A stretch of 64,000 bases of DNA, from positions 744,001 to 808,000 of the forward strand of contig OZ287077.1 in NCBI GenBank assembly GCA_965645245.1, in the 5' to 3' direction. Made by a program: the position numbers and the translations under genes. Within the stretch, counting starts at the first letter, position 1, and each line of letters begins with the position of its first letter. This stretch comes from Massalongia carnosa. Taxonomy: Eukaryota. Below are positions 1-64,000 of this stretch, piece after piece. The notes below the pieces were generated by a model. It saw only the letters and a program-made list of their open reading frames with translations, ran no database searches and was not told the origin of the DNA.

Positions 1-376
1 ATTCAGCGCAGTCGCTTCAAGAAGGACCCGGCTAACAAGGGGAAACCGTACGGCGGAGGGCTTTTCTCGTTGGCCACGAATATCAATTATGGTGGCTATA
101 CGCTTTGGCGGACGGGTTATGCGATTGTGGCCGCTGGTTTGCCGTGGGGTGCTTTGGTCGGAAGCTTCTTCTTTTATGATTTTGCCGCCAGGGCTATCCC
201 GGAGTTGGATGACTATTGCACTCAGAGGGTACGTATATGCTTCTCGGCACATGGCCTTGTGTGCTTCATGATGGTGCTTCTTCTCCGGGAATATACTGAT
301 TGGATCCTAGTACGGTGAAGCGTGGCTCAACGTTAAGAAGCGCGTTCCATATCGTCTTATTCCCGGCATATATTAA
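1..376 (+). CDS. 3' part of a DUF1295 / steroid 5-alpha-reductase-like membrane protein (5' end lies outside the window)
   Basis: Frame 1 reads IQRSRFKKDPANKGKPYGGGLFSLATNINYGGYTLWR...LDDYCTQR; GT-AG intron 229-310; last exon YGEAWLNVKKRVPYRLIPGIY* ending at TAA 374-376. Confidence 0.8.
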
Positions 377-2665
377 GATGGATTGGTATGTTTTCTACAG
401 ATAGGGAAACTATTTTATACTGCACGAACCTGATTGTTCCATAACTTGTATCACTAACGAATCTAAATCCCCACTTTTAGAAATTTCTCTCATCACCAAT
501 TCTAAACTCTCGTGTCAGGGAATTGAAACTTGCCTAGTGTGTTAAAAGTTGTCCGGCGTGTTGAACTTACTTCCATTAACAGTTTACCCGACTTCATGAC
601 TGGAACGGCCTAAAACGTCCTCTCATACAGGATTCCTCTTACCACCATCTCCCCAATCTCCACCACAAAATCCACAATCCCATCACACTTGTCCCACCCT
701 CCAAAAATAACTCGCCTGTATCCAATAATATCACCCCCCTCCTTCCGTTTACACGTCCCATCCCAACCTATCATCAATTTCTTATTTAACCAAACAAATA
801 AGTTCATTCTGGGAGAAAGGGAAGTATGTTTATCTATATAAACTGCCTTAAAAACCCCAGCAGCACGTGTCTAGATCTGGAGTTAAACACTCCGGGAAAC
901 GGGAGTGTATAAATGAGTACGTGAGTGCGTGAGCAAGTAATTAACACTAGAAAAAATGTGTTAACAAGCAACGAAAGAACCGAAGATGGAGTAATGAAGG
1001 TGAGAACTCGATCGACCCCTGAGCTTTTCAAGGAGGTATACATATCTACTTAGTTTTTTTTTATTAATTCATTAAGCGTATGCATCCTAAGGATATGACG
1101 CTCTGACTGCTATTTATGTACATAAACAACAGTCAGGAAGTGGAAACCTGGCCCCCAGGGTAAAACCACTCCCTTGTTCCATGTTGAACGCAACGAGACT
1201 GTCCTTCTACCACGCGGTGCATACACCCAGATCTTCAAGCACTAGGAATCCTATAGACTCGATGAACTAGACAGTGTATTTCCACACGTTCGACGAACGT
1301 TCTCTCTCTTTAAATGTTTTGATTCAATGGAGGAAAGACTGGCCGTGATCGAGGGCAGATCGTGGTGTCGTATAAATGAAGGTGTGTAAGTGTGGCCATT
1401 CTAAATGAATGGGCTTTTTCGATGTGGTGAAAGGCTTCCGCCTGAGGGGTGTGGCCATTCCGAATGAATGGGCTTTGTATGTGTGCCTTCGAGGTGACGA
1501 ATGATCAGTAGAGACGTTGATCGTTCAAATGGCCACCGAGGTGGACTTCCGCGTTGGCGATGATCAGATATTGGCCACCTCCGAGGAGGTGTTGATAGCC
1601 TGCACCACGTAGAGGTTTCTGACCCAGCAGGCCCATATCTACTAGTACTTTGGGTGGAAATAAAAGGGGTTATATGCCTTGTATACATAAATACATACAT
1701 TCAGGCGTGATCGACTTTGTCGAGGAGAGAGGGCGTTAGTTTTTGAAAAAACCCAAAAAAAACAAGGGGGGTAAAAGTAACGGAGGCTGTCTTGCTAGAA
1801 ACGAAAGGCTGGCTGGGCGTCTCTGTTGATAGGCACTTTTGTGGAAAAGAGGGGGGGGAACCTAAGAGAAATACGAATAAAGATAATAGAAGAGAAAGAG
1901 AAAAAAGGAGGGGGAAAAAAAGGAAAAGGGGGAACAAAAAGAGAACCAGAAAGAGGGAAACACGAAAAGAAATCATACACCGTAAAAAAAACCCCCGGAA
2001 TTCAGGGCGGAACTACGTACGATCCACACGACCCGAATCTGTCCCATGTAAAACATTTCATAACCATATACCCAGTCCAGTTCGTACCATTTTCGCTGTT
2101 TCCGAACGAACGAACGATTGCCTCAAGCGCGCTCTCAGGGGACTTGTTGCATACGGTAGGTGGTATCTTTGCTCTTGGGGGAGAAAGGGGTTTCCCAGAT
2201 TAGGTCAGTAGGTAAGGTAGACGGAGGCTGTTGATATGGGATGGGGGGGTTGGGAAACGGGCTGCCCGTTTGATTCGAGTTGCGGTACGGTTGTGGCTTT
2301 TGCTTTTGGGTTGGTGGAGGAGGGTTAGTATGGGGAATCGTCCTGGTTAGTGTGGTATTGTGTGGAGTGTCTTTTCTTATCTATTTTTTGGGGGGGTTCC
2401 ATCTTATAGATAGGCACTGACTAGTTTAGGGATTGTTGTTTTGTTTAGGTATCCCCGATGCTTCAGAGGGGGTTGATAGGAGTACATATGGGGCGAAGAA
2501 GAAAACAAAGCTTACCGGTAGTGATCACTACGTATGATTATCGGGGAACGGCATTGAGATGAGTGAATTCTCATCTTTAAGAAGCCGTGAATTGTACTTG
2601 CAAGTCCCCCGCTTCTATCGTTCGTTGTAGAAAACGCCAGCAAAAGAGATAGGTAGTTACAGGAA

Positions 2666-4859
2666 CTATGGGAATACAAGGACGTTATGAGCCCAATCAA
2701 ACCACCACACTATCTCCCCTTGTAACGGCCTGTTTTGCCATGATTTATCATATCTTGCCGCTGTTCTGCTGACGGGAAACATGATACCGCGGACTGAGCG
2801 TACAGGACAAGTAGGAGGATCGACGTTGAAGTATATGTGTGTCGACTGACCGTGACGGAATGGGGCGCAGTCTATGCTGAAATCCCAGCGCCATTGCCCG
2901 ATAGATTCGCAAGATTGGTCGGCGTAATGGATTAATAGTCCGATGTACGATCTTATCTTCTTGGACGGGTCTCTACATCTCTCTACCTTTGTGATGTTAC
3001 AAAGTGAAGCCTTCGAGACGTACCAATCATATAAGCGGATGCGAGATGAGAGGCTGGGCATAGTAAGCCTCTTTGGAGGTATAAACAGCGCATCTGGGTC
3101 ATGCTCTGAGTTGCATATAACGCCGAGATTGTTAATGGTGTTCCGTTCAGGCCCGATCTCATTGCAGCAGATGCCTGAAACAACACCATCCAAGTCCGTA
3201 TTCAGGGGTAACAAGGAATGTTCGGGATAGCGAAGGGAATCAAAATATGAGCCGGTTTGAAAGGATCTTCCATAGGTTGTACAGAACTAAATAAGTTATT
3301 TTAAGCGGCCGCATAGGCCAATTCGGAAGATTTTCTTACAGCGATTTCGATCTCCCCAAATAGGCGCTCGCGATCATTAATTATCCAGACCTGTGACACA
3401 CGCTCCCCTTCTCGAAGAGGAATGTAAAAGCACTGAATAGGAACAACGAAATAAGTTTGATCCTCGTAAATTGGTACGATATCAGCCCCATCGTACCAGG
3501 CGTGCAATTTAAGAAGCCGGCGTTTACCCTTTGCCATAATTATCCCCTTTATTCCTTGTTCAAGGGGTATCCATTTCATTCGCATAGGATAATCGGATTT
3601 TTTGGAACAGGGGGTATGATGGCATCGCATTGGATCGAATACTGGCGGGTTAGGGGTGTCCCATTCAAGGATTTGCTTAAACCCAGGGTGGGGCAAGGGT
3701 TTAGGAAACATGTTAACGTTTCGAAGAAGGAGATCCTGTTCAGAGTCAGCATACAGCACAATACAAATAGGAATGGGTAGCCTGCGTCTGAAACACTTCG
3801 AATCTCCGTGATGGCAGAGTTATCAGGAACCTGGATCATTTTGTACCAGAGACGGGTCTTTGAATTGGAGTTTTGCTGCTTTGTGACGGAAACCTCCCCT
3901 TGGCCGAGAAATTCAATCTCTTGTATGCCTATATTATCTAACGAGAGCCTAAGTGTGTGTGTCGTGGATGACCGATGAACTTTCTTGTCCGTGGGCGACA
4001 GGCGTTGATTGCTCAGATATGATACATAATATAAGCCGTCTAGGAAGACTCTTCCAATGAAAACCGGCTCCAACAAGCCCAGTGTAACGGGTCTATTATA
4101 AGCAGCTTCTAGAGTCGCAAGGTCATAAATCTCTCTAATGAGAGGCCCACTTGCGTAGAGTACCACAGCTGGCGAGAATAGAGTACTAGACCAGACCTCC
4201 TCTATAATCATATATTGGAGTTCTACCGGCAACTCCGAACAGCGACAATATAACCCCAAAGCAGAGCTGGGAGTCAAACGCTCCGAGGTTGGGGAGGTCA
4301 AATGCTCCTTCTTTAGGACATCATATATCATTTTGTTTGATAATGCCAAGGAAACGAGAGCAGTCCTACGCTCTTCAAATGACTTTGTTGGAACGTACCC
4401 TGATAACGGGAGCGTCGACCTTCCAAACTTCCATACATCCATCATACTTAAACGAAATAGATCATCAGGGTGGTTGTGATGATCTCGCTGTAAAAGCCTG
4501 TAACAGCCTACGTGTATGCACAGCGCTAGGTAACGGCGATGTCGGTGATGGCGTTTCTGATGAGAACACGACCGAATTACTATGGAAACAGGTTTCTTCC
4601 TTCCCACATGGTCCCAAACGTCTAGCACCCGAGATTCTTGGCCCTCATGAGCTGATACAAGAAAGGAACCAGTTTGGCCAAGATATCGGTCAGTGCCTAC
4701 CACTGCATACAAGGTCAGCACTTTCAAGGTATGCATGCTTGATGAACCTTGACCTGCAGCCACCTCCACACTGCCGCTAGAGTCGCTCGCATTGTAGAGC
4801 GGTCCCCGGCATAATACACATTGATCATACTCAATATCGAAGATCGTCTTTCCAATCAT
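2666..4859 (-). CDS. Hypothetical protein, about 696 aa, 3 exons, with an F-box-like LPVELQYMI segment
   Basis: ORFs 3576-4859, 3301-3759 and 2666-3214 join in phase 0 through introns 3736-3785 (GC-AG) and 3287-3339 (GT-AG); N-terminal CVLC motif. Confidence 0.65.
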
Positions 4860-5534
4860 TATAACGAAGGCTTGATTGAAGGATACTTGTAATGAAAAAT
4901 TAAATCTGTTTGCTGCTGAAAAAAAACTTGAGAGTGTGTTCTATGAAGCGTACGTCTTTAGCAGTTCCATACCTCTCTCTCATCCGTTGATGTTGAGTTA
5001 TGCAGCATGAAAGTTATTCATCAAGTGAAGTTTGAGTTTGTGAAGAGAAGAGAGCAGCGTATTGGTGATTTTTCTCGTATCGCGAAATAACTTCAGCCAA
5101 ACATTTGAGGACTAATGAAAAGAGCAAACTCTTGACGTAAATGTCACGATGAGATTTAGAGACAAGTGGAAACTTTCCCTCTCACTTGTATTACCAGTAA
5201 TGACTTATTTTTGACCACCTATCTCTAAGTGTAAACTGAACAGCCACGTAGCTGTCCTCCGTTTCCACGAAGTCATTTCGATCCTTAGAGGAGTGAAGCA
5301 TGATGGGAAGCATGATGAATACCTGATAAGAGGGGTTCACGTCTTTAGGATATCGTCTGGAGAGCCTCCTCATATATGATCGCGTTCAACAAAACGCTAT
5401 CAACCCTTGATCCACGTGACCAATTAAGTCGCCCTAGTTAGTGGTTCGTTGGTCAGACTAACAACCTTAATTTCTTTCGTAATGTAGTGGAGTGATAAAC
5501 CATGATTATAATTTTATAGCATCAACGGTAAAAT

Positions 5535-6083
5535 ATGCCATTACGGCCCCAAAGTCCTCTATATATCCTTTCCCGTTCTCATCGCCTTAGCGCCCGCGCT
5601 GTCCACCTCCCTCCATGCCTGCCCTCCGCCCCCCAGCCGCCCGAAAAAGAAGACTACTATTCTCTCCTCTTGTTGTCACCTCTTCCCGCAGCACCATCCT
5701 CATCTAGAAGCCTAACACAAACTGCCACCCTAAAGGAAGAATCACGAGTTATATTCGGCTCGCGACTCGCTGGCCCCGCTGCGCGCCAGAAAGAAGGTTG
5801 GGCACAAGAGCGGCCACCAGAGCCAGATAACTGCTGCATGAGTGGATGTGTGAATTGTGTGTGGGATGCTTATAGGGAGGAGGTGGAAGAGTGGGCGGCA
5901 CGGCGGAGGAAGAGCGAAGGAATAGCTCTTAGGGGTGGGGTTGATGGGAATATGGAAGACTTGGATGGCACGAGGGCAGAGCAAGTGCTGCAGCGAGAGT
6001 TGTTTGAGGGGGTACCGGTTGGAATTAAGGAATTTATGATACTGGAAAAGAGGTTGCGGGAAAAGGAAGGAGAGAAGGAGTAA
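5535..6083 (+). CDS. Oxidoreductase-like domain protein (Oxidored-like / OXLD1 family), probably mitochondrial
   Basis: Signature PPEPDNCCMSGCVNCVWDAY; Arg/Ser-rich presequence-like N-terminus. Confidence 0.85.
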   Translation: MPLRPQSPLYILSRSHRLSARAVHLPPCLPSAPQPPEKEDYYSLLLLSPLPAAPSSSRSLTQTATLKEESRVIFGSRLAGPAARQKEGWAQERPPEPDNCCMSGCVNCVWDAYREEVEEWAARRRKSEGIALRGGVDGNMEDLDGTRAEQVLQRELFEGVPVGIKEFMILEKRLREKEGEKE

Positions 6084-6616
6084 GGATTAGGGTGTGGTGG
6101 TGCAGTTGAGTTCGATATACCGGGTGGTTGAGATTGATCCGGGATAGTCAACTATTCAGCTTGGATTTGATATTTCTTGCGGTAAGTTGAGAGTGCATTT
6201 TTAGGGTTAGAAATGGGCGCCCCGACGGCAACACCGAGTTTTAAATGATTGTTAAAGGTGATTGACCGCCTTTAAATGATGAAGGAATGCATCAATGACA
6301 CATGACAGGGTTGAATGGAATATGAGTAAGGGCCATGTGCAGGTTGCTTAGAGAATTAAGTGGTGCGGGCCCATCGGTCTTCGGAGCGTCCTTACCGCCG
6401 ATAATTCCAACGGACGTACCGCATTTCCCACATGAGATGCTATCCAGGCCGGTGTGCTGGAAAACTCGCGTGTCCAGACCTTGTGTTCCAACCCATTCTG
6501 TTGTTTAAAAAAAGGTACGAAAACGGGGTTGATCGGTCTAGTGGCTAAGGAGTACATTGACTTCATCCAGGAAATGAAAGTTGATGTCAGAGAATAATGA
6601 TCCCCCCTCCAACCAA

Positions 6617-7036
6617 TCAATCAACATCTATCCCTTTTGACTTGAGCTCTTCTCGCGCTATATCGATATCTTTCAACAGCTCCTTATGCGCCTCCGGAAC
6701 ATCGTTGAATGTGAAAACACCCCACCCCAACTTGAAAAGGAGGTATGACCCGAAGGAGACAATGCCCCAGAAAGGTAGCTGGGAAGTTGTGTCTGTTAGC
6801 GCAGCTTTCAAATGGCCTTATGACAGGGGTGTAAATCGAGTTTTGATACGTACGACAGGGACGATCTCGTTCTGAATATGTGGACCGAATGGAATCAATT
6901 GCAGAAAACATGCAAGGTAGAGCTACGAAATAGTAGTGTCAGCAATCCACACTGGCATGCATGATGAGTCTTGGGAGTGAAGACTCACCGATAACACCAG
7001 AAGCCCCAATGAAATAGATTGTTGCGCTCGAGTCAT
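6617..7036 (-). CDS. DPM3: Dolichol-phosphate mannosyltransferase subunit 3, 92 aa
   Basis: Exons 7036-6989, 6922-6854 and 6778-6617 give MTRAQQ...LPFWGIVSFGSYLLFKLGWGVFTFNDVPEAHKELLKDIDIAREELKSKGIDVD. Confidence 0.93.
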
Positions 7037-8305
7037 GTCAAGCGGGGAGGGCGGTTACGCACTCTAGAATATACAGTCGAGTGGCTGAGTATTTTCAATA
7101 GGCAACAAAGGGTATTAGCTCATAAATTTCCTGATCGCTTATTGGATGATTTTGTTCACTGAGTGGATGTAATGATGAACAGCGATGAAGCCTGGTGGTG
7201 AACTTAAGGTCTTTCGAAGCTACATCCTTGCTCACGTAATCGGGTAGCTTCCGCTGCCTTGGGAAATCTTAATCTTTTGCTGGACATACCTCCCCCAATC
7301 ATGTGTAAATCGCAAACAGAGATGCAAATACGATATTCGCTAGTCGATCCTTCGTCTCACAGAATCACACTTCGATGAGTCAGGTTATGAAGAAGATTAT
7401 GAGATATGTCTCTTAACCCACAAGTGCTGGGCAAACAAGCATTAATGTCAGCAACGATGACGTCGGCATCCGTTAAATCCGTCCGAGCGCGGGCGCTTCT
7501 ATGATCATAGGCTAATTTCTTCGCTTCTTCTCAGTTCTTACACTATCACCGACGGCAGAAAAGCGACACAGAGCAGGAATATGAAGATGACAAGGTGAGA
7601 GCAGGCTGTAATTCTGGATATTGTCAGCAGCAACCTCTTCGCATATTCTATTCTGCCGGTGTCTCATTGTGCAACGTCATCGTGAAGGGGCCTACGCGGC
7701 TCTAAGACCAACTGATTCTCATACCTGTCGAGAGCGACATCTAGTAGTCTTAGTGGCCAGCACTCCTCTCTTTTAAATCAAGTATGATGTGATACACGTG
7801 CTATGAGATCCTCCCTTCCTCCTCTTGAAGAAAGCCTGATGACGTTCTTGGTCATCTTTTCCGTCTAGAACTGTTGAGAACTTATCCCGTTCTAAAGGAA
7901 ATCGCATTTCTTACACTGCATATTACTCGTCGGTTCTATATTCTTCTCATTATCACGCTTTTGCTTCGTCGATGGAAGCTTCTAGGCTTTGAGCTGGCAC
8001 ATAGAGCTGAATGACTCTGGTGCTGTAGATCGGTTATCTTAGCCAAACCTCGAGCCCGCCGGTCTGGACCCATCTGATTAAGATATCTACACTATATTTT
8101 GCGGCATGGCTGTTGTAAAAAATAGTGGCTGTTCCTTCAGGGCTATGTCGATCTAGCTCCTCCAATGCTGGACAGATGCGTGTCATCATTGCTAGTACCA
8201 TTGGTCATATCTGACCGCTGATGCTTGCTCCACACCAAGCGCTGGCTGAAACCTCTTTTAGGAGTTAGATCAGCTGCAAAGTGAGCGGCTGAAGTGCTTG
8301 GAGTT

Positions 8306-10913
8306 ATGGAGAAAGAGACAGATATAATCCTAGATGGCTCGCCGACCCCCTCGGATCATGAATCATTTTTTGGTTCATTCACTACAACACCGGTCACATT
8401 GCCTTCTAGTTCTTCTTTTACAAGTATCACGCCTAACCAGAGCTGCTCAGCGCGCCAAAGTGGCCCCTCGCTCGACTCAATATTTAGTCAGCTTGAGCTC
8501 GTCGAAAAACCACCTCTAACAATGTTTACCGCTCTCGGTACTATCTTTCAGCACGCCATTCGCGGTGAACAGGCAATCGATCTTGGAGTAAGAGACTGGT
8601 GGAGTGTTCTCAGACACGCAGATGAAGCAAGCGGACGTGGCTTTACAGATGCTGGAGCTTTGACGTTAATCGAAACTATTCTGGAACACCTGTGGTCGAA
8701 CGGACCAGAAGATGATCTGGTCAACGCTGCGAGAATTTTAGCTGATGCATGCCGAGAACGTGAGTAGCATTGAACTACAAGAGAACTACTTCTAAAAATG
8801 TACCAAAACCTTGCTGACCAAATTTAAGCTGGATGGCGTATTCCATTCCGTCAAGCAGGGATATTAGATTTCTTTCTAGAAGTTATAGCAGCAGGAGATG
8901 TTGAGCTTAAGCTAATATCACAAACCTTAAGGCTGATTGGAAATGCATGTGCGGATACAGGTATGCTTATAATCGTCTTACGTTCGTTATCACTTTACTA
9001 ATCTTCAAAATCTTCAAATGCAGACACTAACAGAGAACGTGTGATATCTCAAGAAAGTTTACCATCCATAATTGAGTATTTGCAGCATGATACTGTAGCG
9101 AATCTGGTGATCCCAGTCTTATATAATATATGCGTCGACTATGGTAAAAATGCCCACTCCCGGCGAAGGATGATGCTAAATATTTATAAGAGCCGGCACA
9201 GGAAGCACTTCGGACAAATAAATTATGCCCAAGGATCGTCAACTTACTAGCGAGGGAGTCTTTCGATAGTCAGCCCTTGCTAGGCTACATCTGCCCCCTA
9301 CTAAATTTCTCGATCGAAGAGTGTAAGCCAAAATTAATATTCTAATATTCCAGAAGATAAAATAGAGCTTATTGATCAACTACAGTTGATACCAGTGAAA
9401 GTCCTGACTACTCTGTACGCGTCCTATTGGAAACCGCATCAGGTTCAGATGTTGAGGTTGAGGATCTTGTCACGCTTGTTCAGGCTACTGTTATTCATTT
9501 GAAGCTTGAACGATTTCAGAGGATTTTTATCGCCCAGGATCTTATCAAATTAGCGCTCTTCATCATCATTCGATCTTTCTCACCCCAAACCCCCTCTAGT
9601 GATTCTTTGTCTATTCTTGATTTAACGCCTTTGGTACGAGATCCGGAAGAAGAGGCTCAGCTCTCTGAAGTCCGAAGTAGTCTAATTCGCGCGCTGTCTG
9701 ATGTTTCTGCGATACCCGAATTCGGCGTTCAATATTCGGTGAACTCTGAACTTGTGGAGTCTCTAATCCGATGGCTCCCTGCTTCTCGAACGGACTTTCA
9801 GATATGTTCTTCCATAATGCTAGGCAATCTTGCAAGATCAGATACTGTGTGTCATAGCATGGTTCATGATCTGCGCGTTCACGAAGTTCTAGCTGCCATC
9901 ATTAGGGAAAGCTCGGATCTCCAAGTTCTACATGCCGCTCTTGGATTTCTCAGAAATCTTGCTTTACCATTAGCAAACAAGTTTCTCCTTGGTGAGGCTC
10001 AGATTGTTGAGGTAGTATCACGTTTCTGGGCCATGGACTATAGTCCACAGTTACAGTATGCTGCAGTCAGCCTTCTTCGCCAACTCCTGAACAAATCACT
10101 TGCCAATGTCGAGCGAATTCTTAATTCGCTCTCCTTGGATCCGGATAGTCCTGCGCATGAAAAAACTCATCTTTCGCTGCTTCTTTCTTTCTTTGATAAG
10201 ACGGACCAGGAGCCAACAAAGGTAGAGATAGCTCGTGCAATGGCTGCCATCTGGCGGTGTCTCAATATTACTGATCCTTCCAACGAACCTAACGTGGTGA
10301 GCCATCTTCTACATCGACTCTACTCTATGCACGCAAATATCGCAAAGCCGCTTGCAACGATGGTGACACAATCTCGTTGGCAAATCATACAATCTGAAGG
10401 ATGGTTTGCCTTGGCTCTGATGGCTCGCTCACACGAAGGCAGTGTGGCTGTCAACGTTATATTGCAAGAAGTGGAAGTATTCGGAGCTCTTGTTGAGACA
10501 GTCACAGGACAGTCAATTGCTGCGGGGACAGAGGAGGTTCGTAACGTGGTTGATGCAGACATCGACATCTCATCTTTAGAACGCAACGTTGAGACTGGAT
10601 CGGATTCAGAGACTGAGATTCGGGCACGGAATCGAGAGAACGCCATGGTTTTGGTCTATGAATTACTGAAGAATAGTGTAAGGATAAGATTTTTTGATTT
10701 AGATACCCGCCTTGCCATTTCACTTTTCTAGCCTCCGGGCTAGCTGGATCGCAGGCTCAAGCTTTGCATATTTGGTAGTCTTCGCTGATCGTGAGATTCC
10801 AGGGCGACGATATGTCTATCATCCGACGGAATCTCCTGGAAGACTTGCTACGCGGGCGACAGTCCAATCTGAGCTTCCAAGAGCTCATGCTTCGGGGTCG
10901 ATCGCTCGAATAG
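8306..10913 (+). CDS. ARM-repeat protein, SmgGDS / Rap1GDS1 / Bem4-like, multi-exon
   Basis: Motifs LADACRE|WRIPFRQAGIL, LRLIGNACAD, VLYNICVDY, MLGNLARSD, AALGFLRNLALP; several GT-AG introns; last exon ends ...GRSLE* at 10913. Start codon uncertain. Confidence 0.8.
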
Positions 10914-11261
10914 GTAACGAGCAAAGGGAGAGGTTTTTTCTTTTTGGAAATGCTCGTTCGAACCCATAAAAAATCTTAATTATCATTGCATGTTTTCTTT
11001 TCGAGTCAGGAAAAGATGGGAGTATTCCAATTCTGTATACCAAGCTACGGGAGTTACCTCTAAGAAGTCGTATTAGTCGTCTCCATTCTGCAGCGCCAGT
11101 CCAATTTTCTGTTTCTCAACCCTTATTGCACAACGTTGAGTGATTCCGTGGCGTGGTATTGTTATTAATAACGTTCTTTCCCCTCCGCACTCTTGCTCAT
11201 ACTTCCAAAGTCGTTTGCCGATCTATTCGTACTAGGTCGCAGTCGAGCGAGAGCGCTGCAG

Positions 11262-11476
11262 TTGCCTCAGTACCTCAGACGTGCCCGGCTAAGCCCCTTC
11301 GGGTTAGCCTTATAGAACGTTAAGCCCCTTCGGGTTAACAGGCTGACTACGCAGCACATCTGTAGCAACACGTTAGTCAGCTGGGACGCTAATCCGAAGG
11401 AGCTTAGCGAAATAGGCTAACCCGGAGGGGCTTAGACGGCTCCTATAGCCCACGCACGTCTGAGGTACTGAGGCAA
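11262..11476. mobile_element. MITE, copy 1 (215 bp, 23-bp TIR, 8-bp TSD)
   Basis: TIR TTGCCTCAGTACCTCAGACGTGC at both ends; TSD CGCTGCAG at 11254-11261 and 11477-11484; near-identical inverted copy at 61153-61368. Confidence 0.95.
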
Positions 11477-13373
11477 CGCTGCAGCTTACTGGGCATTAAT
11501 ATTACTCATCCTTTGTGCTGAAATTATAACTTATATTGTCTCAGCACGTGCCTTGAGTACAGAGTACTTTATTACGCCTCCATTTTCTAATCCCGTCCAA
11601 TCTTTCGCGCCCCTGGTTTCACGTCCCCTCCGATCTGTCCCGTCCAGGTTCACAGAGATCCCGCCTTTTCACTTCCAACCAGGGATTGATTACACGCATG
11701 AAAGGATATACGAACGCCTTTTAATTTCCAGCGGTTGACGTCAATGTTCTGGGTTTCTACGTATCTTTCCGGGGCATGTCGCATGAGGTTTTGACTTTGA
11801 TAGCACGCTGTTGGCTTGCGCTAGTCAGACGTGCCGTACCAGGGCTTCTATTGTCTAGTTACCCCACCATTCCGTCTCATCAACCACATGGCAATGACAA
11901 ATAATGCCTTCATTCCTCTTATTAACCATATATCATTAGTGAACAAAGCCTCCATCTCACCGCTCTGACTTGCCGTATTGAGATATTGATATGAATCAGA
12001 AAATGACTATTTAGAGAGTCGCTGATGGGGAGCCAAGATGTGGAGGAAGAGAGGACAAGGTGGACAAGGTGGACAGACTAGCGGACGCTAAAAGTGTGGC
12101 ATTAAAGTCTTTCGAAAGTGGTTGTAGCACATACGAAACAGAAACTTGCTTTTTGCAGTTGCAATCACGGGTGGTTCTCTTTGACTCGGTGAGAAGGGTG
12201 TTGGAAGCTTTAAATTTCAAGCCAATCCAGGGCACTGGACATCAATACCTAACGTGAAGCTGTTGCATTGATTTTTCAGGTCGTTGTATTCTGAAATCAA
12301 AGCTTGAATTTTTCAGCTCAGGAAAATTCCATGCAAAAGATACCAGTCCCTATTTCATGCTAACTTAAATAGGAAACAGACATGCTTCGGGAGAACAACG
12401 GTTTTACCACACAAAATCCTTCTGTCTGATTCGAATTACCGCCTCTCAAGCGGCTCAACAAAAGTCTATCTCGAGGATTCAGTTTGCTCTCGAAATTTCC
12501 TCGCATTGCGTATTATCACTCTACCCCGTATCCCCTACTTAAATATTCAATCAAAGCGACGTTATCCCCGTCATGGCTACAGCATCATATTTATGTGACG
12601 CGAACCTAGAAAGAAAACAGACACACTTCTGAGCCTCACGAATACCAAGTAGTTAGTTCTTGAAGCCTTGGTAGTGCTAGCCCAGACAACTTCTTGGAAG
12701 TTGCTGCAATGAGCATAGGGGAAGCTGAAAGCCACTTTGTTGGCTTGCGTATCTCACCCAGTGAAAGGAATTGCTATTCGCCAATGACGGCTCATGGTTA
12801 TGAAAAGCCAATGTTTCCTCCATGACTTGCACTAGTCAACTCGAAAACACTAAAACTTACCTTTTGAGGCGAACCAGAAAGAAAAGGCGGGATCTGATTG
12901 TTCGATGAGATAATACTCCAGTGGTCTTATGAATGTGATGGCGGTGAAATAATAGGAGGCTAGTTGCTTGAGCAGCTGCAGGCACACACGGATAAACGAG
13001 AATTACCACCATTTTGGAGCAACGCTGGGTGGCGGCGGTAGAGGGGGGATGCGGGACCCGTTTTGGCCTCCTTGCCCCGCGGGGGATAAGTAACAAGCCT
13101 GGTCATTCTTTTTTCTCGCCTGTTTCACTACCTGACGTCCTCTTTACCCTTGAAGCTGGTTGGATTTGATATCGACTTTCAACTCTCGATGCGCTCTACC
13201 AACAATCGCAGAAGCAACCTGCCGATAGACTTCCGTCTGCGGCAGCCAATGCAGAGACCTTCCTGGCGCAAAGAACCTTTCTGCCTGTACTTATTTAAAT
13301 ACTTGAGCTTAAAGACCGTTTAACGAATGTTAGGAAGTGGCCGAGCTTCATTATCAATCAACACCGAGCAGTC

Positions 13374-14888
13374 ATGGATACCCCTAATGGGATTGTGCCG
13401 ATGACCACTCCGGCGTTACAACCGCCTGAGGGTGTGACGCCAAATTTTGTTAACCCAGAAAATTTCCATACAGCTATCATAGGGACTATCGTGGTGTGCA
13501 TTGCTCTTACGACATGTCTGGCGTGTACACGGATGTACACGAAGCTGATTATCACTAAAACGTATGGGTGGGATGATTGTATGTTTACATGGTGATCACC
13601 AATGGTTACCGCTCTATGCTCAATACTGTTGCTGACTGACAACAGACACATACTTTATTGCTTGGGTATAGCTTCTATTCTTTGCCTCAACCGTTAGCAT
13701 TGGAGGTAGGGGCTGATAAGACGTTGCTTAGCTGGGTCTTATAGGTTACAGTGGAGTTGGCGCTGCAGGCATGAAGTATGGCAACGGAGTGCATCAATGG
13801 AATGTATCGCTTGAGGATGCCATACAATTTGGCAAGGTATGTTGCAGTACAATCAGGCGATGAGTAAGATGCGTGGCTTAAACAATCTAGTTAGCCAACG
13901 CAAACGAAGTTTACTACGCCCTTTTGATCTTCATGACGAAGCTCTCAATATTACTGCAATACCTACGAATATTTGTGCCTACTAAGCAAGGCAAGGCCTA
14001 TTACGCTGCTCTGTTTCTCATATGGTCGAACCTGGTTTGCTACCTTGTTATTGCCTTTTCGGCATTTTTTCAGTGTACACCGAGACGAAAAATCTGGGAG
14101 CCCTACATTCCCGGGCATTGTCTTAACTTTGGTGCCATACTCGTCTCCGGTGCCGTTCTCAACATAATTTCCGACTTTTTGCTTCTAGCTCTACCTCTAA
14201 TCTCCATATGGCGGCTGCAGATGGCAACGAAACATAAATTCGGGATATCGGCGGTATTTGCCATTGGTTTTTTGTATGCCGTCGAACATTTCTGGAGCGG
14301 AAACGTTGGGGCTAACCACCAACAGTGCATGCATCTCAAGTATTATGCGTTTAGTCCTAAGCGTGCATGCTAATCGAAGCAAGGACTCCACTTGGGATCT
14401 CGTCACAGTGTATCTCTGGACGTAAGAAACACCCCCCCTTCTCTCCCCCCCCCCCCAGATCCTCCTGAAGCTCAAATCGTTGGCCTGCCCCCTTCAGCGT
14501 GGCGGAGATTACCAGCGGGCTCATCTGCGGCTCCCTCCCCGTCCTTCCGCAATTCTTCCGCCACTCAATCCCTAGAATCACCAGTATCTTCACCTCCAGC
14601 TCTCAGCAGAAGTCGGCGCCGCAAGGGACACCAAACCGCGCATACGCCGGGTCCACACCCAAGAAGCCGTCGGCGGGGGCGTGGCACGATCTGCGCGACA
14701 TGCGTACCCCGGGCGCGCCGTACGTCGAGTTCGACAAGTCGGAAACGCAAGCGCTCGCGAAGACGAGAGCGTCGGCTGATATCAGAGGCGCGCCGCCTAC
14801 ACCGCCGGGCAAGGGTGGGGGAAACCCGTGGGACGGACCGATTGTCAGGCAGACGGATTTGGAAAGCGGGGCGTCGGCGAGCGATTGA
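13374..14888 (+). CDS. PTH11-like (fungal rhodopsin-domain) integral membrane protein, multi-exon
   Basis: PPEGVTPNFVNP, RMYTKL..YGWDD, GVHQWNV, TKLSILLQYLRIF, CTPRRKIW, SDFLLLALPL..IWRLQM, AEITSGLICGSLP. Confidence 0.88.
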
Positions 14889-15678
14889 CAATCCAAAAGG
14901 AGCATACCTTGATATGTGGATCAGAGTAGGGTAACCACTTAGGTGGGCTAGTGGTTGTAAACTATAGTGCTGGCGATGGAATAAGCCATGTATTGATTGA
15001 CTAGGTGTATGTATTTACGGAGGAGATGGCAAGGGATTCTATGTGTATAGATAGTGGAATAGGTAGCATTGTATCTACGTACATATCCTGCTTTTAGATA
15101 TCAATGAAGGGTACCTTCTCGCCTACTTGATATCTTGTCTCTACCAATGCAAGTAGGTACGTACCAAGCCCCTTTCCTATCCCACACCACTCCTCACAGT
15201 CAGTCGGTCACTGTTAATTACCTCTCCGGGTTAGGTGCTCCTGAAGTGCCATCCACCACAAAAATTGCACGTGACTATCACCTACACACTTTACCCCCTT
15301 CCGGGACGATTTCCAGATGTCAGTTAGATATAGTTCGTCTACCTAATAGTAGATATCAATCCATCCATCGAATCAAGAACCGCCCAATCAACTTAACCGG
15401 ACTGTGACCCTCAGATTTTTCGCATTAGTGGAGGGCTTGGCTAACTAACTAGATCGGATCTGGGAGTTGATGCGATTCCCTGCCTTGTGCCTACTCTATA
15501 CGGAGCACAGAGTATACGCCGCACGTATGTAGGTATGGACAGCTCGTTGGTTGGTTGGATCCTTTGGCAAGGCGCAATACGTAGGTCTTGAACACTGGTT
15601 TCCTGGAATTGTTGATTGACCGTCCTGCCTCACTAGGTATTTGAGTACAGAGGGATCCGTGGGTAGCTAGCTAGCTGT

Positions 15679-15738
15679 TGGAATGTTTTCTTCCCTGGGT
15701 AACATGGAATGTTTTCTTCCCTGGGTAACATGGAATGT
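15679..15738. repeat. 26-bp tandem repeat, 2.3 copies
   Basis: TGGAATGTTTTCTTCCCTGGGTAACA twice, then TGGAATGT. Confidence 0.9.
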
Positions 15739-16027
15739 CGTAGTAGGTATATTTCTCCTGCTCTTTATTATTCGATTACTAGCTTCGTGCTTGGAAATCA
15801 ATCTATACAAATACTCCGTACGTACAGAGTATCATGTGGTTTACCGAAAGATTAACTAACCAAGTTCAGTTAACTCGGCTAGCAATTTCGCAATTCGGAG
15901 AAAAATTCCATACGAAGACGTAACGGAGTAATATATAACAGCATCCCTTACTGCGATGAGAGTCGACGACGAGGTTGAGGTATTGTACAGTATAGCGAGG
16001 TCGACCCCAATGTACTCTGTAGACTAA

Positions 16028-16097
16028 ATCGTGCCACACCACCAGTAATCGTTTTCGCTCACTAAAACGATTACTGGTACTGGTGGTGTGGCACGAT
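16028..16097. mobile_element. Near-empty, slightly degenerate copy of palindromic mini-element A
   Basis: ATCGTGCCACACCACCAGTAATCGTTTTCGCTCACTA followed by AAACGATTACTGG(TACTGG)TGGTGTGGCACGAT; matches the two outer ends of the 45778-61024 stack. Confidence 0.88.
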
Positions 16098-16433
16098 TAC
16101 CGCTTACTACCCAACCATTTCATCTGACTATCCATTTCCACTCGCTCTAGACCGCCAACAATCATGCAGTTATATGGCTATTGTCTTTTTTGACCCATTG
16201 GCGGGCCATCCCGCCTCGTGCTAATCAAGCCTTTCTTATGGACACTGTGGCGCTCCGCCCCTGAAGGGATCAGTGAATCGACCACTTGACCATTGGTATT
16301 CCATTCCACGAGCATGGTCCTCTCGCTGTCAAGGCCGACGGCTTCACATCATGCTCCTCCAGCCTAAGTTCAGTCGATGAGGCCTGTCAGATCCAAGGCT
16401 GCTTAACGTTCATTTCTCAGCATTCCCTCCATC

Positions 16434-17660
16434 ATGACGGGCATCCCCCGTTATTTCCGACGAGCAGTTCTCACCTTCGTTTTGGCGCTTTCATTTATCT
16501 GGCTATATTCGTTGCGTTACGGTGAAAAGTTCCAGCATCGCTACAACGCTTTCTCCTGTCCAGGCTACATCGCGCCCTCGATTAAGTCCAATGGGACAAC
16601 GCCAGTCGTCCCATCTGCACCCCAAACGTCGGACCACGTTGTCAAACCAGATTTTCAGCCGTCTCCTTTTGCCTATGTATTCTACGCGACAGCGCCCGAC
16701 TATGCCTGCTCCGTTCTCGTGAACATCGATCGCCTGAACAATATCTTCAACACTACCCACCGAATCATCGTCCTCGTGCGACCCGATCTCGCCTCCCAAT
16801 ACCTCACTGCCTTCACCGCCCAAAACGCTACAGTGATACCTTATGATCCCCCGAGCCTGGCCGACAACCAAGTGGACTACTACCGCGATGTCCTTTTGAA
16901 GTTGGTGGCTTTTCGTCTCCATCATTATATTCCCTCTCTCCAACGGGTTCTCATCCTCGACAGCGATCAGATCATCCTGCAATCGCTCGATCATGTTTTC
17001 CACCTCCCAGCCGTCGACGTGGCCGCCCCGTGCGCCTACTGGCTGGATAGTGGTGTCACCTCGGCTTTTCTCTTGATCAGCCTAAGCGATCGGGTGTGGA
17101 ATAAGATATCGCAATCTTTGGAAACGATCGGTCCTGATGTCTTTGATATGGATGTTATCAATGAGCTGTTCAAGAAAACACTATTGGTACTTCCTGGCGA
17201 TTATGCCACTCTCAACAGCCATTGGGAAACCAACGATGTACCGATCTGGTGGCAGGGATCCGCGCCCCCACCACCATACACACCTCCACCTCCGCCACCT
17301 CCGCCACCAGCTCCACCTGATCCTGTTACTTCTACTCCCGAGCCTCAGATAAACAGCTCAACAATCGCTACGGACCAGAAAACATCCACTAACACCGTTG
17401 AACCGCAATCCTTGAACGCCCGGCAACTGACCGATCAAGCGGGTCAAGAAGCAAAAGCATTGTATAAGGATGTGTTGGAAAAGGTGTATGCTGATGTGAA
17501 AGTCCTCCATTTCACCGCGTTGGGGAAGCCATGGTCATGGCATGCAGGTGACATTGCAGAGGTGAGACCGTTGGCGCATGAGCTCTTTATAGCGCAGTTT
17601 CAGACGTGGCAGGAAGCCTCCTTGAGAATGTGCAATCCTACCTGGAGCTTGGGAATATGA
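16434..17660 (+). CDS. Glycosyltransferase family 8 (GNT1-like), type II membrane protein
   Basis: N-terminal TM segment; FAYVFYATAPDYACSVLVN; DxD motif in LILDSDQ; DMDVIN; HFTALGKPW. Confidence 0.85.
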   Translation: MTGIPRYFRRAVLTFVLALSFIWLYSLRYGEKFQHRYNAFSCPGYIAPSIKSNGTTPVVPSAPQTSDHVVKPDFQPSPFAYVFYATAPDYACSVLVNIDRLNNIFNTTHRIIVLVRPDLASQYLTAFTAQNATVIPYDPPSLADNQVDYYRDVLLKLVAFRLHHYIPSLQRVLILDSDQIILQSLDHVFHLPAVDVAAPCAYWLDSGVTSAFLLISLSDRVWNKISQSLETIGPDVFDMDVINELFKKTLLVLPGDYATLNSHWETNDVPIWWQGSAPPPPYTPPPPPPPPPAPPDPVTSTPEPQINSSTIATDQKTSTNTVEPQSLNARQLTDQAGQEAKALYKDVLEKVYADVKVLHFTALGKPWSWHAGDIAEVRPLAHELFIAQFQTWQEASLRMCNPTWSLGI

Positions 17661-18448
17661 AGCAGGGGAATGATAATGACGAAGGAAGCGGTGGACGGTT
17701 TTGAGAAGCTTTCAAAGTCATGGCGAGAAACTTGGCGAGCAGGCAGGGTCTATGGTTATGAGTACATTTTCCGCTTGAAGCCGAGATTTCTTCTGATGCA
17801 GAAGCATATACGTATGCGCTCGAAGATTTCATCCGTGGAAAATCTCATGCAAATGCACGTTTCGCATTATTCAAGAGAACTGTTTCTATTCAACGCATCG
17901 AGCCAGCGCTCTTGCAACGCCCCCAAACCCCTCATTGGTGTTCCTTCAAAGCACCTAGCATCACGCAGCTCAAAGGCTCGAATCCACACCAAGCTACAGA
18001 GCAGCTACTTCCCCGAGCTCGAAGTTGAACCTGCCAAGAGCGCATAAAATGCCGTTCTACACACACCGTAAAATCCCGCGCAAGGCCCCATGAAATATCC
18101 CGCCAATTCACCCTTTCACACAACACAAGACGGGATGTTAATTTATAACGAACAATACTTATAGTTCCCCCCCCCCCCCACCATTCCCAGTTGACGTCAC
18201 AATATTCAAAGAAGTGGAAGAAGAAAAGAAAAAAGACCATGCCGACCAACCAAATACCTCCCTGGCGTAAAGGCGTCTCGGCTGGAGATATTGAGTTAGC
18301 CCAGCTAGATGTACGAGAAGTCGAGTGAGGGAAAATCACGAGTCCGGTTGGGGGGAAAAGAACATGATGAAGGAAATGTTTGATTATTTTTAAAGAAAAA
18401 TAACAAAAACCCTGTGAACCGTAAATCCCTTTCCATCTCCCCCCAAAC

Positions 18449-20085
18449 CTAAACAAGCCTCCCGCCAACATACCTCCCCAGCCTCCCGAAATCACCCACC
18501 AGCATCTCCCTCCCCAGCCCCTCCCTCCCGATTCTTCCCCCTTCGCCTGAAACCAACCCTTCTCCCGCTCCATTCCACATTCTCACCGCGCCCCCATGGG
18601 CCTTCCACCCCACCTTAACGCTTCTCCCCCAAAAGCCTCCATTTCCGTCCATCTCCATCCCACCCCCTTCCCCAAGCGGAACCATCTCGTCCAAATACCC
18701 CGTCTCCAACCCATACCCTGCCGCCCACGATTCCGGGATCACGAACACTTTTCCGCTGAACCGGTTCTCGAGCGCTAGGTCTGTCGTAGCGCGGAGCGCG
18801 CCCCAGCGGGCCATGGGGTCGTGGGCGTTGCAATAGTGTTCAATGTGCGGGATGCAGCACTGAGAGCGGGGGGAGGCGTCAAGACGGGGGTTGTTGAAAT
18901 GAGCGGCCGCAGAGCCGAAGGTATAGATTTCCTGGGTTTGAGTGTGTAAATAGGTTTCCGAGGATTGTTTGGGGAGTTTGATGTTTTGCTGCATGTAATG
19001 CTTTTCTTTGGAGTAGGGAGTCAAGGCATTGAAGGGGGAAACTGATGAGAATAGAGGAAGGGTATTTTACCAGTTTTGAGATAGAGCTCGTAGGCAGGTC
19101 GGCGAAGAGGTGGTCTAGGACCAGCGAAACCACCAGGCCGCCCTGGCAGTGCCCCATCAGGACGACCTTCGTAACGGTGGGGTCCTCAAGGAAGGCTCGG
19201 ACGTGGTCATAAGTAACGCGTACATCGGCCGTCGCGTAGGCGAAACACCGCTGGAGCAAGCATTCAATAAGATCCGTGATAAGCCCATGGCTGAAAGATG
19301 AGCATCGTCAGTCAAGTTCATGGCGGGGAGTTTTTGAACCTGGACTTATGGATTGGGGGGTTCCAAACCGACCTTGTATTGTGCACACCTACAATTCCTC
19401 GGCCGAAGGTCTTGGATAACCGGTCGAGGTTAGTCTGGATGCTTGCATGCCTTTCACCTAGTTAATGATAGAAGGCAAGGAACGCTGGGGGAAAGGTGGA
19501 AGACCCTGTAATGCATCCATTGACAAACATCCAGCGCTCACTTTCATGCAGATTTGCTTTCACAGTAGTTTCCTCGTCCATGTACGAATACGCCACCTTC
19601 GATCCACACATCGGCCACGCTGCGATGTAGATAGCGCAGCAGCAAAATATGGCGAGACCGATAAACATAGCGCCTGGAAAAACTAAGAAGGCGGGAACTG
19701 TGAACATAAGAATACCTAGCTCGAAAAGGAAGAGCCAACTCTGCAAAGCCATGTCTCTTATCCCTCGCCAGGAATGGTAAAGTTTCGCATTCGGGTCCAA
19801 GGTTTGGAAAAGGAGGATACGCCATGGTGCGTACTGTAACATGCTCAGGAGAGTAAGGAAATCTTGCATCAAGAGGCGGAAAGGATCCATACGGTCAACC
19901 TCTGTCGTTGTACTCGCGGGTGCGTCCATCATAGAGGGGAAGAGTTCAACAGTCTTTGCCATTGCTGCTGCGGGTAGTGGTTTTGTGGGCTTTTTTGAAG
20001 ACGCGCTTGTGAAGTGGTCCTCAGGAGGAAGTTTGTGGTTAGTAGAGTTAGGTAACTCATGATTGCTAGTGAGAAGTCCCGGCAT
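18449..20085 (-). CDS. Conserved fungal alpha/beta-hydrolase-like membrane protein, multi-exon
   Basis: ERWMFVNG, TFGRGIVGVHN, DLIECLLQRC, KVVLMGHCQGG, EIYTFGSAAAHFNNP, HIEHYCN..DPMARWG pieced from ORFs 19462-20187, 18879-19259 and 18449-19024. Confidence 0.75.
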
Positions 20086-20271
20086 GGCAGGCGCTCCAAA
20101 CGAGATTGAGTTGAGTCTTCGGTGATGGAAGCTGCGATTTGGCCAGGGTTTATCGGAAAGCAATAGGTAAAAGTAGAGGAAACCCATTCAGAGAAATCTG
20201 CTGTAAATGTTTACATCAAAGGAATGGAAATAAAGCGGAATGCTTCGATCCTGACCCCTTGCCTGAGCGCT

Positions 20272-21085
20272 TCACCAACCGAAATTCTCCACAACTTCCC
20301 CCAAAAGGTGACCAGACTGAACATTCTTCTTGTCCTCAAGGCCCTTTGTACTGAATGTAATATCGCAAGGCAGCACGTCTGATCCCGTCCTTACCACCCG
20401 TTTCCAGCCCCCGCGCTCCGTGTTAGCGGAACCTTCGGGTCTCCATTGCCACCTTTCGATCGTAACTCCATCTCCAATTTTCAATATCCCCTGACACCAG
20501 CTTCCAACTCTCACCACACAAGTCCTCTAGCTTTTGCATCCCTATCCTCAACATTTAAGGCAACACTAACGTGCTTTTCTTCGTCATCTACAATCTCAAC
20601 TTCCATATCACCCCAAAGCTCTTCATATTCACACTCGAGACCTGTAACCGGATGTTTTTGGGTTCCGCGTTCCAGAATATCTCCATTGGGTTGGGGCCAC
20701 AGGTCACCTTCATCCTCAGAAGGATTATCGCTTTTTGAATCAATCTAGTGCTCCCAAACCGAATGCTGGGGTTTGCTAATCCCGTCCTGGGTTGATCCTA
20801 GTTTTGTGTGCGATTTACCCGCGAAAGCCCATTCAATTATATTCATCGCACTGCTTTTAAGCTCTCCGTCCCCCGTGTTTTGAAGCTCGTCCTTGTAGAT
20901 TCGAATGTCAACGTAATGGGAAGTCTGAGAAGTCAACACAATGGTTGACGTTGGTTCATCTGCTTCGTCAGAAATCTACGTATATTAGCTGTAAACCATA
21001 GTTGTGATCTGAATCGGGTTGGTAGGTTAAGCATAGAACCCACCAGTCGAACATGTTTACGCCGAGTAATGGAAGGGAAAGACAT
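20272..21085 (-). pseudogene. HRI1: HRI1-family pseudogene
   Basis: Exon 1 21085-21044, intron to 20976; DEADEPTSTIVLTS..YVDIRI, WAFAG, WEH*IDS (TAG 20745-20747), YEELW, then a 2-nt frameshift near 20518 before VVRVGSWCQG. Confidence 0.82.
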
Positions 21086-22483
21086 GACACTAGTAGAATC
21101 AGTAACTAACTACCACGGCAGCAGGATGAGTGCATGTAGAATTGATTTGATTATCCCTTTATGTACGCCTGTGAGCTGTATCTACATAGGAAAACGCTAT
21201 CTTAACATGCCTATCGTGGAGCAATTACTTTATCCGCTGTAACTTGTTGTACAGAATATTGAAAAGATTCTAGCAAGTCGCTTAACTTGTTTAGCCGCGT
21301 GCTCCCTCGACCTACGTTTAACGAAGAAGGATAAAACTGCTAGAATAAGGGATATATTGAATGAGATACCGTCATCTGAATCAATCTGGAGTATCTCTCA
21401 GCGAAAGTCTTGCCGCTGCTCAGTTCTCTCTTAATATCACTACAGCCATGGGGAAAATGTTCTTCAATGTCGTGCGTTTGAGTCTTAAATCCTTGGTACT
21501 AATTTTCTTAGTGTTAGAATATTTCATAATGAATTGTGAAAGTCTTTTGTAATTTCATATCTAAAGATTGTGCACCCCTCCTGTGGCCACTACCCATTTA
21601 TCAGAAGATGAATATTACTAGAAGCGCCATCCATCAGTCAGGAAAAAAGCAAGTCGTGAGGATGATGGTTCTTGGCCTAGTCGTGCATAACAAAAATCCT
21701 GGTGATAGGCTGCTCACAGGGACTGTCTTGTAGGGACAACTGCTCTGAATCTCCTGTTCTGCAACACAGATCTCCTTCGGAGCAGATCATCTCTGATATC
21801 TCTAAGATATGACTTATTAGATTCGACCTAGAAGAAATACGGTCTTCCTGATATAATGCTGTAAGAAGAACGGATGAAACTGGGTGCTGCTACACAGTTG
21901 ACTCGGCTCATTGACATGAATGAGGTCTTATGGGCGCTGCCTACCTTCCTAACTAGTGAGTACCACAATGGCTTAAAGATGATTACTACAGCTTAAATTT
22001 CCCTAATCGGGATATAAAATGACAAAATTCGACGCGACGAGCAGCGTAACACTTACTCCTCCCATACAACACCTACTCCCGATGACGCGCCTCATGGCTG
22101 GGTATATATATTCCATCTTTCTCTCTCTTTCTCATTTTCTTTTCTTCCTTCCTACACACCACTTCCATCACCAACTTTCAACTACCACTTTTTATCTATA
22201 CTCGAAAGCTCCTGGCTTGATGCTCATTGCTCTTACTTTATGTTACTTGTACACTCGACTAACATCTTGTTTCTTCAATAGCCTTTGCTTGTCTCCATCT
22301 GCACACTTGCTTCATCGGGGTTTTTATGCTGACGAAGTAATACTGTAAGTACTTTCCATGTCTTCATCAGTATCGTCCTCATATCGCTCCTTTACACCAT
22401 CACCCTTTGTTATCATCATCTTCTATCATCATCACTCTTTATCATCATACTCTATTATCGTTATCCTCGTTCTTTATCATCAA

Positions 22484-22601
22484 CATCATCATCGTCATCA
22501 TCATCGTCATCATCATCGTCATCATCATCGTCATCATCATCGTCATCATCATCGTCATCATCATCGTCATCATCATCGTCATCATCATCGTCATCATCAT
22601 C
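22484..22601. repeat. Compound microsatellite (CATCATCATCGT)n, about 9-10 units
   Basis: Directly visible; accounts for the spurious poly-His and poly-Ile ORFs. Confidence 0.93.
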
Positions 22602-24077
22602 ACCGATACTCTCCCTTATCACTGTCCATCCTCCACCAACTCTATCTTCACTTTTACCCCTTCACCCTGTCTACAAACAGATTACTAACATCACCACCCC
22701 CACCACAGCAATCTTTGGAACCAACTTGTCTTCGGGCTTGTCTTTGTTTTTTCTTCGCGCGTAACGTAGAACGACACACATGGCAATTTGACTACATACA
22801 CGGCACTTGCACGACACACATAGCACTTGGACTACGAGGGTAGCAAGGGGACTACATACAGACCACTCGAACTTCGTAGACAGCAGTAAGGCCAAATAGG
22901 GATAGTAACGATGGGTTAATCATTGATTTTTCCCCACGGTAAGATTTGCGAGATCAGAACTGTAAAGATTAACACTACTACTGAGCATTTGCGGTTTACA
23001 GAGGGCTTTTTTCGCAATGGAGGTCAAGCTTATGGTTCTCAAACCTTGCGGTTGAAAGGTACGTTATTCTTTCTTTCTTTCGTCTGCGTGAGAAGCAATG
23101 AGCATCAAGCTCAGCACTACTACCACTACTATTTTCTTCACATGCTGCTTTGCTTTTTGCGGGTCCAGCCAACCCTTGTGCGATGCAGGTAAGTCTTCCC
23201 TCCCGAACACTGGTCTTTATGGGTTGATGGATGCAGAGAGAGGGTTTTCTGGGCGAGAGGCAGAGGTGGTTCGGTAATTAGGACTGGGTGGATAGTTGGA
23301 TAGAGAGGGTGATTTTAATTAGATGTTTGAGAGGATGAGATAAAACGAGACTTGGAGAGAGAGAGACTGGGCTATTGGATTCTTAGAGTAGTCAGCTTCG
23401 ATTCAAATCAAACTGTAATGGACAATTAACTCGAGTAAACTTCTTAACTTGGATGTTTCGCATCCACCATGCCACCCATCCGCACTTGCCTTCCGACCCT
23501 ACCTAAAGGTACTTAGCACACTCACTCGCCCAGAAAAAATTGGCTCATGCAAGGAGCATAACACCCACATGCCAACATCACGATCCTGCCTGCCCTACCT
23601 GGCTGGAACAGGACTGACTACCTCTCAAGGTTTAAACCAAAATTTGTAGAACTAGAACCCCTTGCAGCAGGAAAATACTGATACGCACGAACGGGAACAA
23701 GAGGGGAAATTTTCAACATATACAGACATATGAATCCATTTCCTTTGCCACTGCCACTTCCATTGGCCCAAACCCCCTCCTCCCCCCAGGTCCCAAAATG
23801 CGAGTCTTACCTACAATAACATATGTACAAAAAGTGGGCGCGATGTGAAAGGAAAAACCAACCTCCTTTGTTTTCCCACCCCCAACCGAGCCGGCGAATG
23901 CGATTCCGACTCCCCAACATTTATATGCCTGGCCTCTTCCTCTACCAATTCCATCCATGCGAAGGGCTCCGAGAAAACTGGCGCGATATGTTCCCAGACC
24001 ACCACCCTGTGAACCATAATCCTCCTTCCCGTCCCAGCTACCGAACCCTGAAGTTAAGCATTTTATAACGATGAAAG

Positions 24078-27000
24078 TTAAGCTGGCTCTATGCCTTGAG
24101 AAAAAGTATCCTCCATGAGTTTCAGTAGCACGGGCGGCACCGACTCATCCGTGGCACGGATGGTAATACGATAGTGCTAAAGATAACGTTTGGGGTTAGC
24201 AACGCGGCTCGAAGAATAAGGAAGATGGAAGATAAACCATGGTTTCATAATTCGGTTCTAACCGTAACAAACACCCGAACTTGCCTCCATTGCCCGTATG
24301 TAGCACACTAGCTCCTACAATGTTTTTCTCGTTCGGATCCACCCCTTTCAGAATGCCCCACCGGAACTGCTCGGCCGTCCGATACGTGAATGCATTGTCG
24401 ATCTTGCGCCCCTTCCAGGCCAAGCCGAAGACGCGCTGGGCTTCCCGAGGTGCACCTCCTATCTGGCGCCACCGCTTGAAGAAGTCGTCTGAAGATAGAT
24501 CGGCAGGATCCATGTACTTATGAGCAACGATGGGGAGCTGCAGCGTCAATGCTTGTAATGCGCCGGCGAGGTATGAAATGCGAACAGTGGGCGGATCTGG
24601 GAAGGCGGATCGAGCTTCAAACATGACTGTTTGCTGAGCCTGGGCATCGGGCTGGATGGTAGAGTCCGGGAGGCTCTTAGTGTCTACCTTTAGGGTTTCA
24701 GGGGACGGATTGTCGAGGGTGGTGGTGAAGGAGGCGATGGCTGAGGAGGAGCGATTGGTAAAGTACATGATCACGCAGCCCAGGGGGCCGCGGTATTCCA
24801 TACGTAAACCAACTTGGATTTGGCTATCTTCGTATAGTATGCCTTCCTCTTCAAAAAGTAGTCTTTTGTAGCCGTGTTCCCAGCCGGGGCTTAGATGAGC
24901 GGCACTGGCGAGATTTGGGGCTTTCGGGGCATTTTCCTTGTCCGCGTTCATGTCCAAGCCATCGAGGTCGTGCAGACCGTTGGTCTTGATGGCATCACCG
25001 TCGGTAATTGTCTTCGGACTACTGTTTGCAGCTGATACTACACCATTCGTGCCATTTACCTTTTCGGTGAACGATCTCTTCGGAGCAGAAGGCTGAGTCA
25101 GTTCAATTTCTTTGGAGGCTACATTCGCGTCTTTACCACCAACCACCCAAGTTCGCTTATCGCTGGTTCCTGCATGTTTCCCATGAAGTCTAGATAGCAG
25201 AGCAGACATACGTTCTGGGAATGGTGGCATCTCGTCACAAACAGTGCGTAGCAGATCATCGGTTGGAAGAGTGGCAAGAGTCAAGTACTCGCAAGCTCGT
25301 TGTTGAAGCTCCGAGTCTAATGTATGGCTGTATGCCTGAAAAACGTGAAGGAGCTGAGGCTTGATCTCTGGGAAAAGATTGACAAACTTGATAAAAGATG
25401 AAAGTAAGATCGCTCTGGTACTTGACGAGCATCCTGGAAGTTTGGTCTGAAGAGCGAGGAATTGCTCAATTGGACTGCATCCCTTCGTATCAGCTATCAA
25501 GTGTCCGAACTCGCCAAGAAGATATCCCCCGATCTTGACCAGGGTTTCATGGCATTGCTCTGCCTTAACGTACTCTAGGATATTTTGGGCAGCATACACT
25601 TGCAATTCTTCGTTGTTGGTGACGATCTGGATTACTCGTTGCCAAACCTCGTCACTCACATGATCACCAGCCATGGCTATAAGCCTTAACGAGATGTCAA
25701 CGTACCACTGGATGTCAGTAGCGTATTTCTCGGTCAGTATAGCAATCTTAAGAACCATCTCCTCTCGAATTGCAAAGTCTGCATTTTGCAGGTACTTCAA
25801 AAGTTCGTTGACAATGGGCTGCGAATTGGTCGGATCGCACATACTGTAGAGAAGGTCTAAAGCTTTTCGCCGCACGCTAATATCTCTGTCTCGCAATGAA
25901 GCAATTATGATATTCTGATGCCTCTTGATTGGATCTAATGTATCTGCACGAGCTGCGAAATGCGTCATTGCCTCAAGCCCAAGATATCGCACATTGGTCT
26001 CCCGTGATTGGATGAATTTGCCCAGTCTTGATGATATTTGCACCATCAAATTATGCTCTGAGTCTAAATGTATAACGAGGTTGATTGCCTCAAAAAGTAC
26101 TGCATTTTGGGCATTATTTTGTTGGACATTCTTTGGCATCAACATGGCTTCGTTCAGGATCTGTTGCAGCGACTCCCGGATCAAATTTCTCACATGAGTA
26201 TCATCTATGCTACAGTCAAAAAGGACCGCTGGACTTCATCATTGGATGGCAAACCTGATGGGTTGAAGTACTGCATCAACCTAAGAAATTTGATTTGAAC
26301 CCACGGGCAAGGCACCTTGTAGTAAAGATAGTCGGGGGCAACATCATTATCGACGACGATCCTTTTCAGCCTTTGGGCAGCTTTGACGTAAGCCCCTTTA
26401 TATTGGTCTGGCTGATCCTGAGCTAACGCCATCACCAATGATGTAACTGAAAGCGTTACTCCCATATCCGGATCATCCATCAATGAAATAATTCGTTCTG
26501 CCCACTCTTGTTGAACGATCGCCGGATGCTTCCGATACAGCCGTAACAAAGTCAAAGCCGCCTTTTTCTTGACGAATGCCTTTGATGTCCTATCACAAGT
26601 CAGCAGGGTTCTTTGGTCACATAAAATGGAACGTACGGCGATATTAACAATCTATGTACATCCCCACTTAGTGCCTCACCCATCTCTTTACCTCCTACAT
26701 TTGCAATTGCGTGGAGAGCCAAGCAATTATATAATTCATTGTGGCCCAGCAAGTCTTTCCGTATACTGTTCACCACTAGGTGGAGGAGTTCGTGTTGCTC
26801 ATGCAGGAAAAGAGTCACTGCAAGGTAACCTATTTGCTTTTCTGAGTACTTGCTTGCCGAGATAAGGTTAACAGCTTCCAGATGACCAAAGTCAACGTTC
26901 CATCCAAGGATGTATATGTACAGTAGCTTGCAGACGTATTTCTTTTTGTGATAGCCATTGAGGTTTCCATCCTTAAACTTTTGTCGGATATTTGCCAGCT

Positions 27001-27079
27001 CTTTGTTAATACGCTTTTCCTCTAGTTCCCTCGCTCTTGCGTTGCGTAGATCTGCTATGAACTGAACTAATCCGCGCAT
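24078..27079 (-). CDS. APL3: AP-2 adaptor complex subunit alpha, 4 exons
   Basis: [36 protein letters not shown]...; adaptin trunk and appendage; last exon HYRITIRATDESVPPVLLKLM...PA*. Confidence 0.97.
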
Positions 27080-28837
27080 AGAAGACTGGTTCCCCGTGGT
27101 TCGGCCAAGGAAGCCGGCTGCTGCCGCGCTCGCCAGTTTGACGGTTGGGTAGCGCTTGAATCGGATAGGATATGATGTCTGGGGGAATCAAACATCCATC
27201 GAAGGTCTACTTAGCCCCACATTGAAATTGCTTTTGCACGCTCAGAGTGCTCGAATGAAGAATTCAAGACAGTCTCAATATAGGTTAGCATAGGTCGTAG
27301 CTGAGACCGTCATTTGAAACTTATTATCAGGACAGATGTGAGCTTTGATAGTAGATATAATATTATCACTATAGAAACCAGTGCCTGTAAGGTGATAGAA
27401 GGATGGGGGAAGAGTACTTTGCCCTGCGTTAAGAAATGCGTGTATGCATGGGGGTTCAGTAAGATGTCGGATAGCGTTTATCCACGGCAGTCTCCGCAGA
27501 CTTGGCTTGGCGTGGGTATGAAGTCATCAATATCCAGTTTTGCTTAGTCCGTCTCAATACGCACGAACTTCTCATTGAAACCCATTGCTAACGCAGTAAG
27601 ATATCATGTCTTTAGATTACTTCGTGTATTATGTGGTCGTTCAGCAGTGGGACTTGTAACTTGGCAGATGCTATACGTCCTGAAAGCTTCTACTCTATCA
27701 GAGTTCGATAAACCTTAGTACCTTAGAATTTCTGCTCAAGCTAGATTAAGGGAGGAAGATGAAAAAATCTTTATTATGAGGATTAATTGCTCATCCTAAT
27801 TCCGACTTCTCTTCCGCCTGGATCACTCCTACAACCTCCTTATTTAAGTCACATTGCCTTACTATAAGGGGTTTATGAGCTTCGGTGCTTTCGCTGTAAA
27901 AAGAAAGAGAGGTGTTTTTTGGTAAGGAAAGTTCATCAGACGGCAGATTTCTACAGATACAGATTTGAACGTACAGTGTAACCAGAGCAAGAGTAATCGA
28001 GAGCTGCGGAGGACTCCGAGATCAAACACGATCAAACGCTGTATGTACAGGGTACCATCCAGGCATCCAAGTACCTAGCGACATAATAGATGAGCTCCTC
28101 AATTCTACAACATGCATAAGATGTATGAATATCAATAAATTTGCCGGCGGTCATGACGCGCTCACGGGCGTATGCATCAATTTCTTTTGCATGCGTAACG
28201 CTAACATGATGCGAAATAGGTCTTGAATCTAGGTTAAGAAACGTAAATCCTTCAAGAAGGTTTCCGTCTCCTACTGAGAGATGAATTTTGAGGACCACTC
28301 CCTCAAGAGTATGTATAGAATTTGTGGCCGCCGATAGACTGTTAAACCGATAAGCGTGTATTTCTCGTTATCTAGTACAATTTTCACTACCAACATCAAA
28401 GCGATCTAAATAGGCGAAAATGGTAACTGGATGTCTACATCGAGCGATATTAGTTCTTCCTCACTTAAACATATGTCAGTACTGTGAACAAGCCCTTGTA
28501 TCATACTTAAGAATTCCCCTATACTTCGCTAGCGACACCACTTTGTAGCTAAATCAGTTGGATCCGGAAAAGGATATTTGCCAGGAATCTCCTATAGCTT
28601 TTCTCTGAAATATGATTCCTCAGCGTTTTCAGCCGCAGCTTCATCCTCTTCTTTTCTTCTATCAACGTTTCCTAAATGATTTTGCTGTTATAGGTTTCAC
28701 GTTAGAAGTTCGAGGCCTTCATGTTCACAGGCTACAAATCATACCCAGCTTTCTCAACTTGTTCAATCTTGCTTTTCTCTTGCTATTCTCTTTGTCCCTT
28801 GTTGTGCGATTTGCCCATCGCCTATCAGTGGTGGGAT

Positions 28838-29523
28838 CAGTGGAAACAGACCTGGAGCGCGTATCAGGCGGCTCATCAGCGTCATCCCTGCGCTGCGCTT
28901 ACTGAGGATCTTTCGATAAAGAGACTGGGATTACATAAGAACTTCAGCAAATCCGAAAGCAGCCTCATCATTCAAATGCGTACTGAGCGTATTGGCTTGG
29001 CGGATTATCTCTTCTCTCGTCGAGTTCCCACGTTCGCTTCGCCGGCGTGTAGCTGTGGATGGGCACGCCAGACGCTCAAGCATGTGCTACTCAGCTGCCC
29101 CAGGTTTGTTAACGGCCGAAGCAACATGTGCAGAGACGCCGGAACGACGGATTATCGCCGCCTTCTGACTACCGAAAAGGGCTTACGAGCCTCCGCTCGC
29201 TGGCTTATGCGGACTAATCTACTGACACAGTTTTCGCTAGCTGTAGAGTGTCTTTCTTCCTCCCCCTGACTGTCGCGTAGTGATAGTCATAAACTCTAGT
29301 TATAACAGAGGCAGAAGGTAGTCTCTTGATACACATGTGTGTCGTAGACGTGGCGCTGGCGAAACGTAGCATTCGCGAAGTGAGGTCGAGCGATCACGTG
29401 TAGGTATACAGATGAAGGTTTTTTTTCCCCTCGATGAGGGTTTTCCTTCTTTGAAACTTTGATAGCTTTTCTCGCATGGGTCGGCTGTAGCTGATGTCAC
29501 AACGAGTATGAATTTAATAAAAA
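28838..29523 (+). mobile_element. 5'-truncated Tad1-like LINE (LINE3, 686 bp): ORF2 C-terminus plus 3' UTR
   Basis: 15-bp TSD TATCAGTGGTGGGAT at 28823-28837 and 29524-29538; peptide QMRTERIGLADYLF..PACSCG..TLKHVLLSC is homologous to LINE1 and LINE2; shared 3'-end motif at 29471-29496. Confidence 0.92.
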
Positions 29524-29910
29524 TATCAGTGGTGGGATAAGAAGTCTAGGTTTATGAGCCCAAGATTTCTACAGACCAATCAGCGGACTTCTATTCATAA
29601 CGATAGCCAAGCCATGATTAGTAAGCTAGGCTAGCTAAAGAGTACAGCCAATCAGGGTGTAGTAGTTACAAATCCCAGTATGAAGCTTTAAAGAAAGAGC
29701 TCACGATGAGTACATTCGGGTTTGATATAAATACAAGCATCTATTTGGTCTCTCATCAAACTCCTCTGCATCAATCTTACCTCTCTCCCTGCATAGTAAG
29801 AACTTTACAAAACTCATCTTATCAATACCTTATCAAGCTTCTGCCCACTGTTCATTTCTTCAGCAGGTTATCAGTTTCCACTGCTCTTTCCTAGATCACC
29901 AAGTAAAGAA

Positions 29911-30423
29911 ATGGCGATCCCAACGACATGCTGCGGCCGCTCTTCTGGTGCTTGTGTCTGCGCCTCGCAGGCTAAATGTTCCTGTGGCCAGAACTCGGCC
30001 TTGAACTGTACGTGCGAGAAGGCAGCGACTGAGAACGCCGTTGCAGGTGCAAGATGCTCATGCCGTAAGCTTCAGCTCCAGCTCCAAATTTCTAGCGAAT
30101 AAACAGAGGGCTTATGATTCATGTTACATTAAAGGCGTGAGACCAGCAGGCCAATGCACCTGTGAGCGCGCTGCAAGCGAGAATCAGAAGGTGGCAGGAA
30201 ACGCATGTTCTTGTGGGCTGAGATCAGCAGGTATGTATTCCTCTCTGATTCTTCCTACCACCCTTCCCTTCAATCCTTCTGAACAGCGTAAAGACTTATG
30301 TTGCGTTGTTGATTCGGACTGTAACTAACTAGCTTTGCAGATGCGTGTAGTTGCGAAAAGGCTACCGACGGCGGGATCTTGCCAACAGAAATCGATTTCA
30401 CTACCAAGGCTGCAGGAGCATAA
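29911..30423 (+). CDS. Cys-rich metallothionein-like copper-resistance protein (Crd2/CrdA-like), 110 aa
   Basis: Exons 29911-30064, 30135-30230 and 30341-30423; repeated CxC motifs (CSCG, CTCEKA, CTCERA, CSCEKA); ends EIDFTTKAAGA*. Confidence 0.88.
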
Positions 30424-30742
30424 AGGCAGTAGACTTTGGTTCACAGGTCGGAACTTCATATGTGATGATCAGCGCTGTTTTCGTAAGGCGGATGTAAGGT
30501 AGCCAGAAGAAACAGGGATGAACGAGATGCGTGGCCGAGGAGTGATAAATCCGCATATACAACTGGCGTTAGCATCGCTAGGTGGCTTCCAGTATGGAGC
30601 AAATCCGATTTGTAAATAGATGTACAGCATAATTCTAGAAGTAGAATCAAAACCGTCAATAATGCGAACTTGAAGACCATCGTAGTTGACGGCCTGCCTG
30701 GTAATTTTTGATTACCTAAAAAGAGCGAAAGAACAGAGGGAA

Positions 30743-31558
30743 TTAACTCTTCCTATCTTCAGTGCCCTCTTTGATCTGTGCATCTTTCTTACTTGGCCTT
30801 TCCCCGAAAATGCTGCTTCCTACACGAACTTCATTGCTGCCACATCGCACTGCGCTTTCAAAATCTTCGCTCATGCCCATGCTGAGTTCTAGCTCCTTCT
30901 CTTCCATTTCTAGCTCCTTGGCTACTTTGTCCCTAACTTCTTTTAAGGTCACGAAATCCTCATTCTCCTTTCCCTCCCTCGTCCCCTTGCTCCTTGCGAT
31001 GGCCCCAATGGTCATTAAGCCCTGTAATTTTAGATGCGGACATCGCTCTTTAACATGCTTGCACAGCTCGATCGCCTCCACAGGCTCCACACCCGACTTC
31101 TCCTTTTCTCCGGAGGTATTCACCTGCACAAATACCCTGAGCGGTATATCTCCATACTCGGGCGATTTTTCACACAGCAGCCCCCGGCCCTTTTCTAACT
31201 GATCCGCCTTCTTGCTCGTGTCGACGCTCTCGACGCACCACAGGTTTGGGATCTGCTCCGCAAGCGGCTTGCACTTGTTCGTCTGTAGGGCGCCAATGAA
31301 ATGCCACCGGATCTCACGTGGCAGCAGGAGCGATTTGGAGAGCAGCTCCTGCTGGTAGTTTTCCCCAAAATGCAGGTGGGATTGGGGAGGTTGGTGAAGT
31401 GCGAGGATGTCATTTGCGGGTTTGAGCTTGGAGACAGCGACGAGGCGGATTTGTTGGATGGGGCTAGCGGCGGCGCGGATTGTGTTGGCTATGCTGCTGA
31501 GGTTTTCGGCGAGGTGCGTGGCGCGTTGGGGGTTGATTTGCATTTCCGCTTCTGTCAT
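30743..31558 (-). CDS. PLPBP: Pyridoxal phosphate homeostasis protein (YggS / PROSC / YBL036C family)
   Basis: RLVAVSKLKP, HFGENY, WHFIGALQTNK, QVNTSGE, GLMTIG, LSMGMSEDF, VRVGSSIFG. Confidence 0.95.
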   Translation of the reverse strand: MTEAEMQINPQRATHLAENLSSIANTIRAAASPIQQIRLVAVSKLKPANDILALHQPPQSHLHFGENYQQELLSKSLLLPREIRWHFIGALQTNKCKPLAEQIPNLWCVESVDTSKKADQLEKGRGLLCEKSPEYGDIPLRVFVQVNTSGEKEKSGVEPVEAIELCKHVKERCPHLKLQGLMTIGAIARSKGTREGKENEDFVTLKEVRDKVAKELEMEEKELELSMGMSEDFESAVRCGSNEVRVGSSIFGERPSKKDAQIKEGTEDRKS

Positions 31559-32090
31559 TATCTATTGTTGTCCTGCTTATGAGGATGAGAGTCGATAGCC
31601 TACGTGCATACCAAGGCGATCACTTGACTACTCCGTACTCTGTAACCAGTGCCCCCTAGTACCTGGACGTTTCAGATTGAACCCTGATTATGTAGTGGAA
31701 TGACCCCTGAGAGCCGGCACAGGCGGCGGACATGCATTAGTTACTCGGGTCTTGGACCCTGAAATATACGGGCGAAGAGAATTTCGTCCTCTTCGACTAT
31801 CATTGTGAAATATTTATTTCGTTTCATATCTGTCATTACCGTTTCCTTCTTCCCTTCGCTTCTTAGGGTCTCATACTTGTCTACACCAAAAGTGAATATT
31901 GTGGCACGGTCTTTCCCATATACAGAGTACAGAATCTAGCATTGCAAACAGATTACCGAAACACTTTGGCCCAGACGGCGGGACGACAGCATTACATTCC
32001 AACTATTTGCTTCCACATTCGTTTGATACCTTGTGATACCAGATTCACAACATAACGGGCAAGCTAAAACCCTTTTCAATTCACAGGTCA

Positions 32091-35060
32091 ATGTCGACCC
32101 AAAATCGCTTTTCAAGAGACGGCTTCCAGCAGTTACCCACTGCTAGTCCTCCTAAGATGGCCAACCCAAATGACGCCACAATTGACATACCCCTAACTAC
32201 AGTCGTCACCATAGGAACTCGTAAAGCTGACGCTAGTCTACCATCAAACGGATACGGTCAGAGCTCTACATTCACAGAAAAGAACAACGAGAAAGCCGGT
32301 CTTTTTCGTCGAAACGTTGCAGGTCGGCGAAAGGCTACAAAATCAAACAGCGGACACAAAGGTGTGGACGGCGAGGAGGACACCTTGACCCAAATGGGTA
32401 TGATTTACGACAAAATATTGAAATTTTCCATCGTCACTCGTTATTTTCTCTATGTCCTCCCTCTAGCGTTGACGATCGCCGTTCCGATCATCATCGGCGC
32501 AATTGCAGCTAAGAATGCAGAAGTCGGGGGGGTCCGTATTGTATGGCTGTTCACATGGGTAGAGATCGTGTGGCTCAGTATATGGGTATCGAAGCTGTTT
32601 GCACGGTCCCTTCCCTCGGTGTTCCAATTCCTATGTGGGATTGTCAGTTCCGGGACAAGAAAATATGCTCTGGTATTGAAATCCTTGGAAATTCCTCTCT
32701 CGTTGAGCGGATGGGCGTTGGCTTCGCTGGCAACTTTCGTTCCTGTGAGTCGGTAATTTTCGATGGTTGGTACGAAGCCACTAACGAGGATAGATGATGA
32801 CTCGTAATCCTACCCAACGTGCCCGTCATGATACCGGTATCAAGCCCTGGGAAAAAATCATTCAGAACATTTTGACAGCCGCCTTGATCGCTTCCTTGGT
32901 TTTCCTTGCGGAGAAGCTTCTCATTCAACTTATTTCAATTGGATACCACCGCAAGCAATTTAACGCCAAGATCAAAACTTCCAAGCACAACATACATCTT
33001 ATGAGCCTGCTTTATGATGCGTCGCGGGCCTTGTTCCCAGCTTACTGCAACGAGTTTGCTGATGAGGATTATCTTATAAATGACTCTCTTCATATTATTG
33101 ACAGTAAGCCAGGAACTCATCGGATATCAGGGTCTGCCACACCCATGAGGCTCCTTCAGAACGTTGGTCGTGTTGGTGATAAAATCACATCAGCTTTTGG
33201 CAATATCGCGCAAGAAGTTACTGGGAAGCAAGTTTTTAATCCAACCTCGGCGCACTCAGTTGTGGTGGAAGCTCTGGAGAAGAATAAGTCATCGGAAGCA
33301 TTAGCAAAACGCTTATGGATGAGCTTTGTGGTTGAAGGAAAAGATGCTTTGTATCAAGAAGATATAATCGAGGTGCTCAGGCCTGATCGCCACGATGAAG
33401 CTATTGAATGTTTCGCCTGTCTAGACAGAGACGGGAACGGTGACATTAGTCTCGACGAAATGATCCTAACAGTATGTGAATTTGGACGCGAACGACACTC
33501 GATTGCAAACAGCTTGCATGACGTCGATCAAGCTATTAACGTCCTCGATTCGCTCCTTTGCACTGTGGTCTTTGTGTTGTGCATATTTGTGTTTGGTAAG
33601 TTCCTTCTTCGCCCAGCATTGTTCCAGACTTACGTTCTTAGTGGGCTTCCTCAATCCATCTTCCACAACAACTCTTGTCTCCACCGGTACTACATTGTTG
33701 TCGTTGTCATTCGTCTTCGCCGCGAGTACTCAAGAGGTCCTTGGCTCGTGCATTTTCCTCTTCGTCAAACATCCTTTTGATGTTCTTGACCGGGTGGATA
33801 TTGGAGATGATCAACTGATTGTGGAGCATATTTCGCTGCTGTACACCATCTTTAAGAAAGTCAACACACAAAAACTCACGCAAGTACCGAACATTGTACT
33901 TAACTCTCTTTGGATCCAAAATGTTTCACGATCAAAGGCTATGAAAGAGCAGCTTCTAATGTTCATCCACTTCGACACTACTCTCGAAGATATCCAACTT
34001 CTTAAGAACGAAATGCAGGCATTCGTGCTGGACAAGGAGAATTGTCGAGATTTTCAGCCTGAGATTGATGTTGAGGTTACGGGTATACATGAAATGAATA
34101 AACTAGAGTTGCGAGTTGAAATCAAACACAAGGTAAGCGTTGCGCTGATACGTTAGGAATTTTGATAGTTGACCAGTATAGTCAAACTGGGCAAACGAAA
34201 CTGTCAGAGCCGCTCGTCGATCAAAGTTTATGTGCGCTCTTGTTCTGGCGCTCCGGAAAATCCCAATATACGCTCCTGGAGGTGGAGATGCAGCCCTTGG
34301 CAGCAGTGATAAACCGACATACTCGGTGACTGTTAGTGATGCCGAGGCCGCCGCCAATCGCGAAGCATTTGCCAAAACAAAAGAAGGCAAGCGGCTCATT
34401 CCCTTCAAAAAGCCCGAGGAACCTCCGTCTACCACATCTCCCACTAGGGGAGAATCAACTAGCACCGACATTCCTCACGCTAATGATGCCGCCACGCCTT
34501 CCCCGCTGCGAAACCGTTTCTCCAAGCTTGATGAGACCGCTGCTCTCACCGAGCTCAACACCCGCCACCCCGCGGCTGATACCGCCAACGACCCTTCCGA
34601 GCTCATAGACTCGGACCTCCAAACGTCGGGCTCCACAACCCCACATGACGCCCGTCGAAGCGCCGATCTAGAAAAAGTCCGCGGTCTCCTCCATCGCCAG
34701 AGCACGCGCGGCAAACGAAAGACCCCCACAGCAGTGGTGGCAGGCGGAGTTTCTGCCCAACCCAGGGTCCCTTCCATCACGGAGGGTGAAATGCTAACGC
34801 CGAGGATGGACGTTGAGTATAGTTCCTATCCACCACAGACGTTAGACCCGTACCTTCAACGCACCAAGGGGTACGAGAACCAAGAGCAACATCCTTCGGA
34901 TATGGCGCTGCACACGACTGAGGAGATGCAGCAGGTTCCGCAGGCGAGGAGGCCCGTTCCGGGGAATGGAAATGCGTTTGCGCAGCAGGCGCGTGATGAG
35001 CAGTTACGGCAGCTGCGCGAGCGAGATCAGCCGCCGCCGCCGCCGACCCATAGACCTTAA
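32091..35060 (+). CDS. MscS-family mechanosensitive channel with an EF-hand (Msy1/Msy2-like), 4 exons
   Basis: TM N-terminus; EF-hand DRDGNGDISLDE; FLFVKHPFDVLDRVDI; QVPNIVLNSLWIQNVSRS; RRSKFMCALV. Confidence 0.92.
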
Positions 35061-36626
35061 TCTGGGCTGGGCAAAGGGGTGGTATGCATACGTGGGGCAT
35101 CTAGGTTTTGCATGACAGCATGTGGAGGAGTTGAACTGTCATTTCAAGCTACGGTTCAGTATGATAACTTCCAATTCTTCAAGGGTTTGGCTTTGCGAGC
35201 TCCCAGTCCGAACTTTTGCCCGATTCAAGCTTTGTTAGTTCGAGATCGGAACGAAGCAATGGAAAGAATATCACATCTCTACTAGACAGTTATCCGTTCC
35301 CTGTAAATTCCGACAAAGCCTGTTTGTTGTATCGAGTGAGTGAGATCAGTTCTTGATGGGTGATATTAAAATCAATAACGAGAACAAGCCTCATCCCGAG
35401 CTTTCCCGCTCTTTTCGCCCTTTTGCTTGCTTTAGTACGTTATCTTCCAAACTTCCGTTTCATATCCTAACTCCTCTTCCTTCTCAAACCGCCCTGACTT
35501 AACCGAACATTCAACTAGCCGATTAAATCCTCTTCGCTGATTCTTCCTTACTTTTTATTTGCGAGTTACGGATCTAGGTGCGTTGGTGGCGGGGGGGAGA
35601 GGGGGAGTTGGTGCTTGGTAATTTGATTTAAGTAATTCGGCTAGGGCGAAAGGTAATGCCGGGACCGAGTGGAGGCTGGCCGCGGATAGCCGACGAAGGC
35701 CGAAGGTCGAAGGGATGATGTCCAAATAGTTGGACAGGAAGGGGAGAAAAAAAGCATAAATAGGTGGCCTTTTGGCACTCTTCTCCTCATCATCACCATT
35801 GATTCGGAGTTCAGCACCAAAAGGTCTTTTGCCCACCCACCCACTCCTTGATTCAGCCGCATAGGTAGATGGAGTTTTCCCCTCACCGCTGCCATAATAA
35901 AGCCATTATAGGCGGGGCCCTCAGCAAAACTGAGCGCCAGCATGGCAGCAGCGAGGGGGAGTTGCCCAAACATAGATAGTAATTATATGATGTTCTGACG
36001 ACACGATGGAGCCCGCGAATTACTTTAGGATTTAGGGGGTTTTGTGTGCGGGATATGATATGGAAAAGTTACTTGGGTTGATGGTATGTATATTGTTTTC
36101 TGCATGTAATCTTCTCTTCTCTTCTCCCATTCATGGATGGATGGATGGAGATACAAATAGAGGCGAGAGGGGAGGAGAGAGGAAAGGCAAAGAACAAATC
36201 AAATTTATCAGGCACGAGAAAAGGTGATTACGAGGGAAAAAAAGGAGGAATAAATATAACCAAGAGAAGCAAGGTATGGCAAGAAATGAGTGGTGGGATT
36301 CCGAAGCACCGTACCCTACCTAACTCGAAATCGCTAGCTACGTAGGAGCCTAAGGCATCCACTCTCGTACCTATCCTACCTATCCTAATCGGCTGAATTA
36401 GCCCCACGGGATAGTAATAAAAGCGCCAGTGTGACAAGATAAGACATCAATCATGCGGCGAGATTTGCCACACCGCCAGCTCGCCAAACCATCCAAGCCA
36501 CCCCCTGTGGCAAAGCTCGAAAAAGAAGCTAGAAGTTAAAAAGAGCCAAATAACCACCCCTCCCCCCCCTCCCCAAAACGATCTCATCACGGTTTAAGCA
36601 TAGATAAAGGCCCCCATTTCCCAATT

Positions 36627-38319
36627 CTACCATATCTCCGCAATGACATATCCGCCCAGCACGAGAATTACAACTAGCGGCGCCCCGAGGAAAACCAAGC
36701 CCAAACCAACGTAGAGATGATCTCCCTTAGAACTCAAGATGAACTCCGTGGGACGCTGGAAATTAATGTACGAGGGGGGAGAAGGACACGTGGCTGGCGC
36801 TTGCAGCGTGGGGTTGAAGCACAGCGGCGAGGGGGAGGTGGATTTTGCGTGGTGCGTGGAGGGAGAAGCGAGAATGGAGTTGGACAGGATGGTGGAATTG
36901 ATGGCGCTCGGGCTTGTGGGGACGCTGACAGTAGTTGTAGCGACCACAACAGTATTTACGGGGAGCGTGGTTGTGATAGAGATGATGGAAGTCGTAGAAT
37001 TCTCTTCTTCGTCGAGCGGACTAGTCTCGGTGGTGGAGCTGAGGACCCCGGGTACTGCGGATGTGATAAATAGGTGCAGAGGGAAGGTACTAGGAGTAGG
37101 TGAGTCGACGAGGGTTACGGAGAATAGAGTAATGGTGGAGATGATTGTCGTGGTGATATCGCCGGTAGGTGTTGTGGTGCTTATTGACTCTTGTGAGTCT
37201 TCTGATAGATTGGAGATGGCGGCCGGCTCTGGAGCGGAAGTGCTTGATGCGAGCACTAGCGCGGATTCGGCAGATGTGGGTGAGTTCAGGGTGAGCGTTT
37301 TTGGGTTGATGATGGTGATCGCCTGCGTGATGGATGTACTCGTTGCTGACTGAGAAGCAGGTGAGGAAACCAACGAAGTTGCCAATTCGAAAGCCGAATT
37401 ACTTGCTAGAGATTTGAAGTCAGATGCACTAGAAGTTGACAGTTCAAGCGTGATAGTTTCGATATTGGTGACCAAGATATTGCTGGTCAGTGTTGTACTA
37501 ATGGTTGTGGTTGGCTCGCTATCAGGAATAGTGCCAGAAGATCGCGAACCGGCACCGGCGTTAAGTGCGGCTTTCACCACCGAAGAAGACGCGAAACAAC
37601 CAACGCCGCTCAGCGAGGGTTCGTGACAATATGGCGCACCTGTAGGGCAGCATCCCGGAAGGGGGAAAAGCGTAGCACTGCAGTTTGGTGCAGCGTTATC
37701 ATGGCAGATCGCCGGTCCAGCGCAGAATTTGCCATTTGGGCAGCAGACTGGGGCGCCATTGGTGATGGAACAGCTTGTTTCCTTAGGAAGCAGTCAGAAA
37801 GGCCGAGTTCTTCCAAGCTAGCGTAGAATAGGGGGAGGGGGGTGAGAGATCACTTACAGCTGGGCAGCAGGCGTTGCCACAGCAGGATTCCCCGACTTCA
37901 CAAGCGGTATCTGAGCAACAAGATGAGTCCTTAGGTATGCAGAAGGGAGCCGCGCCGGAGGTCTTTGCCATGCAGCAGGTTTCTATGGTCGTACATTTGT
38001 CAGGACCCACTTTCAATATGAAAATACTTGCTCTGTTAAAATAGGAGATGAAAAGATAAAGCTTACCGGCCGGATTGAAGCACTCACAGTTCATCCCTCT
38101 GGCGCCTAGATCATAGGTATGAGGGACGACCCAAGCTTTACCGATAGAGAAGTTACGGTGATATGGTGCCCAAAAGGATACCTCAGCTGAGCTGTTGGCC
38201 TGCAATTCACGGACGTGGAGGTCATGATGAGACTCATGAATATCATGGCCCACAGCAAAGAGGAGCCAAGCTCCGATGAGAAGCATCAATGGGAGGGTAA
38301 CTCCACGTAGAGATGCCAT
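36627..38319 (-). CDS. Secreted or cell-surface protein: signal peptide, Cys-rich domain, Ser/Thr-rich stalk, C-terminal hydrophobic anchor
   Basis: ATG 38319; introns 38010-38066 and 37782-37857 join the CC-rich exons in frame to ORF 36627-37580. Confidence 0.75.
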
Positions 38320-39412
38320 CACTGGGTTGAATAACTGGTGATCAGACGGATTACAACTCTTGTCCAACCGAAGTGAAAGGAGATGTAAAGAATGCAGGCA
38401 AGACAAGTGAACTATTGAGGGTAAGGATAATTTCAAGATGAGCTGGCGTCTGCAGACGTCTGCGAAGGTATTTGGTGAGGGTGGTGTTGATGAAGAGAGG
38501 ACAATGTTGATGATTTGCTATGATTATAGAATGAGTGTTTGGCTTTGTTTGCTCTCATTTCAGTCGTTTTAAGGCGGCCATATAGGCCTAGCGCTCACGC
38601 CAAGGGCTCGCTCCGGGGATGAGTTGATTAGACTCAGCTTGAGGTGACAATGTCTGGCATAAGGCGTGTGGAAAATGGCTAGGAAGCCGGTCAAACAAAT
38701 TCTCCAGTTTCATTCACGCCGAAAAGATAGAACAGTTGATTTTGCAACAACAGGGGAGGATTTAGGGGCAAGACAATTACCGTCATGTGTTGGTATATTG
38801 GATGCAGTTAGCTGTCCACCAAATCATCTTCAGATCACCGGGACAAGTCGAAAGATTGGGTGTATGAAAGAACTTCGTGACGTATTTTCGGAAAAAGAAG
38901 TCTTTAGGTTTGAGAGCCGCTTGAACCCCATGTAAATTGCACACCCATACCTACGGTCATCAGTTGAAGTTATTATCTTGACGGTGAGAGACAGAAAAGG
39001 GCAAGACACCACGACGACGGCGATTCACCCCTTTTCTGGCCGACACAGGAGGCCGGACGCACAAAAACTGCTTCATGACAGATGGAGCTGGCTCACAAAT
39101 AAAACGTAACTGACCCTTTAAGGCACCAATCTTAGCTTAGCTTTTGCCTAAAACTAACCTCCTTTCTTCAAACAGCGATAACTACAGAGGAATCATTACT
39201 TCAATACAATTTATCAGGAATATGATGCCGAATACTTACTTTTTAATTCTGATATTTCCATCCAACAGCTTATGAAATTACTTCTCGTAACAAATCGCGA
39301 GATGCTAGGAAGTAAAAAAAAAGCTAAAGGCTTGATGATTAACATTTAGTTGAGAACTGTAGCAGGCAATATCTTTGAGAATATAGATTGACCTACAAGA
39401 ACGCTACATCAC

Positions 39413-41608
39413 TCATTAAAATTTCCGACCCCTCGGGCCCTTACAACGATGGTCTCTTGGTCCTGTTGCCCGGTCGGTCGATGGTCCACACTATACACCG
39501 TTCGTGGTCCTTTATTGAATGAATCTTCCTCCATCTCCTCGCCCTATTAAAAATAATTGATAAGTGGCATTTTGACTTTTCGGTCAATTGCCTACTCAAG
39601 GGATCTCGCTCCTAAGCTAGGGTAGTAACCTTGTTGTGCAAGCAAGGCATAGACTAGAGCATCCCCGTTGGCAGGATGAATGCTCACCTTGAGGTCGATA
39701 TGGCCTATGAACCCATTCTCTTGAAAGCATACAGGATCGCGGAATTCAGTGGCCAGGTGAAGGATAAACCTATGTACCATGACTGCCTGCTCCTCAGCAT
39801 TGAAGTACAAAAAGGGGGCTATGGTAGTAATCCGACTGGACAATGGACCCTATTGAGAAGGGTAGAGGTATCAGTACAAGTAACAATCGTAGTACATCTA
39901 TATAAACGGCGTTCAGTGGTTTTATGAAGAGAACCAAGTGACTACTTACTTTGAAGCTGCGAAGAAATATATCTGAGATTTCGTTTGAGAGATTGTCTAT
40001 CTCCATTACCGATGGTTTATGATTATGACGTTGCGAAGAGTTGCAGAATGTCTCTATTGCTCTTCTCTGAAATTTGCCGCCAATACCCAAATGGTATTGC
40101 TGCAATCGCATTCCTAGAAAGAATTGCGGCGGTCGCTATATGTTCTTAAATTAAAAAATAAGTGCTGTACATGATACCAACAGGGAAATCATGTCCTCTC
40201 ACTTTGATCAAATATCTCAAGTAGGGACTGATGAACTGCCTCCGTCGTCTTGTCAAACTCATCAAGGAAAACTACTGTTCGCTTTCCTTTCTCACCAACC
40301 GGATGGTTATTTAGTAATGACCCTTTTTCTCATCCTTGATATGAAGACATCGCGCCAAACAAGTCTGTTTCACATTTCAGTCGTGTACAGTCAACAACGA
40401 TCGACTTGGCTGAAAGTAGTTCGCCCATTTGCAACGCGAGCTCAGTCTTTCCATGTCTTGGTGCGCCAGCGAATGCTATGACAAGAGGGTGAGGGCTTTT
40501 AAGACTTAGATAGCCACGCACAGCGGAGCATACAATGTCTGTGGCAACGTCCTGTCCGACCACCAAATATGGCATCGAAGATAAGCTAGATGTTTTTAGC
40601 CGTTGCGCGAGCTGAATTTTTCTTGCTTTGAGAGTCTTTCGTTTGGATGCTGTATGTAAAAGATACCTATGGGTTGGGCTCAGGCGTGCGGCCAGCACAA
40701 CCTCTAAAGCTAGAGTAAACCACCGCGTTCTCTGTGTAACGGCTCCTCTCATGGAATCCTCGGGGTTCTTCACTATATCCTCATAGATATTTGAAGGTAC
40801 AGTGTCTGCATCACATCCCAGACCCAAAACCGTGGCCACTACCTTCCATGACCGGAGATGATCCTCAAGGATTGTCCAGGCCAGAATTGGGACTGAATAT
40901 CGACCCACACTGTTCGGATTAACGCTCATCTCAACAAGTAGCCGCACGAGTTTGCAATCGTTTTCCGAAGCAGCATAGAATAGAGACGCAACCCCCTCAT
41001 ATTGTGTGTTGATATTGCAACGCACTTCGCCGGCATCACAAACGGACAGGTATTTTGCAATCCCAGAGGTTACCAAGGGCTCTACAATCGCACGGATAAG
41101 GTATTCGCCGGAGAAATGAAACTGGTTAGTAAGATGTTCAAGGGTGATGGCTGGACCTACAACTGCTGCAAGTCGGAGTAAAGTAAGGTCAAACCTCTCC
41201 CTAGGTGCATGGTCTATGGGTAACCCCGTTTCCGATTCATGAACTCGACTGCTAGAGGCACTCAAATCGTGTCTCTCAGATCCTTGGCTCTCTTCAGAAT
41301 AGCACATTGGGGATTCTATTCTGAATTAAGAAGCTGTAAGAGATCTTAAGGTTTCCAATATGACCTACGAATCCCATTATTTGTGCTTCCTGGTTTTGGT
41401 ACCACGTTTCCAGTTTCAAAGTGAGCATATTTGCAGGTACGCTAATTCTTCGTGCAACTGCCATCCTTCCAGAAGGGGTAAGTTTTCCTCCATGTGAGTT
41501 TGCTGCGTTTATCGATCTGCATAATATAGTTTGGGTGATTAGGGAGCCCGCTGAGGTTGTTGAGGGGAAAGCCAGGAAGTTAGTTTAATCTGTCGGTTCT
41601 GTGGCCAT
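39413..41608 (-). pseudogene. Pseudogene of a ClpB-like (AAA_2) ATPase with an ankyrin-like region and an N-terminal CCCH-like remnant
   Basis: Walker A remnant FAGAPRHGKT; stop at 40330-40332; Walker B VFLDEFDKT; DCSNTIWVLAAN; GARSLE*; several stops and frameshifts. Boundaries approximate. Confidence 0.75.
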
Positions 41609-43281
41609 GTGTAGATATAAAAGTTCTTAATAGTGGAACATGAGATTCGCTATTTAAGAAGCATCGATTGAAGCGAAGGATGATCAAGGGAAAATTCTTT
41701 TGAAAGGGTTAAGACACTGGCCGGATCGTGTGCAATAACAAAGGAGACCGAAAGATCTAGCAGTGTTATCAAGAACCTGTGTGCTCCAACGGTCACTAAA
41801 GCGTGCCAGACACGTTATACCCTGTATTTGTCAGAGAAGCATACAAACTCCGGCAATGCACCAACCCGGTGTATGTTAGCCAGAATATTTTCAAACAGCA
41901 AATGAGGTTGATGCATTTTTTATGGTCTGCCTGCTCTATCATTCTGAGACAATGCTACCACTAACTCTATGAACAATACCATTAACAAGTTCCATTTCAA
42001 AACACTGAAGTCTTGCCTAATTTAGTACGCCTGATGAATTCACTTAGGTTAGATCTTATCGAAGGAGAAAACCCCTAGATCGTCAAAGCCACGAACAGCC
42101 TAAAATGGAACTGAGTTGTCCCCAAAGTGACAGATAATATTACAACCCTTTCGTAAATGATAAAGTGTCATATTCCTCAACTGCTATTATGGTAACTCAA
42201 TTGGGCTTAGATACGAGGAAAAGCTATCTCTTGATATAAATGAGATAGAAACAAAGAAAACTACAAAAAGGCATAGCCCAAAATTCGTTGGCTACAGCAA
42301 GCTTTATATCTTTTTTGTTTTTTTAAAAAAAAAAAAAGGTTCTGGATGTGTTGGGCTGATGGAAAGAACGAGTCTGGATTTTTTGGTTTATTAGTTCGTC
42401 AACCTGAAATTGGGTTTATATGGATAAAGAGTTTAAACATCTCGAAAGCCATCAGAAAAGCCAAGCAACGGTTTAGGACAACAACGCAGGATTTCCAGAT
42501 GCTGCACAGAAGTGCTCAATAAGTAGCAAAGAATTCTGAAAGAATTTAGTGACTTCCGCCTTTTGTCCATTTCCCGAACCCGTTTAAGCTTAAAAATACT
42601 ATCTCACATCAGCCCTGAGACCAATGCTAGATGGCAGCGGGTATTTCAGGATAGTTTCAGAAGCAGCACCAGCAAGCCAATGGATCTCTTTCAGAACGGC
42701 AACTAAGCAGGATTCCCGGCGGAAATGCCAGGGGCGATCAGCAGATATTTTTACTCTTTGCGCCTCAGTGCCTCGTGCATTAACAAACAACTCTGCTCTT
42801 CAGAGTCAAGAATCTGATAACTCAAACTGATATTTCAGAACGATCGGACTTGAGAGATAACCACTGATAAAGTAGTGGAAAGAGTTGTGTATTTTTTTAT
42901 TTATAAAAGGTTTCTGGGGAGGGCAGTGCAAACACGTAGTAGCAAAGCCCTCTGCTCTGCCACTTGCATAACCGAGATTTCCGGAGCGTCCTTGTGTCCG
43001 TGTGTCCGTATCCACGCCTGTCCGTCGGTTCGTTGCTCTTCCGTCCTTCGCATTCACTTCCCAATTGGGAAGTACACATCGAAGATCTTGAATGGTAAAT
43101 CTCAACATTGTCGTCCATTTATTGCGCATTTTGCATCTTCAACGCCACCTACCTCTCCCATCGTGGTCATGGCTGCGTGCGTTTTGCTTTCACGATAACA
43201 TTGCTTAGCATCTTAACTTCCCGATTCCGATTCCGATTCCGTTCTATTGCGCTTAAGCATATTATCAAGCAGAACAGCATA

Positions 43282-45021
43282 ATGAGGGCTGTTCGCAAAG
43301 CGATGCCTGCGCTATATTTTATGCTCTTGATGTGTCTGTCGTTGATATCTGCTCAGGAACTTGGGCCAGCAAGCAATGATACACTCTCAGTGTCCAAGGA
43401 TCGCGAATTTGTGTTGATCACACCACAGGCGGGCATGATCGCTAAGCTCGTGGTCGACCCATTAACGGACGAAGCAGGCGCCGCAGGAAGCCTTGACCAG
43501 CTCAAGGTTAGTTCCTTATCGCCGCTATTTCTTTGTACCTGACAACTCTCTAGAAAATCGAAATTAAAGGGCGGTTGGTGCTCGCCAGCACTCCTGAAGC
43601 CGCGACTCAGGTGCAGCAAGGCAATATTGCTTTCATAAGCTGTGATCCAGAAAACTACCCTTTCAACATCGGAGCTGCTGGCACTATCACCGCAGCTGCC
43701 CAAGCGAATCCGGGCGCAATCGTTTTGTACAGCGTACATTCCACCCGCTGCTCGTTCAGTGCTACAAATGGTTTTACATATACCTCGCTGTACACAACTA
43801 CGGATTCCGATGCATCATCGAACATTGAGCATACGTTGGGAGCCAAACCATCTACGGGCGAAAACTCGAAGATTATCTTGGCTTCGATAGCAGCCAATGA
43901 CACGTCCGACAGTAACTTTACAAAGTCACCGACAACTGCGGTAGCCATGATTATCCTCTACAGCATTACCGGGATTATCACTGCACTTTTCTTGGTTATC
44001 ATTGTGGTTGGAGCGATCCGAGCTCATCGGCATCCAGAAAGATATGGCCCGAGACACATGGTAGGAAGACCAAGGCAAAGCCGAGCCAAGGGAATAGCGA
44101 GGGCAATGTTAGAGACATTGCCAATCGTCACGTTTGGAGGCAAAGAAGACAAGCCCGTCGCCCAGCCGAGTGATGTTGAACTCGGGTCGGCCGAGGCAAC
44201 CGCTCGCGGTGCTTTGCCTGAAGCGCAAGAACCGAGCGCCTCCGGTGCAGTTGGACCCGTCGAGGATGGAGTTGATCAAGGGCCGGAACATGTGAAGACA
44301 GAGACTGTTGAGGGGGCTACTGTTCCAGATGAGGGAAAGGCTGAGGATGGCATACACGCTGAAAGCGGATTGGCGTGCTCGGTCTGTACGGATGACTTTG
44401 TTAAAGGCCAGGATATTCGTGTCCTACCATGCAGTCACAAATTTCATCCGGAGTGTATAGACCCATGGCTTCTGAACGTTTCCGGCACTTGTCCATTGTG
44501 GTATGTACAAAAACTTTGTCTAGCTCCATCGTTTTCTAACTTCTCTTAGCCGAGTTGACCTCCGTCCTACGACCACCCAGCCAACAGGCTCCGATTATTC
44601 TGAATCCCCAACCAATCTCTCCACCTTCCCGTTTCACGAACCACGACACCAATATCGCAGTTCAATCCTCAACCCAGTAGGAACCATCACCTCCGCTGCG
44701 GGCTCCTCGCAAGGATCCGCTCCTCAACCCCACCGCCGCTCTCGCACCGGGCTTTCCCTCTTTCTCCAAAGCACTCTCAACAGGAGGCGTATGCGTGACG
44801 CCACCCCCGCAGAACGGATTGAAGCCCTCCGCACCGTGCGCACCGCGAATCGCGCCAGAGAATCGGAGTCAGATGCATCAACTGAACAGCGAGGCAGAAA
44901 CCGAATGAGCGCAAGGCTGAGCCGCGTTTTCAATTCATCCTCGAGGCCGCCCTCTGGGGTATCGAGCATCGTTGTTCCGACAGTGCCGGATCCAGCGGAT
45001 ATGCCAGAGAGGCCGAGATGA
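43282..45021 (+). CDS. PA-TM-RING-H2 type E3 ubiquitin ligase, 3 exons
   Basis: Signal peptide; IAFISCD luminal domain; TM segment; RING-H2 CSVCTDDF...LPCSHKFHPECIDPWL...CPLC completed across intron 44501-44549. Confidence 0.9.
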
Positions 45022-46050
45022 TATATTTTATAATCTTGGATATAGTCTTTATTTGTCAGTGCTGAGCACGGAGTGGAGGGTGGTTTCATTTTGGATAGAA
45101 TCTTTGACGTCAATTGGAGAAGGGGGCGCAAGCGACCAAGTGTGCATATATGGAATTGACAGTGAGGTAAATAAGCCGCATTTTGATTTTGAGTTCTATT
45201 TGGGAAGTGCAGGCGATATTCTACGATCCAATGACGGCGAAATGTGGGGTTTTATATTTTATGTAAATTTTAATTGAACTCCTGCCAAAGTCTTCAATAT
45301 CCCGCAGGCAAAGCAACCTTTTCAATTTTCTCTCAATAGGGGCTTCACTGAATTCAGCAAAGAATTTTTGGTGCTCGGTACAAATCATAGACTCTCGAAA
45401 TGAAGTCATGACATGACCGGAACTAATCTCCTAACCGCTTCCCAACTCCGGTCGGCGAAATGTCTATTCAGGGATAATTTGTTATAAATAGAAAACTTGG
45501 TCCGAGTGGTTATGGCGCAACATTTGGAAATCCTCGGCCGTTCAACGGAGATACTCAAAACCCTTTCTCAAGTATGAACAAATCAAAATCCAACTCGGGG
45601 TAATGACGAGATTAGTTAGGGATAAATTATCCAATGTCGGCTAACAGGATATGCAGCAAAATCCCAGGAAAGGTTAAGTTAAGCTTTAGTGAAATCCATG
45701 CAGGAGAGAGAAAATCTACCACCCTATCATTAGGCTAGCGCTAACAGGAATCGAATATTGAAAATGAAATAGAGGTAATCGTGCCACACCACCAGTAATC
45801 GTTTTCGCTTACTAATCGTCGGCTAGTCGCTCGCTTAATCCTCTCCCTCCAAGAAGCATTCGCTTCTAGTCGGGGAAAGCAAACTTCGTAGGAAAGCGAA
45901 GCTTCGTAGGCTCGCACGCGGGGGACAAAAAAAAAACTACACCAAAATTTAACCGGGTTCAACCCCCCACCAAAACACAAGCAATTTCCATACAATTTTG
46001 ATGGGATAATCACCATTTCAACAACCAGTCATCCAATTCATTCAATCTAT

Positions 46051-47136
46051 TCAATAACCAGTCATTTTACCCTCACCATCCAAAACAGCTCTCAATCTAT
46101 CTGGCATAGTAGACACCCGTTCATTGATAAATGCCTGGGAAACGTTCGCCCACCCCTCATAAATTAGCCCCTTGGTCGTATCATCATCCCAATGAGGATA
46201 TTTTTTTAAATATTGCTTCGGGGCCTGCCAGCAAGTTTCTATGGGGGCCAAATCAGGTGAACATGGACAGTTGAAATAGTGCTTCAGATCGTTGTTCTGC
46301 TTCCAAGTGCGTACAATGTTTGATTTGCCTGGTCCATGTCCAGAATCACCGTCTTCTTCTAAGACGAAATCGTGTTTTGCTTCAATCCAGGGCTTCACAA
46401 TAGGCTCCAATATAGAGTCGATATAGACTCGTTGACTCATCTTTCCATTGGAGTTTCCAGGAACTCTGTAAAAGTAGATATCTGACTTGAAGTCATGACC
46501 TGCAGCAGCCCAACAGTGATGTCTCTTCTTGACGGCCTCGTCTGGTTCATCTGCTTCTTGAATACAATCATGACAATAACGTTCACCTAATCTTCGTATG
46601 ATGCGTAATTTGCCCTGAGGTCCCCATCCAAAGTGCACTTCGTCACTAAATCGAACTTGTTTCCAGTCTTCTGCATTTGGATATCTAGAAAGCATAGCAT
46701 CTGACCACTTCATACGAAGCTTTCTTGTCTTCTCGTTCACCCATCCCTTTCTGCACGCAATGCATTTGTGATAATCCATGGTGCTCATGATTCGTTGAAT
46801 GGTTTTGCCACTGCAGTCTAGGCCTACTTCGAAGCCCAATTGCTCCCATGTAAGAGCGCGCGCCTCCATACCTTCTTCTTCCAATAGCCGTTCCATTTCT
46901 CTAATCAATTTAGGCGTAACAATTTTGTGACGCCCACGAGCTTCAGAAACATCGGAATTATTATGATGACGGCGTGATGAGGCTCCTTCACGCAGGTATG
47001 CATAGCCCCTCGTACGTTCCACATCAAATGTGCGAAAAACATCCTCTTTGTGATAAGAAATGCCTTGCTTTTCGCAAAATTCAACGGCTCCCTGAATTTT
47101 AGCTTTGGTAGGAGTCTCGATATGTTTAGAATTCAT
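46051..47136 (-). CDS. Tc1/IS630-superfamily transposase of element C, 361 aa, intact, DD37E
   Basis: MNSKHIETPTK...; FSDEVHF, LEEDGDSGHG, SPDLAPIETCW; 37 residues between the second D and the E. Confidence 0.92.
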   Translation of the reverse strand: MNSKHIETPTKAKIQGAVEFCEKQGISYHKEDVFRTFDVERTRGYAYLREGASSRRHHNNSDVSEARGRHKIVTPKLIREMERLLEEEGMEARALTWEQLGFEVGLDCSGKTIQRIMSTMDYHKCIACRKGWVNEKTRKLRMKWSDAMLSRYPNAEDWKQVRFSDEVHFGWGPQGKLRIIRRLGERYCHDCIQEADEPDEAVKKRHHCWAAAGHDFKSDIYFYRVPGNSNGKMSQRVYIDSILEPIVKPWIEAKHDFVLEEDGDSGHGPGKSNIVRTWKQNNDLKHYFNCPCSPDLAPIETCWQAPKQYLKKYPHWDDDTTKGLIYEGWANVSQAFINERVSTMPDRLRAVLDGEGKMTGY

Positions 47137-47145
47137 AATAATGAT

Positions 47146-49392
47146 TGATTGATTGATTGATTTATTCTTATTCCGATATGACACCGGCCGAAGGCCGGCC
47201 CATGCGGGCTGTCTATGTTTATCATACAAGGAAAACCCTTCTTGGGAATAAAAACCCCGTAGACTACGCACTACCTCCGGAGCCTCGCTGGCAACAGGCT
47301 GCTCTCTGTGATCGTTTTTCTTTAGAATCCTTGACGAAAATGAGAAGTTATATCTCGTATAACATTTGCGATGCTAGTGAGAACTGTGTTAACAAGTTTG
47401 CTTTTATTATCCATGCAGTTAGCTTTTTCAGCATTTTCGACGAACGCGTAATCGTCCGGTAGTCGTGGGTGCCCAATTGTCTGAGCAGCTCATATCTGCC
47501 TTCGATTAGTCTGCAGTGTAATATGATGTGTTTGGCAGTCTGTTTCTGCCAGCCACACGAGCAAGCTGGAGTCATAGCTCCCGGAACCCGACGATTGAAC
47601 AGGAAGTTTGCCAAACCTATTTTCTCAGTGCGGATTTGCGTGGTTAGCGCGCTTTCCGCCTTCATCAAGTTGTCATGAATCTTCAATCTAGTTCTGTTGA
47701 GTGGTCCGAGCTGTGCCTCTGTTGGGTAGGGAACGCGGTCCTGATACGCCTTCCACCTGGTCTCCCAACGCTCCTTGATTCGTACTGTAATGGTCTTTGC
47801 GTGCTTTCCGATAATTCGGCGTGCCGTGATGTATTTCTCGAGACGGACAGGGTCGGGTCCTGACCAGGGTCGGGGCGGCGGCGGTATTGCGGCTGGGGCT
47901 TCGTTGTTTAGCATCTTGCTGGCCCATTCGTGTTTTAAATCTCCTAGGGTGGGGCGTTGTATTCTTTTGCGTCCTGCCTTGCCTCGTAGCTTGTTCGCTA
48001 TTGTGCTGCAGGCAGTGGTGATCAGTTTCGCTTGCCCTGAGGCCCGTAGGCGGTATCTTGCTTTCATCTGCAGATGATCCAAGTGTAGCTCCATAGGGGC
48101 GATGAAAGTTTCCGCTTCGAGAACCTCGACGGGTGTTGCTTTAAACGCTCCTGCCACAGTGCGTAGGCATTTGTTCTGCATGACACTGAGTTTGGACATC
48201 GTGGCCTTGTTTTTCTTGATTTCCTTGGGCGTGTGCCACACGGCGCTTCCGTATGTCATTGCCGGGCGGACGACGGAGGTGTAGACCTGCCGGGCCTTTG
48301 CGAAGGATGCTCCCCAGGTGGATGCCGAGATTTTTGTGAGCGCTAGCGACTGCGACGTCATCTTTTCCTGCGTCTTCCGTATATGAGCTCCCCATTTTAG
48401 TTTTGTGTCGATTTGTAGGCCCAGTACTCTTATGTCCGTTTTTGGTTCAATCAGATTGGTTTCAATTTGAATAGTGGCCGTCATGTTGAATTTCTTTGGA
48501 TTTCTTGACAAATGAATGAGTTCATATTTATCCGGTGCAAATACGGAGCCATGCCGTGTCGCCCACAATTCGCATTTCCTGTGAATTCTTTCAAGAGTTC
48601 TGCAATTTTCTTCCGTGCTTTTACCGTATGCCAACACGTTTACGTCGTCTACGAATCCCAGCGCACTCGTGTTCGTGCCGGGTCTCTGGCATATCTCTAA
48701 TAGGTCCGCGTTGTAGAACAGATACAGAATAGGGGAAATGGGCGAGCCTTGAGGAATGCCCGTGCGCACTGCGAACTCCCCGGTTGCTCGCCGATTTATT
48801 GCTAATGTGGTTTTCCTATTCTCCAGAAAGCTTGCTGTCCAGTCTGTGATCCATTTCGGAATTTTCCTTTTCCGTAGATTGTGTATTAGCCTACGGTGAG
48901 ACACCGTGTCAAACGCACCTGCCACATCCATGCTGAGTAGGGTTGCCACCTTGTCGTTGCCTTGTCCCCATACGGTGTATACCTGTTCTGTGAGAAGCTC
49001 GAGTGCGGACTCGGTGGATCGCCCTCGCCGAGCACCCATTTGCGTGTCGGGCAAGAGCCGATGCTGTTCCGCTATGTGGGTGATTTTCTTTGCGATGACC
49101 GCTTCTAGAACTTTACCCATTGTGTTCAGGAGAGCTATGGGCCGATATGCCTTTGGGCTGGTGTTGTCTTTCTTTCCCGGTTTTTTGAGCGTTATCGTGT
49201 TCGCTCTTTTGAACTCGCGAGGATGATACGCTTGCGTGACGCACGCCTGAAATAAAGGGGTTAGCAATTCTGCTAGCTTTGTAGAGCATGCCTTGAGGAT
49301 TTTGTTGGTGATCCCGTCAGGACCCGGAGCCTTGTCGGACTTGAGGCATTGTATGTTTGCGATCACTTCGTTCTTTGTGATCATCATGGGAC
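47146..49392 (-). mobile_element. LINE1: 5'-truncated Tad1-like non-LTR retrotransposon inside element C
   Basis: 13-bp TSD TCATAATAATGAT at 47133-47145 and 49393-49405; (AATC)n tail; 3' hairpin motif at 47182-47208. Confidence 0.94.
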
Positions 49393-49396
49393 TCAT
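47348..49396 (-). CDS. Endonuclease-less LINE reverse transcriptase ORF, 682 aa, uninterrupted
   Basis: KAPGPDG, YRPIALLN, DVAGAFD, GIPQGSPISP, FVDD and C-terminal CSCG..H..C; ATG supplied by the upstream TSD copy. Confidence 0.88.
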   Translation of the reverse strand: MSPMMITKNEVIANIQCLKSDKAPGPDGITNKILKACSTKLAELLTPLFQACVTQAYHPREFKRANTITLKKPGKKDNTSPKAYRPIALLNTMGKVLEAVIAKKITHIAEQHRLLPDTQMGARRGRSTESALELLTEQVYTVWGQGNDKVATLLSMDVAGAFDTVSHRRLIHNLRKRKIPKWITDWTASFLENRKTTLAINRRATGEFAVRTGIPQGSPISPILYLFYNADLLEICQRPGTNTSALGFVDDVNVLAYGKSTEENCRTLERIHRKCELWATRHGSVFAPDKYELIHLSRNPKKFNMTATIQIETNLIEPKTDIRVLGLQIDTKLKWGAHIRKTQEKMTSQSLALTKISASTWGASFAKARQVYTSVVRPAMTYGSAVWHTPKEIKKNKATMSKLSVMQNKCLRTVAGAFKATPVEVLEAETFIAPMELHLDHLQMKARYRLRASGQAKLITTACSTIANKLRGKAGRKRIQRPTLGDLKHEWASKMLNNEAPAAIPPPPRPWSGPDPVRLEKYITARRIIGKHAKTITVRIKERWETRWKAYQDRVPYPTEAQLGPLNRTRLKIHDNLMKAESALTTQIRTEKIGLANFLFNRRVPGAMTPACSCGWQKQTAKHIILHCRLIEGRYELLRQLGTHDYRTITRSSKMLKKLTAWIIKANLLTQFSLASQMLYEI

Positions 49397-49640
49397 AATA
49401 ATGATAATTATCCCATCAAAATCGTATGTAAATTGCTTGTGTTTTGGTGGGGAGTTGAGCCCGGTTAAATTTTGGTGTAGTTTTTTTTTTGTCCCCCGCG
49501 TGGCTCGCAACGTTAAACCACCACCACATCACTAAAGCACCACCACATCATTTAAATTACTATTACATTTACTATCACATTATTATTTATTATCATATCG
49601 TTAAATTACTATTGCCGCTTTAATAAAGAGCTGAAACCTA

Positions 49641-51509
49641 CAGAGGCGAATCTCAAAAGTAATGATAATACGCTAAAGACTAGCGCCGTAATTTAGATTT
49701 TCCATACCGAGCCTGAAATTCTACCAACTATCTACAAATGCCATTACCAACCATCTAATCAACGTCTTTTTGGTCTGAAACTGGCTGCAGTACGAATAAC
49801 CTTCTGAATGCGTGGGGGAAGGTGATTTTTCGGAGATAAAACGGCTCTTTTTCTCAATAAGGGGGGTGTCAATGGCTTCTGTGTAGGGGGCTCAGGGGTA
49901 ACTGCCCTGACATTCAACGGGCTGGGTGTATCATCATTTGATTGTCTGGATGATGGTCTCGTTGACGCCACAGAAGAAGAAGAAGAAGAAGAAGAAGAAG
50001 CTGGTTTTGCTGTATTACTGAGCAATTCTTCCCTCAGCTGTTGAAGTCGCATTTTTCCTTCTTTGGTCCGTCCATCAACGTCCAAACGTCCTTCGCAATA
50101 CTCATTTCCACCTTCCAATTCAATGACTTTTGCAATGTGACGTGGAATTCTTTCAATCCATGCCTGAATATTCTCCTGAGGTAGATCGTCCCAAGTGCGA
50201 TGCCACATAGATTCAGCAATTAACCGAGAACTAGGAGGACCTTTGGCAGTTGTACGTCGCTTCATCCAGGGCCAGCAGGGTTCAATCATGTTGAGATCAG
50301 GAGAATTTCCGGGCCATAAAAGACGCTCGATGCCATGACGAGAGAAGATGGGAATCTGATGCTTGGAAGCATGAGACGGAGCCTTATCTTCCTGTACGAT
50401 CATTTCAGACAATCCGGCTTCTCTTCTTTTTGCATTGCATTGCTGAGCAAAAGGAATCAGTTTTGGCAGAAGTATAACGTTTTGATACCGCCACCAATCA
50501 ATGCCTCCTTTACCTTCTTTTCTGATCATCTTTCCATGTTCCTCATCCCATTTCCATTGCGGCTTTTTTCCTGGTAAATTGCGAGTTGAAAGACGTCTCA
50601 TTCCATTGGTCAGCTCCCAATTTAATCTCTCACTGGCTTCCAATGCAGCATTCATCTCGTCAAGCTTGGTTTTGGCTTCCGCTTTTTCCGCTTTTGTCTC
50701 CGGTTTCCAGCAATGACATGGCCCCTTCCAATCGTAGGAAAAGCATCCCCAAAACATGAATTCATGAGCCCCATGCCACCTAGCACGTACGGTGGATTTG
50801 ACTGGTCTTCTTCCTTCCTTGGTTGTACGCCAAATTTTGACAGCTCCGCGACGGTGACCAAGCACTATTGCTATTTCATCTGACCAAATAACCCGCTTCC
50901 AATCCTCCACGGTCCAGTCTTTATACAGGAGACAAAAAGCCAGTCTAGCCGCTTTCATTTCAGGAGTAAGCCCTGGTCTATACGACGGTTTGACTTTTAT
51001 AGCCTCTTTGTTTCAGGATTCTCCACACGGTGCATCTGGACAGTCCAACTTCTCTTGCCAACTGGGCACTGGTTTTTTCACGGGCGTATCTGTCTTTTAT
51101 GACTAGATCAATGACTTCATCTTCTTTCTCAGTAGTAGCCTTTCTCGGTCGACCAGATTTTTCTTCATGACGGGCGTATTTATCAAGCACCTGCAAAGAA
51201 ATGGCGGGATCAAATCCTCGATCCCTGGCAATGCGACGAATACGATAAATGTTGGGGACAGAATAACCTGTAGTAGCTGCAATAAATTCAATTGAGGCCG
51301 GGGTGCAATAAGACAACGTCAAGACCTGAGCCCGCAAAGAAGTATCAGCTGATTTATTGACCATGATGATGATTTGATCAAATGTTGGTTCGTAAATGAT
51401 TTGGGATGAGAAAAGGGGAAAGAAAAGGGGAAAATTTGCTCGGTACGGAAAATTTAAATTACGGCACTAGCTTTTAGCGTATTATCATTACTTTTGAGAT
51501 TCGCCTCTG
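49641..51509 (-). mobile_element. Element D: Tc1-like DD34E transposon, 1869 bp, 72-bp TIRs, TA TSD
   Basis: TIR CAGAGGCGAATCTCAAAAGTAATG... at 49641-49712 and 51438-51509; TA at 49639-49640 and 51510-51511. Confidence 0.95.
49759..51364 (-). pseudogene. Transposase of element D, split by one frameshift near 50995
   Basis: HTH part is ORF 50978-51364 (SGRPRK); catalytic part is ORF 49759-50958 (WSDE, QEDKAPSH, SPDLNMIE). Confidence 0.85.
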
Positions 51510-53083
51510 TAGTAATATCCTAATTGTTCTTGTACATCATTGTCAGACTCGTTGCCTCCATCAGTATCGTCTTCATCAAACGGCAGAAAATCTCTTTGCA
51601 AAGAAGAATCACCTGTAACATCTGTGATGAATGTTGTCTCCGCCTCATCTTCATCTTCATATTCATTATATACTTGAGATTTAGTCTTTTTCGCTTTCTT
51701 TCTCTCTTCTTCTTGCCAAGTAACATCTGTTGCCTTCCAAATTGCTTCGGGATCGGGAATAGGAATAAGATGCTCGGAGGAAATAGCAAGATCTTGTTTT
51801 GAAAGCTCTTTAATTTGTCGTAAACGGTTTCTTTCTTGCTTTCGAGCAATCACTCCTTCGGCATATTTGGCGTCTCTTTCCATACGCCAAATCTTCATCC
51901 ATGTCTGATGCTGCTTCTTTGCTTCTGTTTCTTTAGCTTGTTTTTCCTTTGCTGCAATCATCTCCTCAGCATTCTCTTTAGTAAGCCCTAATCCTGAACC
52001 TAAGGTTCGTAATCGCTTACGAGAGGTAGATTTCTGTTTTAAGTCATCTTCTCTTCTTTTCTGATATATAGATAATTGAATATCATTAAACGTAGCTTGT
52101 GTACAAACGGTTTTTGTATTATTAACAAACGACTCAAATTGCTCTGAGCGAGCCGGATCACTCCACAACATTCCTTGTTGAATTTTCTTCTGCCATGTTT
52201 GAAGTCCTATTTCAACATCCATTGAGGATGTTGGCTGAATATGAGGCAAGATTGGAAGAGTAGGCTCTTTTTCTTTATTGTGTAGCTTTTCTTGAGCATC
52301 AGGCGGCTTGAAAGTTTTAAGCAATGAGATGCAGTTTTTAGCATTAACAGGCCACATTCCTGATTTCTCAAAAGCACTTCGAATAGTATATTTCTTGAAA
52401 GTATTATCACGTATCTTACTAAGATCAGCAAGAAATCGCTGTAATGTATACTCAACATTGAATTCCAGTAGAGCATCTTGAATTGCCATATCATGCCAGT
52501 GTTTATAAGGTTGAAATACTCCAACATCAAGCGGCTGCATACAGTGTGTAAGATGCGGTATAAGCGGATAAGGACGAATGTGATTTATATTAGCAAGAGC
52601 TATGAGCTCAGTAGTACAATGACTGCCATGATTATCCATGAGCATTATTTTCCAGTCTGCTTCTGGTCCAGAGTCTGAATGATCAATATAATGCTGAAGA
52701 AACACCTGTGCTATCTTGTCAGAGGTAAATCCGTTTTCTGAAGGTATAATTCGAGTTCCCTTTGGCAGCTCTTTTGAAAACCAGTCCATCATGATTTCAT
52801 GTCCTTGTATAAGAATTAAAGGTGGTGGAGGATAGTCGCCCGCTGCATTGATGCATTCAAATGTCGTGAGAGATTTACGATTTTCAGGACTTGATTTGAT
52901 TTGATTATTCTTACGCCGTTGTGTCACCGGCCGAAGGCCGGCCCATGCGGGAGATGCTATATAAGCTATGTAATAAGTAGAAAACCCAAAGGTGAAAAAC
53001 TACTCCTGCGTATCCGCTTCATCGGGGGTTCGCTGCTCCCGCGGATTGATTCCTGTATCTCGAAAATCTGCGATACCTGTTTT

Positions 53084-56000
53084 TCAAACTGAAGAGAGAC
53101 TGCCCGGCTGCTGTTCAAGCAGTTGCGTGGCAATGGAATACTGTGTTAAAATACCTGTGCGCATGAGCCACGCGGTTACTACTTTGAGAGCTTTGGGTTC
53201 GGTGATTAGCTTGCGGTAGTCTGACGAGCCTGCCGTTCGTAGCATGTGCGTTCTGTGTTCGTGCAGTCTGCAGAACATGATTACATGTTTGGCTGTTTGT
53301 AAGAGGCTTCCGCAGGGACATGCCGCCGAGTTCACACCTGGGACCTTGCGCCGATATAGAAAGTTGGCCAGTCCGATTTTTTCCGTTCTTATCTGTGCTG
53401 CTAGTGAGCTTTGCGCTTTGTCTAGTAACTTGTGTGCGTTAAGCCTTTTCCTGTGTATAGGCGCCTGTTGTGCGATCGTGGGATATAACGTGTGTTTTGC
53501 TTGATATGCTTTCCACTTGTTGATCCACTGATTCTCAAAGTGCTTCTTTATTATCCCGTCTCGTTGGTTCTGCGTCGTTACTTGCGCTGTGCGTTGTCTC
53601 TTCTGTGCCTCGTCGATCGTTGTCCAGGGAGGGGGAGAGGGTTGATCCAGTTTAACTGTTTTCGGTGCATCTTTCGTCATCTTTGTTACCCATTCTCGTT
53701 TACGAGTTCCCGGTGTTTTCTCTGCGACTCGCGATTGACCTCTTTTGCCTCTGAGTTTCACTTGAATTCTATTGCACGCCTGCTTTATAATTTTTTCCTG
53801 TTCGCTGTTCGAGATTCTGGATCTCGTTTTTGCTTGTAAGCGGTCTAGATGTCGCGTTAAGGGAGGGATGTGGGTTTCTGCCTGTAATACTTCAATTGGG
53901 GTAGCCTTGTACGCTCCGGCTATGACTCGTAAACACTTGTTTTGTATGACTTCGAGTTTGCTTCTTGATTCGACTTTGGCTTTCTTTCTTGCTTCGGCTG
54001 GCATGTGCCATGCTATCGAGCCGTGCGACATGGCGGGGCGTATCACTGCTGTGTACACGTGGCGGGCTCGTAGGAGGGTCGCCCCCCAGGTTGAGGCTGC
54101 GATTTTGGTCAGTGCCATTGTTTGTCTCGTCATTTTCTTCTGAATTTCCTTGTAATGCGCTGCCCAATCGAGTCTAGTGTCAATGTATACTCCCAGGACT
54201 CTTATCGAAGTCTTGGTCTTCAGGATCTTGCCTCTTACCGCGAAGGATGCGTCCAGGTTGAATTTCTTTGGATTCTTTGCCAGGTGTATCAGCTCGTATT
54301 TGTGTGGCGCGAATACGGAGCCGTGGCGAGCGGCCCATCGTTCGCAGTCGTTGTGTATTTTTTCCAGCGTTTTGCAATTCTCTTCGGTGGACTTTCCGTA
54401 CGCCAGTATATTGACGTCGTCTACGAAACCCATGCCCGCTGCGTTGGTACCTGGTCTATTGCAAATATCGAGTAAGTCTGCATTATAAAAGAGATATAGA
54501 ATGGGAGACAAAGGAGATCCTTGCGGAATTCCTATATTCAGCTGGAATGCGTTGGTTGTTCGTTGATTGATAGTGAGAGTGGTTTCTCTTTCCTTGAGGA
54601 AGCTTTCTGTTCATTTCGTGATCCATTCCGGAATTTTTCTCTTTCTCAGATTATGAATGAGCCTACGATGTGAAACCGTATCGAAGGCGCCTGAGACGTC
54701 GATACTAAGAAGCGATGCTACTTTGTCTTTCCCTTGATTCCAGACCGTGTGTACCTGCTCCGTGAGTAGTTCGAGCGCTGTGTCCGTTGCGCGGCCTGGT
54801 CTTGCTCCCATTTGCGTGTCTGGAATTAATCTGAGTTTTTCCGTTAAATAGCTTATTTTCCTTGCTATAATGGATTCTAGCATTTTTCCAAGCGTGTTTA
54901 GGAGCGCAATGGGTCTCCACGCCTTAGGATCCGCGTAATTACTCTTTCCTGGTTTCTTCAGCGTGATGGTGTTAGCGGTTTTGAACGCTCGAGGATGATA
55001 ACCCTGCTCTGCGCAGGCCTGGAACAGTGGTGTCAGCAACTTGATCAGATTTTCCGAGCATGCCTTGAGAATTCTATTTGTGATCCCGTCTGGACCGGGT
55101 GCCTTGTCTGGTTTCGACCTACGAAGCGCTGCCGCCACTTCTTCTTTCGTGATCAAGATGGGGCAGTCTGGGGTTTGCGGGTACGTGAATCCTACGATGT
55201 CGCTGAGATCTGCGTCCGGGGGTAGGGGGAAGAAAGATTTCTTTAGCATTTTCGCTTTCTCTTCGAAGGTATTGGCTATCGTATCAGGGTCCTGGGTTGT
55301 GGCCAGGGGGGGCATTTTTGGGATTTCTCTGGGGGCGTCACTTTTGTTTTTACCCCACTTTGCTAGACGGAAGAGTCCGGATTGGGAAGTTGTGATTGTG
55401 GCTATTTGCTGTTTGAAGCAGAGATTTTTTGCTTTACCGATAATTTTTTGTTTCTTATCGTTTGCTTTAACGTAGTTTTTCCAATCCGCTAGGTTTCTTT
55501 CCGCGGTCCAGATTCTTCGTAGCCTACGAGTCTCCCTTGTTGCGTCGTCGCATTCCTTATTCCAAAAGGGTTTCGCCTCCGGGCTTGGTCTGGCCCATGG
55601 TACTGCTTTATCTACGATTTCCTTGAGGTAATCCTGGATTTCCTTGGTATATTGATCGATTTCCTCGATGCTGTGCGGCATGCGTGGTGCGGGGGTTCTT
55701 TTCTCGATTTCTTTTACCTTGTCCATGTTTAGAAGTTTCCAGGCCCTTCGTGGGAGCTTTGTCAGGGGTTCGCAGGAGAGCCGCAGTCTCGTTGAAATCG
55801 GTATGTGATCGGAATCTTGATTCATCTCCGGGACCGTGGTGCAGTGTTCCAATCTCTCCGTTAAATCTTCTGTCATGAACACCAGATCAATGGTGCTGGT
55901 CGAGTTTCTTGCTTCCCATGTAATTGTTCCTCTTGGAAGTGAGAGAGAGATTTTTGTTTTCTATAATGTCCAGCAGTTGTTCGGACGCCTCGTGCTGTCC

Positions 56001-56489
56001 TCGTACCCCTGCTCCACCCCAGTATGGGTGATGGAGATTGAAGTCTCCTAGAAGAATATGCTCTCCGGGGTCTTGTAATTGGTGTAATACGGTCGATAGG
56101 GTGGACGGGCTAGTTATCGAGGAAGTGGATAAGGGCGATGGATTGTATACGTTGTGTATGTGAATCATTTTTGTTCCGTTTCCGATTTTTACTTTTATTT
56201 TCAATGTGCTCATATCCTTTGACGGGTATTCCACTTCCCAGCTTTCTGGGTCTATTTTGTTATTGATATAAAAGCAAACTCGCGTGTCGCCCCCTGGTTT
56301 ATAAAGAAGATGGAACCCCCTTTGATAGGGGTTAAGAAGTAGGGACGTCGTAGGGTTTTTCCACGGTTCTTGAATAGCTATGATGTCGAAATCCTGTGTT
56401 CTTTTATCTGACAGCAAGGGTATCAGTGTGCCTTTTGCACTTTTTCTGACATTGTACTGCAGTATCGTAAGGGTTTCTGTGTTCTTCAT
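53084..56489 (-). pseudogene. LINE2 ORF2: APE endonuclease, reverse transcriptase and CCHC tail, disrupted
   Basis: ILQYNV, IAIQEP, GDFNLHH, SDHIP; frameshift near 55935; TGA at 54611-54613 where LINE1 has Trp; FVDD; no RNase H motif seen. Confidence 0.92.
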
Positions 56490-58122
56490 AGCATTCTTTC
56501 GTTGAGTTGTATCTCGTTGGTGTTTCTTGCTCTAGTTATCGGACGTCCTCTTTTCGGTTTGGCGAAGACCGACTCTCTGTTTTCTGGGTTCATTATTTTT
56601 GCCCTCGTCGACCCCCATTCTTCCCTCCCTCGTAGAATCCTCCGTTCTTGTGCTTCTTGTGGTGATAACGAGCGCGACCGAGTGACTCTCAGTTCTCTAA
56701 TTGATCTCGCACTTTCTTTTCTCTTACTTATCTTATCGTCTTCGTAGTTTCTGTCATTTCCACTTCGTTTTCCGCCTCTTCTCCTTCCTGCGGCTCCACC
56801 TCGTTGGTAATGTGTGTCGATGGGAACTCGTTTTGTGAGGCGTCGGTGGGTTTGTTTGATTGGTGTTGTTGATTCCCATGACCTGCTTCGGTTTCGTCCT
56901 CGACTACGACTTCCATACGCCCCCCCTGCGCTTGGCTGAGGATTGCTTTATTTCCTTTGGGTGGGGGCGGCACTGCGTACAAGCGCCGGCGTGATTCTCT
57001 TGTGATTTCCGTGCGGTGTTTTTTCTCTTTCCTGACTTGGCATTCCGCTGCCCACGCTGGGTGTCCCTTGTCCCCGCACACTGCGCATCGTAGGGACCTT
57101 CCGGTTCTGCTGCATGGGCAGTTTCTGCTGTCGTGCCTTCCGACGCAGTACCCGCAGACGGTGGGATTTTTGCAAAACTTCGCGATGTTTCCGTATTGCT
57201 GACAATTGAAGCATTGCGTGAGCTTGCAGCCGGCTTCGAAGAGCTCGCATGTTTTTATTTCCCCTTCGTCCGCCAGTCCTACGAGGATCAAACGATTGGC
57301 CATTTCTGCAGTTTCTACCTCGATGTGTAACGAGGCGTAGCGCTTGTTTTGTTTGCGGGCTCTGGCGCTCCAGGCTACTCGATTGATTTTCAGTCCTTCA
57401 TGCAATCCTGCGTTTTCCTTTGTCAAGTATTCCAATGCTTTCGCTTGCTTTGACCCTCTGACTTCGTTCATTTTTACTCCGTGAGCTAGAATTGCATAGC
57501 CTTCTTTACGTATCGTCGCTGATGCAGCAACTCTCTTTATCCATTCCGAGTGTGCTTGCAAGGTTTCCTTGACTTCCGGTGTTTTTACGTGAATTTTTAG
57601 ATCTCCACTTGGTAGTCGTCGGATGCCCGTCACCTCTTCGTTAGAGACTCGTAGGGCGTCTACTATTTCCTTTGTGGTCTTTTTACCTAGGGCTTCCTGC
57701 TCCTTGGGGTCTTCTATTCTCACTATGATTTCCTTCATTTTTCTCTTCTCTCTGAGGGTGTTTTCCTCGTTGAGGCCTTGATTCTTCACTTCGGTTTCCT
57801 GTCCGCTTTTACGCTTTCCTGCTGCGACCGCCGCGTAGCTGAGAGCCTTGCCGTTATTCTCGCCCTGTTTTTCTATCTTCTTCAATCTTTGCTGAATATC
57901 CTGCAATGTATCTTGAAAATTTTCCTGCGTCGACACGTCGAGCGCGTCGCGTTCCGATGAAGTTTTTTCTATGAACTCAACAAGATCGAGTATCCAACGC
58001 CTCGCCTCCGCGCCGGCTACAATCACATCTGCTCTTTCCAGAAATTCTCTTGCTTTGCTTGTTAGCTCGTGAGTTTCACTTATCTCTTGCCCTTTGGCGT
58101 CGACACTCGTTGTCGTATTCAT
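56486..58122 (-). CDS. LINE2 ORF1, gag-like with three zinc knuckles; probable 1-nt frameshift near 56748
   Basis: CFNCQQYGNIAKFC, CGYCVGRHDSRNC, CAVCGDKGHPAWAAEC; open to 56728, with an alternative frame continuing to a TGA that overlaps the ORF2 ATG. Confidence 0.85.
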
Positions 58123-59115
58123 TCAGAGTACTTATTGATAACGATAAATTTATACATAAGGTATTTAGTTGAATTTATAGTGATTTGTTTTGCTAAAAAT
58201 TTTTGATTTTCAGGACTTATCGCATAGAACTAAAATATATATTTAACTTGCTGAATAAATGAATAAGAATATAGAATCTAACTTCTAATACGTCTGTGGG
58301 TGCCAGAATTTGATGCCCTTGCATACACCCAACACGAAAGCCTGCCTCATCGAAATTGACAATATTCTTCTTTGTTTTGATCTGTAACGTCTTTAAAGCT
58401 TGTCTATAATCTACAAACCATGCTTGTATATCCTTCTCTTGTGCAGCGGTGAATCGTATCATTGCTAATGGCTTAGTCTTGATCTTGTGTAGGTTATTCT
58501 TTTTCCACCATGTTCTGAACCAGCGTAGAGTAGGTCCACTCGACTCAGGATTTTGCCCGCGTTTTAAACTGACAATTACATTGAATACAACTCCGTGCGA
58601 TGGTTGAATACCTTGTGCAAGTAAGGATCGAATAAAGTGATGAATCGCTTTTACTTGATGCTCCTCAAGTATCTTGTTTTGTCCACCTCTTGCACTTTTT
58701 GCACTGGAAGAAGATTTCTTGTTAGAAGAAGATTTCATATCAGAAAAAGAAGATTTCTTATCAGTCGCAATAGAGCTGTACAACGTTGTAGGCCGAATTT
58801 TGAATATCTGAGCTGCGCATGCAGTTCGTTCGTCAGGATTTTCCAACAAGAATGTTATACCATCACTAATACGTGTTTGTAAGGATACAGAATCCATTGT
58901 AGATATAGATAGCAATGATTTATGATGTGATAATATAATAATGTAATAGTAAATGTGATAGTAATTTAAATGATGCGGTGGTGCTTTAGTGATGTGGTGG
59001 TGGTTTAACGTTGCGAGCCTACGAAGCTTCGCTTTCCTACGAAGTTTGCTTTCCCCGACTAGAAGCGAATGCTTCTTGGAGGGAGAGGATTAAGCGAGCG
59101 ACTAGCCGACGATTA

Positions 59116-60987
59116 GTGCCCAACGGCTCAAAGACCAAAACGGTTCAAAGACCAAATTAACTATGTATGGTCAATTTGACTACGAAAAGCCTTCCACCAT
59201 TTGGTCCTTTCAACCTCCCATTTTTTACGTGCTCGGAGGAAGGTATTGGCCTCACGAAACAGTCCTTTCCAGAGCTTCTTTTCGGCGTTGTCGATGTCCT
59301 GTTGTTTTTTCAACGCGGCCGCTTTAGCTCGGTCCAAGGCCTTCTGTGCCTTTTCCACCTCATCTTCATTTCGTTTGGTGACTTTAGCACGTACGTCTCG
59401 AACGGTGATGACCCCACCTGACTGAGCAACAGTTCCAGCAAGCTTTTTACGCGCCGCCTTAGCAATTGAGGCTTTAGCTGAGGTCAATAAGTCCCTTTCG
59501 GCCAACTGCTGAGCATGAGCGCTGGCCATAGCACCTTTGAAAAAGCGATCGACATGCAATTTATAATCTCCGCCGACAGCATCATTTGTCTGCATGCTTC
59601 TTTGAAGTTTAGTGCCAAAGATGATGACCTCAGTGAAAGTGCGAGGTGTTCTGGCCAATAATGGGGCCGATGGTGGGGGTGGAGGGGTAGTTGGCCTTTG
59701 ACGAATTTGCGCCTCGATTTTCGAAATGACCACATTTGGATTATAAGGCACTAGTCCTGTGTTCCTGAATGCAGCTAAAATCGTCGATTTGGTGAATGTT
59801 TTGAAGCGCATATCCTGAAAATCGACAAAAAGTCAATCTTGCTGAACTCCCCTGCTCCGGCACGAATAGCCTCATCAATGGCCTCAGCATGGTAATGTTT
59901 GAACGGCCGAAAGCATCCAACGTCCAGTGGTTGGGTCAGATGAGTTGAATGAGCAGGTAATCTGAATAATTCGATGTGCTTGCTCTGTGCATACTCGAAA
60001 AATTCATACGTCATATGAGATCCATATCCGTCCAAAATCAACAACCTCCATGCACCAATTTGCCCTTTTGCACTATGTTTATGAAAATGTCTCAACCAGT
60101 CAATAGCGAGGTCATCATTTGAATAACCCGTTGGACTGACGGCGAAAAGAATGTCATCATCCAAATCATTCTCCAGGGCCCATTTCTCCTTGATTTGTAC
60201 GCCAGGAAGTATGATCATGGGGGGAATATCCCTCCCTCCACCACTAATACTCTCCACCGAGGTGATGTAGTCTCTGTTGTCTGGATCCGTCATCAAAAGA
60301 GGCTTATGGGAATGAGTCGAAATCACCCAATGAGCTCTTCCACAGCCAATTCGAAAGCCCGTTTCATCCATGTTCCAGGTGTCCTCGTCCACGATTCCTC
60401 TCAACTCTCGAAGGGCCTTGTACTGCTGAAAATGCTTCATCATACTCTCCGAATCGTGCGACTGTTTACGCTCAACAGCAAGAGGTTTTTGTTTACGTTT
60501 GAAGTACTCCGGATGACGTTTTAAAAATCGTCTGGTCCACATGGCGCTTACGATAGGAAGTGGAGAGTCGGTATGATCACGATCTGTTTGTCCAACTAAT
60601 GCTCGACCGAGCAGATAATTAGCAGCTCCACGAACCATCGAGAGCTTAGCTGATTGTTCCATATGATCCAATCGCTCAATGTAAGCACAAATAGCCCTTT
60701 CTTGTGCATTCGTAAGTGCTTTGTTGCTTGGTGAACGAGTTAATTTGGAATCCCCTCCATTAAGCCTTCGACGAAGTGTCCTCGAATCGACGTGAAATTC
60801 TCGAGCAACAGCGCTGGCACTAGAATAATCACCATTGTTATACGCGCTGATGGCCTCATCAAGACGATTTTCAGAGTCCCAGAACGAATCAGTCATGGTG
60901 GTGTGGAATAGGCAAGCGTTTGGTGAAGGATGAAATAAATAGTTAATTTGGTCTTTGAACCGTTTTGGACTTTGAGCCGTTGGGCAC
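59116..60987 (-). mobile_element. Element E: pogo/Fot1-type DNA transposon, 1872 bp, 49-bp TIRs, TA TSD
   Basis: TIR GTGCCCAACGGCTCAAAGACCAAAACGGTTCAAAGACCAAATTAACTAT (1 mismatch, internal direct repeat); TA at 59114-59115 and 60988-60989. Confidence 0.95.
59161..60896 (-). pseudogene. pogo/Fot1 transposase of element E, with a 1-nt frameshift near 59820
   Basis: HTH N-terminus; WNMDETGFRIG, LDGYGSH, QPLDVGCF; continues in ORF 59161-59811 (AAFRNTGLVPYNP). Confidence 0.9.
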
Positions 60988-61152
60988 TAGTAAGCGAAAA
61001 CGATTACTGGTGGTGTGGCACGATTAGCCGCCGAGTGGTTATGGCGTAAGATTTGGAAAGTGCCGGCTGTTTGATAGAGATGTTAGGAATCCACCCGGAA
61101 AAGGAATAGCGCTGTTTGATTCCGCAATGAAAATTCCCAAACGCCTTTTATC

Positions 61153-61368
61153 TTGCCTCAGTACCTCAGACGTGCGTGGGCTCTAGGAGCCGTCTAAGCC
61201 CCTCCGGGTTAGCCTATATCGCTAAGCTCCTTCGGATTAGCGTCCCAGCTGACTAACGTGGTTGCTACAGATGTGCTGCGTAGTCAGCCTGTTAACCCGA
61301 AGGGGCTTAACGTTCTGTAAGACTAACCCGAAGGGGCTTAGTCGGGCACGTCTGAGGTACTGAGGCAA
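61153..61368. mobile_element. MITE, copy 2 (216 bp, inverted relative to copy 1)
   Basis: Same 23-bp TIR as copy 1; TSD CTTTTATC at 61145-61152 and 61369-61376. Confidence 0.95.
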
Positions 61369-62059
61369 CTTTTATCATTTGTTCTCTTTTGCGGTCAATC
61401 ATGTCAAGAAAACTGAGCCCCAACTGAGACAGATTTATATCGTATCAAGAAATTGGATTTTCCCTATAAGTCCTGTTATTTGCAACCCCTCATCCGCCGC
61501 ATCGATCTATCCTCAAAAGAGTTTGCTACAAGTAATTTCGCCAAACTTCCTCCTTCATTTCACTATCTTATCATTATCCCTTTCTAACACTATTTTATTT
61601 CTTAGATTATCATTTCTTAATCTTCATCAAGTTCTGTTCCTAATAAAGGTATCAAGGATGGATTTTTCAAATCAAGGATTCTTAACGTTAGACAATGGTC
61701 ATGCAGGTACTCCGTAGAATGAGGACAATCTAAGAAGCATAATCGAGGCGCGGCCCGCATTACAAACTATTTAAGGGCTTACTTAGTAATGAAGACATAT
61801 ATGTTTTCCTGACGAATTACTTCAAACTTGCCTTGTAACGGTTATGATACTTTCATTTGTTTGTAAACATCTTGAGATATTGAAATCAAGAAACTCCATA
61901 GCATTGAGTAACAACCCGCTAGTGTCGCAAAGGACGAACTGCAGAAACAACAACTCTCTTTGTGTTTCTTATCTTATAATGGCCTATGAAGCTAATCTGT
62001 TCTGAAAAACACCCTTTAAGGTAGGAATGACTGCGTGCTTGCTATCAGCGGACACTGCA

Positions 62060-63752
62060 CTAGGCTTCGACCAAGCTGGGACGTGCAGGGTAACATTTCC
62101 ACTCCACAAATAAAGAGCCGCTGAAAAATCCCAGGATTGCGAAACCAAGGAAAGAAAACGAAGAAAACCGGAAAGCTGTCATGTAAATTTCCAGCGCTTG
62201 CTGTTTCAAGGCTGGCGCGAGATTTGGAAGTTCATCGATATTGTTTTTGATTGAAGATATCACATCGACGGCGTTCTGTTCGTTGCCGAAATGGCGCCAC
62301 AATTGCGTTGTCAAGACGCTGTCGAAGATGGCTGAGGCCACAGCAATACCGATTGTAGATCCAACGGAACGGAATGCGTAGTTTGTGGAAGTCACGACCG
62401 CTTGCATTTCAGGTGATACGGCACCGAGAAGAGCTACCAACAGCGTTGTGACCATGCCTCCGAAGCCAAGGCCAGCAAGCAAAAGACAAAGAAGCGGGAG
62501 CCAGCTTACACTATGCAGATCCAGGGTGCAGATGGCACCGGCGGAGATGGCAAAAATGAGAGGAAGGCTGATAGAAATATGCCAATAGTGGCCCGATCGA
62601 TAGATTATGAAACCTGCTACCAAGGAGCCTATAGTATTTCCAACACTTTGAGGGAGCAGACGTGCACCGGCATCGGTGGTCGACAGCCCCTGCAGTCGAA
62701 AATATATCGGCCTGTAGAAAAGAATGGCAAAGTTAGCCATAGAGTTGAAAGAATTTGCCAGGCAAGGCCCAGCGACGCTCCAATTCAACATTAGTCTCAC
62801 CGGAATCACCGGCTCCTCAGCAACATAGATCTCGATGTATAAGAAGCCTCCAAAAAGCACCAGGGACAGAGAAATGCAGATTGTGACGGAAGGATGTGTC
62901 TATGGCACGGTCGAACTTCCGTAGTTTAGACCGAAGAGAAACAGCACTAGAACCATAGCCAACAAGAAAGACCCAAGAAAATCGATGCGACGCATAGGCG
63001 GTTTACTCGATAGCTGTGTCATAGGCAGCCTGACCTATAGAAAGGATGCAATGCTAAACCACAAGGCGAGCGGTGTGATCACCAGGAACGGGCTTCGCCA
63101 ACCCAACGTATCGTTGAACAGCCCTCTCACAAGCCCCCCTAACCCATGGCCCAGACCGAAGAGAAGATTCCCGAACCCTTGCCAAATACCTCGTTCTCGC
63201 AAGGAAAACAAATCATTGCACACGAAGCTCCCAATAGAGTTCATTCCTCCTCCGCCAATTCCGGCCAAGATTCGGCCAAATATTAGCACCCACGGTTCTT
63301 CTGCCAGACCACAGCAGAGGTTACCCACGGCAAAGAATATGCCCGCTACTACCAATCCGGCGCGACGACCGTAAAGCTCGGTCATTTGTCCACTGAGAGG
63401 CTGCACCGCTGCATTGGCTATGAAATACGTCGAACCAAGCCATGAAAGCAACGATAGCGACTTGAACGATGACAAGATCGGCGCGGCAAGAGTTGAGACT
63501 AACGTGCTGTCTGTTGGCTAATACTATTAGTCTTCTCTCGTCATCCTTGATAAAGCGTTCATGAACACGTTGAGTTTTGGGTACGTTACCTAAGGCGGCC
63601 AGAAATGTTCCTCCCCACACGCAGGCCAGTATGAGTATTAGATGTTCCTGGCGTGACTCTTTTCCGGGTTTCTTGTCTTGAGGTAGTGTCGTCTCGTCCT
63701 TAGGCGAAACTGCCGAAGGAGGTCGCAGAAGAGGGGATTCTTCAGTGAACAT
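62060..63752 (-). pseudogene. MFS drug:H+ antiporter (DHA2 / VBA-like) pseudogene
   Basis: GTFLAAL|D, SWLGSTYFIA, ELYGRR, GRILAGIGGG, RERGIWQG, LGWRSPF; in-frame TAG at 63035-63037 and 62900-62902. Confidence 0.85.
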
Positions 63753-64000
63753 GGTTCGTTAAAAGGATGGCAGGCTTTAGTTTTGGTGAAGAAATATCCA
63801 ATTTATTGACCATGATTTAAAATGAAACCTCAGCCATCTATTCCACACCAACCCAAAAACAAAAGGAGCCGGTTTGTATTGACCTGGTTCTCAACGATCG
63901 ATGGTCGAGGAAAAACATTTCTCATATATATGCATAGTTGTCTGCCACAGAATCACATGCAGCGAAGAGGTAAGACATGTTTAGGAGAAGAAGGCAAACT

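Follow-up and report, generated by a model that had tools for sequence, protein, structure and literature searches.

Results

Element C and the site that it occupies

The window, by which we mean the whole stretch of 64,000 nucleotides of Massalongia carnosa DNA analysed here, contains a transposon, element C (Table 1), whose flanks belong to a larger element, B, and form part of its left inverted repeat. To the left of C the arms of B pair at 100% (45811-45916 with 59012-59117), and to the right of it at 96% (49502-49586 with 58935-59019). These paired arms bear out the sequence-only reading that C sits in the left repeat of B and that the pre-insertion site can be read from B's right repeat; there GCTCG occurs once, at a junction without TA, so that the insertion did not occur at TA, as that reading had also held. 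In contigs from runs X6 and X7, position 45916 continues straight to ACGTTAAACCACC, which is the same empty site, and no loose contig end is listed at 45915 or 49502 among the contigs of four runs, of which X8 and X9 span the stretch only in part.

At the left junction of C, ...GTAG GCTCG is followed by CACGCGGGGG..., and at the right junction ...CCCCCGCGTG is followed by GCTCG CAACG.... The flanks share up to 8 nt (GGCTCGCA) with the empty site; the window copy alone thus permits a duplication of 5 to 8 bp. The left inverted repeat of C begins with CACGCGGGGGAC, runs on into a stretch of A, and contains CACCAAAA twice (45940-45947 and 45968-45975); an inverted repeat had been claimed at a length of 96 bp, and while the repeat is present, the pairing of its arms extends over 103 nt instead. 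The terminal 18-mer of C is found in the window only at C's two ends, giving a single copy there, and neither the window nor the 80 related loci described below yielded protein-less (MITE) copies with C-type termini beyond the full elements.

Table 1. Element C, the features nested in it and its reference sites in the window.
Feature	Position	Strand	Remarks
Element C (transposon)	45915-49502		ends CACGCGGGGG...CCCCCGCGTG; GCTCG at either side
Target-site duplication, left copy (GCTCG, 5 bp)	45910..45914		from sequence; single in empty site
Target-site duplication, right copy (GCTCG, 5 bp)	49503..49507		from sequence
C left terminal inverted repeat	45915..46017	+	pairs with right arm; arms 103 nt each, 94% complementary
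C right terminal inverted repeat	49400..49502	-	ends ...GTCCCCCGCGTG
Transposase ORF, open, Tc1-like, DD37E	46051..47136	-	361 aa plus stop
Nested 5'-truncated non-LTR retrotransposon (LINE)	47146..49392	-	RVT_1 match, 109 bits
13-bp duplication by the LINE (TCATAATAATGAT), first copy	47133..47145		overlaps transposase ATG (47134-47136)
13-bp duplication by the LINE, second copy	49393..49405		from sequence and contigs of runs X8, X9
Ordinary Tc1-like element (comparator)	49641..51509	-	DDE_3; DD34E by count; ends CAGAGG...CCTCTG
Paralogous empty site in B's right inverted repeat	59009..59022	-	minus strand reads GTAGGCTCGCAACG

Of the length of C, 2.26 kb is accounted for by a nested LINE with a reverse-transcriptase ORF at 47351-49396 and a short (TCAA)n-type 3' tail at about 47146-47162; without it, canonical C measures 1328 bp. 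In contigs of runs X8 and X9, 47132 is followed immediately by 49393, giving the LINE-less form of C. In the window copy, this later insertion parts the start codon of the transposase from the right-end sequences upstream of it. The LINE is a feature of C that the sequence-only reading lacked; it is missing from the other copies of the element, and a copy of the LINE itself, 70-86% similar, lies at about 52896-54853.

The surroundings of C offer internal controls, as three other transposons of the same nest have ordinary TA flanks: the DD34E neighbour (TA at 49639-49640 and at 51510-51511) and the pogo-like elements B and D.

The transposase of C

The single protein of C is a DDE transposase of Tc1 type, has DD37E spacing and belongs to the IS630/Tc1/mariner superfamily. 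Its own sequence matches DDE_3 with 31 bits against a cut-off of 28.6, a domain matched by 25/25 family members, and, for the N-terminal paired-type helix-turn-helix DNA-binding domain of the superfamily, HTH_Tnp_Tc3_2 with 26.3 bits, under the Pfam cut-off of 31.5, the latter domain being matched by 17 of the 25 members at E<=0.01; these two are its sole Pfam matches, and no RAG1 or Transib domain was found in it by Pfam. The spacing between the last two catalytic residues is 37 (D263 and E301 in the numbering of alignment A1), with 1-3 extra residues in this stretch in some family members. The family also has Cys/His positions specific to it and a 3-residue insertion after the second D. The family profile matches the catalytic domain of Sleeping Beauty at E=7.3e-15, with SDE, the second D and SPDLxPIE aligned, and the 15 best PDB fold matches of the AlphaFold model (mean pLDDT 70) are all to Sleeping Beauty, Mos1 or SETMAR/Metnase; the DNA-binding domain of Tc3 (1u78) is a weak fold match, at rank 26 and E=0.13. 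Pfam, profile and fold thus concur on a Tc1/mariner-type RNase H-like DDE/D catalytic domain, and, together with alignment A1, they uphold the earlier assignment to a Tc1/IS630-like transposase with DD37E spacing.

The family comprises 3269 clusters at E<=1e-3 and 241 at E<=1e-30. Its named members are all ascomycetes, for example Pyrenophora, Bimuria, Clathrospora and Colletotrichum, and the cluster names, again from ascomycetes, read only 'hypothetical protein' or 'Tc1-like transposase', and none of them points to a named family of transposons, such as impala. At 99% identity, the transposase of C matches P0001, a protein in a 90% cluster of 42 members. These 42 near-identical protein variants, which are located on megabase contigs, and the open frame in C suggest that the family has been active recently.

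A five-base duplication across the clade

For the 80 related loci that were fetched, inverted ends were found in 56; leaving out weak, cut, duplicate and end-truncated cases, the scored set consists of 37 loci plus the window copy. The relatives are metagenome contigs with both ends readable, at 41-67% protein identity to the C transposase and with elements of 1263-1516 bp, and they share the usual build of the superfamily, a short element in which terminal inverted repeats enclose a single transposase gene. A perfect 5-bp direct repeat adjoins ends of the C(A/T)C...G(A/T)G type in 23/37 relatives, or 24/38 with the window copy, at loci that may not all be independent, since some target sites are alike (shared CCTAAGG-like flanks); the loci with this repeat cover 41-66% protein identity to the C transposase, and in mismatched-pair controls such a repeat occurs in 4/1406. 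Perfect repeats of other lengths are rare or missing (3 bp, 2/38; 4 bp, 0/38; 6 bp, 0/38; 7 bp, 1/38), and none of the 38 insertions has the TA on both sides that would correspond to the superfamily's integration into TA with a 2-bp duplication. The sequence-only reading had proposed that it be judged by whether other copies are TA-flanked, and on these counts the outcome went in its favour.

The remaining 14 of the 38 insertions have no perfect 5-bp repeat: two show a partial one (4/5 bases at L015 and 3/5 at L019), four a perfect one provided that one end takes 1-3 extra bases (L001, L043, L054 and L057), and eight none (L011, L014, L018, L025, L026, L061, L070 and L074). At 15/37 loci the element ends were reset by visual inspection to the outermost C...G of the conserved terminus, a step that could bias the count towards a 5-bp reading; an automatic scan on fixed termini, which agrees with the eye-set ends on the subset that it covers, finds perfect repeats in 15/24 pairs, and in 13/19 of the unique complete ones. 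Among the 24 sites listed, TA and fits to the 7-bp parse were counted by eye, and per-position p-values derive from position counts. Read from static copies, the relatives of C settle the length of the duplication at 5 bp.

Discussion

Comparison with known systems

Duplication of TA is a hallmark of IS630/Tc1/mariner elements and is used to recognise and classify them, including their protein-less derivatives. In most respects C is like the Tc1 family: in its canonical form it is about 1.3 kb long, with a single ORF, of about 360 aa, flanked by inverted repeats, and its family shares the DDE_3 match, HTH_Tnp_Tc3_2 matches in part of its members, a catalytic triad that aligns with that of Sleeping Beauty, and the fold of Sleeping Beauty and Mos1. 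The 37-residue spacing, compared by spacing alone, is that of the DD37E groups impala, TRT and Mosquito; it has been reported for impala and TRT, and fungal impala is listed as DD37E (PMC7325037). The family differs from Tc1 elements in the GC-rich 5-bp duplication that stands in place of TA, in none of the 38 insertions TA-flanked, where ITm elements are described as ones that 'generate 2 bp TSDs of TA in general' (PMC10045372). The termini of C (CACGCGG) also differ from the CAG-type end of the DD34E neighbour in the window.

In these same features the family resembles Transib, for which 5-bp duplications, GC-rich targets and CAC termini have been reported (PMC1131882). The likeness, which had been remarked on from the ends and duplication of C and which agrees with that report, extends to a run of A a few bases in, although about 5 nt separate the terminal heptamer from this run in C, as against 12 or 23 in Transib. 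It is a resemblance only, since C encodes no RAG1-like protein; searches of Pfam, by profile against PDB and by fold each return Tc1/mariner. Transib identity was rejected on the protein (DDE_3, Tc1/mariner fold, no RAG1-like domain).

Zator, with prokaryotic ISAzo13 (TP36), is also placed near IS630/Tc1/mariner and likewise has no TA duplication (PMC7386202, PMC10045372). Its duplications are given as 3 bp (PMC10045372), and Pfam reportedly detects nothing similar to its catalytic domain, whereas the C family has 5-bp duplications and DDE_3 in 25/25 members. Zator identity was rejected in turn, on the perfect 3-bp repeat in only 2/38 insertions against 24/38 for 5 bp and on the DDE_3 match.

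The favoured explanation and its alternatives

We consider C a Tc1-like DD37E cut-and-paste copy from an ascomycete clade that integrates by a 5-bp stagger rather than at TA, and put the probability of this at about 0.88. The clade would be a large one of ascomycete fungi, with elements of about 1.3 kb and C(A/T)CGCGG-type termini, in which the Tc1-like protein itself probably cuts and joins the element; a 5-bp staggered cut would duplicate a GC-rich pentamer in place of the usual TA of the superfamily, with a preference for roughly CCWSS, often with TA one base outside each side, as read from 24 sites. Altered spacing of the two active sites or a changed bend of the target in the transposase dimer may underlie the longer stagger. 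Judged from the loci compared, a 5-bp-duplicating Tc1-like variant is evidently real and widespread.

The alternative that fares best leaves this biology as described and holds that the clade and its 5-bp duplication have already been catalogued, for example as a fungal 'Mariner/Tc1' in Repbase or Dfam. We think this improbable on balance, yet a serious prospect: the family is abundant in sequenced ascomycetes with curated repeat libraries, and the Tc1-Mariner element DTT_Birute of Zymoseptoria tritici, with a 1032-bp ORF, 62-bp inverted ends and CTCGTG at its junctions (PMC7174668), may be a relative. Against it, full-text searches of the published literature yielded no Tc1-like clade with 5-bp duplications, and PMC7174668 reports no Repbase match for its own element.

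It is very unlikely that the ends are moved in trans by an unrelated 5-bp transposase, for example a Transib-like one, with the Tc1-like ORF as a passenger or inactive. The CAC termini, the run of A near the end, the 5-bp duplications and the GC-rich targets do recall Transib (PMC1131882); however, the roughly 1.3-kb elements of 37 loci at 41-67% protein identity have no ORF but the Tc1-like one between their ends, which indicates that ends and ORF diverged together, Transib is reported to be absent from fungi (PMC5751038), and the protein of C matches neither a RAG1 nor a Transib domain in Pfam.

A duplication of 7 bp (GGCTCGC) with ACG...CGT ends, or of some other length than 5 bp, has equally little chance of being correct. 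The window copy taken by itself would accommodate it, as set out above, and L057 does have a 7-bp repeat, but the 7-bp parse needs a G before and a C after the pentamer, which is true of only 5/24 sites, and with CAC-type ends the perfect repeats number 24/38 at 5 bp, none at 6 bp and one at 7 bp; of the two parses put forward from the window, the correct one is that with CAC ends and a duplication of 5 bp.

Least probable of all is that C is an ordinary TA-duplicating Tc1-like element that integrated aberrantly on a single occasion or whose flanks were rearranged later: the window holds a single copy, and Sleeping Beauty is reported at non-TA sites at low frequency (PMC5801840, PMC7987939), but the same 5-bp repeat recurs with the same kind of terminus in 23/37 relatives, TA on both sides in none of the 38, and the empty site is exactly the site without the element and without one 5-bp copy.

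Implications

Returning to the favoured explanation, integration by a 5-bp stagger, a widespread clade that breaks the TA rule would be wrongly classified, or its ends wrongly placed, wherever a tool depends on TA. It would also mean that strand transfer can change its stagger in a family of otherwise conserved fold, so that the structural basis of duplication length becomes testable against Sleeping Beauty or Mos1. As the family looks recently active, an active element for experiments may exist.

We hold the following to be possible, at somewhat less than even odds: that an undescribed, large ascomycete Tc1-like clade widened its integration stagger from 2 to 5 bp on a target that is a split TA, and in doing so altered the steadiest trait of the superfamily. 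The target would then resemble the old one pulled apart, a GC-rich CCWSS pentamer flanked, at a distance of one base on either side, by TA steps about 9 bp apart; each transposase subunit may still use TA, or the flexibility of TA, with the two active sites set further from each other. If this switch from 2 to 5 bp is true, the clade would provide a natural pair of related enzymes in which to study what sets the duplication length of DDE transposases, and a Tc1-type tool free of the TA requirement.

Insertion of element C and its empty site

Element C, the transposon under study, lies within the left inverted repeat of B, a larger transposon, as arm pairing of both its flanks shows (see table), and the uninterrupted target is therefore kept in the right repeat of B. 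The left junction reads ...CTTCGTAG GCTCG followed by CACGCGGGGGAC..., and the right junction ...GTCCCCCGCGTG followed by GCTCG CAACGTT...; at the paralogous empty site there is a single GCTCG and a junction without TA. Contigs from two other public sequencing runs (X6 and X7) join position 45916 directly to ACGTTAAACCACC, which is the same empty site. The terminal 18-mer of C occurs twice in the window, both times as an end of C. Aligned to the empty site, the two flanks have up to 8 nt in common, because the bases adjoining the pentamer equal the outermost bases of C; taken alone, this copy is thus compatible with a duplication of anything from 5 to 8 bp.

Coordinates of element C, its target and the neighbouring elements (positions in the window)
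Feature	Position	Strand	Description
Inverted arms of C	45915-46017 and 49400-49502		103 nt, 94% complementary
Transposase ORF of C	46051-47136	minus	361 aa, open
Non-LTR retrotransposon (LINE) nested in C	47146-49392	minus	5'-truncated; RVT_1, 109 bits
Duplication made by the LINE	47133-47145 and 49393-49405		13 bp, TCATAATAATGAT
B arm pairing, left of C	45811-45916 with 59012-59117		100%
B arm pairing, right of C	49502-49586 with 58935-59019		96%
Paralogous empty site, right repeat of B	59009-59022		other strand reads GTAGGCTCGCAACG
Tc1-like neighbour	49641-51509		DDE_3; DD34E (own count); CAGAGG...CCTCTG ends; TA on both sides
B	45815 to 59113		ATCGTCGG... to ...CCGACGAT; TA-flanked when read with TA duplications
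D, pogo-like	59116-60987		DDE_1 and HTH_Tnp_Tc5; TA-flanked when read with TA duplications

The left inverted repeat of C opens with the heptamer CACGCGG, followed after about 5 nt by a run of A, a layout that bears a superficial likeness to the heptamer and nonamer of Transib and RSS; within the same repeat, CACCAAAA occurs twice, at 45940 and 45968 (28 bp apart), and these two copies may be transposase binding sites. The nested LINE, which has a short, (TCAA)n-type tail, sits between the start codon of the transposase and the right inverted repeat; its own duplication takes in the ATG, and it cuts the open reading frame off from the right-end sequences upstream. In contigs of two further runs (X8 and X9), 47132 is followed immediately by 49393, so that other copies exist without the LINE, and the canonical element measures 1328 bp. 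A second copy of the LINE, 70-86% similar, is found at about 52896-54853, and LINE-type reading frames (reverse transcriptase, then endonuclease) run on to 56489.

The region as a whole is a nest of transposons, in which the Tc1-like neighbour, B and the pogo-like D are all flanked by TA, the dinucleotide at 59114-59115 being common to B and D; thus C is the sole non-TA element of the four. The sequence to the left of B (45770-45815) recurs at 16020-16104 as a near-palindrome, and two adjacent inverted-repeat pairs about 50 kb apart, 11260-11476 and 61153-61370 (97-98% complementary), enclose most of the window.

A five-base duplication across relatives

The length of the duplication was examined in 80 related loci from metagenome contigs, by BLAST of the upstream against the downstream flank; 56 had inverted ends, 19 had none, and in 5 the flank was too short. 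Loci were excluded where the sole hit was a short match, probably due to chance, or was cut by the start of the contig (L032, L040, L044, L049, L053, L058, L069, L077), where they duplicated the same insertion (L006, L009, L016, L030, L039, L065), or where a terminus was missing or degenerate (L008, L021, L022, L051, L033). The scored set comprises 37 loci and the window copy, with ends placed on the outermost C...G of the conserved termini, onto which the BLAST boundary was shifted by eye in 15 loci.

A perfect 5-bp direct repeat flanks 24 of these 38 insertions. Perfect repeats of 4 and 6 bp are absent and one of 7 bp is present (n=38), shifted registers yield 0-2 (n=38), and mismatched left/right control pairs give 4 perfect 5-bp repeats in 1406; TA on both sides is found in 0/38. 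The 23 loci with a perfect repeat encode proteins of 41-66% identity to the window transposase. An automatic scan, using fixed terminal motifs and inverted-repeat matches of at least 20/24, returns perfect repeats for 15/24 pairs, and for 13/19 among unique complete pairs. The sequence-only reading had claimed a non-TA, 5-bp duplication with CAC ends from the window copy; the single GCTCG of the empty site and the flanks of the relatives bear this out. A 7-bp parse with ACG ends would need the pentamer to be preceded by G and followed by C, which by eye is the case at only 5/24 sites.

Fourteen of the 38 insertions are without a perfect 5-bp repeat. L015 matches in four and L019 in three of the five bases; in L001, L043, L054, and L057, a perfect 5-bp repeat is present, with 1-3 bases intervening between it and one terminus (readable in L057 as a 7-bp repeat); the ends may have been mis-set, bases may have been added without a template, or the stagger may vary. 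No repeat is seen at L011, L014, L018, L025, L026, L061, L070, and L074.

Target preference

The window copy and the 23 loci give 24 reconstructed target sites, which were oriented by the transposase.

Base preference at the reconstructed target sites
Position	Base	Sites
-3	T	12/24
-2	A	15/24
Pentamer 1	C	18/24
Pentamer 2	C	13/24
Pentamer 3	A or T	18/24
Pentamer 4	G or C	18/24
Pentamer 5	G or C	17/24
+6	G or C	19/24
+7	T	17/24
+8	A	19/24

The pattern is roughly palindromic, TA-s-CCWSS-s-TA, in a small sample (n=24) in which some sites have flanking motifs in common and are possibly not independent; its more pronounced half lies downstream of the transposase gene. The GC content of the pentamers is 69%, against 47% in the flanks. 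Binomial p values, uncorrected over about 116 position-by-base tests, are 1.4e-7 for C at pentamer position 1, 7e-6 for T at +7, 1.1e-7 for A at +8, and 2.3e-4 for A at -2. By eye, TA occupies -3/-2 in 8 of the 24 sites, +7/+8 in 13, and both in 6.

The transposase and its family

The window transposase matches Pfam DDE_3 with 31 bits (cut-off 28.6) and HTH_Tnp_Tc3_2 with 26.3 bits, under the cut-off of 31.5; in an alignment of 25 family members (A1), these domains are matched in 25/25 and 17/25, respectively. Compared with PDB, the alignment profile finds the Sleeping Beauty catalytic domain (E=7.3e-15) over the SDE motif, the second D (EDGDSGH vs HDNDPKH), and SPDLxPIE. After the second D, the family carries three residues more than Sleeping Beauty, which leads to a D-E spacing of 37 residues (D263 and E301 in A1), in agreement with the Tc1-type assignment and spacing originally proposed. 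In PDB, the 15 structures closest in fold to an AlphaFold model (mean pLDDT 70) are those of Sleeping Beauty, Mos1, and SETMAR/Metnase. Among the 25 members, C126, C192, and H208 (A1 numbering) do not vary and C129 hardly does; these residues, which fall within or beside low-confidence stretches of the model (123-132 and 174-193), may form a family-specific metal site.

A search for relatives finds 361 proteins at E<=0.001; against 50% representatives, matching clusters number 3269 with a cut-off of E<=1e-3 and 241 with one of E<=1e-30. The named hosts are all ascomycetes (Pyrenophora, Bimuria, Clathrospora, Ophiobolus, Macroventuria, Colletotrichum, Rutstroemia, and Orbilia); a cluster look-up adds Xylariaceae and Coniosporium. 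P0001, the nearest protein, shares 99% identity with the window transposase; the 90% cluster to which it belongs numbers 42, including several full-length members on contigs of 2-4 Mb. Of the sampled words of C, a fraction of 0.86-0.95 is present in a lichen metagenome run and in runs of four coded organisms.

Relation to known elements

IS630/Tc1/mariner (ITm) elements are described as having 2-bp TA duplications 'in general', and Zator as having 3 bp (PMC10045372); Zator, pogo, Gambol, and Tc1/mariner each rank as a superfamily of their own within ITm (PMC7386202), impala is given as DD37E (PMC7325037), and fungal Tc1/mariner families with TA flanks are described from Paracoccidioides (PMC2836289). 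Non-TA integrations have been reported for Sleeping Beauty. Transib, with GC-rich targets and CACAATG termini, was described as the sole eukaryotic superfamily with 5-bp duplications (PMC1131882), and is reported as absent from fungi (PMC5751038). Full-text searches of the literature turned up no account of a Tc1-like clade with 5-bp duplications; curated repeat databases such as Repbase and Dfam may already record it. An insert in the Zymoseptoria tritici MFS1 promoter (PMC7174668) contains a transposase ORF of 1032 bp between inverted ends of 62 bp, and its junctions show TA/CTCGTG, described as an odd 'inverted' duplication. It matched nothing in Repbase and was subsequently placed in a Tc1-Mariner family; it may be a relative, its CAC-type terminus having been taken for a duplication.

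We propose that a transposase dimer on two CACGCGG ends would join these ends to target phosphates 5 bp apart, gap repair then duplicating the pentamer; the flanking TA steps could act as flexible hinges or be retained recognition elements. The changed geometry might be caused by the three residues inserted after the second D, or by the family-specific C126, C129, C192, and H208. Element C is Tc1-like by its protein, and its integration signature departs from the TA rule of IS630/Tc1/mariner; the interpretation first drawn from one copy is supported, and is widened to the whole clade.

Follow-up and report, generated by a model that had tools for sequence, protein, structure and literature searches.

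A very recent, probably dead-on-arrival LINE insertion at the transposase start codon of a Tc1-like DNA transposon in Massalongia carnosa

In Xenopus laevis the non-LTR retrotransposon Tx1L lies inside the TIR-bearing DNA transposon Tx1D, where Tx1L is site-specific and the composite recurrent (PMC1950540). MER6/MER6A is a Mariner-derived MITE with a V-SINE domain that was amplified in mammals (PMC6887750). The locus considered here belongs to Massalongia carnosa (assembly GCA_965645245.1, contig OZ287077.1) and was analysed within a window of 64,000 nt, 744,001-808,000 of the forward strand. Like Tx1L/Tx1D (PMC1950540), it consists of a non-LTR retrotransposon inside a TIR-bearing DNA transposon, which we call element C, but here the searches gave only a single junction, and the flanks of other copies of the LINE are unrelated. 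With MER6 it shares a class I fragment between TIRs of the Tc1/mariner type, which is the route of spread that the original prediction had proposed, whereas MER6 is short, non-coding and present in many copies and the composite described here is 3.6 kb long, coding and, as far as seen, single-copy.

From dead-on-arrival LINEs nested in other TEs the locus differs in nothing essential. The 5′ truncation within ORF2 with a complete 3′ UTR and tail, the TSD of variable length (13 nt here), the AT-rich site, the microhomology between target end and tail repeat, and the many siblings truncated at other points are common to both; here the TSD holds a start codon, the join is in phase, and a 682-aa RT-only ORF has come under the ATG of a transposon. 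For endonuclease-independent LINE-1 retrotransposition, an RT without endonuclease activity reportedly inserts at pre-existing DNA breaks, and the assays are said to have been made in repair-deficient cells on full-length L1 with ORF1p, its native promoter and an EN altered by point mutation, whereas ORF1, the 5′ UTR, EN and a 208-residue linker are all absent here. We consider it very probable that the locus is an ordinary, very recent nested insertion of a dead-on-arrival LINE in one copy of C and not a working hybrid.

With the LINE included, element C occupies 45915-49502 (3,588 bp); the span 46051-49502 that had been assigned to it earlier omits one TIR. Both TIRs are present, as had been stated: the 3′ TIR at 45915-46017 (minus strand, 103 nt) is 94% complementary to 49400-49502, the 5′ TIR on the same strand and second arm of this 103-nt inverted-repeat pair, in which a two-codon upstream ORF can be read from the sequence. 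The TSD of C, 5 bp and GCTCG on the plus strand, was read from the sequence at 45910-45914 and 49503-49507. The unfilled site is found in Logan contigs that join both flanks with one copy of the TSD (joints 45901>49505 and 45908>49502), and loose ends of contigs at the borders of C fall at 45916 and 49502. An uninterrupted C is known from P0015, a protein in which the TIR-encoded peptide leads directly into MNSKHIETPT. No further copy of C was found within the 64-kb window, and for the host element B no TIRs were found between 45600-45916 and 49503-53500.

The inserted element is a 5′-truncated LINE (non-LTR retrotransposon) at 47146-49392 on the minus strand (2,247 bp). Its RT ORF is identical in 680 of 680 aa to residues 441-1120 of P0031, a full-length EN+RT protein of 1120 aa from the same assembly, which carries the endonuclease at residues 10-232 (Exo_endo_phos 10-229, Exo_endo_phos_2 109-232) and the RT at 513-767. 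The truncation had been placed just before the RT domain; the cut at residue 441 of 1120 does remove the endonuclease, but it lies 72 residues ahead of the Pfam RT match. The 5′ limit at 49392 is set independently by the P0031 alignment, which begins at residue 441, and by the contigs, which have a loose end there in all four runs examined and continue into upstream LINE sequence. The 3′ limit is set by 47149-47208, where the sequence agrees at 85% with the 3′ end (52891-52951) of a second LINE in the window, a 69%-identical relative that extends from 52891 on and abuts different sequence. The 3′ UTR (47146-47347, minus strand) comprises a GC-rich hairpin motif, which is conserved in the second LINE, an AATAAA and a (TCAA)n tail, and the fold energy of the LINE 3′ end is unexceptional (z -1.68 and -1.00). 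A TSD of variable length, a 3′ tail and the lack of an LTR or TIR of its own are the traits of a LINE insertion, and the RT domain found here together with the endonuclease of the full-length sibling P0031 corresponds to an APE-type LINE.

Divergence of the LINE DNA from its family is nearly absent: against the high-depth Logan contigs of the family no other letters occur in the pieces shown, 47181-49392 in X1 and 47184-49284 in X2, and the contig variants recorded within the LINE are confined to 47624 and 47627, both of them partial. The proteins of the LINE form two clusters of 19 and 10 members with many truncation points and mostly 97-100% identity, which indicates recent activity of the LINE family; for the C family, recent activity is indicated by the 42 members of the 90% transposase cluster. 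The RT frame is free of stops because the fragment is young and undiverged from active full-length relatives. A dN/dS ratio of this RT against other LINE copies, which had been suggested earlier, is not computable with zero differences from the family, and since the divergence from active relatives is zero, no selection can be read from it.

An exact 13-nt direct repeat, TCATAATAATGAT on the plus strand, borders the LINE exactly. Its downstream copy (47133-47145) holds the transposase's own ATG at 47136, which opens the 361-aa ORF, and is 100% identical to the upstream copy (49393-49405), which holds the ATG now heading the RT ORF. We regard this TSD as real, because by our own estimate chance would give ∼0.1 exact 13-mer pairs per 4 kb and far fewer at the borders. 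The exact repeats at both borders bear out the original prediction that the LINE had inserted across the start codon of C and that the TSD had duplicated the ATG. The upstream ATG (49396) encodes M-S-P, followed by the LINE from residue 441 onward, and it is indeed in frame: the resulting stop-free ORF at 47348-49396 (minus strand) has 682 aa, or 720 aa from a TTG at 49510, and combines RVT_1 (residues 75-329, E 2.9e-31), in which the FVDD box is kept, with a C-terminal CCHC motif (C-x-C-x8-H-x4-C, read by eye), while an endonuclease is absent.

This ATG is the first start of a long ORF behind the TIR. It had been located about 10 nt inside the TIR, but sits just beyond the arm, 4 nt further in than its inner end and ∼107 nt from the tip of the element. 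The 5′ TIR presumably carries the 5′ UTR of the transposase and may act as its promoter. In the composite the transposase ORF would then likely be a distal cistron, 2.26 kb behind any TIR promoter, and therefore this copy of C is probably no longer autonomous. Since both TIRs are kept, sibling transposases could in principle move the composite.

The transposase ORF itself (46051-47136, minus strand) encodes a Tc1-like DD37E protein of 361 aa. DDE_3 is matched with 31.0 bits (cut-off 28.6) and HTH_Tnp_Tc3_2 with 26.3 bits, which is under the curated cut-off of 31.5. The protein aligns with the catalytic domain of Sleeping Beauty SB100X (E 8.7e-05), with DGDSGH paired to DNDPKH and SPDLAPIENCW to SPDLNPIENLW of Sleeping Beauty, and the spacing between D262 and E300 is 37. 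It had been described as intact, which is correct in so far as it has full length from the downstream ATG, but it carries two private non-synonymous changes, G118S and N301T. In the rest of its cluster, as far as listed (14 members), residue 118 is G in all 10 members that cover it and residue 301 is N in all 7, while P0001, the transposase with both changes, which is found on 1 contig, has S and T; the latter change adjoins the catalytic E, which is aligned to PIEN of Sleeping Beauty.

At 90% the transposase cluster comprises 42 members. In metagenome contigs relatives were found at 7 loci, the best with 54% identity and none from Massalongia carnosa; this best relative (L001) has a 5-bp TSD, CTTAT, and the termini CACGCGGG, as in C. 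A TA target-site duplication is a criterion for Tc1/mariner elements, but the copy in the window duplicates the 5 bp GCTCG, so that C possesses a Tc1-like enzyme and yet should not be classed as a canonical member of Tc1/mariner. Tc1-like elements with 5-bp TSDs are not addressed in the titles and abstract openings of the matching papers listed. C is an active, ∼40-copy, 1.33-kb Tc1-like DNA transposon, and the LINE family is active and of the APE type.

A very recent nested insertion could have formed the locus as follows. The LINE endonuclease would have placed a nick in the AT-rich sequence surrounding the start codon of the transposase, and the freed 3′ end (...TGAT) could have paired with an AUCA repeat in the tail of the LINE RNA, priming reverse transcription. 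Reverse transcription would have halted at ORF2 codon 440/441, and second-strand repair would have duplicated 13 nt, including the ATG. The undiverged ORF2 frame would have stayed open and would have come into phase with the duplicated ATG by a one-in-three chance. In-frame joins of this kind are frequent in the genome, because 6 of 24 compared proteins of the LINE clusters (P0158, P0161, P0162, P0168, P0169, and P0173) begin with residues read from the flank into the LINE.

According to the original prediction, the TIR promoter could express an endonuclease-less RT, and the 3.6-kb class I/class II chimera could move by cut-and-paste. A functional composite of this kind would be moved with transposase from its own second cistron or from ∼40 siblings; alternatively, its TIR-driven transcript would stop where the LINE itself ends at the 3′ side, and full-length LINEs would retrotranspose it in trans. 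Such a composite would profit from much of what is found here, namely both TIRs with the 5-bp TSD, the ATG in frame, a complete RT domain, an intact LINE 3′ UTR with AATAAA and tail, and two families that look active; MER6, in which a retroelement piece spread in a Mariner-derived MITE, offers a precedent (PMC6887750). We nevertheless hold it to be improbable, since no second copy of the junction appeared in any search made.

The ORF across the junction, P0161, is on 1 contig of 2.3 Mb, a figure that counts contigs and not loci and would miss a second copy on the same contig. Its cluster has 19 members, of which 15 were listed including P0161 itself, and the 14 besides P0161 all lack the TIR-encoded N-terminus. 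The exact 40-nt junction had no match in metagenome contigs, and searches with junction peptides of near and shorter lengths returned only proteins of the LINE proper (P0031, P0174). Further copies of C with a LINE at the identical junction, which the original prediction would have led one to look for, were thus seen neither among the listed cluster members nor in metagenome contigs or peptide searches, and the junction appears, as far as could be tested, unique to this locus within everything searched. One candidate for a second chimera, P0151 (679 aa, MMITKNEV start, on another contig), was rejected, as its start is equally well explained by an ordinary copy with a stop or truncation just ahead of residue 442.

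Four runs were examined, all as Logan contigs, which drop rare variants. The letters of the C backbone at 46235 and 46785 are matched by no contig in the four runs, while a variant at ∼18% depth (46466, X2) was retained; the absence of these private letters argues against a composite that has spread. A contig bridging 49392/49393 or 47145/47146 was not among the pieces listed for the four runs, but since rare variants are dropped, the gap is evidence neither for the junction nor against it and says nothing of its copy number. Single-contig depths in X1 are 150 for the flank, ∼5,800 for C and ∼2,700-4,700 for the LINE, ratios that hint at tens of copies, contig depth not being a copy number.

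Also unfavourable to a functional composite are the zero divergence of the RT, which leaves selection unreadable, the position of N301T next to the catalytic E, and the general rule that second cistrons are poorly translated in eukaryotes. There is likewise a small chance that the LINE fragment has gained the promoter of C, so that a transcript started in the TIR, from which the 682-aa RT would be translated, ends at the AATAAA and tail of the LINE; such an RNA would end like a genuine LINE transcript at its 3′ side and could therefore be retrotransposed in trans by full-length siblings, and ∼40 sibling transposases could separately move the 3.6-kb unit. With the open frame explained by youth, the junction at one locus and the private letters unmatched, the TIR-driven RT and the cut-and-paste hybrid found no support.

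It is very unlikely that reads of the LINE and of C were misjoined during assembly of a repeat-rich region. Both partners are multi-copy repeats and neither junction is bridged by any listed Logan contig, but the missing bridge is to be expected because single-copy variants of 40-copy repeats are lost from such contigs, and the gene call P0161 sits on a 2.3-Mb contig. A complete LINE 3′ tail and a clean 5′ truncation point, each bordered precisely by an exact 13-nt TSD, are what a real TPRT event leaves behind and what the erroneous joining of reads would not create. Least credible, and largely refuted, is a site-specific LINE with the start region of C as its target, in the style of Tx1L in Tx1D, and with the composite as its recurrent form. 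The insertion does lie exactly at the start codon of the transposon, but a TIR-encoded leader is confined to 1 of the 15 members listed from a cluster of 19, in other truncated copies (P0162, P0169, P0173) the reading frame enters the LINE from unrelated flanks, the window's relative of the LINE, from 52891 on, borders on different sequence, P0015 has the TIR joined directly to the transposase start, and the X1 contig with the transposase 5′ region (depth 5811) carries 56 further letters that do not agree with the LINE beyond the junction at 47132.

The locus as it stands carries little weight: it is a clean textbook case of a nested TPRT event in a genome with two currently active families, one of LINEs and one of DNA transposons, and the long open RT frame behind the ATG of a transposon is explicable without selection. 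Element C, with a DD37E Tc1-like transposase and 5-bp duplications, is possibly the more useful by-product. Transcription or copying of the chimera, if it occurred, would make this a rare living case of a retroelement fragment that gains a promoter and a second mobility route from a DNA transposon, and if the gain of the promoter were true, one locus would be open to both transposition routes.

Element C, a Tc1-like DNA transposon, runs on the minus strand from 49502 down to 45915 (3,588 bp) and is bounded by TIRs of 103 nt with a complementarity of 94%. The ATG at 49396, just inside the 5' TIR, is separated by a single codon from a LINE-derived reading frame that is identical in 680 of 680 amino acids to residues 441-1120 of P0031, a full-length LINE protein of 1120 aa found on large contigs, apparently of the same assembly as the window. 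P0031 comprises an apurinic-type endonuclease (residues 10-232) and a reverse transcriptase (RT) domain (513-767). The LINE piece in C begins at 49392, in codon 440/441, lacks the endonuclease and linker, and retains the RT and a C-terminal CCHC motif (the latter read by eye). It continues into a 3' UTR of 202 nt, reaches its 3' limit at 47146 with a (TCAA)n tail, and is flanked by an exact 13-nt repeat (47133-47145 and 49393-49405) with an ATG in each copy, the downstream ATG being the start of a 361-aa transposase (DDE_3). C minus the LINE and one copy of this target site duplication measures 1,328 bp. The 5' TIR also holds a two-codon upstream ORF (ATG GGA TAA, window ~49415-49407, minus strand) about 10 nt ahead of the main ATG; since it lies in the TIR leader, it is probably a family feature of C.

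This arrangement matches target-primed reverse transcription; we infer its steps from the structure of the locus together with what is established about how LINEs integrate. A nick at an AT-rich site in C would have exposed a 3' end able to pair with the AUCA unit in the tail of the LINE RNA. Synthesis of the cDNA would have stopped early, leaving a 5'-truncated LINE copy, and the 13-nt target stretch would have been duplicated upon insertion. The mechanism is ordinary, and the observation itself is real and accurately described: the original prediction was right in its description, small coordinate points aside.

That the composite has been mobilised in the manner of MER6 (PMC6887750) is possible in principle but improbable here. 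In the source assembly the junction ORF is annotated as P0161 (720 aa from TTG 49510), which is identical to the window and recorded on 1 contig, contig counts not being locus counts. Its cluster has 19 members, and of the 14 others that were listed none has a TIR-encoded leader. The 70-residue junction peptide, compared with all cluster representatives, matched only P0031 and P0174, through the LINE part, and P0174 carries native upstream LINE sequence; the 40-nt junction had no exact match among metagenome contigs. The window copy of C further carries two private non-synonymous letters, at 46785 (G118S) and 46235 (N301T). In the transposase cluster, the 14 further members listed have G in 10/10 covering residue 118 and N in 7/7 covering residue 301, and both private letters were absent from the contigs of four runs, which have the family letter throughout. 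Logan contigs lose rare variants; a variant at ~18% of depth (46466 in run X2) was kept, so the backbone lineage of this copy does not make up any large fraction of the family. No second junction turned up among the listed cluster members or in the junction-peptide and metagenome-contig searches, and on everything examined, with incomplete coverage, the chimera appears not to have been copied.

A misassembly joining LINE and C is unlikely, because the duplication sits exactly at the complete LINE tail and the clean truncation point. A site-specific LINE targeting C, for which Tx1L/Tx1D (PMC1950540) serve as comparison, is contradicted by the unrelated flanks of other LINE copies, by a high-depth contig of run X1 with the transposase 5' region that fails to run on into the LINE at 47132, and by P0015, the protein of another C copy, in which the TIR-encoded peptide passes uninterrupted into MNSKHIETPT of the transposase.

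Judged from its sequences, the LINE family is young and active, which accounts for the open RT frame in C. Its two protein clusters (19 and 10 members) include, among the members listed, 4 ORFs of the full 1120 aa (P0031, which is on 3 contigs, P0153, P0155 and P0163) and many fragments with other truncation points, mostly 97-100% identical to P0031. High-depth LINE-family contigs over 47181-49392 (X1) and 47184-49284 (X2) have no other letters in the pieces listed, and the only variants inside the LINE part are partial ones at 47624 and 47627. Since the insert is undiverged from its family, there is nothing for selection to act on and dN/dS is undefined. By chance alone, one join of flank to LINE in three would be in phase. 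Of 24 proteins of the LINE clusters that were compared in this genome, 6 open with non-LINE residues from flank read-through, two of these extensions being just 4 and 7 residues long. On other contigs of the same assembly, P0162, P0169 and P0173 begin with non-LINE leaders of 68, 261 and 32 residues that read in frame into truncated copies of this LINE.

The C transposase is Tc1-like DD37E and aligns to Sleeping Beauty. GCTCG (5 nt) lies on both sides of C (45910-45914 and 49503-49507), and L001, a metagenome-contig relative of 1,411 bp (54% identical), has the same termini (CACGCGGG) and a 5-nt duplication, CTTAT, at L001 2732-2736 and 4148-4152. While canonical Tc1/mariner elements duplicate TA, C and L001 have 5-bp duplications; on these two elements, C would pair its Tc1-like DD37E enzyme with a duplication other than the expected TA. 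The papers listed by a literature search, judged on titles and abstract openings, gave no obvious description of such Tc1-like elements.

C sits inside the multi-copy element B (45806-45914 and 49503 to ~51100), so the nesting order is LINE in C in B. The B transposase (DDE_3) has 399 aa in the window and 535 aa in its cluster representative P0017; contig depth climbs ~80-fold at 45806, and no TIRs of B were found between 45600-45916 and 49503-53500. Run contigs connect both C flanks with a single GCTCG and C absent (45901-45916 / 49502-49510); one of them, in X1, has a depth of 149.8 compared to 150.1 in the unique flank. Most simply these are other B copies; they could also represent an unfilled allele of the locus in the same sample. 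From ~45.8 to 61 kb the window forms a transposon cluster, in which DDE_3 and DDE_1 elements are joined by a second LINE. In this cluster, pogo/Fot1-type (DDE_1) transposase ORFs lie at 51488-52792 and 59775-60896, one with HTH_Tnp_Tc5. The second LINE family (52891-58122, minus strand) is 69% identical in RT to the LINE in C, with endonuclease and RT spread over several ORFs (endonuclease 55887-56489; RT start 54611-55876). Its 3' end is 85% identical and has a similar short-repeat (ATCAA-like) tail, directly preceded by a GC-rich hairpin motif conserved between both. Run X3, from another study and a differently labelled organism, contains pieces several hundred bases long that match C and the LINE at 99-100% identity, as well as the unique flank 45448-45733. 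The X3 contig with the LINE departs from the window at 47326, within the 3' UTR.

An RT-only protein would be without ORF1, endonuclease and native 5' UTR. Work on L1 has shown that LINEs can insert independently of the endonuclease; our results give no pointer to such insertion by this protein, and a functional class I/class II chimera is unsupported. The ATG 4 nt inside the inner TIR end suggests that the TIR may carry a promoter. If so, the RT ORF would come first, the transposase would become a second cistron 2.26 kb downstream, and the window copy of C would probably have lost its autonomy. Since N301 aligns to the N of the Sleeping Beauty PIEN motif, adjoining the catalytic E, the transposase of this copy, predicted to be intact, may also be impaired.
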